Virus record (IMG/VR): IMGVR_UViG_2547132278_000011
Span: 1 to 12,971 of that record
DNA from: a virus
Lineage: Duplodnaviria; Heunggongvirae; Uroviricota; Caudoviricetes
Reading direction: 5' to 3' (one strand)
Length of the DNA stretch: 12,971 nt
Shown: piece after piece, positions 1-12,971 of the stretch
Numbering within the stretch: the first letter of the stretch is position 1
How the letters are laid out: each line of letters opens with the position of its first letter
Notes under the pieces: model-generated
Databases searched by the model: none
Told to the model about the DNA's origin: nothing
Seen by the model: only the letters and a program-made list of their open reading frames with translations
Translations under genes and position numbers: made by a program

Positions 1-1060
<1,060 letters not shown>

Positions 1061-1111
1061 GTGTTTTTCTTTTGTGGTTTGGCAAAAGAAAAGTTGTTTC
1101 ACCAATGAATC

Positions 1112-1143
1112 AAGCGTGGAGGTGTTCTCCACGCTTATTTTTT
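1112..1143 (+). terminator. Intrinsic-terminator-like hairpin oriented for the plus strand (10-bp stem, 5-nt loop, then A + TTTTTT)
   Basis: aagcgtggag (1112-1121) / gtgtt / ctccacgctt (1127-1136), followed by a-tttttt (1137-1143). On the minus (coding) strand the hairpin is preceded by an A-run rather than followed by U's, so it would not be a canonical terminator for the helicase-primase transcript. Confidence 0.4.
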
Positions 1144-2482
1144 AGGTAACGTCTAAGATTCGCTCAATGAAGCGCATTTGTTCGAGGTTTTGTTTAACGC
1201 GAATGCTGATCCCTCCCTGCTGGTTACGCGAACCAGCAAAGTAGAGACGAGCCTCTCCTTTCGCTTCTTCTTCTTCGGTTTTGTTGATCGTTATTACCAG
1301 GTCAGCAATACGTACTTTTTCGATGTTGTCGGCAGCGTGCATCATTGTGGCAACTTCTGACGCGCCACCTTCACGGTTTGTTTGCGACGCCGTGATACCA
1401 GCAACGTTATGCTTGTCATAAAGAGCACGTAAATCGGTGTAGATACTACGAATGTTGGCGCGATCATCACGAAGGTCATAACTGGCACGCATCAAATCTG
1501 CGTAGTCGACAACAACCATGTCAGGCACCATGCCATTGGCTTTCATACTGTTAAGCATACGGTCCAGATCTGCCGGTGACATACTTCCTGACGGACGCTC
1601 AACAACCCACAAACTACCAATACCCTTCGTAGCTCCCAACTCTGCCAACTTGCGATGAACTTCATCGCGCCGTTCCACCAGCTTGGACATTTCCGTCTCC
1701 GACAATCTTGCATCAAAACGGTCGGATAAAATGGTGGTGTGAACCTCCAGCGAGAGATACAGAACATTGTAGCCAGCAAGTGTTGCGTTTATGGAAAACT
1801 CACCCATTGCGGTCGATTTACCGGATTTAGCGAACCCCATGAAGAGCACCATTTCGCGCTTTGCCCAGCCTTTTTGGTACAGCAATCTATCAAGCAGAGG
1901 GAGTCCAGTTGTAATGCTGTTTGGCACATACTCCTCTGAAGCCTCATATTCACGCGCTTTCAATCGCTCACTTGCGGAGGTGTAGTAGTCATAGATTCCG
2001 GTCGCTTCGTTCGAGCCTATCTGCTGAACCTTGGCCATGATTGCCATCGCCCCCTGAAAGTCGCCCTTCTCTTTCAGTTCAGCAGCTTTAATCAGAGCAT
2101 CATCAAACGCTACACTTTTTGCGAATGTGGATACCTGGTCAACCATGTACGAGGTATCGGACAATTTTTCTGCAAGAATGCGCTTAAACGCAGCAACAAC
2201 ATCGGCGAATAGTTCCTCACGGATAGTCTTATCGCGTTTCGCACGCTTAAGCATATCCAGAATTGCAGATGAAGAGGGCGCGCTCTTGTACATACGGTAA
2301 TAGCCCGAAACCATATTAACCAATATGGCATTGGCCGCATTGGCAAATTGGCTAGGCACAACCAGATCTCCCGCACGAGTAAGAAACTCGTGATCACGAC
2401 AAAAATATGCCGTCAGTCTGTTCTGGAAATCTTCATCAAACTCTTCGGACAGCCCGCGTCCTGTATGGCAAAGTTCGGTCAT
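1142..2482 (-). CDS. DnaB-family replicative DNA helicase (RecA-fold ATPase)
   Basis: 446-aa ORF. Walker A FMGFAKSGKSTA followed by LYLSLEV (DnaB H1/H1a pattern), Walker B MVVVDYADLM, ITASQTNREG motif. ATG at 2482 with AAGGAA 7 nt upstream. Confidence 0.8.
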   Translation of the reverse strand: MTELCHTGRGLSEEFDEDFQNRLTAYFCRDHEFLTRAGDLVVPSQFANAANAILVNMVSGYYRMYKSAPSSSAILDMLKRAKRDKTIREELFADVVAAFKRILAEKLSDTSYMVDQVSTFAKSVAFDDALIKAAELKEKGDFQGAMAIMAKVQQIGSNEATGIYDYYTSASERLKAREYEASEEYVPNSITTGLPLLDRLLYQKGWAKREMVLFMGFAKSGKSTAMGEFSINATLAGYNVLYLSLEVHTTILSDRFDARLSETEMSKLVERRDEVHRKLAELGATKGIGSLWVVERPSGSMSPADLDRMLNSMKANGMVPDMVVVDYADLMRASYDLRDDRANIRSIYTDLRALYDKHNVAGITASQTNREGGASEVATMMHAADNIEKVRIADLVITINKTEEEEAKGEARLYFAGSRNQQGGISIRVKQNLEQMRFIERILDVT

Positions 2483-2525
2483 GTGCTTTCCTTTGTTTTT
2501 TAAACAAATTGTTTTCTAGTATTAG

Positions 2526-3266
2526 TTAATTAGATAGGGGATCAATAAACCGCCGTGCTTCTTCCAGTTCTTCTGGAAAGTGGTCGGAAATAAGGCGCTC
2601 TGGAACGATTTCCATTAGCCAGATAGCGGAGAAAATTGCGCGTATGCGCTTGCTGCGAGGGATGGTGCGCAAACGCTCCAGAATCCACTCAAAATAGCTT
2701 TCCTGGATCGGGTTGAACTGCATGTCTCCTATATGCTTAAAGCTAACCAGAGAGTCATCCAGACGGGTTGTTGCGCGTCTGGCTAATTTCTCTTCAAATA
2801 TCTCAATCAGTTCTGGCTGCCACAAATGCTGTGGGCGAGGCAGCTTGTCCCACAGACGTCGTGCAGCTGCGGAAAGAACGGTGGAGATAAAGTAGTCGTA
2901 TGAGCAGCAATAGCGGTCAGCAAACTGGCGTGATTTCCATAGCGACGTTTTATTGGCAGTCGACAACTCCTGATAAGGCAGGCGTTTTAACCCGGTGGTG
3001 AACGGAGCTGTTTCAAAGTGTTCGCGACCGTGCGTCAGCATGATATTTGAGTACTGACGTTTGTATGCCTCCGTAAACAGACAGGTGGCCATAAGAGGAT
3101 GCATGTCGCGGTAATCAAACCACTTCGTATCGAAGAGTTCAGCCTCGTCTTTGCAGCGCGACAAACCAATGTTTTCAGCAACCCACTTATCCATAACAGC
3201 GGTATTCCACTCTGTCATGAAGTCGTACTGGTCGTTGTCGATGGTGTCGAAAAAGATTTGGCTCAT
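2526..3266 (-). CDS. Hypothetical protein, first gene of the replication operon (possible helicase-associated factor; function unknown)
   Basis: 246-aa ORF taken from the ATG at 3266 (AGGTGA 6 nt upstream) rather than the GTG at 3275 in the ORF track. Ends 43 nt before the helicase start on the same strand. No recognisable motifs. Confidence 0.5.
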   Translation of the reverse strand: MSQIFFDTIDNDQYDFMTEWNTAVMDKWVAENIGLSRCKDEAELFDTKWFDYRDMHPLMATCLFTEAYKRQYSNIMLTHGREHFETAPFTTGLKRLPYQELSTANKTSLWKSRQFADRYCCSYDYFISTVLSAAARRLWDKLPRPQHLWQPELIEIFEEKLARRATTRLDDSLVSFKHIGDMQFNPIQESYFEWILERLRTIPRSKRIRAIFSAIWLMEIVPERLISDHFPEELEEARRFIDPLSN

Positions 3267-3444
3267 GTGGCTCACCTGGTAGGTAGTTACTTACTTATCA
3301 CAATGAGCTGATGATAGCGATTGGTGGCAGTTTTTGGAAGTGGAAACGGAAGGGAGTTGTTCTGGTGGGTATCTTTTGAAAGACCTGCTTCCGTATATTT
3401 AATAAGTTACTTATTATTTATATACAGAAACAGGTCATGAATAC

Positions 3445-5139
3445 TTAATTATTAAGCAATCTGCTCACACGTAGTTTGTTAAGACTTGATCTAGAGGCCA
3501 GTTTCGTTAATGCACCTATTGCTTTATTCGTGATTTTTTGCTGTTCTTCTGTTAGTTCTTGCATACTTTTGAATCTGAGCAACCCCTTTCTCACTAAATC
3601 CAAAGCATCCTGATTGCGGGATAATATCCACTTTAAATAATCATCTTCAGAGAAACTGTTAAGATATGCTATGTCACTATGATTAAATTTGCCTTCAATT
3701 ATTTTGTATAAAACATTCTCTAAATTAGTCTCTTCAGGCTTCTTATCCATCAATTTTTTTTGAATTAGCAGACCTAACTTTTCGTTACCAAATATCTCTA
3801 CATACAAATTCCGAAAAGCAGTATAAGCATCATCTTGGCTAACAAAGGCATCTGCATATGCCTCTATATAACTATCACAATCAATCTCCAATCTATTTAA
3901 GATATCAATCAAGCCTATGAAGTGAGCAACAGGTATGTGTGAAAGATTGTCGTTAATTACACATTTTATCTTAGAAATAAACTCAGATTCATTGTCCTTG
4001 AATGAGTCACTAAAAATATCCCAAACATTGTTAACCTCACATAAAGCCTTGTGTTCTTTATATTGTTTATTTTTTTCTTCTATTATACCTCGAATATTGC
4101 TTTCAGTAGAAAGATAACCATTCTTGAGATAAAAATCTATGTCATCATCGAAAGCAATTTCCGCTCGTTCATAAATAATATCAAGACTATTAATAAATGA
4201 ATATACAGAATCATCCTTTTTATCATCTAACATGTAATCAAATACATGTATGTTTTTAATTGATTCTTTAAACAAGGCATAATCAACACCTGGAACACCA
4301 GAATAGTAAACCACTGAAAACAGAACCAATCTATTGATAAAACTTTCTCTAACCTTATCCTCTGCCAAGCTTAGCTCATTCCTAAGATTAACCAGAGATG
4401 TTTTTATTTTATTTAATATACGGATATTTTTAATGCCTAAGTCATTTGCTAAGACTTTTAACAAAAGAAAATCAGAATCAGTTTCATAAAAAACTTTACG
4501 TAAGTTCTTCTCAGGCGTAGGATCGTATTTTATTTCGACATCAATTACTTTTTCTCTGTACTCTAAAAACTGTTTTTTTGCAGTTTCATCATGTAAATTA
4601 TCTTCATTTAAAATTAGAACAACTTTGCAACCTTTTCTTCTTGCTAATTCATCAATTACCCCCATAATTTCTTTAACTTCTAGCGAATTACCTTTTCTTT
4701 CAACATCATCAATACAAACCAAATAATTATTAACAAATTTATACTCAAGAGATGACAGCAGGTTATCTGTTTTGAACCCAAAAAAATCGTTCTTTCCGAA
4801 ATGTATTAAAAATTTTGACAAGGAGTTGTATTTCAACCATCCCCAAAACCCATTTCTATAACGAATCATAGTTCGATCCGTTTCAGATAAAATTAGTTCT
4901 TTATATTTCTTTTCATTAATTGGTGTGGCACAATGATAAAGAGTTTTTTTAATATCACCAATAGAGTTAACCCCAAACAAAGAAACATACGAATATGCAT
5001 TAAAATCTAATCCTTCAGAATGCTTAGTATAAAAACTATTCCAATAATGAGTTTTACCAACGCCCCAATCTCCTTTTATGACGGCAACCCGATGATCTGA
5101 AACTAGAAAATTTTTTAGAAATGATTCTATCGATTCCAT
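3445..5139 (-). CDS. KAP-like P-loop NTPase, soluble, with a ~370-aa C-terminal helical domain of unknown function; candidate horizontally acquired defence/abortive-infection gene
   Basis: 564 aa from the ATG at 5139 (the ORF-track start at 5148 is TTG). Walker A VIKGDWGVGKTHYW (KAP-type G-x-WG-x-GKT), Walker B-like LVCIDDVERK, then VVLILNED. No hydrophobic transmembrane helices between Walker A and B. Sampled 60-nt lines give 23-25% G+C (for example 4381-4440 = 14/60) against about 53% in the neighbouring parA region (5701-5760 = 32/60). Confidence 0.65.
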   Translation of the reverse strand: MESIESFLKNFLVSDHRVAVIKGDWGVGKTHYWNSFYTKHSEGLDFNAYSYVSLFGVNSIGDIKKTLYHCATPINEKKYKELILSETDRTMIRYRNGFWGWLKYNSLSKFLIHFGKNDFFGFKTDNLLSSLEYKFVNNYLVCIDDVERKGNSLEVKEIMGVIDELARRKGCKVVLILNEDNLHDETAKKQFLEYREKVIDVEIKYDPTPEKNLRKVFYETDSDFLLLKVLANDLGIKNIRILNKIKTSLVNLRNELSLAEDKVRESFINRLVLFSVVYYSGVPGVDYALFKESIKNIHVFDYMLDDKKDDSVYSFINSLDIIYERAEIAFDDDIDFYLKNGYLSTESNIRGIIEEKNKQYKEHKALCEVNNVWDIFSDSFKDNESEFISKIKCVINDNLSHIPVAHFIGLIDILNRLEIDCDSYIEAYADAFVSQDDAYTAFRNLYVEIFGNEKLGLLIQKKLMDKKPEETNLENVLYKIIEGKFNHSDIAYLNSFSEDDYLKWILSRNQDALDLVRKGLLRFKSMQELTEEQQKITNKAIGALTKLASRSSLNKLRVSRLLNN

Positions 5140-5160
5140 TAGTATCAATCCTTTAATTCA

Positions 5161-5189
5161 TATATTGGGCGTAACAAACGCCCAATATA
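5161..5189. repeat. Perfect 11-bp inverted repeat with 7-bp spacer (tatattgggcg-taacaaa-cgcccaatata) between the partition-gene stop and the NTPase start
   Basis: Read directly: 5161-5171 is the exact reverse complement of 5179-5189. Lies 2 nt past the stop of the 5191-5550 gene and 22-50 nt upstream of the ATG at 5139. Not followed by a clean U-tract on either strand. Confidence 0.9.
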
Positions 5190-5190
5190 A

Positions 5191-5550
5191 TCAACCTTTC
5201 TTCATCAACTCTCGTTTAATTTCATCGGTACGCATCGTAACGTCGGCAGCTGTGATCGCCTCGTTAAGCTTCACGATGTCCTCGATTTCCTGCGGTGACT
5301 TCTCTGCCAGATGGAAAATGGCTGCTCGAATCACGTCAGAACGAGTGAACTTCTCGAAGCGAGGGATGAACTTCATCATCTCCAGCAGTTCGAAGTATTC
5401 GTCTTCCAGTGACATTGTGCGGCTTTTAATTTTCTCTTTGCCACGAGTCGGGCGTCCCTGTGGTCTGACTGGTTGGCGCAAAGGAGTTGTGTTCTTAGCC
5501 GGTGCATCAGGCTCTTTGCGCTTTGCTAGGTCACCCATTTTCATGGACAT
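5191..5550 (-). CDS. Small partition/centromere-binding-like protein (ParG-like, putative ribbon-helix-helix) coupled to ParA
   Basis: 119 aa. Basic, Pro/Arg-rich flexible N-terminus (KRKEPDAPAKNTTPLRQPVRPQGRPTRGKEK) followed by a possible RHH segment (RTMSLEDEYFELLEMM). Its ATG overlaps the parA stop by one base (TAATG at 5548-5552). Confidence 0.55.
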   Translation of the reverse strand: MSMKMGDLAKRKEPDAPAKNTTPLRQPVRPQGRPTRGKEKIKSRTMSLEDEYFELLEMMKFIPRFEKFTRSDVIRAAIFHLAEKSPQEIEDIVKLNEAITAADVTMRTDEIKRELMKKG

Positions 5551-6218
5551 TATTCTTCTTCCTCCAGACTCAACAGATAATCTACAAATTCTTCAAACTC
5601 GGCTTCCGCCTTTTTGTCGCGCTCGCTACCGGTCATTTCAAAGATAGAACGACCAGACTCTTCCGCATCATCATAGACGTTGCGGTTATATAGATTGACT
5701 GGCGCAGACTCGATGCCAAACGTCTCAACAATCTCTTTAGCCGCCAGAATGCGAGACACTTGTGATGGCAAAGCCGGGCACTGGTTCATGACCGCGCGGA
5801 CCTTCACTTTATCGTTTACATTGCGAACATTGTCGATAATAGGATCGATGTCACGTAAAGATTTCAAATCACGACGCTTAGGACGCAGCGGGATAATGAT
5901 AACGTCAGCCATCAGCATCGCTTGTCGCTGAATTTCGGAGTCGAAGCCACCAGCATCTACCACTACAAACTCAGCTCTACCCTGAAGCGATTTTAGGTGC
6001 TTAATGATGTCATCCTGAACGTATGCAAAAGGAATCAGCTCAAGGTCTTCGTTCTGTCGACGGTCTTCACACCAGCTTGTTGTCGTGCGCTGAATATCTA
6101 TATCAGTGATATAAACCTTCTTCTTCTTTTTGACTTTCAGGCAAACGGCAATTTGCTGGGCAACGGTGGATTTGCCAGGCCCGCCCTTTGTGCCGCCAAC
6201 CACAAAGATCTTGGTCAT
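5550..6218 (-). CDS. parA: ParA/MinD-family partition ATPase (small type Ib-like ParA)
   Basis: 222 aa. Deviant Walker A VVGGTKGGPGKSTVA near the N-terminus, FVVVDAGG Walker B-like motif, acidic C-terminus. AAGGGA about 9 nt upstream of the ATG at 6216-6218. Confidence 0.8.
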   Translation of the reverse strand: MTKIFVVGGTKGGPGKSTVAQQIAVCLKVKKKKKVYITDIDIQRTTTSWCEDRRQNEDLELIPFAYVQDDIIKHLKSLQGRAEFVVVDAGGFDSEIQRQAMLMADVIIIPLRPKRRDLKSLRDIDPIIDNVRNVNDKVKVRAVMNQCPALPSQVSRILAAKEIVETFGIESAPVNLYNRNVYDDAEESGRSIFEMTGSERDKKAEAEFEEFVDYLLSLEEEE

Positions 6219-6366
6219 TGGAGAGTTCCCTTTGCGTATATAATTATCGTCTGAAACAACTTGTTTTCTTATATGTGATATAGCCTAAATGCCTACGGCT
6301 GTGGTGTAAAGGTTAAATGGTAGGTGCTGCCTTAGAATTTTTAGGCGAGAATCAATGGCTGTTAAC

Positions 6367-6389
6367 AAAAAAGGCGACCAAAGTCGCCT
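6367..6389 (-). terminator. Rho-independent terminator for the minus-strand two-gene operon
   Basis: GC-rich stem ggcgac (6373-6378) / gtcgcc (6383-6388) with a 4-nt loop; on the minus strand it is followed by UUUUUU (6372-6367), directly after the stop of the 250-aa gene at 6395-6397. An A-run/T-run on both sides means it could act in both directions. Confidence 0.6.
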
Positions 6390-6394
6390 GATTT

Positions 6395-7147
6395 TTAATC
6401 TTTTAGGTATAAACCTACTGGAGTTCTTGTTTTGCGGGAGATGATAAGTACGATAAATTTCTGAACGTTAACTTGCACTTTGTTTGGGAGCCAAGAGCTT
6501 AACTCTGCATCAAGCAACAATCCTCTGTTCCACGGCAAAAATCCGGTTTCTTTCCCCATCCCGTACTCACCTAACACATCCTCGAACGTTTCTGTTTTGG
6601 CATTGTATATACGCACATCGCCGGTTCGCATGAGAGGCCCTGCCCAGATCTTAGCACCAGGAATGGTTTGTGTATCGTCGCAGACTAAATGCTCATACCA
6701 ATGAAGAAGAAAGAGATAGGTACGGTGACACAATCCTCGCTGACGACGCTCTCTGACAGTTTCGACACCGGCTACCTGGTAACATTCGATCTCATTACCG
6801 TCTTCAACAAAACTATATTCACGCAGAGCTATCCTACCAGCGATCGTATTTTTGTTTTCGTCCAGAAGCCCGGACTGGAGCACCTCTTTGATAATCTCTT
6901 CTTCAGGGGCATCTTCATCCGCTCGATCTAAGATGAATTCGCTCAGGTCGCCTTGGTCGCGCGCACCTACAAGTTCCATAGAGACATACAGGCAAATGTC
7001 ATCTTCTGGTTCAATGATTTCAATTTCTGAGATTTTATAGAGGGAGGCTTCATTGATAAGAAAGCCAAAACGAACAACACGAGTCTCCCCTTTATGAGGA
7101 AACTCGCTTAGATCTTTTGAATATGCGCTATCTAGTGTAGGAGCCAT
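6395..7147 (-). CDS. Hypothetical protein (250 aa), second gene of an insulated two-gene operon
   Basis: ATG at 7145-7147 lies 16 nt inside the 3' end of the upstream 127-aa gene (overlap ATGGCTCCTACACTAG), with an in-frame TGA 12 nt before it, so this is a separate, translationally coupled ORF. Acidic N-terminal third (DRADEDAPEEE). No recognisable catalytic motifs. Confidence 0.6.
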   Translation of the reverse strand: MAPTLDSAYSKDLSEFPHKGETRVVRFGFLINEASLYKISEIEIIEPEDDICLYVSMELVGARDQGDLSEFILDRADEDAPEEEIIKEVLQSGLLDENKNTIAGRIALREYSFVEDGNEIECYQVAGVETVRERRQRGLCHRTYLFLLHWYEHLVCDDTQTIPGAKIWAGPLMRTGDVRIYNAKTETFEDVLGEYGMGKETGFLPWNRGLLLDAELSSWLPNKVQVNVQKFIVLIISRKTRTPVGLYLKD

Positions 7148-7515
7148 TTTGTAGCAGAATCATCAGCCTTAACCGTGCTGACAATGCTACCATGATTGCG
7201 TAAGAAGCGGCGAATAGAATGTTCAATAACCTCCGAAAAAGCCTCGATAAAACGAGACAGCTCAGGGTACTGTTTAGCTGGCTTGACTACAAAACGAACA
7301 CGACCATTCAGGTAAATTGCTTCAGCTAATGGCTTCACGCTTGCACCAGCGCGCTCAACATCGTCTTTGAAGGTAACGATGAAGCGTGAGTCTTCCGGTT
7401 CAATAGCGTCATTATTGAGCTTACGTACTTCAAGCTTGTGCTGATTCAGCACATGAGTCTCGATAATACTCGTGCAATCGCGAATAGTTTGTATAGAACG
7501 TTTCTCGTTCAGCAT
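7132..7515 (-). CDS. Hypothetical protein (127 aa), first gene of the two-gene operon
   Basis: ATG at 7513-7515 with a strong Shine-Dalgarno AAGGTGG about 5 nt upstream. Preceded by a ~225-nt non-coding leader containing three hairpins. No recognisable motifs. Confidence 0.6.
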   Translation of the reverse strand: MLNEKRSIQTIRDCTSIIETHVLNQHKLEVRKLNNDAIEPEDSRFIVTFKDDVERAGASVKPLAEAIYLNGRVRFVVKPAKQYPELSRFIEAFSEVIEHSIRRFLRNHGSIVSTVKADDSATKWLLH

Positions 7516-7622
7516 GTGTCCACCTTAGCCGTTAACACAAGTGTCATTGCGGCACCCCTCTCGGGGTTGAAGGCTACGAGGATGCGTAGCCTGTATGTGC
7601 CCACTTACGTGGATGCCTAATA

Positions 7623-7651
7623 AATCTACATCAAATTACTAAATGATTCAA
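7623..7651 (-). promoter_or_regulatory. Candidate sigma70 promoter for the 127-aa/250-aa operon
   Basis: On the minus strand: TTGAAT (plus 7646-7651), 17-nt spacer, TAGATT (plus 7623-7628). Sits in AT-rich sequence about 110 nt upstream of the 7515 start. Pattern match only. Confidence 0.25.
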
Positions 7652-7739
7652 CATGAGCTTGAGTGAACAGGCGTGTATATGAGTGAAGATGCCATCTTTA
7701 GGATAAAAGGTAAACTGAGACCACTCATCAATCATCGAC

Positions 7740-7967
7740 TCAGTTCAGGTGCCCCCACTCACACAGCCTTTCACCTATCGTATTGTGGATAAGCAACTGT
7801 CGCTCCGTTTCCTCAGTCATAAAATCCTCTCTACTCACATAAATAGGATTTGCAGCATCGCAGAATAGCACGCCTGGAGCCTGCGTCTTAATCACGCACC
7901 CATTTATCAAACAGCTCGCGATGAACACCAGAGGCATCTTTTTGCCGCACTTCATTAACCGTTTCAT
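7740..7967 (-). CDS. Putative o-spanin-like outer-membrane lipoprotein (Rz1-like), overlapping the 3' end of the upstream gene in a different frame
   Basis: From the internal ATG at 7965-7967: MKRLMKCGKKMPLVFIASC... gives a basic n-region, a short hydrophobic core and a lipobox-like IASC. The mature part carries extra Cys residues. Overlaps 7888-7967 of the i-spanin-like gene out of frame. Start uncertain (ATGs also at 7976, 7955, 7937). Confidence 0.4.
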   Translation of the reverse strand: MKRLMKCGKKMPLVFIASCLINGCVIKTQAPGVLFCDAANPIYVSREDFMTEETERQLLIHNTIGERLCEWGHLN

Positions 7968-8139
7968 TTTTGACATCCACTGTGCTTTGAAGTCGTTTTC
8001 TGTCTTCCTGTTTTGCCTTCTCTTCCATTGCTCGTCGCGCCGCATTCCCGCCCATCGTGTAAGCGCCGACAAGAACGAAAAGAACGGCAGCCAGCGTAAT
8101 CAAAGCAACTTTTAGCTTTGTCATCAGGCTGCCTAGCAT
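7888..8139 (-). CDS. Putative i-spanin-like protein (Rz-like): N-terminal transmembrane anchor plus charged helical periplasmic region
   Basis: 83 aa. N-terminal hydrophobic helix LKVALITLAAVLFVLVGAY followed by a highly charged segment (RRAMEEKAKQEDRKRLQ...). ATG 1 nt after the stop of the upstream gene (TAATATG). A nested out-of-frame lipoprotein ORF is typical of overlapped spanin pairs. Confidence 0.45.
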   Translation of the reverse strand: MLGSLMTKLKVALITLAAVLFVLVGAYTMGGNAARRAMEEKAKQEDRKRLQSTVDVKNETVNEVRQKDASGVHRELFDKWVRD

Positions 8140-8140
8140 A

Positions 8141-8833
8141 TTAGACCATCCCTTTCTGGTGTTTTCTTACCTGCGACCAGGCAATGAATCCTGCCACAAC
8201 AATAGTGGCAATACCGAAGATGATGCGTACTGTATCCCCGCTAGAGATATGACCTTGTGCTTTATCCATAGCAGCGGAAACCTGCGGCATAACATCGGCC
8301 AGCTGCGCCAGACCAATACCTGCTGTAACAGTTGCGCCTGCGGTTTCTTTAGTTACAGGAACAGCCTTCACGGTTTTCACCGGCTTAACAACGCCAGCTC
8401 GACGCAGACCTTCCTCAATAACTTCTGCCGCATACCAGGTGTTCAGCGTTTTTAGCGGGCCTCGGCCATTCTCGTGGCGAATGATTGCCTCAACCAAAGG
8501 TCGAAGGATGTCGTAATCATGCAGATCGATGATCATGTCTGCGGTTACACCAACGGCTTTAGACACCTCATTAATGTAGGCGTCAGTATTGTTTTCATTC
8601 GGCGGTGCCCAACGTTCAATAACTTCACGAATGGTATCGATACTTGAGCCGTCTTTTGCGCGACGTTTGTCGTGGTAGGTAATTAGAGTCACCGCCAGCG
8701 CACGAATCCCCCAAACAGGGTCTTTAAACGTGCAAAAGCGCGGTTCGTCTGGATTCGCAACCAGACCTTGCCACGGTGATCCTTTATCAAGATTACCGGG
8801 GTTATTATTACGAATGCCTCTCGGAGTCTTCAT
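8141..8833 (-). CDS. Putative lysis-module protein (possible peptidoglycan hydrolase-like) with a soluble ~200-aa domain and a single C-terminal transmembrane helix; function unconfirmed
   Basis: 230 aa from the ATG at 8831-8833 (AGGAGA 7 nt upstream; the ORF-track start at 8860 is GTG). Begins MKTPRGIRNNNPGNL. C-terminal hydrophobic helix IIFGIATIVVAGFIAWSQV. Sits immediately upstream of the spanin-like pair. I could not assign the catalytic family from sequence alone. Confidence 0.5.
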   Translation of the reverse strand: MKTPRGIRNNNPGNLDKGSPWQGLVANPDEPRFCTFKDPVWGIRALAVTLITYHDKRRAKDGSSIDTIREVIERWAPPNENNTDAYINEVSKAVGVTADMIIDLHDYDILRPLVEAIIRHENGRGPLKTLNTWYAAEVIEEGLRRAGVVKPVKTVKAVPVTKETAGATVTAGIGLAQLADVMPQVSAAMDKAQGHISSGDTVRIIFGIATIVVAGFIAWSQVRKHQKGMV

Positions 8834-8846
8834 CCTTGATCTCCTG

Positions 8847-9170
8847 TTATTGCAGTCCACTTTTTACGCCATACGCGGCTAACCCCAAAAGCAGTGCGGT
8901 AATAATGAACGACGTTATTTTAGAAACAATGCCGCCAAAGAACCCACTTGAGATGGAATCTAACCGGTTAAGGAGTTTGTCCAGATTGGAGTGTTGAATA
9001 CTATGTTGCGCCGGGGTCATATCACCAAAGTAGGTTTTCAGCTGATCATTGACCTCCTGGCCAATTTCTTCACGTAGCTCTTTACCTAATTTGCCAACAA
9101 CCTCCCGAGCAACGATCGCGGCAATACGCTCAACTTGCTCTGTTGTAACGCCCGCCATCTCGTTCGACAT
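8847..9170 (-). CDS. Small tail-anchored membrane protein (possible holin/antiholin-like), function unknown
   Basis: 107 aa from the ATG at 9168-9170 (GGAGG 6 nt upstream; the ORF-track start at 9182 lacks an SD). Soluble charged N-terminal ~85 aa, then a single C-terminal TM helix ITSFIITALLLGLAAYGV. Its stop is 13 nt before the next gene's start. Confidence 0.45.
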   Translation of the reverse strand: MSNEMAGVTTEQVERIAAIVAREVVGKLGKELREEIGQEVNDQLKTYFGDMTPAQHSIQHSNLDKLLNRLDSISSGFFGGIVSKITSFIITALLLGLAAYGVKSGLQ

Positions 9171-9251
9171 GTTTTCCTCCATGAAAAGTCAAATCGGGAT
9201 GGCGGATTTATATCACATTTCACCCTTTTGTTGTAGGTGTGTACTTACCTA

Positions 9252-9485
9252 TCATTCAGCATTGCAACCGATTGATGAGAAAGCACCTACTCCAACCCAT
9301 CGCCAGTTATAGATGCTACCCGCTTTGTATAAGGTATAGTCGTTCACTTTTTTAACAGCATATATGGGTATGACTGTCTCCTGTCCACCAATGATAGCTT
9401 CACCATAACATATAGGTGTCGGCAATTTCTGGCAGCCAGTAAGAGAGAGAACAACAGCTATTGTTAGAAATAATCTTTTCATCAT
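9252..9485 (-). CDS. Small secreted lipoprotein (77-aa precursor); candidate Cor/Llp-like superinfection-exclusion factor
   Basis: MMKRLFLTIAVVLSLTGC has a canonical lipoprotein signal peptide with lipobox LTGC. Small size, and position directly downstream of the tail-fibre/adhesin genes. Starts 7 nt after the stop of the upstream gene. Confidence 0.55.
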   Translation of the reverse strand: MMKRLFLTIAVVLSLTGCQKLPTPICYGEAIIGGQETVIPIYAVKKVNDYTLYKAGSIYNWRWVGVGAFSSIGCNAE

Positions 9486-9492
9486 TTACTCA

Positions 9493-10101
9493 TCAGTTAT
9501 ACAGATTTCTATTTATTACCGGTACTCTGCCATTTACGCTAAAACTATGGCCGCCATTAAGTTGGTTTACGAATATCGAGCTAACAGTATTTCCATATGC
9601 CGCATATCCATAAACCATTGTCATGGCTCCGCCCGGTACTGGAACAGCGAACACATTCGCATATGTTGGGATTATCGCTGGAGGGTAATCAAAAACATGC
9701 CCTCCAGAGCTGTTCCACTCCGTATTATTAAGAAAGGTAAATGAAAGTGGGATATTTGCCGTATTATAGATTTCCTCCCCTTGTGCATTGAAAAAACTCA
9801 TGCCCCAAGTTTCTTTTTTGGCTATACCTTTCGAAAATACGTATATCGTGGCACTAGAGTCGCTACCCTGACCTCCGAAACTGTAAATCACCTGGTTGTT
9901 ACGCACTATTCTGTTGGCTATTAATGAAACAGCTTTCGAATAGGCAACAAAAATAATCGGTGAACGATCTGGAGATATTTTGGTGTTAAACTCTGTCCCG
10001 CCGGACAAAGAAACAACCTGCTTTCTCTGAAAAACGATAGGAGACAAAGAAGGAGACATCCAGACCTTCCCGTCAGATCGATATATCTTGCTTCCGTACA
10101 T
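9493..10101 (-). CDS. Gly/Ser/Thr/Asn/Tyr-rich beta-type protein (202 aa), likely tail-fibre-associated (distal adhesin or accessory); function unknown
   Basis: Composition typical of fibre or receptor-binding domains (GGHSFSVNG, VYGYAAYGN). Its ATG overlaps the stop of the upstream 84-aa ORF by one base (TAATG at 10099-10103). Confidence 0.5.
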   Translation of the reverse strand: MYGSKIYRSDGKVWMSPSLSPIVFQRKQVVSLSGGTEFNTKISPDRSPIIFVAYSKAVSLIANRIVRNNQVIYSFGGQGSDSSATIYVFSKGIAKKETWGMSFFNAQGEEIYNTANIPLSFTFLNNTEWNSSGGHVFDYPPAIIPTYANVFAVPVPGGAMTMVYGYAAYGNTVSSIFVNQLNGGHSFSVNGRVPVINRNLYN

Positions 10102-10355
10102 TATTTTTGAAAAACCAATATGTTTAAATTACCACTAGCTCCAGACCACGAAATGGTATTTCCAGAAACCGTAAGACTTGTGTACTTTCCATTGGTTACG
10201 TCCATTATGTAATAGTCGATTCCCAATCCCGCCTCAACCTCATATGTTCTACTTCCTGAACCAGAGGGAGTAAAATAATCGAGGTAATAAACAGGGGCCA
10301 ACGCATTGACCATCTCCTGTCTTGATGGCGACCAAACCTGTGCACCATAGCTCAT
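10101..10355 (-). CDS. Small beta-rich protein (84 aa) coupled to the downstream 202-aa gene; possibly the N-terminal piece of a split or frameshifted fibre-associated gene
   Basis: ATG at 10353-10355 with AAGGA about 8 nt upstream. Gly/Ser/Thr-rich (TPSGSGSRTYEVEAGLGIDYY...SWSGASGNLNI). Ends in the TAATG overlap with the next ORF. Confidence 0.45.
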   Translation of the reverse strand: MSYGAQVWSPSRQEMVNALAPVYYLDYFTPSGSGSRTYEVEAGLGIDYYIMDVTNGKYTSLTVSGNTISWSGASGNLNILVFQK

Positions 10356-10380
10356 AAATATATCCTTATACTTTTAAGCA

Positions 10381-10403
10381 GGGGCTGGTTTAGCTCCAGC
10401 CCC
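10381..10403 (-). other. GC-rich hairpin (8-bp stem ggggctgg/ccagcccc, 7-nt loop) between the tail-fibre stop and the next gene's ribosome-binding site
   Basis: Read directly from the sequence. It is not followed by a U-tract on the minus strand, so it is more likely an RNA stability or processing element or a partial attenuator than a full terminator. Confidence 0.35.
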
Positions 10404-10415
10404 GATTGAAGTTGT

Positions 10416-12971
10416 TTATTCTTTAGGTGAATTTAACTTCGTTTCAAGCTCCTCAACCCTTTTGGTCAATTGCTGAATATGATGAATGAGTGGTACAACC
10501 AAACGCTCATACATCACTCCTTCAGCGACCATACCATTTGAGGAAATATCTTCTGGAGAATCATTATTTGTTGGTTCACGCCAATGGACATATTGCGGGG
10601 CAATCTCACCAACCTCTTCAGCAATAAGGCCGTAATACCCCCAATCCTTTCGGTCACCTCGACAAATTGAACGATACCAAACAGGTCTTAATGACAAAAG
10701 TTCATCAGCATATCGATCTTGTAATGTTTCAATATCCTTTTTATAGCGCCTTGAAGACGTTGAACGCCAAACTGTATTGATACCTGGGTTTGGATCAATG
10801 TACATATTGGCACCGCTAGTAGTTGTGCCAATATCCCATATAGCAAACCCTCCACTACCGCCTGATTTGACAACCAGTGTTTCAGCAACAATATCCAGGT
10901 TGCCACTATAGCCTGTCAGTGATGATCTGCTTGCATAGGAACTTAGAAGGTTTGCTACCTCTGTTTTCGTGTAAGCATTAAGGTTAGCCGCAGTCAAAGT
11001 TATATCGGCAGAGCCATCAAACGCCACACCAGCAATTTTCCTTGCTGTCTGCAATTTTGTGGCGGTTGCGGCATTACCAGTAGTGTTCTGATTACCAGTT
11101 GTATTCACACCAGGGATTGAATCCTTAGCGGTATATACCTGCGCCCACGCTGACCATGCCGCACCTGTGTAATCTCTTCGGGAGCGAATGAAAACCGGCG
11201 CATGTGCACCGCTCGTACCACTCCAGCCAATAAGCAACTCGCCCTCACCAGCAGCACTCGCACCTTTCATGTGCAATACGTTGCCATACGTGGTCGGGTA
11301 GCTATTGTTGTACGCCTCATACATTTGAATGCCAGCAGTGCCTTGAGTAGAGCCGCTTAACGCCGTAACTCGGCCACGAGATACCAATGTATTAATGTTG
11401 ATATCGCCTGAGCCATCAAACTTAACACCATTGATGTTTCTCGCTGTTTGCAACTTCGTAGCTGTTGAAGCATTACCGTTCAAACTACCATTTACGCCAC
11501 CAGTAACATTTAGTCCATTACCAATGGACACAGCACCGCTGGTATTGTTAATTGTAATCGGTCGCAAACCGTTCCATGAACCTAATGTGTCTCCTGATGC
11601 TGTTAGCAGGAAATATGTGTTCGCCCCATCATTACGGATAAAGAACCCAAAGTTACCGTAAGCAATGCGGAAACCATTTGCATATTTTGAAACGATCTCA
11701 CCAGAAGACGTTAACCCTCCAGATAATGTGCCACCTGAAAGCGGTAATGCTCCTACATCAGAAGCTGTTGGTTTGTTTCTGGTGTTATAAGAACGACGCC
11801 AGCCTGGCGCATAATCACTTCCATTGTACACATAAATAAATTCCGCATTATTAACACCACCATGACCCGATGTTGTTGTCGTTGTAACACGAATAGTGTA
11901 ATGGCTTGTTGCCTTATTACTAAACACCTCAATCACGGAACCAGATAGATCGATCCTACCGCAACCAGTGTCGTCTATATAATTATTGTTGGCGTAAGCC
12001 CATGAGCACCGTGCAATCCAATATTTGTTTGAAAATGCACCCTGATTATTTAGCCACGTTATAAACTGAGCAGTCGTAAATGCTGTTCCGTTACCACTAT
12101 TTAACCATCCGGCGGCAGCGGTTGGTGCGTTTATATCAGCCGGCTGAGGCATAAATCCAGTCGTGTAAACCTGCTCCCAACCACTTTCAAAACCATAGCC
12201 ATCTCTTGAGGAACGGTAGAACAGACCACCATTTTTATAGTGAGCTTTAATTTGAAGCGTACGGCAACTACCTACACCGGTATAAAAGTTGGCAAGAATA
12301 TAACTAGCGCCTGCTCTAGTTACATTGTAAGCACCAGATTCAGCATTCCACGGCACGCCACCATCAGCATCCGCATATGACCCTGTTGCCCTTCTTGCGA
12401 AAGCGGCAACATGCGCAGCGGTTAAAGTGATATCAGTAGAACCATCAAATGGAACACCGGATATTTTTCTTGCAGTCTGAAGTTTTGTAGCAGTTGCAGC
12501 ATTACCAGTGGTGTTCTGATTACCCGTAGTGTTTACACCTGGAAGGTTAATATTTGCAGAACCGTCGAAAACAACTCCACCGATAGATCTTGCCGTCTGC
12601 AATTTCGTGGCTGTACTTGCATTACCATTCAATGAACCAGTTAATCCACCTGTAACAGACAACGGACCTGAAACTGTTCCTCCGGTTGTTGGCAGTGCTC
12701 CAATATCTAACGGCGTCGGTTTCTGATGTGTGCTATACATCGTATAAACAACACCATCGGTAACGCTGGAAGGCTTACTCGCTGAATATGTTGGCGAGGT
12801 ATAAATAGAAACTGTCGCATTTGCAGTACAATCCCAATGGATATTTACACGAGTCGCATAATTGCCAATCTCAACGTAAATATCATATGTATCGCCGGAT
12901 GTGTTGATCCAGGCGAAATTCGTTAATCCGACAGCTGTACGCTTCCACAAAGCACCTGTAATCCCTTTGGG
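10416..12971 (-). CDS. Phage tail fibre protein, 5'-partial (N-terminus beyond the window), with repeated tail-fibre motifs and a C-terminal peptidase S74-type intramolecular chaperone domain
   Basis: The frame is open from the window edge; the ORF-track start at 12950 is a TTG artefact. Four copies of the N-A/T-S/A-TATKLQTAR motif, each followed by ...FDGS...; two copies of a larger module PGVNTTGNQNTTGNAATATKLQTARKI-GV-FDGS-DITLTAA. C-terminal SSRRYKKDIETL ... GLIAEEVGEIAP ... VEELETKL matches the conserved Ser/Lys auto-cleavage region of S74 chaperone domains as I recall it. Confidence 0.9.
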   Translation of the reverse strand, partial: PKGITGALWKRTAVGLTNFAWINTSGDTYDIYVEIGNYATRVNIHWDCTANATVSIYTSPTYSASKPSSVTDGVVYTMYSTHQKPTPLDIGALPTTGGTVSGPLSVTGGLTGSLNGNASTATKLQTARSIGGVVFDGSANINLPGVNTTGNQNTTGNAATATKLQTARKISGVPFDGSTDITLTAAHVAAFARRATGSYADADGGVPWNAESGAYNVTRAGASYILANFYTGVGSCRTLQIKAHYKNGGLFYRSSRDGYGFESGWEQVYTTGFMPQPADINAPTAAAGWLNSGNGTAFTTAQFITWLNNQGAFSNKYWIARCSWAYANNNYIDDTGCGRIDLSGSVIEVFSNKATSHYTIRVTTTTTSGHGGVNNAEFIYVYNGSDYAPGWRRSYNTRNKPTASDVGALPLSGGTLSGGLTSSGEIVSKYANGFRIAYGNFGFFIRNDGANTYFLLTASGDTLGSWNGLRPITINNTSGAVSIGNGLNVTGGVNGSLNGNASTATKLQTARNINGVKFDGSGDININTLVSRGRVTALSGSTQGTAGIQMYEAYNNSYPTTYGNVLHMKGASAAGEGELLIGWSGTSGAHAPVFIRSRRDYTGAAWSAWAQVYTAKDSIPGVNTTGNQNTTGNAATATKLQTARKIAGVAFDGSADITLTAANLNAYTKTEVANLLSSYASRSSLTGYSGNLDIVAETLVVKSGGSGGFAIWDIGTTTSGANMYIDPNPGINTVWRSTSSRRYKKDIETLQDRYADELLSLRPVWYRSICRGDRKDWGYYGLIAEEVGEIAPQYVHWREPTNNDSPEDISSNGMVAEGVMYERLVVPLIHHIQQLTKRVEELETKLNSPKE

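What the first reader, a model, noticed from the sequence alone, without database searches (positions are those of the whole stretch)
3380..5190. AT-rich single-gene island encoding a soluble KAP-like P-loop NTPase between the partition and replication modules
Sampled stretches of this ~1.8-kb segment give 23-25% G+C against about 53% in the flanking partition genes, and the drop coincides exactly with one 564-aa gene. That points to recent horizontal acquisition. The protein has a KAP-type Walker A (GDWGVGKT) and Walker B-like IDDVER but none of the transmembrane inserts typical of KAP NTPases, plus a ~370-aa C-terminal helical domain I cannot assign. Stand-alone NTPases in variable slots of phage-plasmids are typical of anti-phage or abortive-infection cargo, so this is the best candidate here for an undescribed single-gene defence system. 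A perfect 11-bp palindrome sits just upstream of its start.
Basis: partly seen in the sequence, partly recalled or inferred. Interest (0 to 1): 0.8.

Follow-up and report, generated by a model that had tools for sequence, protein, structure and literature searches.

The report
Soluble KAP-type NTPase in defence slot
An AT-rich single gene in an SSU5-like E. coli phage-plasmid encodes a membrane-anchor-free KAP-type ATPase fused to a helical repeat domain; it sits in a swap-in slot that holds known anti-phage genes in sister elements, so it is a credible but untested single-gene phage-defence candidate of a known kind.

Summary
One 564-aa gene (3445-5139, minus strand) has 30.6% G+C against about 46% in the backbone, not 23-25% against 53%.

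The protein passes Pfam KAP_NTPase narrowly. It has GDWGVGKT and IDDVER motifs, no transmembrane segment, and an all-helical C-terminal half with no specific fold match.

The window is an SSU5-like phage-plasmid. The gene fills a slot bounded by the parB-like stop codon and a conserved long hairpin. In relatives, the same slot holds PD-T4-3, DUF2971/PDC-S31, or unknown genes. Only about 23 of 241 related plasmids carry this gene.

Klebsiella and Salmonella relatives carry 40-44% identical alleles in the same slot, while backbone proteins are 82-94% identical.

The family has about 1,700 clusters at 50% identity. It always shows the same two-domain architecture, occurs as a solitary gene, and is AT-rich wherever checked. 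It is a sister family of the PADLOC candidate PDC-S49.

Low G+C is therefore a family trait, not proof of recent acquisition. The "palindrome" is a terminator-like hairpin that each cargo type supplies in its own version.

Verdict: a plausible, untested PifA-like or STAND-like single-gene defence, and a new member of a known kind.

The parts
3445..5139 (-). CDS of the 564-aa KAP-like P-loop NTPase (WP_000443723.1, annotated 'P-loop NTPase fold protein'); stop codon at 3445-3447.
   Evidence: ORF list and translation. Pfam KAP_NTPase 24.8 bits. PHROG 4740 matches full length, E = 7e-166. Identical in 8 PLSDB plasmids. RefSeq annotation.
4375..5139 (-). Residues 1-255: the NTPase core plus helical lid, with an AAA+/STAND-like fold.
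5050..5073 (-). Walker A, GDWGVGKT (residues 23-30).
   Evidence: G23, W25, G26, G28, K29 and T30 are invariant in 36 homologues.
4696..4722 (-). Walker B strand and KAP-type DD[LV]ER motif, LVCIDDVER (residues 140-148).
   Evidence: C142, D144, D145, E147 and R148 are invariant. This is the only region that aligns with PifA in hhalign.
4756..4872 (-). Residues 90-128: a cationic, acid-poor, aromatic-rich insert between Walker A and Walker B. Canonical KAP proteins carry transmembrane hairpins at this position.
   Evidence: pLDDT below 50 at residues 93-126. Composition is K+R 16%, D+E 5%, F+W+Y 13%, against 13%, 16.5% and 11% in the rest of the protein. No TM-grade hydrophobicity.
3448..4374 (-). 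Residues 256-564: an all-alpha, solenoid-like C-terminal domain, the putative sensor. It is found only in this architecture.
5161..5189 (-). Hairpin with 11-bp perfect arms and a 7-nt spacer, starting 2 nt after the parB-like stop codon. It is probably the terminator or insulator of the par operon, carried by the cassette.
   Evidence: Sequence. Fold about -19 kcal/mol, z = -4.0. Other cargo types have different hairpins at the same place.
5149..5153 (-). Shine-Dalgarno-like AAGGA, 9 nt upstream of the ATG.
   Evidence: Read directly. No sigma-70-like promoter above chance lies upstream.
3382..3436 (-). Conserved long hairpin followed by a U-run. It marks the 3' boundary of the variable slot in all relatives, including SSU5.
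   Evidence: Alignment A3. Fold -28.7 kcal/mol, z = -8.4.
5191..6218 (-). Backbone partition genes that form the 5' boundary of the slot: parA (5550-6218) and a 119-aa parB-like gene (5191-5550).
   Evidence: Pfam MipZ/CbiA/ParA hits for the 222-aa protein. Annotations of relatives. Homology among relatives ends at the stop codon, 5191-5193.
2526..3275 (-). Conserved 249-aa backbone gene of unknown function, downstream of the slot and followed by the DnaB-like helicase (1142-2482).
   Evidence: It is 85-98% identical in relatives.

Best explanation
The segment is a one-gene cargo cassette in a defence hotspot of an SSU5-type phage-plasmid. Its product is a soluble KAP-type (AAA+/STAND-like) P-loop NTPase fused to an alpha-solenoid domain.

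The most likely function is a single-protein anti-phage or superinfection-exclusion system that protects the lysogen.

Proposed mechanism (inferred, not shown):
1. The fast-evolving helical C-terminal domain recognises a phage protein.
2. Recognition licenses nucleotide-dependent oligomerisation of the NTPase. The motifs involved are Walker A K29, Walker B D144/D145, and putative arginine-finger and sensor-2 residues R195 and R240.
3. No nuclease, protease, TIR/SIR2 or pore domain is present. The output would therefore be the ATPase assembly itself. It could sequester or remodel the phage target, or burn ATP. Alternatively it could act at the inner membrane through the cationic aromatic loop that replaces the usual KAP transmembrane hairpin. 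PifA, the TM-less KAP protein of F, aborts T7 infection at the membrane in this way.

The gene is probably transcribed by read-through from the par operon or from a weak promoter of its own. The upstream hairpin would act as an attenuating terminator.
For: Shown:
- KAP membership by Pfam, with intact and invariant NTPase motifs.
- An AAA+/STAND-like fold.
- No TM segment.
- A C-terminal alpha-solenoid with no catalytic fold.
- A fixed architecture in about 1,674 representative clusters.
- Purifying selection, dN/dS 0.23. The C-domain changes faster at the protein level (dN 0.19 against 0.055), although its dS is also higher.
- The slot holds PD-T4-3 in PhiR41_1 and pTB212, and DUF2971/PDC-S31 in SSU5 and Cyrano.
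- Cargo frequencies in PLSDB are 136, 26, 23, 13 and 7 records.
- Backbone proteins are 82-100% identical, but the occupant is only 40-77% identical across E. coli, Salmonella and Klebsiella relatives.
- Homologues are solitary genes with no conserved partner. They sit in an ICE, in IS or integrase islands, or as lone insertions. One lies next to a DUF2971 gene.
- The only PADLOC hits are to PDC-S49.

From the literature:
- KAP NTPases fused to unknown C-terminal regions defend in a Walker B-dependent way (PMC12632615, PMC13552941).
- PifA is a TM-less KAP protein that acts at the membrane (PMC13001434).
- PD-T4-3 has been reported in SSU5 clade J phage-plasmids (10.1101/2025.09.12.675607).
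Against: - No experiment has been done on this protein or family, and no paper mentions it.
- The PADLOC match is weak and partial. It scores 76 bits and covers residues 3-223 against a 624-position model. PDC-S49 is itself only a candidate.
- No effector domain was found, so the killing or blocking step is conjecture.
- Several chromosomal homologues sit among housekeeping genes rather than in recognisable defence islands.
- The R195 and R240 role assignments rest on secondary-structure order only.
- No promoter was identified.
- I did not verify that all 136 PD-T4-3 plasmid hits lie in this same slot.
Confidence: 0.55

Rival explanations
1. The gene is accessory cargo directed at other mobile elements or at host defences rather than at phages. 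It could exclude competing plasmids or phage-plasmids, act as an anti-defence factor, or modulate a host pathway. The same sensor-plus-ATPase logic would apply.
For: Phage-plasmids carry both defence and anti-defence genes. One homologue lies inside the conjugation gene cluster of a Salmonella ICE. No effector domain is present. Carriage is widespread in clinical S. sonnei and E. coli phage-plasmids.
Against: The alternative occupants of the slot that can be identified are defence genes or defence candidates, not anti-defence genes. KAP NTPases with a known phenotype are anti-phage.
Confidence: 0.2
2. The gene is a replication- or partition-associated AAA+ switch, like Orc1/Cdc6, TnsC or MuB. 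It would work with the neighbouring par and rep modules of the phage-plasmid.
Against: About 90% of related phage-plasmids that share the slot edges lack the gene, and unrelated genes replace it. The C-terminus is an alpha-solenoid with no winged-helix match. Homologues occur alone in chromosomes far from any replicon functions. Identity is 40-77% while the par and rep proteins are 82-100% identical.
Confidence: 0.07
3. The gene is a selfish or silenced passenger. It would be an AT-rich xenogeneic gene kept silent, for example by H-NS, with no benefit to the element or host. Alternatively it could be a toxic addiction-type gene.
For: G+C is 30% in a 46% backbone, and the family is AT-rich wherever it was checked. 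No recognisable promoter was found. No partner gene is conserved.
Against: The ORF is intact in hundreds to thousands of assemblies. dN/dS is 0.23 between alleles. NTPase motifs are invariant across 27-77% identity. Diverged alleles recur in the same slot.
Confidence: 0.1

Closest known systems
PifA of the F plasmid (KAP family; excludes phage T7 by abortive infection at the membrane)
   Same: Both are plasmid-borne single proteins with a KAP-type P-loop and no transmembrane helices (PMC13001434). They share the DDL[DE]R Walker B and the following Y..K region. Both have a long, non-catalytic C-terminal part.
   Different: The two are not demonstrably orthologous. hhalign gives 31% probability over 83 columns only. 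PifA is 741 aa against 564 aa here, and the C-terminal domains do not align. PifA has a regulator, PifC, next to it. Triggers and phenotype are unknown here.
KAP P-loop NTPase single-gene defences found with the RADS pipeline (EF_KAP and three metagenomic proteins; PMC12632615, PMC13552941)
   Same: The architecture is a KAP NTPase followed by a roughly 300-aa region of unknown function. Those proteins give experimentally shown, Walker B-dependent phage defence.
   Different: EF_KAP is modelled with two transmembrane helices and comes from Bacillota. The window protein has none and belongs to a Gammaproteobacteria-centred family. I made no sequence comparison because those sequences are not held here.
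PADLOC phage-defence candidate PDC-S49
   Same: It is the only PADLOC family hit by all 36 homologues. It is a single gene of similar length, about 620 aa. In distant family members the match extends to about 430 residues.
   Different: Scores are low (76 bits here, at most 87 elsewhere). For the window protein only residues 3-223 match. The family is therefore a sister family and not a member. To my knowledge PDC-S49 is a computational candidate without published validation, and no paper in the library mentions it.
Bacterial STAND/NLR-like defence NTPases (Avs) and RADAR RdrA
   Different: No effector domain is present. Pfam nSTAND3 scores 16 bits against a cut-off of 27.2. The protein is much smaller than Avs proteins.
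[quoted passage not shown]
   Same: It is a single-protein NTPase defence without a classical effector. It acts through ATP turnover and a membrane-linked physiological collapse (PMC13001434).
   Different: It belongs to a different NTPase family and has two TM helices inside the P-loop domain. No PADLOC Tmn hit was found here.

Membership tests
KAP family P-loop NTPase (Pfam PF07693) | Score at or above the Pfam gathering threshold. | tested here: met
   24.8 bits against a cut-off of 20, covering residues 12-254 and model positions 12-278 of 293. The margin is narrow. Precomputed hits for some homologues are 'weak' or 'faint'.
KAP family P-loop NTPase (Pfam PF07693) | Walker A GxxGxGK[ST] and Walker B hhhhDD[LV][DE]R. 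| tested here: met
   GDWGVGKT at residues 23-30 and LVCIDDVER at 140-148. These are invariant in 36 homologues. The Walker B region aligns with PifA.
KAP family P-loop NTPase (Pfam PF07693) | Transmembrane helices inserted between Walker A and Walker B. This is typical of the family but not universal, and PifA lacks them. | tested here: not met
   The maximum 19-residue hydropathy is 1.35, and at most 1.6 family-wide. An insert of about 40 residues is present but is cationic and aromatic, not hydrophobic. PifA also lacks TM helices according to PMC13001434.
PADLOC PDC-S49 (single-gene phage-defence candidate) | Near full-length, high-scoring match to a PDC-S49 HMM. | tested here: not met
   Best hit is PDLC05031, E = 5e-22, 76 bits, residues 3-223 against model positions 8-214 of 624. 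The best of 36 homologues reaches 2e-29. Distant members cover at most about 430 positions at no more than 87 bits.
PADLOC PDC-S49 (single-gene phage-defence candidate) | Stand-alone gene with no obligatory partner. | tested here: met
   No neighbour is conserved across phage-plasmid, ICE, island and chromosomal contexts.
STAND NTPase defence proteins (Avs-like) | A STAND-type NTPase recognised by family models, plus a dedicated effector domain. | tested here: not met
Orc1/Cdc6-type AAA+ initiators or TnsC/MuB-type DNA-bound AAA+ switches | A C-terminal winged-helix or DNA-binding module, and conservation as a core replicon or transposon function. | tested here: not met
Validated anti-phage defence system (any) | An experimentally shown reduction of phage infection that depends on the gene. 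| not testable with these tools
   No literature exists on WP_000443723, PHROG 4740 or PDC-S49. The evidence is contextual only.
Defence-hotspot cargo of SSU5-type phage-plasmids | Alternative occupants of the same slot, with fixed boundaries, include known defence genes. | tested here: met
   Boundaries are fixed at the parB-like stop codon and the conserved hairpin. Occupants include PD-T4-3 (E = 1.6e-23, GIY-YIG) and PDC-S31/DUF2971 (E = 3e-41). The published survey reports PD-T4-3 in SSU5 clade J.

The most novel reading that the evidence does not exclude
The most novel reading is this. The roughly 1,700-cluster family of soluble KAP-type NTPase plus alpha-solenoid proteins would be a widespread, effector-less, single-protein anti-phage system. 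Current detection tools would miss it. Its killing or blocking activity would be the ATP-driven assembly itself, acting by target sequestration, ATP drain or peripheral membrane attack through the cationic loop that replaced the KAP transmembrane hairpin.

The family would also be a major cargo of clinically dominant SSU5-type phage-plasmids. One allele occurs in more than 1,000 assembly blocks and is named from Shigella sonnei, possibly the epidemic pWPMR2-like lineage, in which DefenseFinder reports no defence system.

A further speculative point concerns the slot itself. Cassettes there are exchanged precisely between a stop codon and a conserved hairpin, and each cassette brings its own leader hairpin. 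This hints at a structured cassette-exchange site.
Probability: 0.3. Interest if true: 0.6.

Novelty: new member of a known kind. Interest (0 to 1): 0.4.

Why it matters
If the protein is confirmed as a defence, three things would follow:

- **A new defence family.** It would add a large, fixed-architecture family to the recently validated class of KAP NTPase defences. The family is mainly Gammaproteobacterial among the named members.
- **A tractable model.** The protein is soluble and has no effector domain. That makes it a workable system for asking how an NTPase sensor can stop a phage without a nuclease, protease or pore.
- **Clinical relevance.** Common clinical phage-plasmids of E. coli, Shigella, Klebsiella and Salmonella would be shown to carry defence cargo that surveys based on DefenseFinder currently score as absent. 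This bears on phage therapy and on the success of these lineages.

The slot is also useful in itself. It is defined to the nucleotide, so its unknown occupants (a 225-aa gene and a 140 + 250-aa gene pair) can be mined as further candidates.

Tried and rejected
- **NCBIfam:** no hit.
- **PDB sequence search with the family profile:** no hit at E ≤ 1.
- **Rfam on the whole window:** nothing.
- **Sigma-70 promoter scan of 3200-6500:** 8 sites against 10.6 expected by chance, and no convincing promoter for the gene.
- **Foldseek against PDB with the full model:** only weak, NTPase-driven hits with TM-scores of 0.27 or less.
- **PifA homology:** hhalign gives 31% probability, so I rejected membership of a PifA orthologous group.
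- **PDC-S49 membership:** rejected on coverage and score.
- **G+C change-point scan:** it ran into its search bounds and I discarded it. I used homology breakpoints instead.
- **F plasmid accession AP001918:** not in the collections, so I used NC_002483.
- **Literature searches for PDC-S49, PDC-S31, PHROG 4740 and WP_000443723:** nothing found.
- **pWPMR2:** I could not obtain the sequence, so I could not confirm that it carries this gene.
- **'Recent acquisition' inferred from G+C:** rejected, because the family is AT-rich in every host checked.
Full report
**1. Observation**

The window has a gene-sized trough in G+C. In 300-bp windows it falls to 28-34% between about 3450 and 5250, against 47-50% on either side.

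The trough coincides with one minus-strand ORF at 3445-5139 (ATG start), encoding 564 aa. The gene is 30.6% G+C (GC3 25%). The rest of the window is 45.9%, and the adjacent backbone genes are 47-49% with GC3 of 50-57%.

The protein has GDWGVGKT at residues 23-30 and IDDVER at 143-148. No segment reaches transmembrane-grade hydrophobicity, either here (maximum 19-residue Kyte-Doolittle mean 1.35) or in 35 homologues (maximum 1.6).

The 'palindrome' is an inverted repeat with 11-bp perfect arms and a 7-nt spacer at 5161-5189. It starts 2 nt after the stop codon of the upstream parB-like gene. As RNA it folds at about -19 kcal/mol, z = -4.0.

**2. What replicon this is**

The window matches SSU5-type phage-plasmids at 96-97% identity over the shared backbone. 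These include Escherichia phages CMS-2020a, Cyrano and PhiR41_1. SSU5 itself matches at 82%.

The minus strand reads, in order:
- tail fibre;
- lysis cassette;
- two unknown genes;
- parA (222 aa, with MipZ/CbiA/ParA hits);
- a 119-aa parB-like gene;
- the NTPase;
- a conserved 249-aa gene;
- a DnaB-like helicase;
- a primase gene cut by an IS100 end at 1-351.

**3. The slot**

Homology among relatives stops exactly at the parB-like stop codon (5191-5193). It resumes at a conserved long hairpin at 3382-3436, which folds at -28.7 kcal/mol (z = -8.4) and is followed by a U-run.

Different elements carry different cargo between these two points:

| Cargo in the slot | Examples | PLSDB records |
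|---|---|---|
| 255-aa GIY-YIG protein on the opposite strand, matching PADLOC PD-T4-3 (E = 1.6e-23) | PhiR41_1, pTB212 | 136 |
| DUF2971 protein matching PADLOC PDC-S31 (E = 3e-41 and 2e-33) | Cyrano, SSU5 | 26 |
| This KAP-like NTPase | window and relatives | 23 (19 at ≥97.8% nt, 4 at about 83% nt) |
| 225-aa unknown gene | a S. sonnei plasmid | 13 |
| 140-aa + 250-aa unknown pair | CP090273 | 7 |

These rows rest. In all, 241 records share the slot edge.

PD-T4-3 is an experimentally selected E. coli defence gene (Vassallo et al. 2022, from my own knowledge). A published survey also finds PD-T4-3 in SSU5 clade J phage-plasmids (10.1101/2025.09.12.675607). The slot is therefore a defence hotspot.

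Each cargo type brings its own strong hairpin immediately after the parB-like stop codon. The stems are 12-13 bp, the folds are -17 to -25 kcal/mol, and the sequences are unrelated between cargo types. It is best read as a par-operon terminator or insulator, not as an operator of the NTPase gene.

**4. The protein**

*Family matches*
- Pfam places it in KAP_NTPase just above threshold, 24.8 bits against 20.
- PHROG 4740 (unknown function) matches end to end.
- NCBIfam has nothing.
- PADLOC hits only PDC-S49, and only over residues 3-223 (76 bits).

*Conserved residues.* An alignment of 36 full-length homologues (27-77% identity) shows these invariant or near-invariant positions:
- GxWGxGKT;
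- an AYSYxSxFG motif;
- Y139, C142 and DDxER;
- K169 and C171;
- YREK..D at 194-200;
- N238, R240 and K244;
- in the C-terminal half only scattered residues: G341, W373, W504, G519, L520, F523, N554 and R557.

*N-terminal structure*
- The AlphaFold2 model has pLDDT 83.5.
- It shows an AAA+/STAND-like core plus lid for residues 1 to about 255.

*The insert.* Residues 93-126 are disordered in the model. This is where KAP proteins normally carry transmembrane hairpins. Here the insert is cationic and acid-poor (K+R 16%, D+E 5%) and aromatic-rich.

*Arginine residues.* From the order of secondary-structure elements, R195 (just before strand 5) and R240 (in the lid helix) sit where AAA+ proteins have the arginine finger and sensor 2. 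This is an inference. I could not inspect coordinates.

**5. The family**

A profile of the C-terminal domain alone was searched against 1.84 billion representative proteins. It finds 1,674 proteins at E ≤ 1e-3 and 201 at E ≤ 1e-30. The domain always lies at about residues 250-560 of 550-600-aa proteins, and shorter hits are fragments. The two domains are therefore a fixed pair with no domain shuffling.

Distant members match PDC-S49 models over up to about 430 positions, but at no more than 87 bits. The family is a sister of PDC-S49, not a member.

Homologues are solitary genes in varied contexts:
- inside the conjugation cluster of a Salmonella salamae ICE;
- beside IS66 and T5orf172 genes in Oleispira;
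- near an integrase and a PIN gene in a metagenomic contig;
- next to a DUF2971 gene in a Pseudomonadales MAG;
- as lone insertions among housekeeping genes in Pragia, Ectopseudomonas and Vreelandella.

No partner gene is conserved. The homologues are AT-rich relative to their surroundings in every context I checked: 31% against 55%, 27% against 45%, 35% against 40%, 31% against 48% and 30% against 49%.

**6. Evolution in the slot**

SSU5-like phage-plasmids of Klebsiella and Salmonella carry 40% and 44% identical alleles in exactly the same slot. A second E. coli allele is 77% identical.

The flanking ParA, ParB-like, 249-aa and DnaB proteins are 82-100% identical in those same comparisons.

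Between the two E. coli alleles dN/dS is 0.23. dN is 0.055 in the NTPase half and 0.19 in the C-terminal half.

The gene is therefore functional and under purifying selection. Its occupant sequence turns over far faster than the backbone, and most of the change is in the putative sensor half. This pattern is typical of immune genes.

It also shows that low G+C does not date the acquisition.

One 99%-identical variant (P0003, named from S. sonnei) is indexed in 1,142 blocks of the assembly collection, mostly on 50-200-kb contigs.

**7. Interpretation**

The best-supported reading is a single-protein anti-phage or exclusion system of the KAP NTPase kind. I put this at about 0.55.

Precedents:
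- PifA of F is a TM-less KAP protein that aborts T7 infection at the membrane (PMC13001434).
- KAP NTPases fused to roughly 300-aa regions of unknown function protect Enterococcus in a Walker B-dependent way (PMC12632615 and PMC13552941).
- Tmn shows that an effector-less NTPase can defend through ATP turnover.

The mechanistic chain runs from sensing by the solenoid, to oligomerisation, to an ATPase-driven block or membrane effect through the cationic loop. All of it is inferred.

Rivals are:
- a function in competition between mobile elements or in anti-defence (0.2);
- a silent or selfish passenger (0.1);
- a replication or partition AAA+ switch (0.07). Absence from about 90% of relatives and the lack of a DNA-binding module argue strongly against this one.

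**8. Novelty**

No paper in the library mentions this protein, PHROG 4740 or PDC-S49. Both the class (single-gene KAP NTPase defences) and the setting (defence hotspots in mobile elements) are known.

I file it as a new member of a known kind and as a good candidate for testing. Interest is 0.4.

Noticed in passing
window 1-351 and 332-1132: The first 351 bases are the end of an IS100 (IS21-family) element, 99-100% identical to copies in many phages and Yersinia. It truncates the 3' part of the primase gene, leaving a 266-aa ORF where relatives have about 371 aa. This copy of the phage-plasmid may therefore be impaired in replication.
   Followed up: partly
window 6395-7515: There is a second variable slot between parA and the lysis genes. 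Here it holds 250-aa and 127-aa proteins with no Pfam or PADLOC hit. Cyrano, S. sonnei FDAARGOS_524, pTB212 and some carriers of the NTPase have a TacA/TacT (KacAT, DUF1778 + GNAT) toxin-antitoxin pair instead. The two slots assort independently.
   Followed up: partly
window 3382-3436: A 55-nt, near-perfect long hairpin (-28.7 kcal/mol, z = -8.4) followed by a U-run is conserved in all relatives, including SSU5. It marks the 3' edge of the cargo slot. It could be a terminator, a recombination landmark or a centromere-like site.
   Followed up: partly
window 5161-5189; L003 4960-5025; L008 5230-5292; L009 4932-4985; L001 4855-4916: Every cargo type has a different strong hairpin (12-13 bp stem) beginning 1-8 nt after the parB-like stop codon. 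The position and shape are the same but the sequences are unrelated. The cassette boundary is therefore the stop codon itself, and each cassette supplies the par-operon terminator.
   Followed up: yes
window 3276-3381: The intergenic stretch upstream of the conserved 249-aa gene is almost invariant among E. coli relatives and largely conserved in SSU5. It may hold the promoter or operator, or origin-related sites, of the replication module.
   Followed up: no
L015 9849-10613: In a Pseudomonadales MAG, a DUF2971 gene lies directly downstream of the NTPase homologue. DUF2971 is the family that occupies the same slot in SSU5 and Cyrano and matches PADLOC PDC-S31. The two candidate defence genes therefore also co-localise outside phage-plasmids.
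   Followed up: no
L004 10001-11779: A 35% identical homologue sits inside the conjugation gene cluster of a Salmonella enterica subsp. salamae ICE, between TraG/DtrJ-like and RAQPRD-family genes. It has 31% G+C against 55% in the flanks.
   Followed up: partly
L009 4261-4938; L008 4068-5235: Two other occupants of the slot have no Pfam hit and no convincing PADLOC hit: none for the 225-aa and 140-aa proteins, and only marginal PADLOC hits (E about 1e-3) for the 250-aa protein. They are a 225-aa protein (13 plasmid records) and a 140-aa + 250-aa pair (7 records). By position they are further uncharacterised defence candidates.
   Followed up: partly
window 3448-5139 (allele comparison with L011): Synonymous divergence between the two E. 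coli alleles is about twice as high in the C-terminal half (dS 0.79) as in the NTPase half (dS 0.36). This suggests a mosaic or recombinant history within the gene rather than uniform divergence.
   Followed up: no
window 6372-6389: A symmetrical GC-rich hairpin with T-runs on both strands (a bidirectional terminator-like site) lies just upstream of parA, between the par operon and the second variable slot.
   Followed up: no
window 12163-12971: The 3' part of the tail-fibre gene is mosaic. It matches side-tail-fibre genes of unrelated phages (phi458 at 97%, and 9g, ev099 and mEp332 at 79-83%), which indicates exchange of host-range modules.
   Followed up: no
phage records H75-H85: Proteins related only in the NTPase half (26-29% identity) occur in Burkholderia phages, Bacillus SPbeta-like phages and Campylobacter CJIE4 prophages. 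Relatives of the KAP-like NTPase half are therefore recurrent prophage cargo well beyond Enterobacteria.
   Followed up: no

Follow-up and report, generated by a model that had tools for sequence, protein, structure and literature searches.

The partition/NTPase locus and its palindrome

The stretch of DNA analysed here, 12,971 nucleotides long and referred to below as the window, is 99.8% identical to E. coli plasmids of ~110 kb, for example pSTEC409_1, and is related to Salmonella phage SSU5. Going by its sequence, the window is part of an E. coli SSU5-like phage-plasmid, a replicon whose genes include tail-fibre, lysis, helicase and primase genes. Every gene of the window lies on the minus strand. 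The features surrounding the palindrome are the following:

3383-3435, minus strand: far boundary of the cargo slot, a conserved, long AT-rich hairpin with the GC clamp ACCTGTTTCTG...CGGAAGCAGGT, followed by CTTTCAAAAG
3445-5139, minus strand: cargo gene for a KAP-family P-loop NTPase of 564 aa, which matches the PADLOC defence candidate PDC-S49
5140-5160, minus strand: leader of 21 nt from the hairpin to the NTPase ATG, with the RBS AAAGGA at 5154-5149
5161-5189, minus strand: the palindrome as an RNA stem-loop, whose 12 perfect pairs enclose a loop of 5 nt and are GC-rich at the top and AU-rich at the base
5191-5550, minus strand: gene for the small partner of the partition ATPase (119 aa; start two codons later in RefSeq), encoding a putative centromere-binding protein
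5550-6218, minus strand: ParF-like (type Ib ParA/MinD-fold) partition ATPase of 222 aa, with Pfam matches to MipZ, AAA_31, CbiA and ParA
6337-6389, minus strand: start of the partition operon, where a bidirectional terminator-like hairpin (6372-6389) closes the upstream gene and is followed by a promoter-like match

The partition ATPase was found to match ParF of TP228 (PDB 4dzz) with an E-value of 1.2e-10. Its partner had been labelled ParG-like in an earlier reading made from the sequence only; position and size fit this label, but the 119-aa protein gave no detectable match against Pfam and PDB sequences. The partner protein is 91-100% conserved across 80 IMG/VR loci. Upstream of the operon, the terminator-like hairpin and the sigma-70-like promoter TTAACA-17-AAAAAT at 6365-6337 are consensus matches only. 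The stop codon of the partner gene (TGA, 5193-5191) is separated from the stem by a single base, at 5190. On the other side, the ATG of the NTPase gene at 5139-5137 shares its frame with the TTG listed at 5148 and is identical to the RefSeq start in pSTEC409_1, where the product is named P-loop NTPase fold protein; the palindrome therefore does lie 22-50 nt upstream of the NTPase start, as had been claimed. The NTPase segment forms a low-GC island of ~28-35% GC, against 44-50% around it, and this island starts at the hairpin. No promoter-like site scoring at least 9/12 was found on the sense strand between 5560 and 5130, the best candidate reaching 8/12 with a 19-nt spacer. Given this result and a leader of 21 nt, too short to contain a promoter, the NTPase would be transcribed by read-through from the par promoter.

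The inverted repeat has the arms TATATTGGGCGT (5161-5172) and ACGCCCAATATA (5178-5189), which form 12 pairs with 100% complementarity around a loop of 5 nt (5173-5177). Its sense RNA reads UAUAUUGGGCGU-UUGUU-ACGCCCAAUAUA, and five of the 12 stem pairs are G-C. The perfect 11-bp palindrome with a 7-bp spacer that had been described at this place is thus real, with one extra T-A pair that turns it into 12 bp and a 5-nt loop. It had also been judged unlikely by chance in 13 kb, and the shuffles agree with this judgement: when the window was shuffled 300 times with its dinucleotides preserved and perfect inverted repeats with loops of 3-10 were counted, arms of 12 or more gave a mean of 0.01 per shuffle and arms of 11 or more a mean of 0.02. 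The folding energy amounts to -17.9 kcal/mol on the minus (gene-sense) strand, with z = -6.1 relative to shuffles, and to -17.5 kcal/mol on the plus strand.

A search for the same palindrome elsewhere in the replicon, which had been proposed as a check, returned a single copy per replicon. Neither is the half-site reused: apart from the two arms, the window holds no match with up to two mismatches, and the 110.9-kb sister replicon pSTEC409_1 yielded only 2-mismatch matches at chance level. With Rfam 15 at gathering score, no family was found at the palindrome; two sub-threshold chance matches fell within 3200-6500, neither of them at this site.

The locus occurs on plasmids of 263 of the 5,426 complete E. 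coli genomes (~5%) and is never chromosomal; 27 of these 263 carry the KAP cargo. The exact palindrome had no match in the chromosomes of the 5,426 genomes and was found in five IMG/VR contigs, always in an identical context. Hairpin and leader together (53 nt) were present in 22 of 72,556 plasmids, all of which are KAP-carrying, SSU5-like and from E. coli or Shigella. Relatives that lack the NTPase gene, the other place where the palindrome was to be sought, do not have it, and it was encountered with the KAP cargo only.

A variable cargo slot beside the partition operon

The relatives comprised 80 IMG/VR loci found through the partner protein as well as annotated plasmid and phage loci, and 88 related loci were typed. 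Homology among them breaks exactly at the stop codon of the partner gene and resumes at the AT-rich hairpin, and the interval between these two points is occupied by 22 unrelated cargo types (88 loci), two of which are essentially empty slots. In three others of the 22 types, including SSU5 itself, a translationally coupled membrane-protein gene comes next and there is no hairpin at the par stop; the presence of a coupled gene instead of a hairpin in these types indicates that an operon-end hairpin is not obligatory. The slot lies between the partition operon and a 249-aa gene/helicase, at 3445-5190 in the window and at equivalent places in loci L002-L088 and L163-L165.

Among the cargos, PADLOC matches were obtained to PD-T4-3, PD-T7-5, PDC-S31 (DUF2971) and PDC-S49 (the KAP NTPase). 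The commonest cargo type is PD-T4-3, a GIY-YIG protein present at 28 loci, and several 350-aa cargo proteins had no family match whatsoever. By its PADLOC match, the KAP NTPase is a candidate anti-phage gene. PD-T4-3 and PD-T7-5 have been reported in SSU5-group phage-plasmids in a preprint. The slot and its hairpins are not described in the papers examined on these phage-plasmids. As far as the literature examined shows, the par-proximal edge of the slot had not been defined to the base before. The layout is constant: par stop, hairpin, cargo (at least 22 alternatives), conserved AT-rich hairpin. The value of the hairpin is that of a landmark, which marks the par-proximal edge of an accessory/defence-gene slot in SSU5-like phage-plasmids.

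The element at the far boundary is a palindrome of ~55 nt with the clamp CCTG[C/T]TTCTGTATATA...TATACGGAAGCAGG, and three copies of it exist in the replicon, all in one orientation. In pSTEC409_1 (L094/L095), the further copies are located at 35837-35891 and 66232-66288; one copy precedes the terminase genes, and another follows a gene for a DNA methyltransferase. The element is wholly inverted in some relatives. G-U wobble pairs were considered as evidence for the strand on which this hairpin acts and were rejected: most variants pair in the par sense, and the inverted lineages give C-A mismatches. Where SSU5-type relatives lack a hairpin next to the par stop (L007, L008, L051 and L078), a strong one is found ~1040-1165 nt past this stop, between the coupled 145-aa gene and a DUF2971 gene, in a region that folds with energies down to -34 kcal/mol. 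In this region, hairpins generally mark the module boundaries.

Hairpins at the par stop codon

In 16 of the 22 cargo types, a strong hairpin (-13 kcal/mol or stronger) starts between -3 and +10 nt from the par stop codon. None of the 21 control windows, taken 300 nt into the cargo, reached -13 kcal/mol (Mann-Whitney p = 2e-5). The sequences of the hairpins in these 16 types are unrelated and have no motif in common beyond GC-rich cores. Furthermore, the hairpin adjoins the par stop under a co-directional and a convergent first cargo gene alike: with co-directional cargo it is situated between the par stop and the RBS of the cargo, and with convergent cargo between two stop codons. Because its position is the same for either orientation, the constraint is one of position, exerted by the end of the operon and not by the cargo gene or by any given sequence. 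Ten of the 16 hairpin-bearing types also qualify as canonical terminators in the par sense, by the rule of 5 or more T in 8, as exemplified by GGCGCC-AAAC-GGCGCC-TTTATTTT and AGAGTGCG-TTAAGG-CGCACTCT-TTATTTTTT.

Homologues of the KAP NTPase occupy the same slot of SSU5-like plasmids in Citrobacter and of the IMG/VR locus L081 (44% amino-acid identity) and in 75 Klebsiella plasmids (~39%). These slots keep the layout of stop, hairpin, 17-21 nt and ATG, with different hairpins that are canonical terminators. The possibility that the hairpin belongs to the KAP family itself, as an element 5' of its genes, was rejected, since the regions upstream of 18 distant homologues from other genomes folded with a mean of -7.0 kcal/mol, compared with -7.8 kcal/mol for internal regions. 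A search of species-representative genomes revealed no close donor of the KAP gene, the best match having 36% identity.

The two KAP subtypes of E. coli provide a further view of the hairpin. They differ at 10-30% of cargo positions, whereas not one change falls within the 36-nt stretch that runs from the stop codon to the end of the hairpin. Within the first 100 nt, 12-13 differences separate the subtypes, all of them in the 68 nt that follow the hairpin, and another four are located in the final 60 nt of the par gene. Conservation is thus selective for the hairpin, and the lack of changes across it suggests purifying selection. Covariation within the stem could not occur in this set, as the stem is identical in the 22 plasmid and 5 IMG/VR copies.

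Gene-end hairpins are not confined to the slot. In pSTEC409_1, 18 inverted repeats are perfect over arms of 10 bp or more, where ~1 would be expected; 14 of the 18 are intergenic and ~10 fall within 41 nt past a stop codon, among them one 7 nt past dnaE, one 33 nt past the major capsid gene and one past a helicase gene. As most of the repeats are intergenic or follow a stop codon, hairpins at gene ends are a general trait of this genome, and the palindrome of the window is a further example of an ordinary gene-end hairpin.

With regard to termination, the window's hairpin has the stem of a terminator (GC-rich, ~5-14 pairs, loop of 3-8 nt) and is placed on the sense strand, past the stop codon with which a transcription unit ends. 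The U-tract is deficient: whatever the truncation of the stem, the best 8-nt tail has 4 T in the par sense and 3 T in the antisense. The tail is U-poor both after the full stem (UGAAUUAAAGG) and after the GC core (AAUAUAUGA), and a consensus terminator scan did not call this hairpin. It may therefore be devoid of any terminating activity. The sequence-only reading had offered, as one option, a U-tract-poor terminator or insulator for the partition operon. Of its proposals for the activity of the palindrome, this one gains support, both from the recurrence of hairpins in 16 of 22 types, 10 of them canonical, and from the window's own tail of 4 T in 8.

We favour, with a probability of roughly 0.6, the reading that an RNA stem-loop would end the two-gene par operon as a leaky terminator or attenuator, that it may also protect the 3' end of the par mRNA, and that it would insulate the partition module from the variable slot. 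Incomplete termination is expected from a stem that starts 1 nt past the stop codon and is followed by a poor U-tract. A terminating ribosome would partly cover such a stem, and termination would be suppressed whenever a ribosome closely trails RNA polymerase. Read-through from the par promoter would then supply the NTPase, at a reduced level. The structure and position of the hairpin, the selective conservation it shows and the repeated occurrence of non-homologous hairpins at this site in relatives are direct observations; termination, attenuation or stabilisation and read-through expression are what we infer. Against this reading stand the U-poor tail, the lack of covariation in the invariant stem, the three types without a hairpin, and the conservation of the loop as well, which is beyond what a model of pure structure needs.

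The E. coli rpsU-dnaG-rpoD operon has an intra-operon terminator between rpsU and dnaG. As in this and other intrinsic terminators that serve as attenuators within operons, and as in lambda tR2 with its position-dependent behaviour, the window has a GC-cored, short-loop stem-loop on the sense strand directly past a stop codon, the next gene is co-directional and promoterless, and the equivalent hairpins of relatives have canonical U-tracts. Unlike those terminators, the window's hairpin has 4 T in its best 8-nt tail and an AU-rich base of the stem. A second difference is that it begins 1 nt past the stop, where strong repression by ribosomes is predicted from published data. Measured in E. coli, termination at lambda tR2 is all but abolished a few bp downstream of a translated gene and rises with distance (PMC4824070).

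If read-through does occur, candidate abortive-infection genes, of which the KAP NTPase is an example, would be kept low under par control. This would represent a simple design principle for the carriage of potentially toxic defence genes.

Alternative readings and related elements

An RNA structure that does not terminate transcription is the explanation closest to the favoured one. The stem-loop would then act as a barrier to 3'-to-5' exonuclease or as a processing site, giving the par and NTPase segments of the transcript different stabilities. The poor U-tract fits this proposal, as does a strong stem immediately past the stop codon, and terminator hairpins are reported to raise the stability of upstream mRNA (PMC11696848). 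However, canonical U-tracts accompany most of the hairpins that relatives have at this position, an indication that termination is what selection on the class has favoured. We regard this alternative as unlikely in its pure form; it overlaps with the leaky terminator, from which sequence analysis cannot separate it.

Much less probable, in our opinion, is a functionless passenger, namely the terminator of a former upstream gene that was imported together with the low-GC NTPase module. Such an origin would agree with the location of the hairpin within the low-GC island and with its restriction to KAP cargo, yet it does not account for 36 nt free of substitutions amid diverging flanks or for hairpins at the equivalent position in 16 of 22 cargo types. 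Distant KAP homologues, moreover, show no enrichment of hairpins upstream of the gene.

The palindrome had also been proposed as a recombination site marking the cargo insertion boundary. The boundary part of this proposal holds as a description: homology ends at the stop codon and the low-GC cargo starts with the hairpin. Nothing points to a recombination site, however; the hairpins have no common sequence, there is no adjacent recombinase and the far boundary is different. A more general version would be a signal at the DNA level, in which a hairpin or cruciform marks or mediates the capture or exchange of cargo cassettes at the par-proximal edge. The exact coincidence of the homology break with the stop codon, the hairpin being the first cargo-specific element, and the movement of the exact palindrome with KAP cargo only are compatible with it. 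DNA-level events do occur at the slot palindromes of other cargo types, where loops are inverted between relatives while the flanks are kept: gtacatt in one locus and aatgtac in another (L009 and L020, first 40 nt past the par stop), and atgg versus ccat (L055 and L063). Nevertheless, such a signal is very improbable. The hairpins found with different cargos have no motif in common, genes for an integrase, a transposase or an HUH protein are missing next to the slot, and the far boundary is formed by a different, conserved element. Homologous recombination in the conserved flanks gives a simpler account of the exchange, and similar hairpins follow many genes of the replicon that are not known to vary.

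The resemblance to integron attC sites is limited to a palindrome at a cassette boundary. In contrast to attC, the hairpin has no conserved R/L boxes, extrahelical bases or integrase; it stays by the par gene in any orientation of the cargo, and one slot is present instead of an array. Common core motifs and a nearby tyrosine recombinase were both absent, the neighbours being par, helicase, primase, lysis and tail-fibre genes. We give hardly any credence to the strongest form of the idea, that the par-stop hairpins might be structure-specific boundary signals of cassette capture, with unrelated defence genes swapped in at a hairpin or cruciform, or to its milder form, a conserved 'insulated landing pad' in which cargo would be read through from an autoregulated par promoter and gated by translation. 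Were the capture reading true, it would account for the homology break at the stop and for cargos that begin with a palindrome; the landing pad would tie the dose of defence genes to the control of plasmid maintenance.

The operator for a dimeric regulator that had been suggested found no support. In this explanation, which we consider very improbable, a dimer that binds DNA, either the small Par partner or a regulator from the host, would occupy the palindrome in the regulation of the NTPase or in partition. A perfect dyad with 12-bp arms, fully conserved between the diverged KAP subtypes with its loop included and located directly upstream of the NTPase start, speaks in its favour. However, conservation does not follow the cognate DNA-binding protein: loci L001 and L004 encode identical ParA-like and small partner proteins (WP_000161228.1 and WP_160378290.1) and have unrelated hairpins at the same place. 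Save for chance-level matches, the half-site is absent upstream of parA (6219-6394), from the rest of the window and from the 110.9-kb replicon, so that the motif is not repeated upstream of the operon. In addition, the KAP cargo has no regulator gene of its own, and the KAP homologues of Klebsiella and Citrobacter have different hairpin sequences. A REP-like element is dismissed by the occurrence of one copy per replicon instead of many copies per genome.

In pB171 par2, a parC2 site downstream of the operon contributes to partition. Like the partition-site repeats that are used with ribbon-helix-helix partners (TP228 parH/ParG; pB171 parC1/parC2/ParB), the palindrome adjoins a type Ib operon. 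It differs from the TP228 and pB171 sites in being a single dyad with no array of short repeats, in varying among plasmids with identical Par proteins and in having no counterpart upstream of parA.

The slot as a whole can be compared with the moron or accessory slots and defence hotspots of temperate phages and phage-plasmids, with which it shares a fixed position, many cargos, conserved flanking genes, cargo of deviant GC content and bracketing hairpins. A classical moron has its own promoter and a downstream terminator. In this slot, by contrast, co-directional cargos have the hairpin upstream and no detectable promoter, and the downstream terminator-like element is a common, conserved element of the backbone.

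Several minor observations concern annotation and neighbouring sequences. The annotation of phage Cyrano (L002 2761-2764) names the small Par partner 'RelE/ParE putative toxin' and stretches the DUF2971 cargo gene upstream across the hairpin; the likelier start is the ATG after the hairpin, which is preceded by AAAGG. In pSTEC409_1, IS1A splits the gene for the DnaB-like helicase (L001 1-520; L096 875-2992), which is unbroken in the window (446 aa, 1142-2482). Between this gene and a primase-like gene, a terminator-like hairpin, AAGCGTGGAG...CTCCACGCTT with a T-run, lies at 1112-1136 of the window, and beside it, at 1065-1092, is the perfect repeat TTTTCTTTTG/CAAAAGAAAA, which consists of A and T only.

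Follow-up and report, generated by a model that had tools for sequence, protein, structure and literature searches.

A mobile two-gene cassette of SSU5-like phage-plasmids joins a divergent GNAT-fold protein to a conserved structured leader RNA and may be a toxin-antitoxin-like module

Within a 12,971-nucleotide window (IMG/VR record IMGVR_UViG_2547132278_000011) that represents an SSU5-like phage-plasmid, two minus-strand genes, here called A and B, form one autonomous mobile cassette together with their own promoter, a folded leader RNA, and a terminator. We tentatively consider the cassette to be a toxin-antitoxin-like module of a new type, for addiction or abortive defence, in which B would be the effector and A the partner coupled to it; we infer this function, and its probability falls somewhat short of even.

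Organization of the cassette

The elements of the cassette are the following.

7623..7651, minus strand: sigma-70-type promoter, -35 TTGAAT (7651-7646), 17-nt spacer, -10 TAGATT (7628-7623)
7601..7612, minus strand: helix H1, 5′-terminal mRNA hairpin CCAC-GUAA-GUGG; a hairpin stands at the same place in nearly all leaders
7572..7591, minus strand: helix H2, GGCUACG-CAUCCU-CGUAGCC, near-invariant; 3′ half and the following CU(C/U) invariant
7554..7567, minus strand: helix H3, ACCCC-GAGA-GGGGU; compensatory changes at 4 of 7 pairs, 100% of cells paired
7528..7553, minus strand: helix H4 (GCCG 7553-7550 with CGGC 7531-7528), its four pairs invariant, enclosing helix H5 (7546-7533)
7526-7520, minus strand: Shine-Dalgarno sequence of gene A, AAGGTGG; CGGCTAAGGTGGA(A/C)ACATG invariant in 14 aligned short-type leaders
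7515-7132, minus strand: gene A, 127-aa ORF
7147-7132, minus strand: A/B overlap of 16 nt, ATGGCTCCTACACTAG, the ATG of B lying 13 nt ahead of the TAG of A
7147-6395, minus strand: gene B, 250-aa ORF
6364..6389, minus strand: intrinsic terminator, AGGCGAC-UUUG-GUCGCCU followed by UUUUUUGUU

Much of this anatomy had been outlined in a preliminary description made from the letters of the window, and most of it was confirmed. Both ORFs are present and overlap by exactly 16 nt; a strong Shine-Dalgarno sequence precedes only the first gene, none being found within 20 nt upstream of the start of B; the terminator was recovered by a scan as a GC-rich 7-bp stem at 6389-6372 followed by TTTTTTGTT; and the location between lysis and partition genes holds, with holin, endolysin, and Rz/Rz1 upstream (assigned by synteny with SSU5 and Cyrano) and ParA downstream. 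The promoter near 7623-7651 matches the consensus at 8 of 12 positions, below the threshold of a generic promoter scan, which therefore missed it; nevertheless, the pattern TTG(C/A)AT-17-(G)TA(G/A)ATT is kept in 22 of 22 distinct leaders from unrelated contexts, and this conservation makes it credible in spite of the score. Transcription is predicted to start at about 7617-7614. Two points required revision. The leader had been put at about 225 nt, which agrees with the 224 nt separating the stop of the Rz1-like ORF (7740) from the start of A (7515), whereas the transcribed leader is only about 100 nt long. The operon had also been called insulated, which is true of its 3′ end only, because the scan of the window found no terminator between the lysis genes and the promoter. 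Comparable terminators lie 3′ of B in SSU5, PhiR41_1, and PhiR12_1, and in the window a promoter-like site (6365-6337) ahead of parA is immediately preceded by the terminator of the cassette. A Cor-like exclusion gene, along with the lysis genes, is also among the neighbors.

The junction of the two genes

The 16-nt overlap is the site of termination-reinitiation coupling: ribosomes ending A at its TAG (7134-7132) would re-initiate at the AUG of B (7147-7145), which lacks a Shine-Dalgarno sequence, so that B would never be made without A and its level would not exceed that of A. Erwinia, Dickeya, Klebsiella, Pectobacterium, and SSU5 all show the identical overlap, and other alleles have a 13-nt overlap, the stop-then-start junctions TAAATG or TAGATG, or a 22-nt gap, with B in the same frame as A or in another one. 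This variety bears on the supposition that A and B are one gene, either split by a sequencing frameshift or read through a programmed -1 frameshift at A-AAA-TGG into a tandem GNAT-like fusion. The frame of B is indeed -1 relative to A, a run of four A precedes its ATG, and the products of both halves are GNAT-like; however, over 100 plasmids as well as distant genera have the same split, the letters ahead of the ATG are neither slippery nor conserved (ACAAAATGG, CCAAATGG, ATAAATGG, GAGAAATGG), TGA TGA stands shortly upstream in the frame of B, and B begins with MAP(T/S)L whatever the type of junction. The single gene is thereby effectively refuted, and the broken ORF that the preliminary description had named as a possible objection is countered by dozens of independent genomes in which the two ORFs are separate, overlapping or not.

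The leader RNA

Judged by sequence comparison, the structured RNA of the leader is conserved and stands under tighter constraint than the proteins encoded behind it. Its approximately 100 nt of 5′ untranslated region are arranged in five helices (H1-H5), which differ in the way they are maintained. H1 is built from at least nine different stem sequences across leaders, some of them with G-U pairs, and its stability beats 500 shuffles (p<=0.01) in many lineages; its 5′ arm has an alternative partner in the Shine-Dalgarno GGUGG, and in the minimum-energy fold of the window pairing with both the Shine-Dalgarno sequence and the start codon is found. The 5′ arm of H2 is degenerate and uncompensated in leaders of the SSU5 and PhiR41 types, indicating that in H2 the sequence and not the stem is conserved. 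H3 occurs as at least seven different stems, the arms of H5 differ among leaders yet stay paired, and the fifth pair of H4 is A-U in Pectobacterium-type leaders, those of the Dickeya type having CAGC in place of CGGC. Rfam 15 gave no match at gathering score in the window, and the sole match in 7450-7760 at E<=10 was a chance snoRNA (E 3.5). No instance of the leader without A and B was found. Longer patterns were searched in viral and metagenome collections, and a 14-base pattern gave chance matches alone in genome contigs.

The folded leader would limit translation of A, probably by means of competing pairings of the Shine-Dalgarno sequence with H1 or with CCUCU of H2, or via a bound factor. 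Two other candidate devices were considered. An upstream ORF (ATGACA...) is not a conserved feature, since its ATG is missing in the SSU5, L143, L158, and Pectobacterium types. The idea that the invariant RSIQTI of A reads the invariant H2 is weakened by the PhiR12-type A, which keeps RSIQTI behind an unrelated leader.

Distribution and allelic diversity

Promoter, leader, A, and B travel as one unit across contexts. In SSU5, PhiR41_1, and many plasmids the cassette is flanked by Rz1 and parA; lambdoid PhiR12 and a Citrobacter prophage have it next to an integrase; in Pectobacterium it lies among tra genes of a conjugative element; and as a lone chromosomal islet of two genes it is set between rep and gppA of Erwinia pyrifoliae and between housekeeping genes of Dickeya and Klebsiella aerogenes, promoter and leader being kept in the islets. 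This range of contexts strongly supports the earlier notion of a self-contained accessory module. Among 5,426 complete E. coli genomes, 78 carry the allele of the window on plasmids.

Proteins and leader diverge at very different rates. In pR7-S2K78-1, A and B are only 32% and 28% identical to those of the window and the 144-nt stretch of promoter and leader is 98% identical; in SSU5 the leader is 84% identical and the codon-aligned DNA identities are 51% for A and 45% for B, the coding values being codon-guided because a permissive aligner inflated them. B is disrupted with A left intact in three cases (PhiR12, L186, and L202); the tally is small, the length of B is double that of A, and one disruption is a T7 homopolymer, perhaps due to a sequencing error.

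Protein B, a very divergent GNAT-like fold

B (250 aa, invariant N-terminus MAPTL) is acidic, with pI 4.75, and its predicted model has the mixed alpha/beta core of the GNAT acetyltransferase fold; on the strength of this model we regard it as a very divergent GNAT. In such enzymes motif A, Q/R-x-x-G-x-G/A, occupies the beta4-alpha3 loop and binds the pyrophosphate of acyl-CoA. Its putative counterpart in B is RQRGLC (residues 134-139) in the corresponding loop, which across the family reads [RHQ]xxG[LI][CMST] with a nearly invariant G and is MGLGIA in the pSLy3 allele; hhalign pairs it with QGQGFG of KacT at probability 0.3, the comparison of B with KacT being not significant. A further signature, LVCDDxQTIPGAKIWAG, spans residues 153-169. 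Relative to the core, B has about 95 extra N-terminal residues and a long insert (182-229) between the last two GNAT-like strands, and the integrity of its active site is to be taken as putative, since the model is of low confidence at residues 159-168 and 188-229.

No curated family covers A or B. The B of the window matched nothing in Pfam and NCBIfam, GNAT models included, and among its homologues just 3 of 26 matched Acetyltransf_1 (E>=0.074). Searches of PDB sequences with profiles of both proteins gave chance matches only (E>=0.38), the BFVD fold library yielded weak GNAT-like matches only, and B hit none of the defence-protein models of PADLOC-DB 2.0. That B is GNAT-like had escaped the preliminary description, which recognized no motif in either protein; homology to phage structural or replication proteins, which would have spoken against an accessory role, was found for neither protein. 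HWYEHL of B, previously singled out as an HxxEH-like pattern, is no metallo-motif: H148 is N in most homologues, E151 varies, and H152 alone is invariant.

B-like domains recur in another setting. Over residues 95-184, the profile of B aligns with domains repeated within proteins of 1,429-1,486 aa (full-library E 2e-8 to 1e-3), such domains being found two to three times each in several polyvalent proteins of 1,400-1,490 aa that also carry ParB-like domains; three of four contain a Pfam-detected GNAT signal and one is encoded on a phage-like contig. Common to B and these domains is the signature G(R/K)G(I/L)...L(V/I)SDxxQ(T/S)xxGxK(I/L)W. The profile of A found nothing in the same proteins, and the occurrence of a B-like domain without A fits reuse of an effector without its self-protection partner. 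Domains of polyvalent proteins are known to be common to toxin-antitoxin and polymorphic-toxin systems, and those delivered by phages are predicted to modify host proteins (Iyer, Burroughs, Anand, de Souza, and Aravind, 2017; PMC5512222). The polyvalent GNAT domains sit inside giant multi-effector proteins, whereas B stands alone with a dedicated partner and leader.

Protein A and the polarity of the pair

A is small and basic (127 aa, pI 8.8), with an invariant N-terminal motif RSIQTIRDCT, of which RSIQTI persists also in alleles whose leader differs. Its predicted model consists of an alpha/beta core, a long helix, and a disordered tail; it resembles part of the GNAT fold and is not of the ribbon-helix-helix (RHH) type. 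The models of A and B share HAT1 as top fold match, together with the N-terminal acetyltransferases NatD and RimJ. A had no Pfam match of any kind at E<=1, no PADLOC-DB 2.0 defence model apart from one weak partial match over 22 residues (PDC-S39, E 0.013), and, unlike typical type II antitoxins, no recognizable DNA-binding domain (RHH, HTH, or similar). Descent of A as a sequence paralogue of the N-terminal half of B was discarded, as hhalign finds nothing and the predicted topologies alone look alike.

These properties raise the question of which component is harmful. The charges of the pair (pI 8.8 against 4.75), the invariance of RSIQTI across leader types, and the direct control of A translation by a long and tightly conserved 5′ untranslated region would suit a basic toxin A with an acidic GNAT-like antitoxin B. 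Such a polarity is known from TopAI(YjhX)-YjhQ of E. coli, in which a small toxin gene is followed by the gene of a GNAT-family antitoxin behind a long regulatory leader, so that gene order and leader are alike; the TopAI-YjhQ pair shows toxin-antitoxin behavior. The cassette nonetheless implies the opposite polarity through its translational coupling: an antitoxin B without its own Shine-Dalgarno sequence would rely on translation of A and could not exceed it, which is poor design. Furthermore, the disrupted component is B and not A, polyvalent proteins reuse B-like domains and not A, and A has no Pfam match at E<=1, which also sets it apart from the YjhX family. We consider toxicity of A improbable.

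A slot shared with toxin-antitoxin genes

In Cyrano and in about 16 of 40 sampled SSU5-like plasmids, the Rz1-parA slot contains a TacA/DUF1778 antitoxin and a GNAT toxin instead of the cassette, the Cyrano antitoxin matching TacA1 at 8e-26; in pHCM2 an unrelated 183-aa ORF takes the place. The TacA/DUF1778-GNAT pair of this slot is expressed in lysogens 60- and 35-fold above background (PMC9928086). The earlier suggestion of a toxin-antitoxin, defence, or anti-defence module thus gains support from a bona fide DUF1778/GNAT system in the identical slot of sister phage-plasmids, although a common hotspot does not prove common function, and anti-defence is the least favored of the three options since the cassette persists as chromosomal islets.

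The general layout of type II toxin-antitoxin systems is recognizable in the cassette: a coupled co-directional gene pair, autonomous, and patchily distributed over mobile elements and chromosomal islets. With TacAT, KacAT, and AtaRT it shares a coupled operon in which the gene of the small protein precedes that of the GNAT-fold protein, and also the residence on plasmids and prophages, a genuine member filling the same slot. It differs from them in that their antitoxin is an RHH protein of the DUF1778/TacA family and A is an alpha/beta model without Pfam match; their toxin is basic, of about 160-180 aa, and detected by Acetyltransf_1/7, whereas B has 250 aa, pI 4.75, and no Pfam match; most alleles of B have C, M, S, or T at position 6 of motif A; the operon begins with a conserved leader of five helices and about 100 nt; and the orientation in the slot is opposite. 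The acidity of B, unlike the tRNA-acetylating GNAT toxins, makes a protein or a small molecule a likelier target than tRNA.

Proposed function

In the toxin-antitoxin-like reading, the cassette would serve as an addiction or competition device of the phage-plasmid, possibly as an abortive-infection defence. It would be transcribed from its own sigma-70 promoter during lysogeny; B would be the effector, transferring an acyl group to an essential component of the cell or phage, and A, basic and half-GNAT-like, would act as its cognate neutralizer or regulatory partner.

The same observations may be arranged differently, namely as a non-toxic heteromeric acyltransferase moron in which catalytic B and a pseudo-GNAT auxiliary A modify a component of the host or of an incoming phage, resulting in lysogenic conversion, superinfection exclusion, or anti-defence without addiction behavior. 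GNAT-like models of both proteins with the same matches (HAT1, then NatD and RimJ), coupling at a fixed ratio suited to a stoichiometric complex, B-like domains in polyvalent proteins of the phage-delivered type that are predicted host-protein modifiers (PMC5512222), and a moron-like build with own promoter and terminator beside the Cor-like exclusion gene and lysis genes are in line with it. Yet promoter-bearing islets in Erwinia, Dickeya, and Klebsiella chromosomes are hard to square with anti-defence, so constrained a leader and so strict a coupling point to a product that is dangerous, a toxin-antitoxin pair is what otherwise fills the slot, and hhalign shows no sequence relation between A and B; we rate this arrangement as rather unlikely. 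A similar architecture is that of com-mom of phage Mu, where a small upstream gene overlaps the gene of a GNAT-fold enzyme whose translation is controlled by mRNA structure. The sequences, on the other hand, are unrelated, A is no zinc-finger protein, Mom gives no better match than generic GNATs do, and chromosomal islets do not fit an anti-restriction role through DNA modification.

A broader reading, doubtful but worth stating, unites these elements into a new family of mobile conflict modules composed of a split GNAT, an RNA gate, and an effector common to the polyvalent proteins of large phages. The effector would be a split pseudo-dimeric GNAT of catalytic B and half-GNAT A; the five-helix 5′ untranslated region would be a new cis-regulatory element gating expression and would also provide a recombination anchor for swapping divergent A-B alleles at a fixed phage-plasmid locus; and reuse of the effector without A would imply a conserved cellular acylation target.

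Implications

As a new regulatory RNA motif the leader makes a clean candidate, and identical leaders driving proteins only 28-32% identical constitute a natural experiment. Through the polyvalent proteins it may become possible to trace what is targeted by a domain of which large phages deploy several copies. E. coli, Shigella, Salmonella Typhi, Klebsiella, and Enterobacter commonly carry SSU5-like phage-plasmids, which a recent preprint associates with multidrug-resistant lineages (10.1101/2025.09.12.675607). Should the cassette serve addiction or exclusion, it would account in part for the persistence and competition of these phage-plasmids, and toxin-antitoxin biology would gain a new type of partner and a new non-tRNA-like GNAT effector.

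Organization of the A-B locus

The window belongs to an SSU5-like phage-plasmid. Over the 1.7 kb around the overlapping genes A and B it has 100% identity to numerous plasmids of E. coli and Shigella, mostly of ~110 kb, and the flanks show synteny to phages SSU5 (Salmonella) and PhiR41_1 and Cyrano (both E. coli). The locus comprises the following features:

Upstream neighbours: holin, endolysin and Rz/Rz1 genes
7526-7520, minus strand: Shine-Dalgarno sequence (SD) of A, AAGGTGG
7515-7132, minus strand: gene A, 127 aa
7147-6395, minus strand: gene B, 250 aa
A/B overlap, minus strand: 16 nt, ATGGCTCCTACACTAG
6389-6364, minus strand: terminator, a GC-rich hairpin of 7 bp and its T-run, 5 nt past the B stop codon
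Downstream neighbour: parA, with a promoter-like site directly after the terminator

No SD was found ahead of the B start, and the coupled two-gene arrangement proposed in the preliminary description (both ORFs, 16-nt overlap, SD on A only, terminator and flanking genes) is thereby confirmed. Comparison of the A/B junction across alleles effectively excludes one gene split in two by a frameshift. Since the hairpin at 6364-6389 sits between an A-run and a T-run, and is also called on the plus strand by the scan, it may be a bidirectional terminator.

Three further minus-strand ORFs of the window deserve mention. The 567-aa ORF at 3445-5148, lying between partition and replication genes, contains a KAP-family P-loop NTPase domain (Pfam E 1.6e-5), and with 30.5% GC versus 44-49% in its neighbours looks like a recent acquisition, possibly defence-related. 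The 119-aa ORF at 5191-5550, annotated in Cyrano as 'RelE/ParE putative toxin', has no Pfam hit and, given its position just after parA, is more likely a partition adaptor or centromere-binding protein than a toxin. The 844-aa tail-fibre ORF at 10416-12950 contains internal repeats, for example NTTGNQNTTGNAATATKLQTARK and GSLNGNASTATKLQTAR, each in more than one copy.

Promoter and structured leader

The least expected result of the comparison was conservation at the nucleotide level of ~150 nt ahead of A, seen when upstream DNA was aligned across settings. The promoter pattern TTG(C/A)AT-17-(G)TA(G/A)ATT is kept in all 22 distinct leaders collected, which supports the promoter suggested earlier at 7651-7623. 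The predicted 5'UTR is ~100 nt long, with a helix architecture (H1-H5, 5' to 3') constant across leaders. The 5'-terminal hairpin H1 occurs with at least nine different stems, a few of which include G-U pairs, and in many lineages is stronger than 500 shuffles (p<=0.01). H2 (GCUACG-N6-CGUAGC) is nearly invariant; in the SSU5 and PhiR41 types its 5' arm degenerates with no compensatory change, and therefore the sequence GCAUnCUCGUAGCCU itself is the constrained part. H3 displays compensatory changes at four of seven pairs, and the invariant H4 (GCCG/CGGC), enclosing the small variable hairpin H5, is followed by the unpaired SD. In a structure-anchored alignment, fitted to the hairpins and thus favouring structure, 93.9% of cells are paired versus 81.5% in shuffles (none of 500 as high) and 30-49% in the slid-partner control. 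The predicted folding energy of the window leader is -45.3 kcal/mol (z = -3.2), and in the minimum-energy fold the 5' arm of H1 (CAUCCAC) pairs with the SD and start codon; such pairing, alternative to H1, could gate translation.

No Rfam family matches the leader. Its identity to SSU5 is 84%, compared with codon-aligned DNA identities of 51% for A and 45% for B, and in plasmid pR7-S2K78-1 the 144-nt promoter and leader are 98% identical, A and B being 32% and 28% identical; judged by these alignments, the leader is far better conserved than the genes. The leader motif is followed by A, and then by B where the contig continues, in 18 of 19 viral and all 22 metagenomic hits; the one other viral hit lies within a coding region and is a chance match.

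Several leader variants were observed. In some E. coli plasmids (1601-1744 of pR7-S2K78-1 locus L209; matches H107-H110) resemblance to the window is limited to the 144 nt of promoter and leader (97-98% identity) and stops near the A start codon; this confinement suggests an exchange of coding alleles by recombination in the leader-parA interval. Erwinia/Dickeya-type leaders (loci L004 7420-7623, L007 7400-7620, L152 and L172) have an extra 60-65 nt between the H4 5' arm and the SD, forming additional strong hairpins, the remaining leader being conserved. The more distant PhiR12-type cassette has a different, likewise hairpin-rich leader; that of PhiR12_1 (L003 230-360) is unrelated and contains a long hairpin followed by TTTTT, a terminator-like element that could be an attenuator.

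Proteins A and B

Neither protein has a match in Pfam, NCBIfam or PADLOC; they fall in PHROGs phrog_2594 and phrog_3307, both of unknown function. The family is small, with only 46 hits of the B profile among 1.84 billion representative proteins, and its members, annotated only as 'hypothetical protein', come from Enterobacterales and, more distantly, from Vibrio, Photobacterium and Xenorhabdus. RQRGLC in B occupies the loop joining the strand and helix equivalent to beta4 and alpha3 of the acetyltransferase (GNAT) fold; family-wide this loop reads [RHQ]xxG[LI]x (MGLGIA in one divergent allele) and appears to approximate GNAT motif A, Q/RxxGxG/A. The most conserved block of B, LVCDDxQTIPGAKIWAG, lies at the expected position of GNAT motif B. 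The HxxEH-like string HWYEHL, singled out earlier, is not conserved across homologues.

The B profile further picks up domains that recur within 1,429-1,486-aa proteins bearing ParB-like domains. Metagenomic proteins P0098, P0111, P0116 and P0118 contain two to three B-like domains each; ParB-like (ParBc_2), DUF6934 and Pfam-detected GNAT signals are each present in three of the four, the GNAT domain being canonical in P0111 and P0118. A weak Acetyltransf_1 match (162-257) falls on the B-like domain (171-258) of P0098, and the P0098 gene (L177 10001-14290) belongs to a phage-like contig of 75 kb that also encodes DnaJ, ClpB-like, PolB (family-B polymerase) and amidase proteins. These proteins of 1,429-1,486 aa look like the 'polyvalent proteins', for whose GNAT domains modification of host proteins has been predicted (Iyer et al., 2017, PMC5512222).

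Genomic settings and the Rz1-parA slot

The pair, usually with the identical 16-nt overlap, is found in very different settings: in the Rz1-parA interval of SSU5-like phage-plasmids, next to the integrase in lambdoid PhiR12 phages and a Citrobacter prophage, among tra genes of a Pectobacterium conjugative element, and as a lone two-gene insert between rep and gppA in Erwinia pyrifoliae or amid housekeeping genes in Dickeya fangzhongdai and Klebsiella aerogenes. In PhiR12_1 (L003 890-915) B is interrupted at a T7 homopolymer, where frameshift, phase variation or sequencing error are possible.

In SSU5-like phage-plasmids the Rz1-parA interval is a polymorphic hotspot, seen in Cyrano (L178 4302-5136), at L185 988-1786 and in many plasmids. 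It holds one of several deeply divergent A-B alleles, or an oppositely oriented canonical toxin-antitoxin pair of DUF1778/TacA antitoxin (Pfam 8e-26) and GNAT toxin, or, in pHCM2 of S. Typhi (L183 998-1549, plus strand) and pCAV1741-110, a single very acidic 183-aa ORF on the opposite strand, without Pfam match and unrelated to A-B. Transcription of the toxin-antitoxin pair in Cyrano lysogens exceeds the prophage background 35- to 60-fold (PMC9928086); the slot therefore carries genes expressed during lysogeny.

Possible function of the cassette

A toxin-antitoxin-like conflict module fits these features best, a tentative reading to which we give slightly less than an even chance. It is favoured by the autonomous, coupled two-gene architecture, patchy spread across every kind of mobile element, retention of the cassette with its promoter in chromosomes after loss of the surrounding element, extreme allelic diversity between conserved flanks, interchange in the slot with a real GNAT toxin-antitoxin pair, and reuse of the B domain, but not of A, in polyvalent proteins. 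Caution is required because no DNA-binding fold was seen in A, B is acidic (pI 4.75) and missed by all GNAT sequence models, and the structural model of B is poor over its C-terminal third. Among the main rival readings, a non-toxic heteromeric acyltransferase, a moron serving conversion, exclusion or anti-defence, seems rather unlikely.

Within a conflict module, B would be the putative effector, since it is translatable only after A and is the disrupted partner in PhiR12, L186 and L202, and A its putative cognate partner, neutralising or regulatory. In the reverse polarity A would be the toxin and GNAT-like B the antitoxin; this arrangement has a precedent in TopAI-YjhQ, a toxin with a GNAT-family antitoxin, and is considered improbable here.

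GNAT-based two-gene conflict modules on plasmids or prophages are an already known kind. Unlike the TacAT/KacAT group, to which the family does not belong, A-B has neither a DUF1778 antitoxin nor a Pfam-detectable toxin, and its effector candidate is acidic; the cassette adds a dedicated conserved 5'UTR absent from Rfam. As a conflict module, it would stabilise the phage-plasmid, aid it in competing against incompatible relatives and perhaps also abort infections by phages.

Follow-up and report, generated by a model that had tools for sequence, protein, structure and literature searches.

An Enc34/M4Lys-type endolysin with a C-terminal membrane domain and a tail-anchored holin-slot protein in the lysis genes of an SSU5-like phage-plasmid

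Canonical holins and signal-anchor-release (SAR) endolysins carry their membrane segments at or near the N-terminus, which raises the question of what is encoded by two adjacent phage genes whose products, of 230 and 107 aa, appear to be anchored at the opposite end. The genes lie on the minus strand of the window, by which we mean the whole analyzed stretch of 12,971 nucleotides (IMG/VR record IMGVR_UViG_2547132278_000011). An initial annotation had proposed for them a noncanonical holin/endolysin arrangement or, failing that, membrane-associated virion proteins. We find that the window belongs to an SSU5-like phage-plasmid, being 100% identical to ~110-kb plasmids of E. coli and Shigella, 95% identical to phage Cyrano, and 83% identical to SSU5. 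Positions 7740-9170 (minus strand) are the lysis cassette of this element, in the order holin-slot gene, endolysin, i-spanin, and o-spanin.

8847 to 9170, minus strand: open reading frame of the 107-aa tail-anchored "holin-slot" protein (phrog_5093; homologue of SSU5_026 and CYRAN_22)
8141 to 8833, minus strand: 230-aa endolysin assigned to the Enc34/M4Lys type, with a PHA02564 catalytic domain and a C-terminal membrane domain (evidence: 7Q47, phrog_873, cassette)
7888 to 8139, minus strand: i-spanin of 83 aa with an N-terminal transmembrane domain (TMD) at residues 9-29 (phrog_1026, Rz-like spanin, 5.7e-25)
7740 to 7976, minus strand: o-spanin lipoprotein (phrog_1275, Rz-like spanin, 2.8e-25; lipobox FIAS/C)

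The tight coupling that had been noted upstream of the spanin pair is borne out. The stop of the 107-aa gene and the ATG of the 230-aa gene are spaced by 13 nt, the sequence TAATATG joins the stop of the 230-aa gene to the start of the i-spanin, and the i-spanin gene is overlapped at its 3' end by the o-spanin gene (overlap 7888-7976, with an o-spanin start that is uncertain between ATGs at 7976, 7967, 7955, and 7937). The i-spanin, with its N-terminal TMD, and the overlapping o-spanin, with its lipobox Cys, together constitute a two-component spanin. For the 230-aa protein, the start codon is the ATG at 8833, which AGGAG precedes by 7-8 nt, and the translation begins MKTPRGIRNNNPGNL; a 239-aa reading from a GTG start is less likely. 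Translation of the 107-aa protein begins at the ATG at 9170, and GGAGG lies 6 nt before it. A dual start for the latter, from an ATG 12 nt further upstream (MEENMSNE...), was considered and set aside: this ATG is present in many but not all homologues and overlaps the Shine-Dalgarno sequence. A scan of positions 7500-9600 found neither promoters nor terminators, so the cassette probably lies within a longer late transcript.

The lysis cassette is kept across Enterobacterales phage-plasmids down to 56% identity, and the position of the i-spanin downstream of the endolysin is conserved in SSU5-like elements. Strong purifying selection acts on both the 107-aa and the 230-aa genes (dN/dS ~0.03 versus SSU5), with their N- and C-terminal parts under equal constraint in the same comparison. 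The cassette region is contained in 395 plasmid records, most of which label its four genes "hypothetical protein." The same gene order is found for the orthologues in SSU5 (SSU5_026/SSU5_027; 95% identical for the 107-aa protein and, by estimate, about 94% for the 230-aa protein) and in Cyrano (CYRAN_22/CYRAN_23; 99% and 95% identical, respectively). There, the labels "putative holin" (the SSU5 protein 95% identical to ours) and "endolysin" are positional or automatic annotations, and literature searches on the SSU5 and Cyrano lysis genes and on tail-anchored holins returned nothing relevant. The o-spanin is 39-49% identical to chi-like o-spanins, and SSU5 has been placed in the "Chi" spanin family (Kongari 2018). 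While the o-spanin is thus common to SSU5-like and chi-like cassettes, the i-spanin found here is not detectably related to its chi-like counterpart.

The 230-aa protein is, judged from its sequence, a full-length homologue of the Enc34/M4Lys-type (PHA02564) endolysins. Searches of Pfam and NCBIfam give no significant match for it, and the catalytic family, which the initial annotation could not name, was assigned through the crystal structure 7Q47 (PHA02564/Enc34-type): phmmer against the PDB aligns residues 3-151 with 7q47_A (E 2.6e-54). In addition, the protein matches phrog_873, "endolysin" (3.4e-88), and is 55.5% identical over 99% of its length to lysis protein A of the chi-like phage FSL SP-088, which is itself 97-99% identical to M4Lys. 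The family comprises at least 2008 clusters. Compared with the Enc34 ORF39/M4Lys/Siskin type of the chi-like Casjensviridae, the architecture is the same at a length of 230 versus 237-259 aa; the catalytic domain is 59% identical to that of Enc34, and the Chivirus orthologue is ~55% identical over the full length, C-terminal membrane domain included.

8384 to 8833, minus strand: enzymatically active domain (EAD), residues 1-150 (AF2 pLDDT >90; Foldseek against 7q47)

In the AF2 model, the EAD adopts an all-helical fold resembling the alpha-lobe of lysozyme, and Foldseek superposes this predicted model on 7q47_B with a TM score of 0.90, an rmsd of 1.4 A, and 59% identity. The predicted catalytic Glu121 (RHENG), together with Trp75 (ERWAPP) and Tyr86 (DAY), is invariant in 20 diverse homologues, and W75, Y86, and E121 align with Enc34 W79, Y95, and E131. 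We place the domain among diverged glycosidases; its bond specificity is probably that of an N-acetylglucosaminidase in which Glu121 serves as catalytic acid. Soluble muralytic glucosaminidase activity has been described for M4Lys lacking its TMD. The delta-C form of Enc34 ORF39 is likewise soluble and active on cells with a permeabilized outer membrane, while the full-length protein is toxic.

The same catalytic domain, which CDD names "virion protein," occurs in T7-like internal virion proteins, in tape-measure and head proteins, in structural proteins of Mu-like Pseudomonas phages, and in the E1004 core protein Gp29. These occurrences would fit a peptidoglycan hydrolase that is carried in the virion and acts at infection, as ejection or internal-core proteins do, rather than an endolysin. 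The virion members, however, are large (several hundred to >1000 aa) and encoded in structural modules, and their matches cover just residues ~4-146 of the 230-aa protein. The 230-aa gene instead lies between the holin slot and the spanins, in a cassette that offers no other endolysin candidate, and its product is homologous over the full length, the membrane domain too, to the lysis-cassette enzymes M4Lys and Enc34 ORF39, whose lytic action comes from inside the cell. The reading as membrane-associated virion proteins therefore finds no support, and we regard a role as virion hydrolase as highly improbable.

The remainder of the 230-aa protein forms a C-terminal membrane domain.

8258 to 8344, minus strand: proximal helix, Gly/Ala/Thr-rich and weakly hydrophobic, ~residues 164-192 (conservation in the 20-homologue alignment)
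8171 to 8233, minus strand: distal transmembrane (TM) helix, ~residues 201-221 (19-residue Kyte-Doolittle [KD19] score, 2.07)
8144 to 8170, minus strand: basic tail RKHQKGMV, directly after the distal helix

The best 19-residue Kyte-Doolittle window of the protein (2.07) spans residues 204-222, with the end of the chain 8 residues later. The N-terminus MKTPRGIRNNNPGNLDKGSPWQG is hydrophilic, and the sole segment with a KD score of >=1.4 comprises residues 196-223. Together with a best window of 2.02 in the 107-aa protein, this confirms that each of the two proteins carries one strongly hydrophobic helix at its extreme C-terminus. A conserved VPVTKET linker precedes the proximal helix, which averages 0.42-0.46 on the Eisenberg hydrophobicity scale and ~1.0 on the KD scale by hand estimate. 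Across the 20 homologous sequences, the C-terminal domain has 10 invariant positions, among them P159, T161, A167, G174, Q177, and A188. The hydrophobic helix is C-terminal in 20 of 20 diverse homologues, with the proximal helix scoring higher in one, and all 20 keep the distal helix as well as the basic tail, which has a net charge between 0 and +4. We observe that the domain aligns over its whole length with those of the Chivirus, Dunedinvirus, Zhonglingvirus, and Sharonstreetvirus endolysins; the Trp/Tyr/Glu residues, the VPVTKET linker, the weak helix, an ISSG turn, the distal helix, and the basic tail of the Enc34/M4Lys type are all kept here. Textbook lysis genes are built differently, yet this unusual arrangement was described in publications of 2019-2022, and the 230-aa protein adds a member to an enzyme type already known from those years. 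The Enc34 paper confined the architecture to Chivirus and its relatives and did not mention SSU5. The SSU5-like host element is a ~110-kb phage-plasmid, in contrast to the ~60-kb flagellotropic siphoviruses of the chi-like group.

To call the endolysin "tail-anchored," as had been done at the outset, assumes an N-in orientation, on which predictions for the characterized homologues conflict, and says more than the data allow. For Siskin and Enc34, the segment equivalent to the proximal helix has been predicted as a second TMD, giving N-in/C-in, whereas the authors of M4Lys predicted N-out. The basic tail of the 230-aa protein speaks for C-in. Two export classes were rejected for this protein: the SAR endolysin class, as the N-terminal signal-anchor domain is absent, and Tat export, as inspection reveals no N-terminal twin-arginine motif or h-region.

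SAR endolysins (P1 Lyz, phage 21 R21), which act with pinholins, are membrane associated like the 230-aa protein, and their weak, Gly/Ala/Ser/Thr-rich helix resembles its proximal helix. They can also lyse holin-free on overexpression. Their SAR domain, however, is N-terminal and Sec dependent, while the 230-aa protein has a hydrophilic N-terminus and a C-terminal membrane domain, and its homologue M4Lys is azide insensitive. Another endolysin with a similar layout is LysAP of the Acidovorax phage AP1, whose C-terminal TMD is needed for localization and lysis and which lyses alone when expressed. LysAP belongs to an unrelated catalytic family, GH24, Sec involvement has been reported for it, and in its partner HolAP the TMD (residues 32-54) lies toward the N-terminal end. 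LysAP has been interpreted as a "C-terminal SAR" endolysin, which invites the reading that the 230-aa enzyme is kept inactive by its C-terminal anchor, in mirror image to the SAR endolysins, until membrane depolarization frees it. Such a mechanism would be in line with the basic tail behind the hydrophobic helix, which points to C-in, and with the N-out topology that Phobius and Phyre2 gave for M4Lys. It would nevertheless demand translocation of a ~190-residue N-terminal domain via a C-terminal signal, for which there is no known mechanism, in a protein with no N-terminal signal or hydrophobic segment and with a homologue, M4Lys, whose lysis is not blocked by azide. We consider this reading unlikely.

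Published work on M4Lys points to a different role for the domain. Expressed alone, M4Lys lyses E. coli; truncation of its TMD abolishes lysis, and the TMD by itself is bacteriostatic. By homology, residues 151-230 of our protein, from the VPVTKET linker through the weak Gly/Ala/Thr-rich helix, the ISSG turn, and the strong helix to the basic tail, would form a membrane module that takes the endolysin to the inner membrane without Sec. This module would be needed for lysis and would enable lysis without a separate holin, and may amount to a built-in, class-II-holin-like two-helix element.

The 107-aa protein is more enigmatic. Its sole PHROG match is phrog_5093 (1.9e-68), of unknown function, and neither Pfam/NCBIfam nor PADLOC returned a match for it. 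The AF2 model has three helices at low confidence (pLDDT 46). Two features stand out.

8865 to 8942, minus strand: C-terminal TM helix, ~residues 77-102, FFGGIVSKITSFIITALLLGLAAYGV (KD19 2.02)
8991 to 9026, minus strand: invariant juxtamembrane motif G49-x6-H56-x3-H60, GDMTPAQHSIQH (26-sequence alignment)

The best KD19 window covers residues 81-99, after which 8 residues remain; only KSGLQ follows the TM helix itself. Conservation within the protein is highest in this helix (alignment A1), and G-x6-H-x3-H supplies the sole invariant columns in the 26-sequence family alignment (28% mean identity). A C-terminal hydrophobic helix is present in 26 of 26 aligned members, down to ~25% identity; taken with the 20 of 20 homologues of the endolysin and the purifying selection on both genes, this is no chance pattern. 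Pfam searches with all 26 gave scattered chance matches and no holin family. When compared by hhalign with the C-terminal domain of the endolysin, the family aligns over the TM helix with a probability of 48% (E 1.9e-4), a value subject to the composition bias of TM segments. An ISSG turn is common to the two sides of that match.

In the chi-like cassettes, the same slot upstream of the endolysin is taken by an unrelated candidate "class IV" holin with an N-terminal TMD and N-out/C-in topology, while the partner found here is anchored at its tail. Comparison of the 107-aa protein with this chi-like holin gave no match by BLASTP and a probability of 0.2% by hhalign (26-member alignment). Membership in the chi-like "class IV" group (Siskin holin, Enc34 ORF38, BSPM4 ORF_37) was accordingly rejected, there being no homology and the TMD lying at the opposite end.

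Is the 107-aa protein a lysis protein at all? A profile search identified ~55 representative clusters related to it. A tblastn search of GenBank phages with two distant family members recovered SSU5-likes only, and a metagenome scan for family contexts gave a single locus. Outside the SSU5-likes, the next gene encodes a signal-less Peptidase_M15_3 endolysin in 8 of 9 contexts. In these M15-type cassettes, the endolysin is followed by a 2-TMD protein of 72-96 aa with a charged tail and then by an i-spanin-like protein, with an overlapping lipoprotein open reading frame seen in two of the loci. The P2-type lysis cassette, of four or five genes, consists of the holin Y, the endolysin K, the timing protein LysA, and the spanins LysB and LysC. 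The M15-type relatives share this layout of a small membrane protein, an endolysin, a second small membrane protein, and overlapping spanins. The SSU5 type likewise resembles P2 in its overlapped spanin architecture, with no sequence relationship, but has no second membrane protein, the endolysin itself carrying a two-helix module. In both cassette types, the 107-aa family would thus accompany a two-helix membrane module, either free (M15) or fused (SSU5). The idea that the endolysin C-terminal domain arose by fusion of such a free 2-TMD protein to the enzyme finds no support in the sequences, hhalign detecting no profile similarity between the domain and the free proteins (probability <=0.4%).

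Some of these contexts leave room for an accessory membrane protein, be it a moron, a superinfection exclusion protein, or a tail-fiber-associated protein, that has no part in lysis and simply sits between tail-fiber and lysis genes. In the window, the 107-aa gene comes after moron-type genes ("Cor-like," "membrane associated," and "outer membrane"); in one family context, the family gene follows a tail-fiber chaperone with no endolysin within 4 kb; and in Photorhabdus, it stands 1.1 kb away from the endolysin, with other genes in between. Yet an endolysin gene is immediately adjacent, often overlapping, in 17 of 19 contexts and belongs to one of two unrelated endolysin types; the link to a downstream endolysin persists across differing upstream neighbors, and PADLOC returned no match. 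A purely accessory role therefore seems improbable. Since its gene adjoins endolysins in most contexts, we class the 107-aa protein by association as a lysis protein.

Which lysis function it performs is a separate matter. With 107 aa, a single TMD, and a gene 13 nt upstream of the endolysin, it has the outward appearance of a holin, but the charged cytoplasmic C-terminal tail of holins is missing, with 4-14 residues after the helix in the 26 family members. The original proposal of a noncanonical holin/endolysin pair thus stands for the endolysin with its C-terminal membrane domain, while the 107-aa protein is a "holin" by position only. It could possibly still be a true holin, representing a new class with a single TMD at the tail, that would build up in the inner membrane and open timed holes or pinholes. 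These would release or activate the endolysin, whose C-terminal helix would be a tether only. The gene occupies the classical slot, with translational coupling to the endolysin gene that follows, in PHA02564-type and M15-type cassettes alike. Apart from the spanins, the SSU5-type cassette encodes no further small membrane protein, and conservation in the 107-aa protein is highest in the TM helix and the juxtamembrane region. In addition, the authors of the Enc34 study speculated that pinholin-like partners may release TMD endolysins. Against these points stand the absence of any holin-family match and of the charged tail, the presence in M15-type cassettes with family members of a more holin-like 2-TMD protein that does have a charged tail, and the behavior of the chi-like system, in which M4Lys lyses partner-free and its slot-mate is nonlytic. 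On this evidence, the true-holin reading carries distinctly less weight than the account that follows.

We somewhat favor a joint account in which the 230-aa protein is an endolysin with its own membrane module, the 107-aa protein is a timer, and the spanins act last. The 107-aa family would be the occupant of the first slot in lysis cassettes, its members tail-anchored in the inner membrane with a ~75-residue helical N-terminal domain in the cytoplasm and ~5 residues outside. Rather than being the sole hole-former, which it probably is not, the 107-aa protein would most likely set or restrain the trigger time of the two-helix module as an antiholin or co-holin, and the spanin pair would disrupt the outer membrane as the last step. 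The timer role is argued by analogy with a nonhomologous chi-like protein and from the occurrence of another holin-like gene in related cassettes; the analogous upstream protein of BSPM4 causes no lysis alone and slightly delayed lysis by M4Lys. More tentatively, these proteins may represent a new lysis class, that of tail-anchored (N-in, C-out) G-x6-H-x3-H timers for free or enzyme-fused two-helix modules. If true, the SSU5 cassette would be a chimera that kept an ancestral tail-anchored timer and i-spanin and took over a self-exporting endolysin and its o-spanin from chi-like phages.

Our results place the Enc34/M4Lys type as the standard endolysin of SSU5-like phage-plasmids, which are common in clinical Enterobacterales. 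They bear on the route to the cell wall of an enzyme that has a C-terminal membrane domain and no signal peptide. M4Lys-like self-lysing enzymes already serve as lysis modules and are under consideration as antibacterial agents. The pairing of the same endolysin with two unrelated membrane proteins of mirror topology, one in SSU5-type and the other in chi-type cassettes, constitutes a natural swap experiment. Finally, the 107-aa family, which is also tied to ordinary M15 endolysins, would, if confirmed, add a new type to the known holins and antiholins.

All genes of the region are encoded on the minus strand and are listed here in their 5' to 3' order.

Genes of the lysis region and its upstream neighbors
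10416-12950, minus strand: tail fiber gene, first in the order
Between the tail fiber gene and the 107-aa ORF, minus strand: three small moron-type genes (PHROG labels)
9252-9485, minus strand: Cor-like lipoprotein, one of the three moron-type genes (PHROG)
8847-9170, minus strand: 107-aa ORF, with GGAGG 6 nt 5' of its ATG
8141-8833, minus strand: 230-aa ORF, with AGGAG 7-8 nt 5' of its ATG
7888-8139, minus strand: 83-aa protein with an N-terminal TM helix (ORF and hydropathy)
7740-7976, minus strand: lipoprotein ORF overlapping the 83-aa gene

The other two moron-type genes carry the PHROG labels “membrane associated” and “outer membrane.” A gap of 13 nt separates the 107-aa and 230-aa ORFs, and the endolysin stop is joined to the next start as TAATATG. 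Over 1.8 kb, the region matches ~110-kb Escherichia coli and Shigella plasmids at 100% identity, phage Cyrano at 95%, and Salmonella phage SSU5 at 83%, and it is present in 395 PLSDB plasmids, which identifies the window as an SSU5-like phage-plasmid. Its four genes are annotated as putative holin, endolysin, Rz, and Rz1 in SSU5 and Cyrano, and all four as “hypothetical protein” in most plasmid records.

Several features around the cassette were also observed. The 844-aa tail fiber (10416-12950, minus strand) carries a T4 gp34-like trimerization domain together with a segment resembling the gp37 C terminus, has Peptidase_S74 as its C-terminal intramolecular chaperone, and repeats a GNASTATKLQTAR...GV.FDGS motif several times. 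Neither Pfam nor PADLOC gives a match for the overlapping pair of ORFs (250 and 127 aa; 6395-7515, minus strand) that lies between parA and the spanin genes; this position, occupied by a KacT toxin/antitoxin pair in Cyrano and by two other hypothetical genes in SSU5, appears to be a variable accessory site. Between parA and the replication genes, GC content drops sharply (0.28-0.33 versus about 0.46 around it) over an island that contains a 567-aa KAP-family P-loop NTPase (3445-5148, minus strand; Pfam PF07693, 1.6e-5). This protein also matches the PADLOC candidate defense system PDC-S49 (4.8e-22), and its gene is probably a horizontally acquired anti-phage defense determinant aboard the phage-plasmid.

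Hydropathy bears out the C-terminal hydrophobic helix that the initial annotation had described in both the 230-aa and the 107-aa proteins. In the former, one strong hydrophobic window (KD19 = 2.07, residues 204-222) is followed by RKHQKGMV, with nothing hydrophobic at the N terminus; in the latter, the sole window (KD19 = 2.02, residues 81-99) lies 8 residues from the end. Since the 230-aa protein has no match in Pfam or NCBIfam, it had been left without a catalytic family, and it can now be assigned to the Enc34/M4Lys-type family through PHROG 873, “endolysin” (3.4e-88), and 7Q47, the catalytic domain structure of the Hafnia phage Enc34 endolysin (E value, 2.6e-54). With 20 homologues as input, AlphaFold gives a model that has a pLDDT above 90 over residues 1-150 and superposes on 7Q47 with a TM score of 0.90 and an rmsd of 1.4 Å at 59% identity. 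E121, W75, and Y86, invariant in the alignment of homologues, correspond to Enc34 Glu131, Trp79, and Tyr95, which the Enc34 authors consider catalytically important. Homology extends beyond the enzyme domain, as tblastn aligns 99% of the protein to “lysis protein A” of the chi-like Casjensviridae at about 55% identity; one of these matches, from FSL SP-088, shares 97-99% identity with BSPM4 phage M4Lys. Conservation is striking over the last 80 residues, where ten positions are invariant; a VPVTKET linker leads into a weak helix rich in Gly, Ala, and Thr, and ISSG, the hydrophobic helix, and a basic tail follow in that order. The protein family as a whole counts at least 2008 clusters.

This architecture, flagged as unusual in the initial annotation, is real but has already been documented in chi-like phages and in AP1 LysAP, which shares the C-terminal TMD and differs in catalytic family (GH24). 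The Siskin genome note (2019) was the first to flag a putative endolysin with C-terminal TMDs alongside a holin with an N-terminal TMD. M4Lys lyses E. coli by itself, and azide does not prevent this lysis; without its TMD it becomes a soluble muralytic enzyme that no longer lyses, with N-acetylglucosaminidase and possibly endopeptidase activity, while the TMD alone is bacteriostatic (Bai et al., 2020). The small upstream protein ORF_37 was non-lytic in that study and slightly delayed lysis. The Enc34 catalytic domain is all-helical, related to the lysozyme alpha-lobe and distantly linked to GH73 and GH23, and no known mechanism explains export through a C-terminal signal (Cernooka et al., 2022).

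Virion proteins of various kinds also contain this catalytic domain, N-terminally or internally: T7-like internal virion proteins, tape-measure and head proteins, structural proteins of Mu-like Pseudomonas phages, and the E1004 core protein Gp29 (PDB 9VVP). Membrane-associated virion proteins had indeed been proposed as one reading of the pair. However, the virion matches span only residues ~4-146 and belong to large structural proteins, whereas the 230-aa protein is homologous over its full length to enzymes with demonstrated lytic action from inside the cell and is encoded between the holin slot and the spanins. A virion role is thus rejected for this gene and the lysis-cassette reading upheld, with the holin label of the 107-aa protein kept as putative.

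The 107-aa gene is clearly real, given a dN of 0.027 against a dS of 0.97 relative to SSU5. Its product matches only PHROG 5093 (“unknown function”), occurs among GenBank phages in SSU5-likes only, and has no similarity to the upstream protein of chi-like phages, whose TM helix is N-terminal. A word-indexed search returned SSU5-type relatives alone (59-100% identity), and a full HMM search with the family profile recovered 55 representative clusters (E < 1e-3). Full-length members, about 94-143 aa long, share one layout, in which an Ala-rich helix and then a charged helical stretch that varies in length precede the motif FGDMxPxxHxxQHxR (sole invariant columns G49, H56, and H60); a further helix and a hydrophobic helix follow, the latter ending 4-14 residues before the C terminus in 26/26 members. 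No member matches a Pfam holin family.

Two further details of these sequences were recorded. An in-frame ATG 12 nt 5' of the 107-aa start (9171-9182, minus strand), found in many but not all homologues, would extend the protein by MEEN. This ATG overlaps the Shine-Dalgarno sequence; it could serve as a dual start of the holin/antiholin kind, or could arise incidentally from the ATGGAGG ribosome-binding site. Directly before the C-terminal TM helix, both SSU5-type membrane proteins conserve an I-S-S-G turn (DSISSGFFGG..., GHISSGDTVRI...; 8230-8245 and 8940-8955, minus strand), with S-S-G invariant in the 107-aa alignment, and S198 invariant and G199 nearly invariant in that of the endolysin. 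The two families align over this stretch in hhalign with a probability of 48% (E value, 1.9e-4), and the turn is absent from family members linked to Peptidase_M15_3 (M15) endolysins; co-adaptation may account for it, or composition bias alone.

Contigs of phage-plasmid size from Enterobacterales (Buttiauxella, Kluyvera, Photorhabdus, Xenorhabdus, and Morganella) keep the order 107-aa homologue, TMD-endolysin, i-spanin, o-spanin down to 56-64% identity, and three of these loci have moron pairs inserted between cassette genes. The Photorhabdus asymbiotica locus (L016) carries two copies of a gene pair (~103-106 aa plus ~218 aa; 3898-4865 and 5673-6652), one copy separating the 107-aa homologue from the endolysin and the second separating the endolysin from the spanins; neither gene matches Pfam. 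Loci L018 and L020 have insertions of 0.9-1.4 kb ahead of the spanins, and the lysis cassette thus tolerates interruption.

Outside this group, nine contexts were readable. In eight (L008, L009, L010, L011, L022, L024, L025, and L027), the next gene, usually overlapping, encodes a signal-less Peptidase_M15_3 endolysin; the ninth, L007, has no endolysin within 4 kb and two small membrane proteins downstream. Where the contig goes on, the endolysin is followed by a protein of 72-96 aa that resembles a class II holin, its two hydrophobic helices preceding a charged C-terminal tail. Next comes a protein of 123-212 aa whose TM helix is N-terminal and whose Rz-like matches are weak; in two loci a lipoprotein ORF overlaps it. 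In L009, a 73.5-kb contig, the local gene order is like that of the window (tail, lysis, PhoH, Hfq, DnaB, primase); its family member is also encoded by contigs as long as about 106 kb. Two-helix membrane proteins of 72-84 aa with a conserved AVGPxN motif (L008 4755-4973, L009 5829-6083, L025 1116-1358) directly follow the M15 endolysin in cassettes whose first gene belongs to the 107-aa family. No significant match to them exists in PHROG or Pfam, and they may constitute an undescribed holin family.

Linkage to two unrelated endolysin types makes a lysis role much likelier for the 107-aa family than a moron or tail-fiber role. In M15-type cassettes there is another membrane protein with clearer holin features. 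The SSU5-type cassette has no such protein, but its endolysin bears a two-helix membrane module with a basic tail, a module that in M4Lys is required for lysis and arrests growth by itself. The SSU5 cassette looks chimeric, because its endolysin and o-spanin are common to chi-like phages and its 107-aa protein and i-spanin are not; in agreement, Kongari et al. (2018) assigned only one of the SSU5 spanin components to the “Chi” family, the other being a singleton.

From the homology, domain anatomy, and gene-order associations observed for the cassette, we infer as most likely a course of lysis with a built-in holin-like function. The endolysin would enter the inner membrane post-translationally via its C-terminal module, as an N-in hairpin or N-out, and this module would act like a holin element, so that a critical level or depolarization gives the catalytic domain access to the wall. 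The 107-aa protein, tail-anchored with its bulk in the cytoplasm, would time or restrain triggering as an antiholin or co-holin, and the spanins would complete lysis at the outer membrane. As the main alternative, less likely though plausible, the 107-aa protein could be a true holin and represent a new tail-anchored class.

The tail-anchored 107-aa family is uncharacterized and is the sole element here with some novelty. The 230-aa endolysin is of an already described kind, in an architecture that the Enc34 paper limits to Chivirus and relatives, with no mention of SSU5. Enzymes of this type are the standard endolysin of SSU5-like phage-plasmids, a modest extension of the described range.

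Follow-up and report, generated by a model that had tools for sequence, protein, structure and literature searches.

A Cor-family lipoprotein gene in an optional three-gene cassette of an SSU5-like phage-plasmid: a probable exclusion factor acting on the terminal receptor of the phage

The window (the whole 12,971-nt stretch of viral DNA that was analysed) belongs to an SSU5-like E. coli phage-plasmid. Encoded on this DNA are a primase fragment, a DnaB-like helicase, ParA, a holin, an endolysin, a pair of spanins and a tail fibre, and most of its length matches E. coli plasmids about 110 kb in size at 98–99% identity. The genes considered here follow one another along the coding strand in the order lateral tail fibre, an 84-aa gene, a 202-aa gene, cor and holin (Table 1), and the lysis module runs on from the holin to the endolysin and the i-spanin/o-spanin pair. 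An earlier note on this DNA had placed a small lipoprotein gene directly downstream of fibre and putative adhesin genes. The position downstream of the fibre holds; the “adhesin” genes lying in between, however, are homologues of gp22 and gp23 of phage N15 and not demonstrated adhesins.

Table 1. Features of the cor region, in positions of the window
Feature	Position	Strand	Basis or remark
cor, Cor-family exclusion pre-lipoprotein, 77 aa	9252..9485	-	ATG start; stop codon 9252-9254
Signal peptide, residues 1-17, MMKRLFLTIAVVLSLTG	9435..9485	-	read directly from sequence
Lipobox LTGC	9432-9443	-	read from sequence
Mature Cor domain, residues 18-77, predicted small beta-barrel with C26, C74, G56, F69 and NWRW motif	9255..9434	-	
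N15 gp23-like gene, 202 aa, second of the cassette	9493..10101	-	PHROG 425 “membrane associated protein”, E 5.8e-49
N15 gp22-like gene, 84 aa, first of the cassette	10101..10355	-	PHROG 557 “outer membrane protein”, E 2.4e-24
Lateral tail-fibre gene, 5' end beyond the window	10416..12971	-	Pfam, PHROG tail-fibre families, RefSeq annotation; reading frame at 10416-12950
Holin, first lysis-module gene, directly downstream of cor	8847..9182	-	PHROG 5093; holin in Cyrano and SSU5
Spacer, holin start to cor stop	9183..9253	.	last stretch in common with cassette-free relatives

The protein encoded by cor, MMKRLFLTIAVVLSLTGCQKLPTPICYGEAIIGGQETVIPIYAVKKVNDYTLYKAGSIYNWRWVGVGAFSSIGCNAE, was described in the same note as a 77-aa pre-lipoprotein with a textbook LTGC lipobox, and the reading frame, its ATG start and the signal are all confirmed from the sequence. 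A basic n-region (K3, R4) is followed by a 10-residue hydrophobic core and the lipobox L15-T16-G17-C18, whose Cys18 (9432-9434) is predicted to carry the lipid modification and to begin mature Cor. In a six-frame scan of the whole window, which covered 369 start positions in ORFs of at least 35 aa, the strict lipoprotein-signal pattern fitted only the two ATGs of this ORF, at 9485 and 9482. The second ATG is the probable true start, with a product of 76 aa; RefSeq begins the gene there, and the profile of the NCBIfam family NF047972 likewise aligns from residue 2. Pfam recognises on Cor the generic lipid-attachment motif LPAM_1 alone, and weakly (residues 2-19). The residue at +2 after the lipobox Cys is Gln and not Asp (MMKRLFLTIAVVLSLTG followed by CQ), as would be required of a Cor-family signal. 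In E. coli, Asp at +2 retains lipoproteins in the inner membrane (the +2 rule), so Cor with its Gln would be expected to be sorted by Lol to the outer membrane.

Judged by its sequence, the ORF is a clear member of the Cor family. With the NCBIfam equivalog model NF047972, “phage exclusion lipoprotein Cor”, it reaches 80.1 bits, where 31 is the cutoff, residues 2-75 aligning to profile positions 1-77 of 78, and it matches PHROG 1119, “Cor superinfection exclusion protein”, with E 7.8e-30 (residues 2-76 to positions 1-76 of 78). The protein is 59% identical to SSU5_025 of phage SSU5, 47% to the Cor of HK022, 42% to those of phi80 and N15, and 28% to that of T1; the T1 Cor itself is 36–37% identical to its phi80, N15 and HK022 counterparts, below the 42–47% of the window Cor. 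A tblastn search among 50,697 phage records matched 193 of them, all at less than 60% identity. The best match was SSU5_025, annotated “Cor-like” in the GenBank record JQ965645.1, and further matches came from Stx-converting phages (58%), the Cor proteins of lambdoid HK and mEp phages (47%), and phi80 and ES18 (42%), with the Cor proteins of T1-like phages and Dhillonvirus (27–34%) as the weakest groups listed. A 19-member family alignment, which took in the Cor proteins of phi80, T1 and SSU5, has five invariant positions, C18, C26, G56, F69 and C74; all of them are kept in the window protein, as is the aromatic N-W-x-W motif in the form NWRW. An exhaustive HMMER search with Cor gave 20 representatives at E up to 1e-3, and a word-indexed search of a 5.8-billion-protein set returned just four near-identical fragments, a result that is uninformative for so short a protein. 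One of the 20 HMMER representatives, a 1087-aa protein (P0006; E 3.7e-24 over 19 matched stretches), was considered as a possible multi-Cor protein and rejected: it is a 57-aa tandem repeat of low complexity, so that its score is a chance match multiplied by repetition.

The earlier note had proposed a receptor-masking exclusion lipoprotein of the Cor/Llp kind, and the two family models, the 42–47% identity to studied Cor proteins and the Llp-like structural model described below together support that proposal. The comparison with the two named families comes out differently for each: it supports kinship with Cor (phi80, N15 and HK022), but phmmer with Cor against all PDB sequences, the Llp entries 8A60 and 7QJF included, gave no match at E up to 10. 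Kinship to an unrelated housekeeping lipoprotein, which would have spoken against the proposal, was looked for as well; the Pfam, PHROG and NCBIfam searches matched Cor only and no spanin or housekeeping lipoprotein family. None of the PADLOC models matches Cor or the gp22-like and gp23-like proteins. It is worth pointing out that E. coli plasmids in RefSeq carry identical DNA in which PGAP has already named the gene “cor: phage exclusion lipoprotein Cor”; the find is thus correct, but already known.

While sequence searches do not connect Cor with Llp of phage T5, the predicted fold does. An AF2 model of Cor was built from 18 aligned sequences, namely the window protein and 17 homologues (16 from the exhaustive HMMER search and one from the word-indexed search), and has a mean pLDDT of 84.9, with block means of 93–94 over residues 21-70. 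Among 48,164 solved chains, this predicted structure comes closest to T5 Llp (PDB 8A60 chain B and 7QJF), with 11–14% identity in the structural alignment. Foldseek of the model against the PDB gave nothing significant, only generic small barrels with a best E of 0.14; against predicted viral structures, the best matches were a super-infection exclusion protein of Dhillonvirus (E 5.5e-5) and lipoproteins of T5-like phages. Llp has a disulfide between Cys11 and Cys58 in mature numbering (PMC9586334). The invariant C26 and C74 of Cor correspond to mature positions 9 and 57, and from this we infer an equivalent C26-C74 disulfide. One difference between the two systems lies next to the lipoprotein gene: T5 has a single receptor-binding protein, pb5, and the window has the gp22-like and gp23-like genes instead.

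These two companion genes have the same order with respect to cor in phi80, T1, N15 and SSU5, so the synteny of the three-gene cassette is preserved in the window. Their sequences tell a different story. The gp22-like protein is 68% identical to SSU5_023 and the gp23-like protein 76% to SSU5_024; against the alleles of phi80, N15 and T1, the figures are 27–28% and 21–26%, respectively. Since the phi80, N15 and T1 alleles are 52–76% identical among themselves, across unrelated phages, the window companions at 21–28% form a separate allele class, and the closeness to the T1, phi80 and N15 gp22/gp23 that marks FhuA-linked alleles is not seen. Outside the SSU5 group, the gp23-like protein has its nearest relatives in Drexlerviridae, with about 30% identity in phages like tonijn and tiwna, which we take to be Tempevirinae, and in 933W-type Stx phages (24%). 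No signal peptide and no transmembrane segment were noted when the two companion sequences were read, and the hydrophobicity of both is low (the maximum index of the gp23-like protein is 1.70), so they are not expected in the same compartment as Cor. PDB sequence searches with both proteins gave nothing meaningful, and an alignment of four sequences yielded only a poor structural model of the gp23-like protein (mean pLDDT 29.8). The gp23-like protein may be regarded as a candidate tail-tip receptor-binding protein or exclusion partner. [quoted passage not shown]

The gp23-like gene is annotated as 188 aa in RefSeq and in the SSU5 record, as against 202 aa here. The start of the 202-aa form overlaps the preceding stop as ATGA exactly as in phi80, T1 and N15, its first residues MYGSKI are kept in SSU5, and the PHROG profile aligns from residue 1; the annotation thus probably misses the first 14 codons of the gene. 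The GC content is 0.41–0.42 in the cassette, 0.45 in the fibre gene and 0.49 in the lysis genes.

The closest named relatives of this arrangement differ from it in several respects. The Cor proteins of phi80, N15, HK022 and mEp167 belong to the same family, with about 77 aa, a lipobox, the two conserved Cys, G56, F69 and the W-x-W motif, and in phages of the phi80/N15 type cor likewise ends a gp22-like, gp23-like, cor block downstream of the tail genes; N15 is also a phage-plasmid like the window element. In those phages, however, the cassette comes directly after J and not after a lateral tail-fibre gene, and the gap between gp23 and cor is about 110 nt in phi80 and N15, compared with 7 nt in the window. 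In SSU5, the type member of the phage-plasmid group, the order 84-aa gene, 202-aa gene, cor and holin is the same, yet its Cor is only 59% identical, and the two DNAs cease to be alike at the cor stop codon. SSU5 also has an extra gp38-like adhesin gene after the fibre, where the window fibre ends in an S74 chaperone domain instead. The cassettes of T1 (ST30), which is a virulent phage, and of Drexlerviridae and Dhillonvirus phages have the same family and the same three genes and are FhuA-linked in the BASEL collection. A further likeness is found in phage Rtp, where the gene immediately following that of the receptor-binding protein encodes Rtp45 (PDB 9RPS), likewise a small exclusion lipoprotein of the periplasm.

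The lateral fibre is in itself a mosaic of T4 gp34-trimerisation, gp37_C and endosialidase-chaperone domains (Pfam Gp34_trimer, 5.8e-30; gp37_C; Peptidase_S74, 2.8e-06), and the full-length gene, found in plasmid pECAZ162_2, has 3774 nt. With its own C-terminal intramolecular chaperone, this fibre would need no separate assembly or adhesin gene, unlike that of SSU5 with SSU5_022. A different layout is seen in the Stx-type podophage Escherichia phage vB_EcoP_phi367 (locus L007; 5428-6213 and 9454-10355), whose Cor is 58% identical to that of the window. There, cor comes after a gp38-like “tail fiber adhesin” gene, about 3 kb upstream of the phage's own gp22-like/gp23-like pair and lom. The cassette can thus be split, and Cor occurs in short-tailed phages as well.

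Several features bear on how cor is expressed. The gp22-like and gp23-like genes overlap by ATGA, only 7 nt separate the gp23-like stop from the cor start, a consensus scan around cor found no promoter-like site directly upstream of it, and no terminator is predicted between cor and the holin. Taken together, these features suggest that cor, as the last gene of the cassette, is co-transcribed with the fibre and lysis genes. It should be added that the promoter and terminator scan around cor gave no more sites than shuffled sequence did. An independent “moron” transcription unit for cor is not supported, no promoter or terminator of its own having been found; in T5, llp is expressed early from a promoter of its own. 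At 9206-9215 on the minus strand, in the spacer that separates cor from the holin, lies TGATATAAAT, similar to an extended -10 element (TGnTATAAT). This site, which the consensus scan with its requirement for both hexamers did not report, may be a promoter of the lysis genes or may be due to chance.

The cassette is not a fixed part of these phage-plasmids. Of 5,426 complete E. coli genomes, 237 have the lysis module of such a phage-plasmid, in every case on a plasmid, and 67 of these 237 have the window cor allele (at least 95% DNA identity); about 100 of the remaining E. coli plasmid records match just the first 69–71 nt of 9183-10415, the spacer beside the holin. The megablast matches to Cyrano, PhiR41_1 and SSU5 end at window position 9251-9253. 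With presence in 67 of 237 genomes and a break in similarity at the cor stop, the cassette is an accessory, sharply bounded block. Three elements that lack it were inspected (Cyrano, pSCU-306-2 and pTHO-010-2), and in each of them the holin is separated by about 200 nt from a fibre gene of another kind. Over its last 586 residues, the J of Cyrano, which has no cassette, is 99.5% identical to that of a plasmid with one, which is hard to reconcile with the companions being essential receptor-binding proteins of the tip; if the gp22-like and gp23-like proteins are bound at the tip and bind the receptor, phages with the same J manage without them. Among plasmids in general, only those of Escherichia and Shigella carry the window allele, the SSU5-type allele (59%) is found on plasmids of about 110–160 kb in Enterobacter, Citrobacter and Salmonella, and N15-like plasmids have Cor relatives at 36–43%.

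Another part of the window may be variable as well. A KAP-family P-loop NTPase of 567 aa (3445-5148, minus strand; Pfam PF07693), with a match (E 4.8e-22) to PDC-S49, a candidate defence family in PADLOC, lies within a sharp low-GC island (0.28–0.32, as against about 0.47 in the flanks). Related plasmids have other genes in this slot beside parA, which gives it the look of a hotspot for variable accessory or defence genes.

The molecular mechanism of Cor is not yet solved (10.64898/2026.03.26.714494). That of Llp is known, and Cor has been argued to act alike by the Llp paper and by two papers from 2026. The Cor proteins of HK022, N15 and phi80 inactivate FhuA, lower ferrichrome uptake and protect from colicin M (PMC3594210). 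Based on the family membership and the Llp-like model, we adopt the Llp mechanism for the window Cor. The mature domain, a predicted beta-barrel of about 60 residues that is probably clamped by the C26-C74 disulfide, would bind, on its periplasmic face, the outer-membrane protein serving the phage as terminal receptor, and the bound receptor would be locked in a state that an incoming phage cannot use. A cell carrying or producing the phage would then stop adsorbing the same phage, and others that depend on the same receptor, and the cell debris left after lysis would likewise stop adsorbing such phages. The target would most likely be the TonB-dependent transporter FhuA. We consider it likely, on the whole, that cor encodes the exclusion lipoprotein of this SSU5-like phage-plasmid and disables the terminal receptor of the phage, for which FhuA is the most likely identity.

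The choice of receptor deserves a separate discussion. FhuA is the leading candidate, and we are about evenly divided over whether it is the target of this particular Cor. Every Cor tested experimentally targets FhuA (PMC3594210; 10.64898/2026.03.26.714494), and the “extended cor cassette” is known from the FhuA-dependent phages T1, HK022, N15, ES18 and phi80; in the BASEL collection, all 10 phages with the full three-gene cassette use FhuA (PMC13164509). FhuA is favoured for these reasons, and also because the window protein passes the equivalog model, is accompanied by the full cassette and shares 42–47% identity with the phi80, N15 and HK022 proteins, closer to them than the T1 Cor is at 36–37%. 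What keeps the target uncertain is that the companions are only 21–28% identical to the FhuA-linked alleles, that the nearest Cor outside the SSU5 group (58%) is that of an Stx podophage, in which it comes after a different adhesin gene, that there are precedents with BtuB and LptD, and that the receptor cited for SSU5 is the LPS core. Cor- or Llp-like lipoproteins occur in other, BtuB-using phages (PMC13164509), and the analogous lipoprotein Rtp45 blocks LptD (PMC12685063). As for SSU5, the LPS core is the only receptor cited in the literature consulted, which mentions no protein receptor (PMC12312913, citing Kim et al. 2014). In the literature on SSU5-like phage-plasmids, we found neither a protein receptor nor a Cor described in them. 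The suggestion that the lipoprotein could help to identify the receptor is therefore only partly borne out: it does put FhuA first, but the companions are very divergent and the lipoproteins of other phages act elsewhere.

An outer-membrane protein other than FhuA is accordingly a possible, less probable target. The Cor of the window might act by the same periplasmic mechanism on a BtuB-type TonB-dependent transporter or on another outer-membrane protein that is matched to the gp22-like/gp23-like pair, a reading we find doubtful but not far-fetched. Genes downstream of gpJ are probable receptor-binding loci that are encoded together with cognate exclusion proteins, and the alleles at this place match the receptor specificity (Maffei et al., PMC8594841), so companions that are 68–76% identical to SSU5 and just 21–28% to the phi80, N15 and T1 alleles would fit a different receptor, as would the Cor-like proteins in BtuB-using phages and the tonijn, tiwna and 933W-type relatives of the gp23-like protein. 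The same reading has to contend with the uniform record of the tested Cor proteins, the equivalog-level model, the 10 FhuA-using BASEL phages with a full cassette, and a window Cor that is nearer to phi80 Cor than T1 Cor is. Only tentatively, then, would we extend it to the whole block: the SSU5-type cassette may be a plug-in receptor module with its matching exclusion lipoprotein, in which the pair binds an outer-membrane protein other than FhuA, be it a further TonB-dependent transporter or an essential protein, and Cor jams this protein from the periplasm, so that gain or loss of the block, with a near-identical J, would switch both the receptor and the exclusion spectrum.

It could also be asked whether Cor acts alone. 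The three proteins might exclude other phages jointly, as one device; or the two companions might be tail-tip receptor-binding proteins that depend on Cor for their assembly or activity. The linkage of the three genes in phages as unrelated as phi80, SSU5, T1 and N15, their tight packing in the window (the ATGA overlap and the 7 nt before cor) and the gain or loss of the whole block together in SSU5-like plasmids would all suit such a partnership. In T1, however, cor lies on the strand opposite to its two partners, and in phi367 it is about 3 kb away from them, so the partnership is not obligatory at the level of transcription; moreover, the partners have no signal peptide that was noted and would be expected in another compartment than Cor. 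Cloned cor alone is said to exclude in the cases of N15, phi80 and mEp167, in work by Vostrov from 1996 and by Uc-Mass from 2004, which counts against the joint unit as well. We regard a joint unit as improbable. That the cor product is a lipoprotein of lysis or of some unrelated kind (an o-spanin, say, or a housekeeping protein) whose gene merely happens to sit beside the holin can practically be dismissed, even though the holin gene follows immediately on the same strand and no terminator is predicted in between, because the ORF matches Cor only and the window has a separate i-spanin/o-spanin pair at 7740-8139 (PHROG 1026 and 1275); the o-spanin and housekeeping identities were both rejected on these grounds.

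The spanin pair merits a brief description of its own. The i-spanin gene is at 7888-8139 on the minus strand (PHROG 1026), and an out-of-frame overlapping o-spanin ORF lies within 7740-8072 (PHROG 1275). The o-spanin product contains the motifs FIASC and LINGC and is a second lipoprotein of the window, unrelated to Cor.

Lipoproteins of the Cor type make the cell that carries them resistant to every phage that uses the masked receptor. A cell whose FhuA is masked also withstands colicin M and albomycin, but pays for this in ferrichrome uptake. With the allele on phage-plasmids in 67 of the 5,426 complete E. coli genomes, it could affect the host ranges of phages used in therapy and, in isolates from the clinic and from animals, the competition among phages. 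In practical terms the finding is of modest value: it confirms an annotation, and it makes FhuA the first receptor to test for this group of phage-plasmids. It also shows the cassette to be an optional block with companion genes sharply unlike the FhuA-linked alleles, and this unlikeness is the point of remaining interest.

Follow-up and report, generated by a model that had tools for sequence, protein, structure and literature searches.

A modular side tail-fibre gene with ATKLQTAR-type linker repeats and a predicted self-cleaving S74 chaperone in an SSU5/pHCM2-like phage-plasmid

Related fibres and the gene in the window

The L-shaped side fibres of T5 and T5-like phages (4UW8-type; 8hqz) are long homotrimers on a siphovirus-type tail, with an Ala/Ser-rich N-terminal part, a receptor-binding tip immediately before a cleavage site, and a C-terminal S74 chaperone of ~113–133 residues that has a Thr-Ser...Lys(+5) site and a C-terminal helix (PMC4690869). 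In T5 pb1 the cut falls between Thr1263 and Ser1264 and is assisted by Lys1269, an S1264A mutant blocks cleavage, and the receptor-binding site is masked in the uncleaved form (PMC4690869). The fibre described here, whose gene lies at one end of a 12,971-nt stretch of caudovirus DNA (the window), resembles these proteins in its chaperone of the same kind and in the presumed position of its tip, with an Ala/Ser-rich N-terminal part encoded beyond the window edge, and it too would be a long homotrimeric side fibre on a siphovirus-type tail. Sequence similarity is restricted to the chaperone, however; the tip sequence is unrelated, and the shaft is made here of lambda-Stf, Mu-S' and T4-gp34-type modules together with ATKLQTAR linkers.

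Other described proteins share parts of this architecture. The chaperones of the K1F endosialidase and the GA-1 neck appendage (MEROPS S74; 3gw6, 3gud) and the MyRF ICA domain (7dc3) have the fold predicted here and the Ser-Lys dyad, and like our domain they form the very C-terminal end of a trimeric fibre or spike, but sequence identity is only 12–21%, and the protein served is here a long modular fibre, not a tailspike enzyme or a transcription factor. Two consecutive domains are homologous to Mu S/S' (8ju3, 5yvq), although they stand here in the opposite order, and a gp34-type trimerisation segment also matches Mu S. In Mu the chaperone, U/U', is a protein of its own and a DNA-inversion switch is used; here the chaperone is intramolecular. 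The lambda Stf-type side fibres of E. coli prophages, with T4 gp34/gp37, have in common with our fibre the domain that we call knob A', the gp34 trimerisation domain, the PF03406 motif, which lies here upstream of the window, and the position downstream of a J-type tail-tip gene. Those fibres end in a collar and a His-box needle and require a separate Tfa or gp38/gp57 chaperone, in contrast to the different tip and the S74 chaperone found here. Module swapping at conserved motifs is textbook behaviour of lambda Stf-type and T4 fibres, and was reportedly described in such fibres by Haggard-Ljungquist in 1992, Sandmeier in 1994 and Tetart in 1998.

The side tail-fibre gene occupies positions 10416–12971 of the window on the minus strand (3' part of the gene, 2556 nt; 851 codons plus the stop codon at 10416–10418), and its frame continues beyond the window edge. 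A Shigella plasmid with 99.9% identity has a fibre open frame of 1432 aa that begins 94 nt downstream of a J-like tail-tip gene, so that the window carries the C-terminal 851 aa of the fibre; the TTG 'start' at 12950 in the ORF list is an artefact, since the gene is truncated by the window edge. The fibre N-terminus itself lies outside the window. Uninterrupted fibre frames of 1319–1721 aa are found in nine SSU5-like plasmids, among them that of LF82 (phage Cyrano), and a common upstream ATG forms the tenth codon of the frame in each of the nine. A truncated gene or pseudogene was considered in view of the 978-aa RefSeq CDS and the 844-aa entry of the ORF list, and was rejected because the frame is open over 1432 aa in the near-identical plasmid and over 1319–1721 aa in eight other plasmids of this group, with codon ten as the first ATG of every frame.

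The assignment as a tail fibre, made originally from sequence alone, is borne out by matches to PHROG tail-fibre families (E = 0), by the RefSeq annotation (tail fibre protein) and by the place of the gene directly after the J-like tail-tip gene. The NCBIfam search matched zero families, and the literature search found nothing specific to this fibre. Genomic position and N-terminal anchor are as in related SSU5/pHCM2-like replicons. Relatives of the full-length fibre were drawn from plasmid and phage collections: the gene matches 291 plasmid records, 18 of them over its full length with 96–99.9% identity, and the latter are ~110-kb non-mobilizable E. coli and Shigella plasmids; phages CMS-2020a and Cyrano match likewise. 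The region very probably encodes the C-terminal 851 residues of a trimeric, modular side fibre of the L-shaped type, belonging to a ~110-kb SSU5/pHCM2-like E. coli-Shigella phage-plasmid, ending in an S74 chaperone and subject to cassette exchange at its repeats.

Linker repeats and the domains between them

The modules follow one another along the gene in the order R1-R2-knobA ... R3-knobA'-R4-tip-chaperone, where R1 to R4 are the four ATKLQTAR-type repeats (all features lie on the minus strand). All four were found in frame, at aa 121, 161, 504 and 637 of the 851-aa translation, each as part of a ~26-residue linker motif, GNA(A/S)TATKLQTAR-I-GV-FDGS, and each enclosed in a 77-nt DNA repeat with 71–79% identity to the reference copy. 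R1 spans 12550–12626 (aa 116–141, GNASTATKLQTARSIGGVVFDGSANI) and R3 spans 11401–11477 (aa 499–524), while R2 (12430–12506) and R4 (11002–11078) lie inside the two copies of a larger module. The spacings of 120, 1029 and 399 nt between successive repeats are each a multiple of three. Large module copy 1 (12392–12542, aa 144–194) contains the PGVNTTGNQNTTGN linker and R2, and copy 2 (10964–11114, aa 620–670) contains the PGVNTTGNQNTTGN linker and R4. As the original prediction had it, these are diverged copies, with 75% DNA identity over 151 nt, or 79.7% over 128 nt (blastn E = 1.7e-28). Their proteins share the sequence PGVNTTGNQNTTGNAATATKLQTARKI(S/A)GV(P/A)FDGS(T/A)DITLTAA (z = 32, Smith-Waterman against shuffles) and are identical at 42 of 51 residues (~82%, by a count of the two 51-residue sequences). 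Self-BLASTP of the fibre protein returned no off-diagonal matches, and DNA self-BLAST and Smith-Waterman alignment were used instead. Between the two large modules 20 of the 29 differing codons are synonymous, which points to purifying selection on the peptide without recent homogenisation of the DNA.

All sequence elements named in the original prediction are present within about 30 nt of where it had placed them, with similarity far above chance. The expectation that the Pfam tail-fibre repeat model, PF03406 (Phage_fiber_2), would recognise the ATKLQTAR repeats failed: it has a single match (69 bits) upstream of the window, at TTKGVVKLSS...LAATPKAVK, and no Pfam family matched the repeat-bearing segments at E <= 10.

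Knob A (12162–12404, aa 190–270) ends in WEQVYT at aa 265. The segment aa 190–287 is homologous to residues 324–421 of the 8ju3 chain of Mu S/S' (9e-22), and both profile and solved-structure homology place it with the Mu S'-type knob/gp37_C (PF12604), the Pfam match being borderline. An internal globular domain (11763–12137, aa 279–403) is homologous to residues 201–324 of 8ju3 (2e-36), and within it aa 294–384 share 40% identity with the domain at the C-terminal end of the fibre of LF82/Cyrano. A T4 gp34-type trimerisation domain (11475–11849) is assigned by Pfam and by solved structures of T4 gp34 and Mu S: Gp34_trimer (PF21446) matches aa 375–474 with 104.6 bits against a cut-off of 27 (6e-30), the T4 gp34 structures 4uxe and 5nxh match aa 408–499 at about 1e-21, and Mu S matches up to aa 499 as well. 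Knob A' (11127–11384, aa 530–615) ends in WAQVYT at aa 609 and is widespread in E. coli prophage side fibres; its predicted fold matches the fibre knob regions of T4 gp34, R2 pyocin and Mu. No Pfam model matches knob A' or the aa 279–403 domain.

A related W-x-VYT domain had been expected after each large module. That arrangement holds for R2, which leads into the WEQVYT knob, but not for R4, which is preceded by the WAQVYT knob that follows R3. The two knobs, both of which finish in the motif (F/Y)-x-RS-x-RD...W-x-QVYT, are remote relatives rather than recent copies, with an hhalign probability of 76% over only 42 alignable columns. Beyond R4 lies the predicted distal tip of the mature fibre (10758–10961, aa 671–738), presumed to be the receptor-binding end. 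It is variable among relatives, with a break in homology at 10934, and has low confidence in the monomer model.

The C-terminal S74 domain

The last 113 residues of the protein (10419–10757, aa 739–851) form a Peptidase_S74 intramolecular chaperone domain, which is followed immediately by the stop codon. The predicted signature is in place: SSRRYKKDIETL starts at aa 739, GLIAEEV is present, and PF13884 matches aa 739–795 over profile positions 1–57 of 58 with a modest score of 28.0 bits against a cut-off of 22 (E = 2.7e-6). The same family is present in most proteins homologous to the tip-plus-chaperone segment. Cleavage is predicted at the T738|S739 bond (S739 codon, 10755–10757), with K744 (codon 10740–10742) as the predicted general base, which gives the T-S-x4-K pattern of the T5 pb1 site. 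Residues S739, S740 and K744 do not vary among 52 homologues with identities of 30–66%. A phmmer search of the PDB with the whole protein did not reach the S74 structures, and for this reason a profile of homologues was needed; this profile reached 8hqz, a solved L-shaped tail fibre, at its C-terminus (2.5e-9), and the Ser and the Lys(+5) are aligned.

Chaperones of this family combine a mixed alpha/beta part with a long C-terminal helix that builds the trimeric coiled coil. The AF2 model has pLDDT values of 92–98 across the domain and a long C-terminal helix at aa 821–847. The best Foldseek match in the PDB is the MyRF ICA domain 7dc3 (3e-5, probability 1.00, TM 0.46), followed by the GA-1 chaperone 3gud (probability 0.99) and the endosialidase chaperone 3gw6, the phage chaperones having E = 0.03–0.1; these scores are moderate because a monomer model was compared with intertwined trimers. 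Profile score, active-site pattern, predicted fold and extreme C-terminal position agree with membership of the S74 family.

Exchange of fibre modules among phages and plasmids

Comparison with the fibre genes of related replicons bears on the proposal that the repeats are substrates for host-range recombination. Relatives are 92–97% identical to our gene on one side of a repeat and have an unrelated or different cassette on the other. Knob A and knob A' occur as isolated, repeat-bounded cassettes of 73–88% identity in IncY- and IncHI1B-typed plasmids, where the fibre comes after different tail genes, and knob A is found without knob A' in 9g and lambdoid phages. The slot between R3 and R4, which holds knob A' here, holds an A-type knob in LF82/Cyrano. 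In the segment upstream of R2, identity to the lambdoid phage phi458 is 97%. At the distal end four versions exist among relatives, namely the chaperone, a separate Tfa, a chaperone plus gp38 adhesin, and a chaperone-less end domain. Fourteen of 25 clusters of homology ends fall within the 23% of the gene that is made up of repeats or W-x-VYT motifs (binomial 4e-4, the clusters being not fully independent events), and this clustering could arise in part from alignments that extend into a conserved stretch and end at its far edge. Exchange between different phages and plasmids is therefore documented by slots with alternative cassettes and by breakpoints that cluster at the repeats, which upholds that part of the original prediction. 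The copies within the gene are poor substrates: recent exchange between them is unlikely, because their longest uninterrupted identical runs of 8–14 nt are too short for efficient RecA-type exchange and because of the synonymous differences described above. A Mu-like invertible segment, considered on account of the Mu S' homology, was rejected; there are no inverted repeats of at least 18 nt in 9000–12971, and no recombinase was matched among the window ORFs scanned against Pfam or PHROGs.

The repeats might instead be only structural units of the shaft, turns of a trimeric β-structure conserved by folding, in which case homology would end there as an effect of alignment and not of preferred recombination. 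This reading, which we regard as rather unlikely, would account for the match of the repeat profile to 6e3c (E = 0.002), which falls on the trimeric C-terminal stalk of the Dec protein of phage L, for the 20 of 29 synonymous codons and the short exact runs between copies, and for the 11 of 25 breakpoint clusters that lie outside the repeats, several of them at 10490, 10934, ~11900–11944 and 12110. It does not explain near-identity on one side of a repeat next to a foreign cassette on the other, nor the two knobs that alternate in the R3-R4 slot, a mosaic that is the classical signature of motif-based exchange. Structural constraint and exchange at the repeats are in any case compatible and not mutually exclusive. 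The same similarities raise the question of whether the large modules and their W-x-VYT knobs arose by duplication within the gene, as the original prediction implied, or whether cassettes were captured one after another from different fibres. The ~82% protein and 79.7% DNA identity of the modules, the shared terminal motif of the knobs and their hhalign probability all speak for duplication, which we nevertheless judge improbable: the knobs align across just 42 columns, the order is R2-knobA in one case and knobA'-R4 in the other and so does not fit a simple tandem duplication, each knob occurs separately elsewhere bounded by the same repeats, and the near-identity to phi458 upstream of R2 points to assembly from separate sources.

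Of a different kind is the idea that the S74-like domain has become a permanent structural cap and no longer cleaves. The Pfam score just 6 bits over threshold would be in keeping with this, but the Thr-Ser and Lys(+5) are invariant in the 52 homologues down to 30% identity, the site aligns with that of the solved L-shaped fibre, and an uncleaved form masks the receptor-binding site in T5 (PMC4690869); we consider a permanent cap very improbable.

On the preferred reading, that of a self-cleaving chaperone at the end of an exchangeable shaft, the fibre would behave like T5 pb1 and the K1F endosialidase, with three chaperone domains as the nucleus for trimerisation and for the folding of the distal tip. 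Once a correct trimer had formed, Ser739, activated by Lys744, would cut the Thr738-Ser739 bond, and the chaperone would be released and the putative receptor-binding tip unmasked. The shaft behind it is a series of independent modules (N-terminal domain, R1-R2, knob A, Mu-S'/LF82-end-like domain, gp34-type trimerisation domain, R3, knob A', R4 and tip) that the four linker copies join. Since many fibres that are otherwise unrelated conserve these linker repeats, the repeats probably serve as in-frame junctions for the exchange of cassettes among phages, prophages and phage-plasmids, with a change of host range as the probable outcome.

A more speculative suggestion, to which we give little credence, is that the fibre grew by accretion of formerly terminal receptor-binding modules, so that it would carry serial sites, with linkers that stack and swap specificities and with four maturation strategies at the locus. 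Its basis is that aa 294–384 resemble the extreme C-terminus of the LF82/Cyrano fibre and that knob A is of a kind found in the C-terminal part of Mu S'. If the internal domains still bind surface glycans, several receptor-binding sites would stand in series on the fibre, and the ATKLQTAR linkers, if this is true, would be a natural plug-and-play system for stacking as well as swapping specificities. The maturation strategies in question are an intramolecular chaperone, a separate Tfa, a chaperone plus gp38 adhesin, and none that is recognisable.

No single element of this fibre is new, as modular fibres, exchange at motifs and S74 chaperones are all well established; it is an ordinary but clear case of swappable modules, conserved linkers and a chaperone predicted to cleave itself off. 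Phage-plasmids of the SSU5 type occur commonly in E. coli, Shigella and Klebsiella, and resistance genes can be among their cargo (PMC9600943); their host range is poorly understood. The locus provides a clear natural catalogue of fibre cassettes that can be exchanged, of the defined in-frame junctions between them and of different solutions for the chaperone, and this catalogue could guide host-range prediction and fibre engineering.

The fibre gene and its replicon

The fibre is encoded at 10416–12971 by the sole long reading frame of this stretch, which lies on the minus strand, stops at 10416–10418 and is still open at the window edge; the window accordingly carries only the last 851 residues of a longer protein (residue n corresponds to window position 12971-3(n-1)). 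This part matches tail-fibre families of PHROGs with E = 0. The region is matched by 291 plasmid records, 18 of them full-length at 96–99.9% identity (these 18 all being ~110-kb non-mobilizable plasmids of E. coli or Shigella), and by the phage-deposited records CMS-2020a and Cyrano (the LF82 plasmid). The source replicon belongs to the SSU5/pHCM2-like phage-plasmids, for which background is available (PMC9600943).

The Shigella sonnei plasmid p38 is 99.9% identical. Its RefSeq 'tail fiber protein' is annotated at 978 aa; the frame (NZ_CP099775.1, L001 9001–13299, minus strand; window 12951–12971 and beyond) is really 1432 aa long, with its ATG 94 nt downstream of a J-like tail-tip gene. In eight other SSU5-like plasmids the frame is likewise uninterrupted, for 1319–1721 aa, and the same upstream ATG stands at codon ten of each. 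The fibre part beyond the window contains an Ala/Ser-rich segment and a single Pfam PF03406 motif. Since annotated starts lie just ahead of this motif, the annotation omits the Ala/Ser-rich N-terminal ~450 aa.

Elsewhere in the window, a 567-aa KAP-family P-loop NTPase (PF07693; 3445–5148, minus strand), sited between replication and partition genes, matches the PADLOC candidate defence family PDC-S49 (5e-22). The otherwise near-identical plasmid L001 has a different, plus-strand gene of 1053 nt at this position, which therefore looks like a variable cargo slot. The lysis cassette (7740–8860, minus strand) combines a 239-aa protein resembling endolysins (phrog_873) with an Rz-like spanin (7888–8139), which a 110-aa ORF at 7740–8072 overlaps in another frame; this ORF could be an embedded Rz1-type partner.

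Repeats, knobs and internal domains

The four ATKLQTAR copies of the original prediction are present at aa 121, 161, 504 and 637 (R1 to R4), within 77-nt DNA repeats at 12550–12626, 12430–12506, 11401–11477 and 11002–11078 that are 71–79% identical to the reference copy. The larger module, claimed as two diverged copies of about 75–80% DNA identity, lies at 12392–12542 and 10964–11114, with 75% identity over 151 nt and 79.7% over 128 nt (E = 1.7e-28); local alignment of the two copies as protein gives z = 32 against shuffles. The similarity of these repeats and modules is far above chance. The module order along the gene is R1-R2-knob A ... R3-knob A'-R4-tip-chaperone. A W-x-VYT domain was predicted to follow each copy of the large module, which holds for the first (R2, knob A) and fails for the second, where knob A' precedes R4. 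Nor are the ATKLQTAR repeats the Pfam phage tail-fibre repeat: they have no Pfam model, and PF03406 occurs once, outside the window. A profile that includes them finds the trimeric stalk at the C-terminus of the phage L protein Dec, in keeping with units of a fibrous linker.

Knobs A (aa 190–270) and A' (aa 530–615) share a C-terminal motif, (F/Y)xRSxRD...WxQVYT, with WEQVYT at aa 265 and WAQVYT at aa 609. They are only remotely related, with a Smith-Waterman z of 2.9 over 22 residues and an hhalign probability of 76% over 42 columns. Pfam identifies Gp34_trimer at aa 375–474 (6e-30) and, at borderline level, gp37_C at aa 202–292. Among solved structures, Mu S/S' (8ju3) is matched by aa 279–403 at its residues 201–324 and by aa 190–287 at its residues 324–421, so that the two shared domains stand in opposite order in this fibre, and aa 384–499 match Mu S and T4 gp34. 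The internal domain at aa 294–384 (11820–12092) shares 40% identity (E = 2e-17) with the C-terminal-most domain of the LF82/Cyrano fibre (L004 2112–2500) and may once have been a terminal domain that bound a receptor.

The S74 chaperone and alternative distal ends

As predicted, the C-terminus carries an S74 domain (Pfam Peptidase_S74, PF13884, aa 739–795; 28 bits, the cut-off being 22), beginning with SSRRYKK at aa 739. In an alignment of 52 homologues of aa 663–851 (30–66% identity), S739, S740 and K744 are invariant in all 52, and the homologue profile matches the C-terminus of 8hqz, an L-shaped tail fibre of solved structure (2.5e-9), where Ser and Lys(+5) align. The AlphaFold model is confident across the domain (pLDDT 92–98) and ends in a long helix; the PDB entries that it matches best are the MyRF ICA domain and the chaperones of GA-1 and endosialidase. 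The predicted site, T738-S739-x4-K744, parallels that of T5 pb1, in which Lys1269 assists cutting of the Thr1263–Ser1264 bond, the S1264A mutation prevents the cut and a chaperone left uncut masks receptor binding (PMC4690869). By analogy, a cut at Thr738 would end the mature fibre there and release the chaperone as a 113-residue fragment. In Escherichia phage BEBK14-like genomes of ~50 kb (L015/L016 2749–5696), the tip-plus-S74 unit is a stand-alone 231-aa gene, 48–49% identical to aa 663–851, which comes after a 653-aa and a 92-aa gene and is unfused to a long fibre.

Four versions of the distal end occur among SSU5-like plasmids: the tip with S74 chaperone found here; a Mu-like end with a separate Caudo_TAP chaperone; an S74 chaperone followed by a gp38-type adhesin gene; and the LF82 end domain, the one resembling internal aa 294–384, in a fibre with no recognisable chaperone. 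In the relative NZ_CP081792.1 (L003 2385–3130), what remains of the S74 gene, its final ~25 codons at 99.5% identity to the window, directly adjoins the Caudo_TAP assembly gene downstream, a scar showing that a cassette replaced an S74-type end. In other relatives (L005 206–4732 and L009 347–3847), a fibre that matches Gp34_trimer three times and carries an S74 domain precedes a T2-type gp38 gene annotated 'receptor-recognizing protein', a T-even-style adhesin system in a phage-plasmid with lambda J- and L-like tail genes.

Three small minus-strand genes follow the fibre at 9252–10355, encoding proteins of 84 aa (phrog_557, 'outer membrane protein'), 202 aa (phrog_425, 'membrane associated protein', moron class) and 77 aa (phrog_1119, a homologue of the superinfection-exclusion protein Cor). 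The first two accompany the S74-type fibre; in the Tfa variant the 202-aa gene is shortened while its 84-aa neighbour is intact, and both are absent at LF82-type and gp38-type loci. Because Cor blocks FhuA, its homologue would hint at FhuA as a putative terminal receptor.

Mosaic relatives and proposed recombination at the repeats

Alignment of the gene with 13 fetched related loci, together with endpoints from plasmid and phage matches, placed the ends of homology in 25 distinct clusters. Repeats and W-x-VYT motifs, 23% of the gene, contain 14 of these (binomial 4e-4), although alignments tend to stop where a conserved stretch ends and some of the clusters do not represent independent events. 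As far as R3, CMS-2020a and a Tfa-type plasmid share 94% identity with the gene, and past R3 they are unrelated to it; the lambdoid phage phi458 shares 97% identity between the window edge and R2. The knobs occur as separate, repeat-bounded cassettes (73–88% identical) in IncY- and IncHI1B-typed plasmids, whose fibre comes after different tail genes; knob A without knob A' is common to phage 9g and lambdoid phages, and in LF82/Cyrano an A-type knob occupies the R3–R4 slot. All inter-repeat spacings are multiples of three, so exchange at any repeat would keep frame.

The proposal that the repeats are recombination substrates is favoured by the breakpoints between relatives, but within the gene uninterrupted repeat-to-repeat identity reaches only 8–14 nt, and 20 of the 29 codons that differ between the large modules do so synonymously. 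Neither figure hints at recent exchange between the copies or at their homogenisation, and the repeats inside the gene are weak substrates for one another. A Mu-like inversion switch is excluded, as 9000–12971 contains no inverted repeat of at least 18 nt.

The original interpretation is supported, with corrections to strand and truncation, module order, the distant knob relationship and the Pfam identity of the repeats. All of this is of kinds already known: a side tail fibre of mosaic build that carries an intramolecular S74 chaperone and comes from a common phage-plasmid lineage. The natural set of cassettes and chaperone strategies that alternate at this one locus is useful as a resource rather than surprising.
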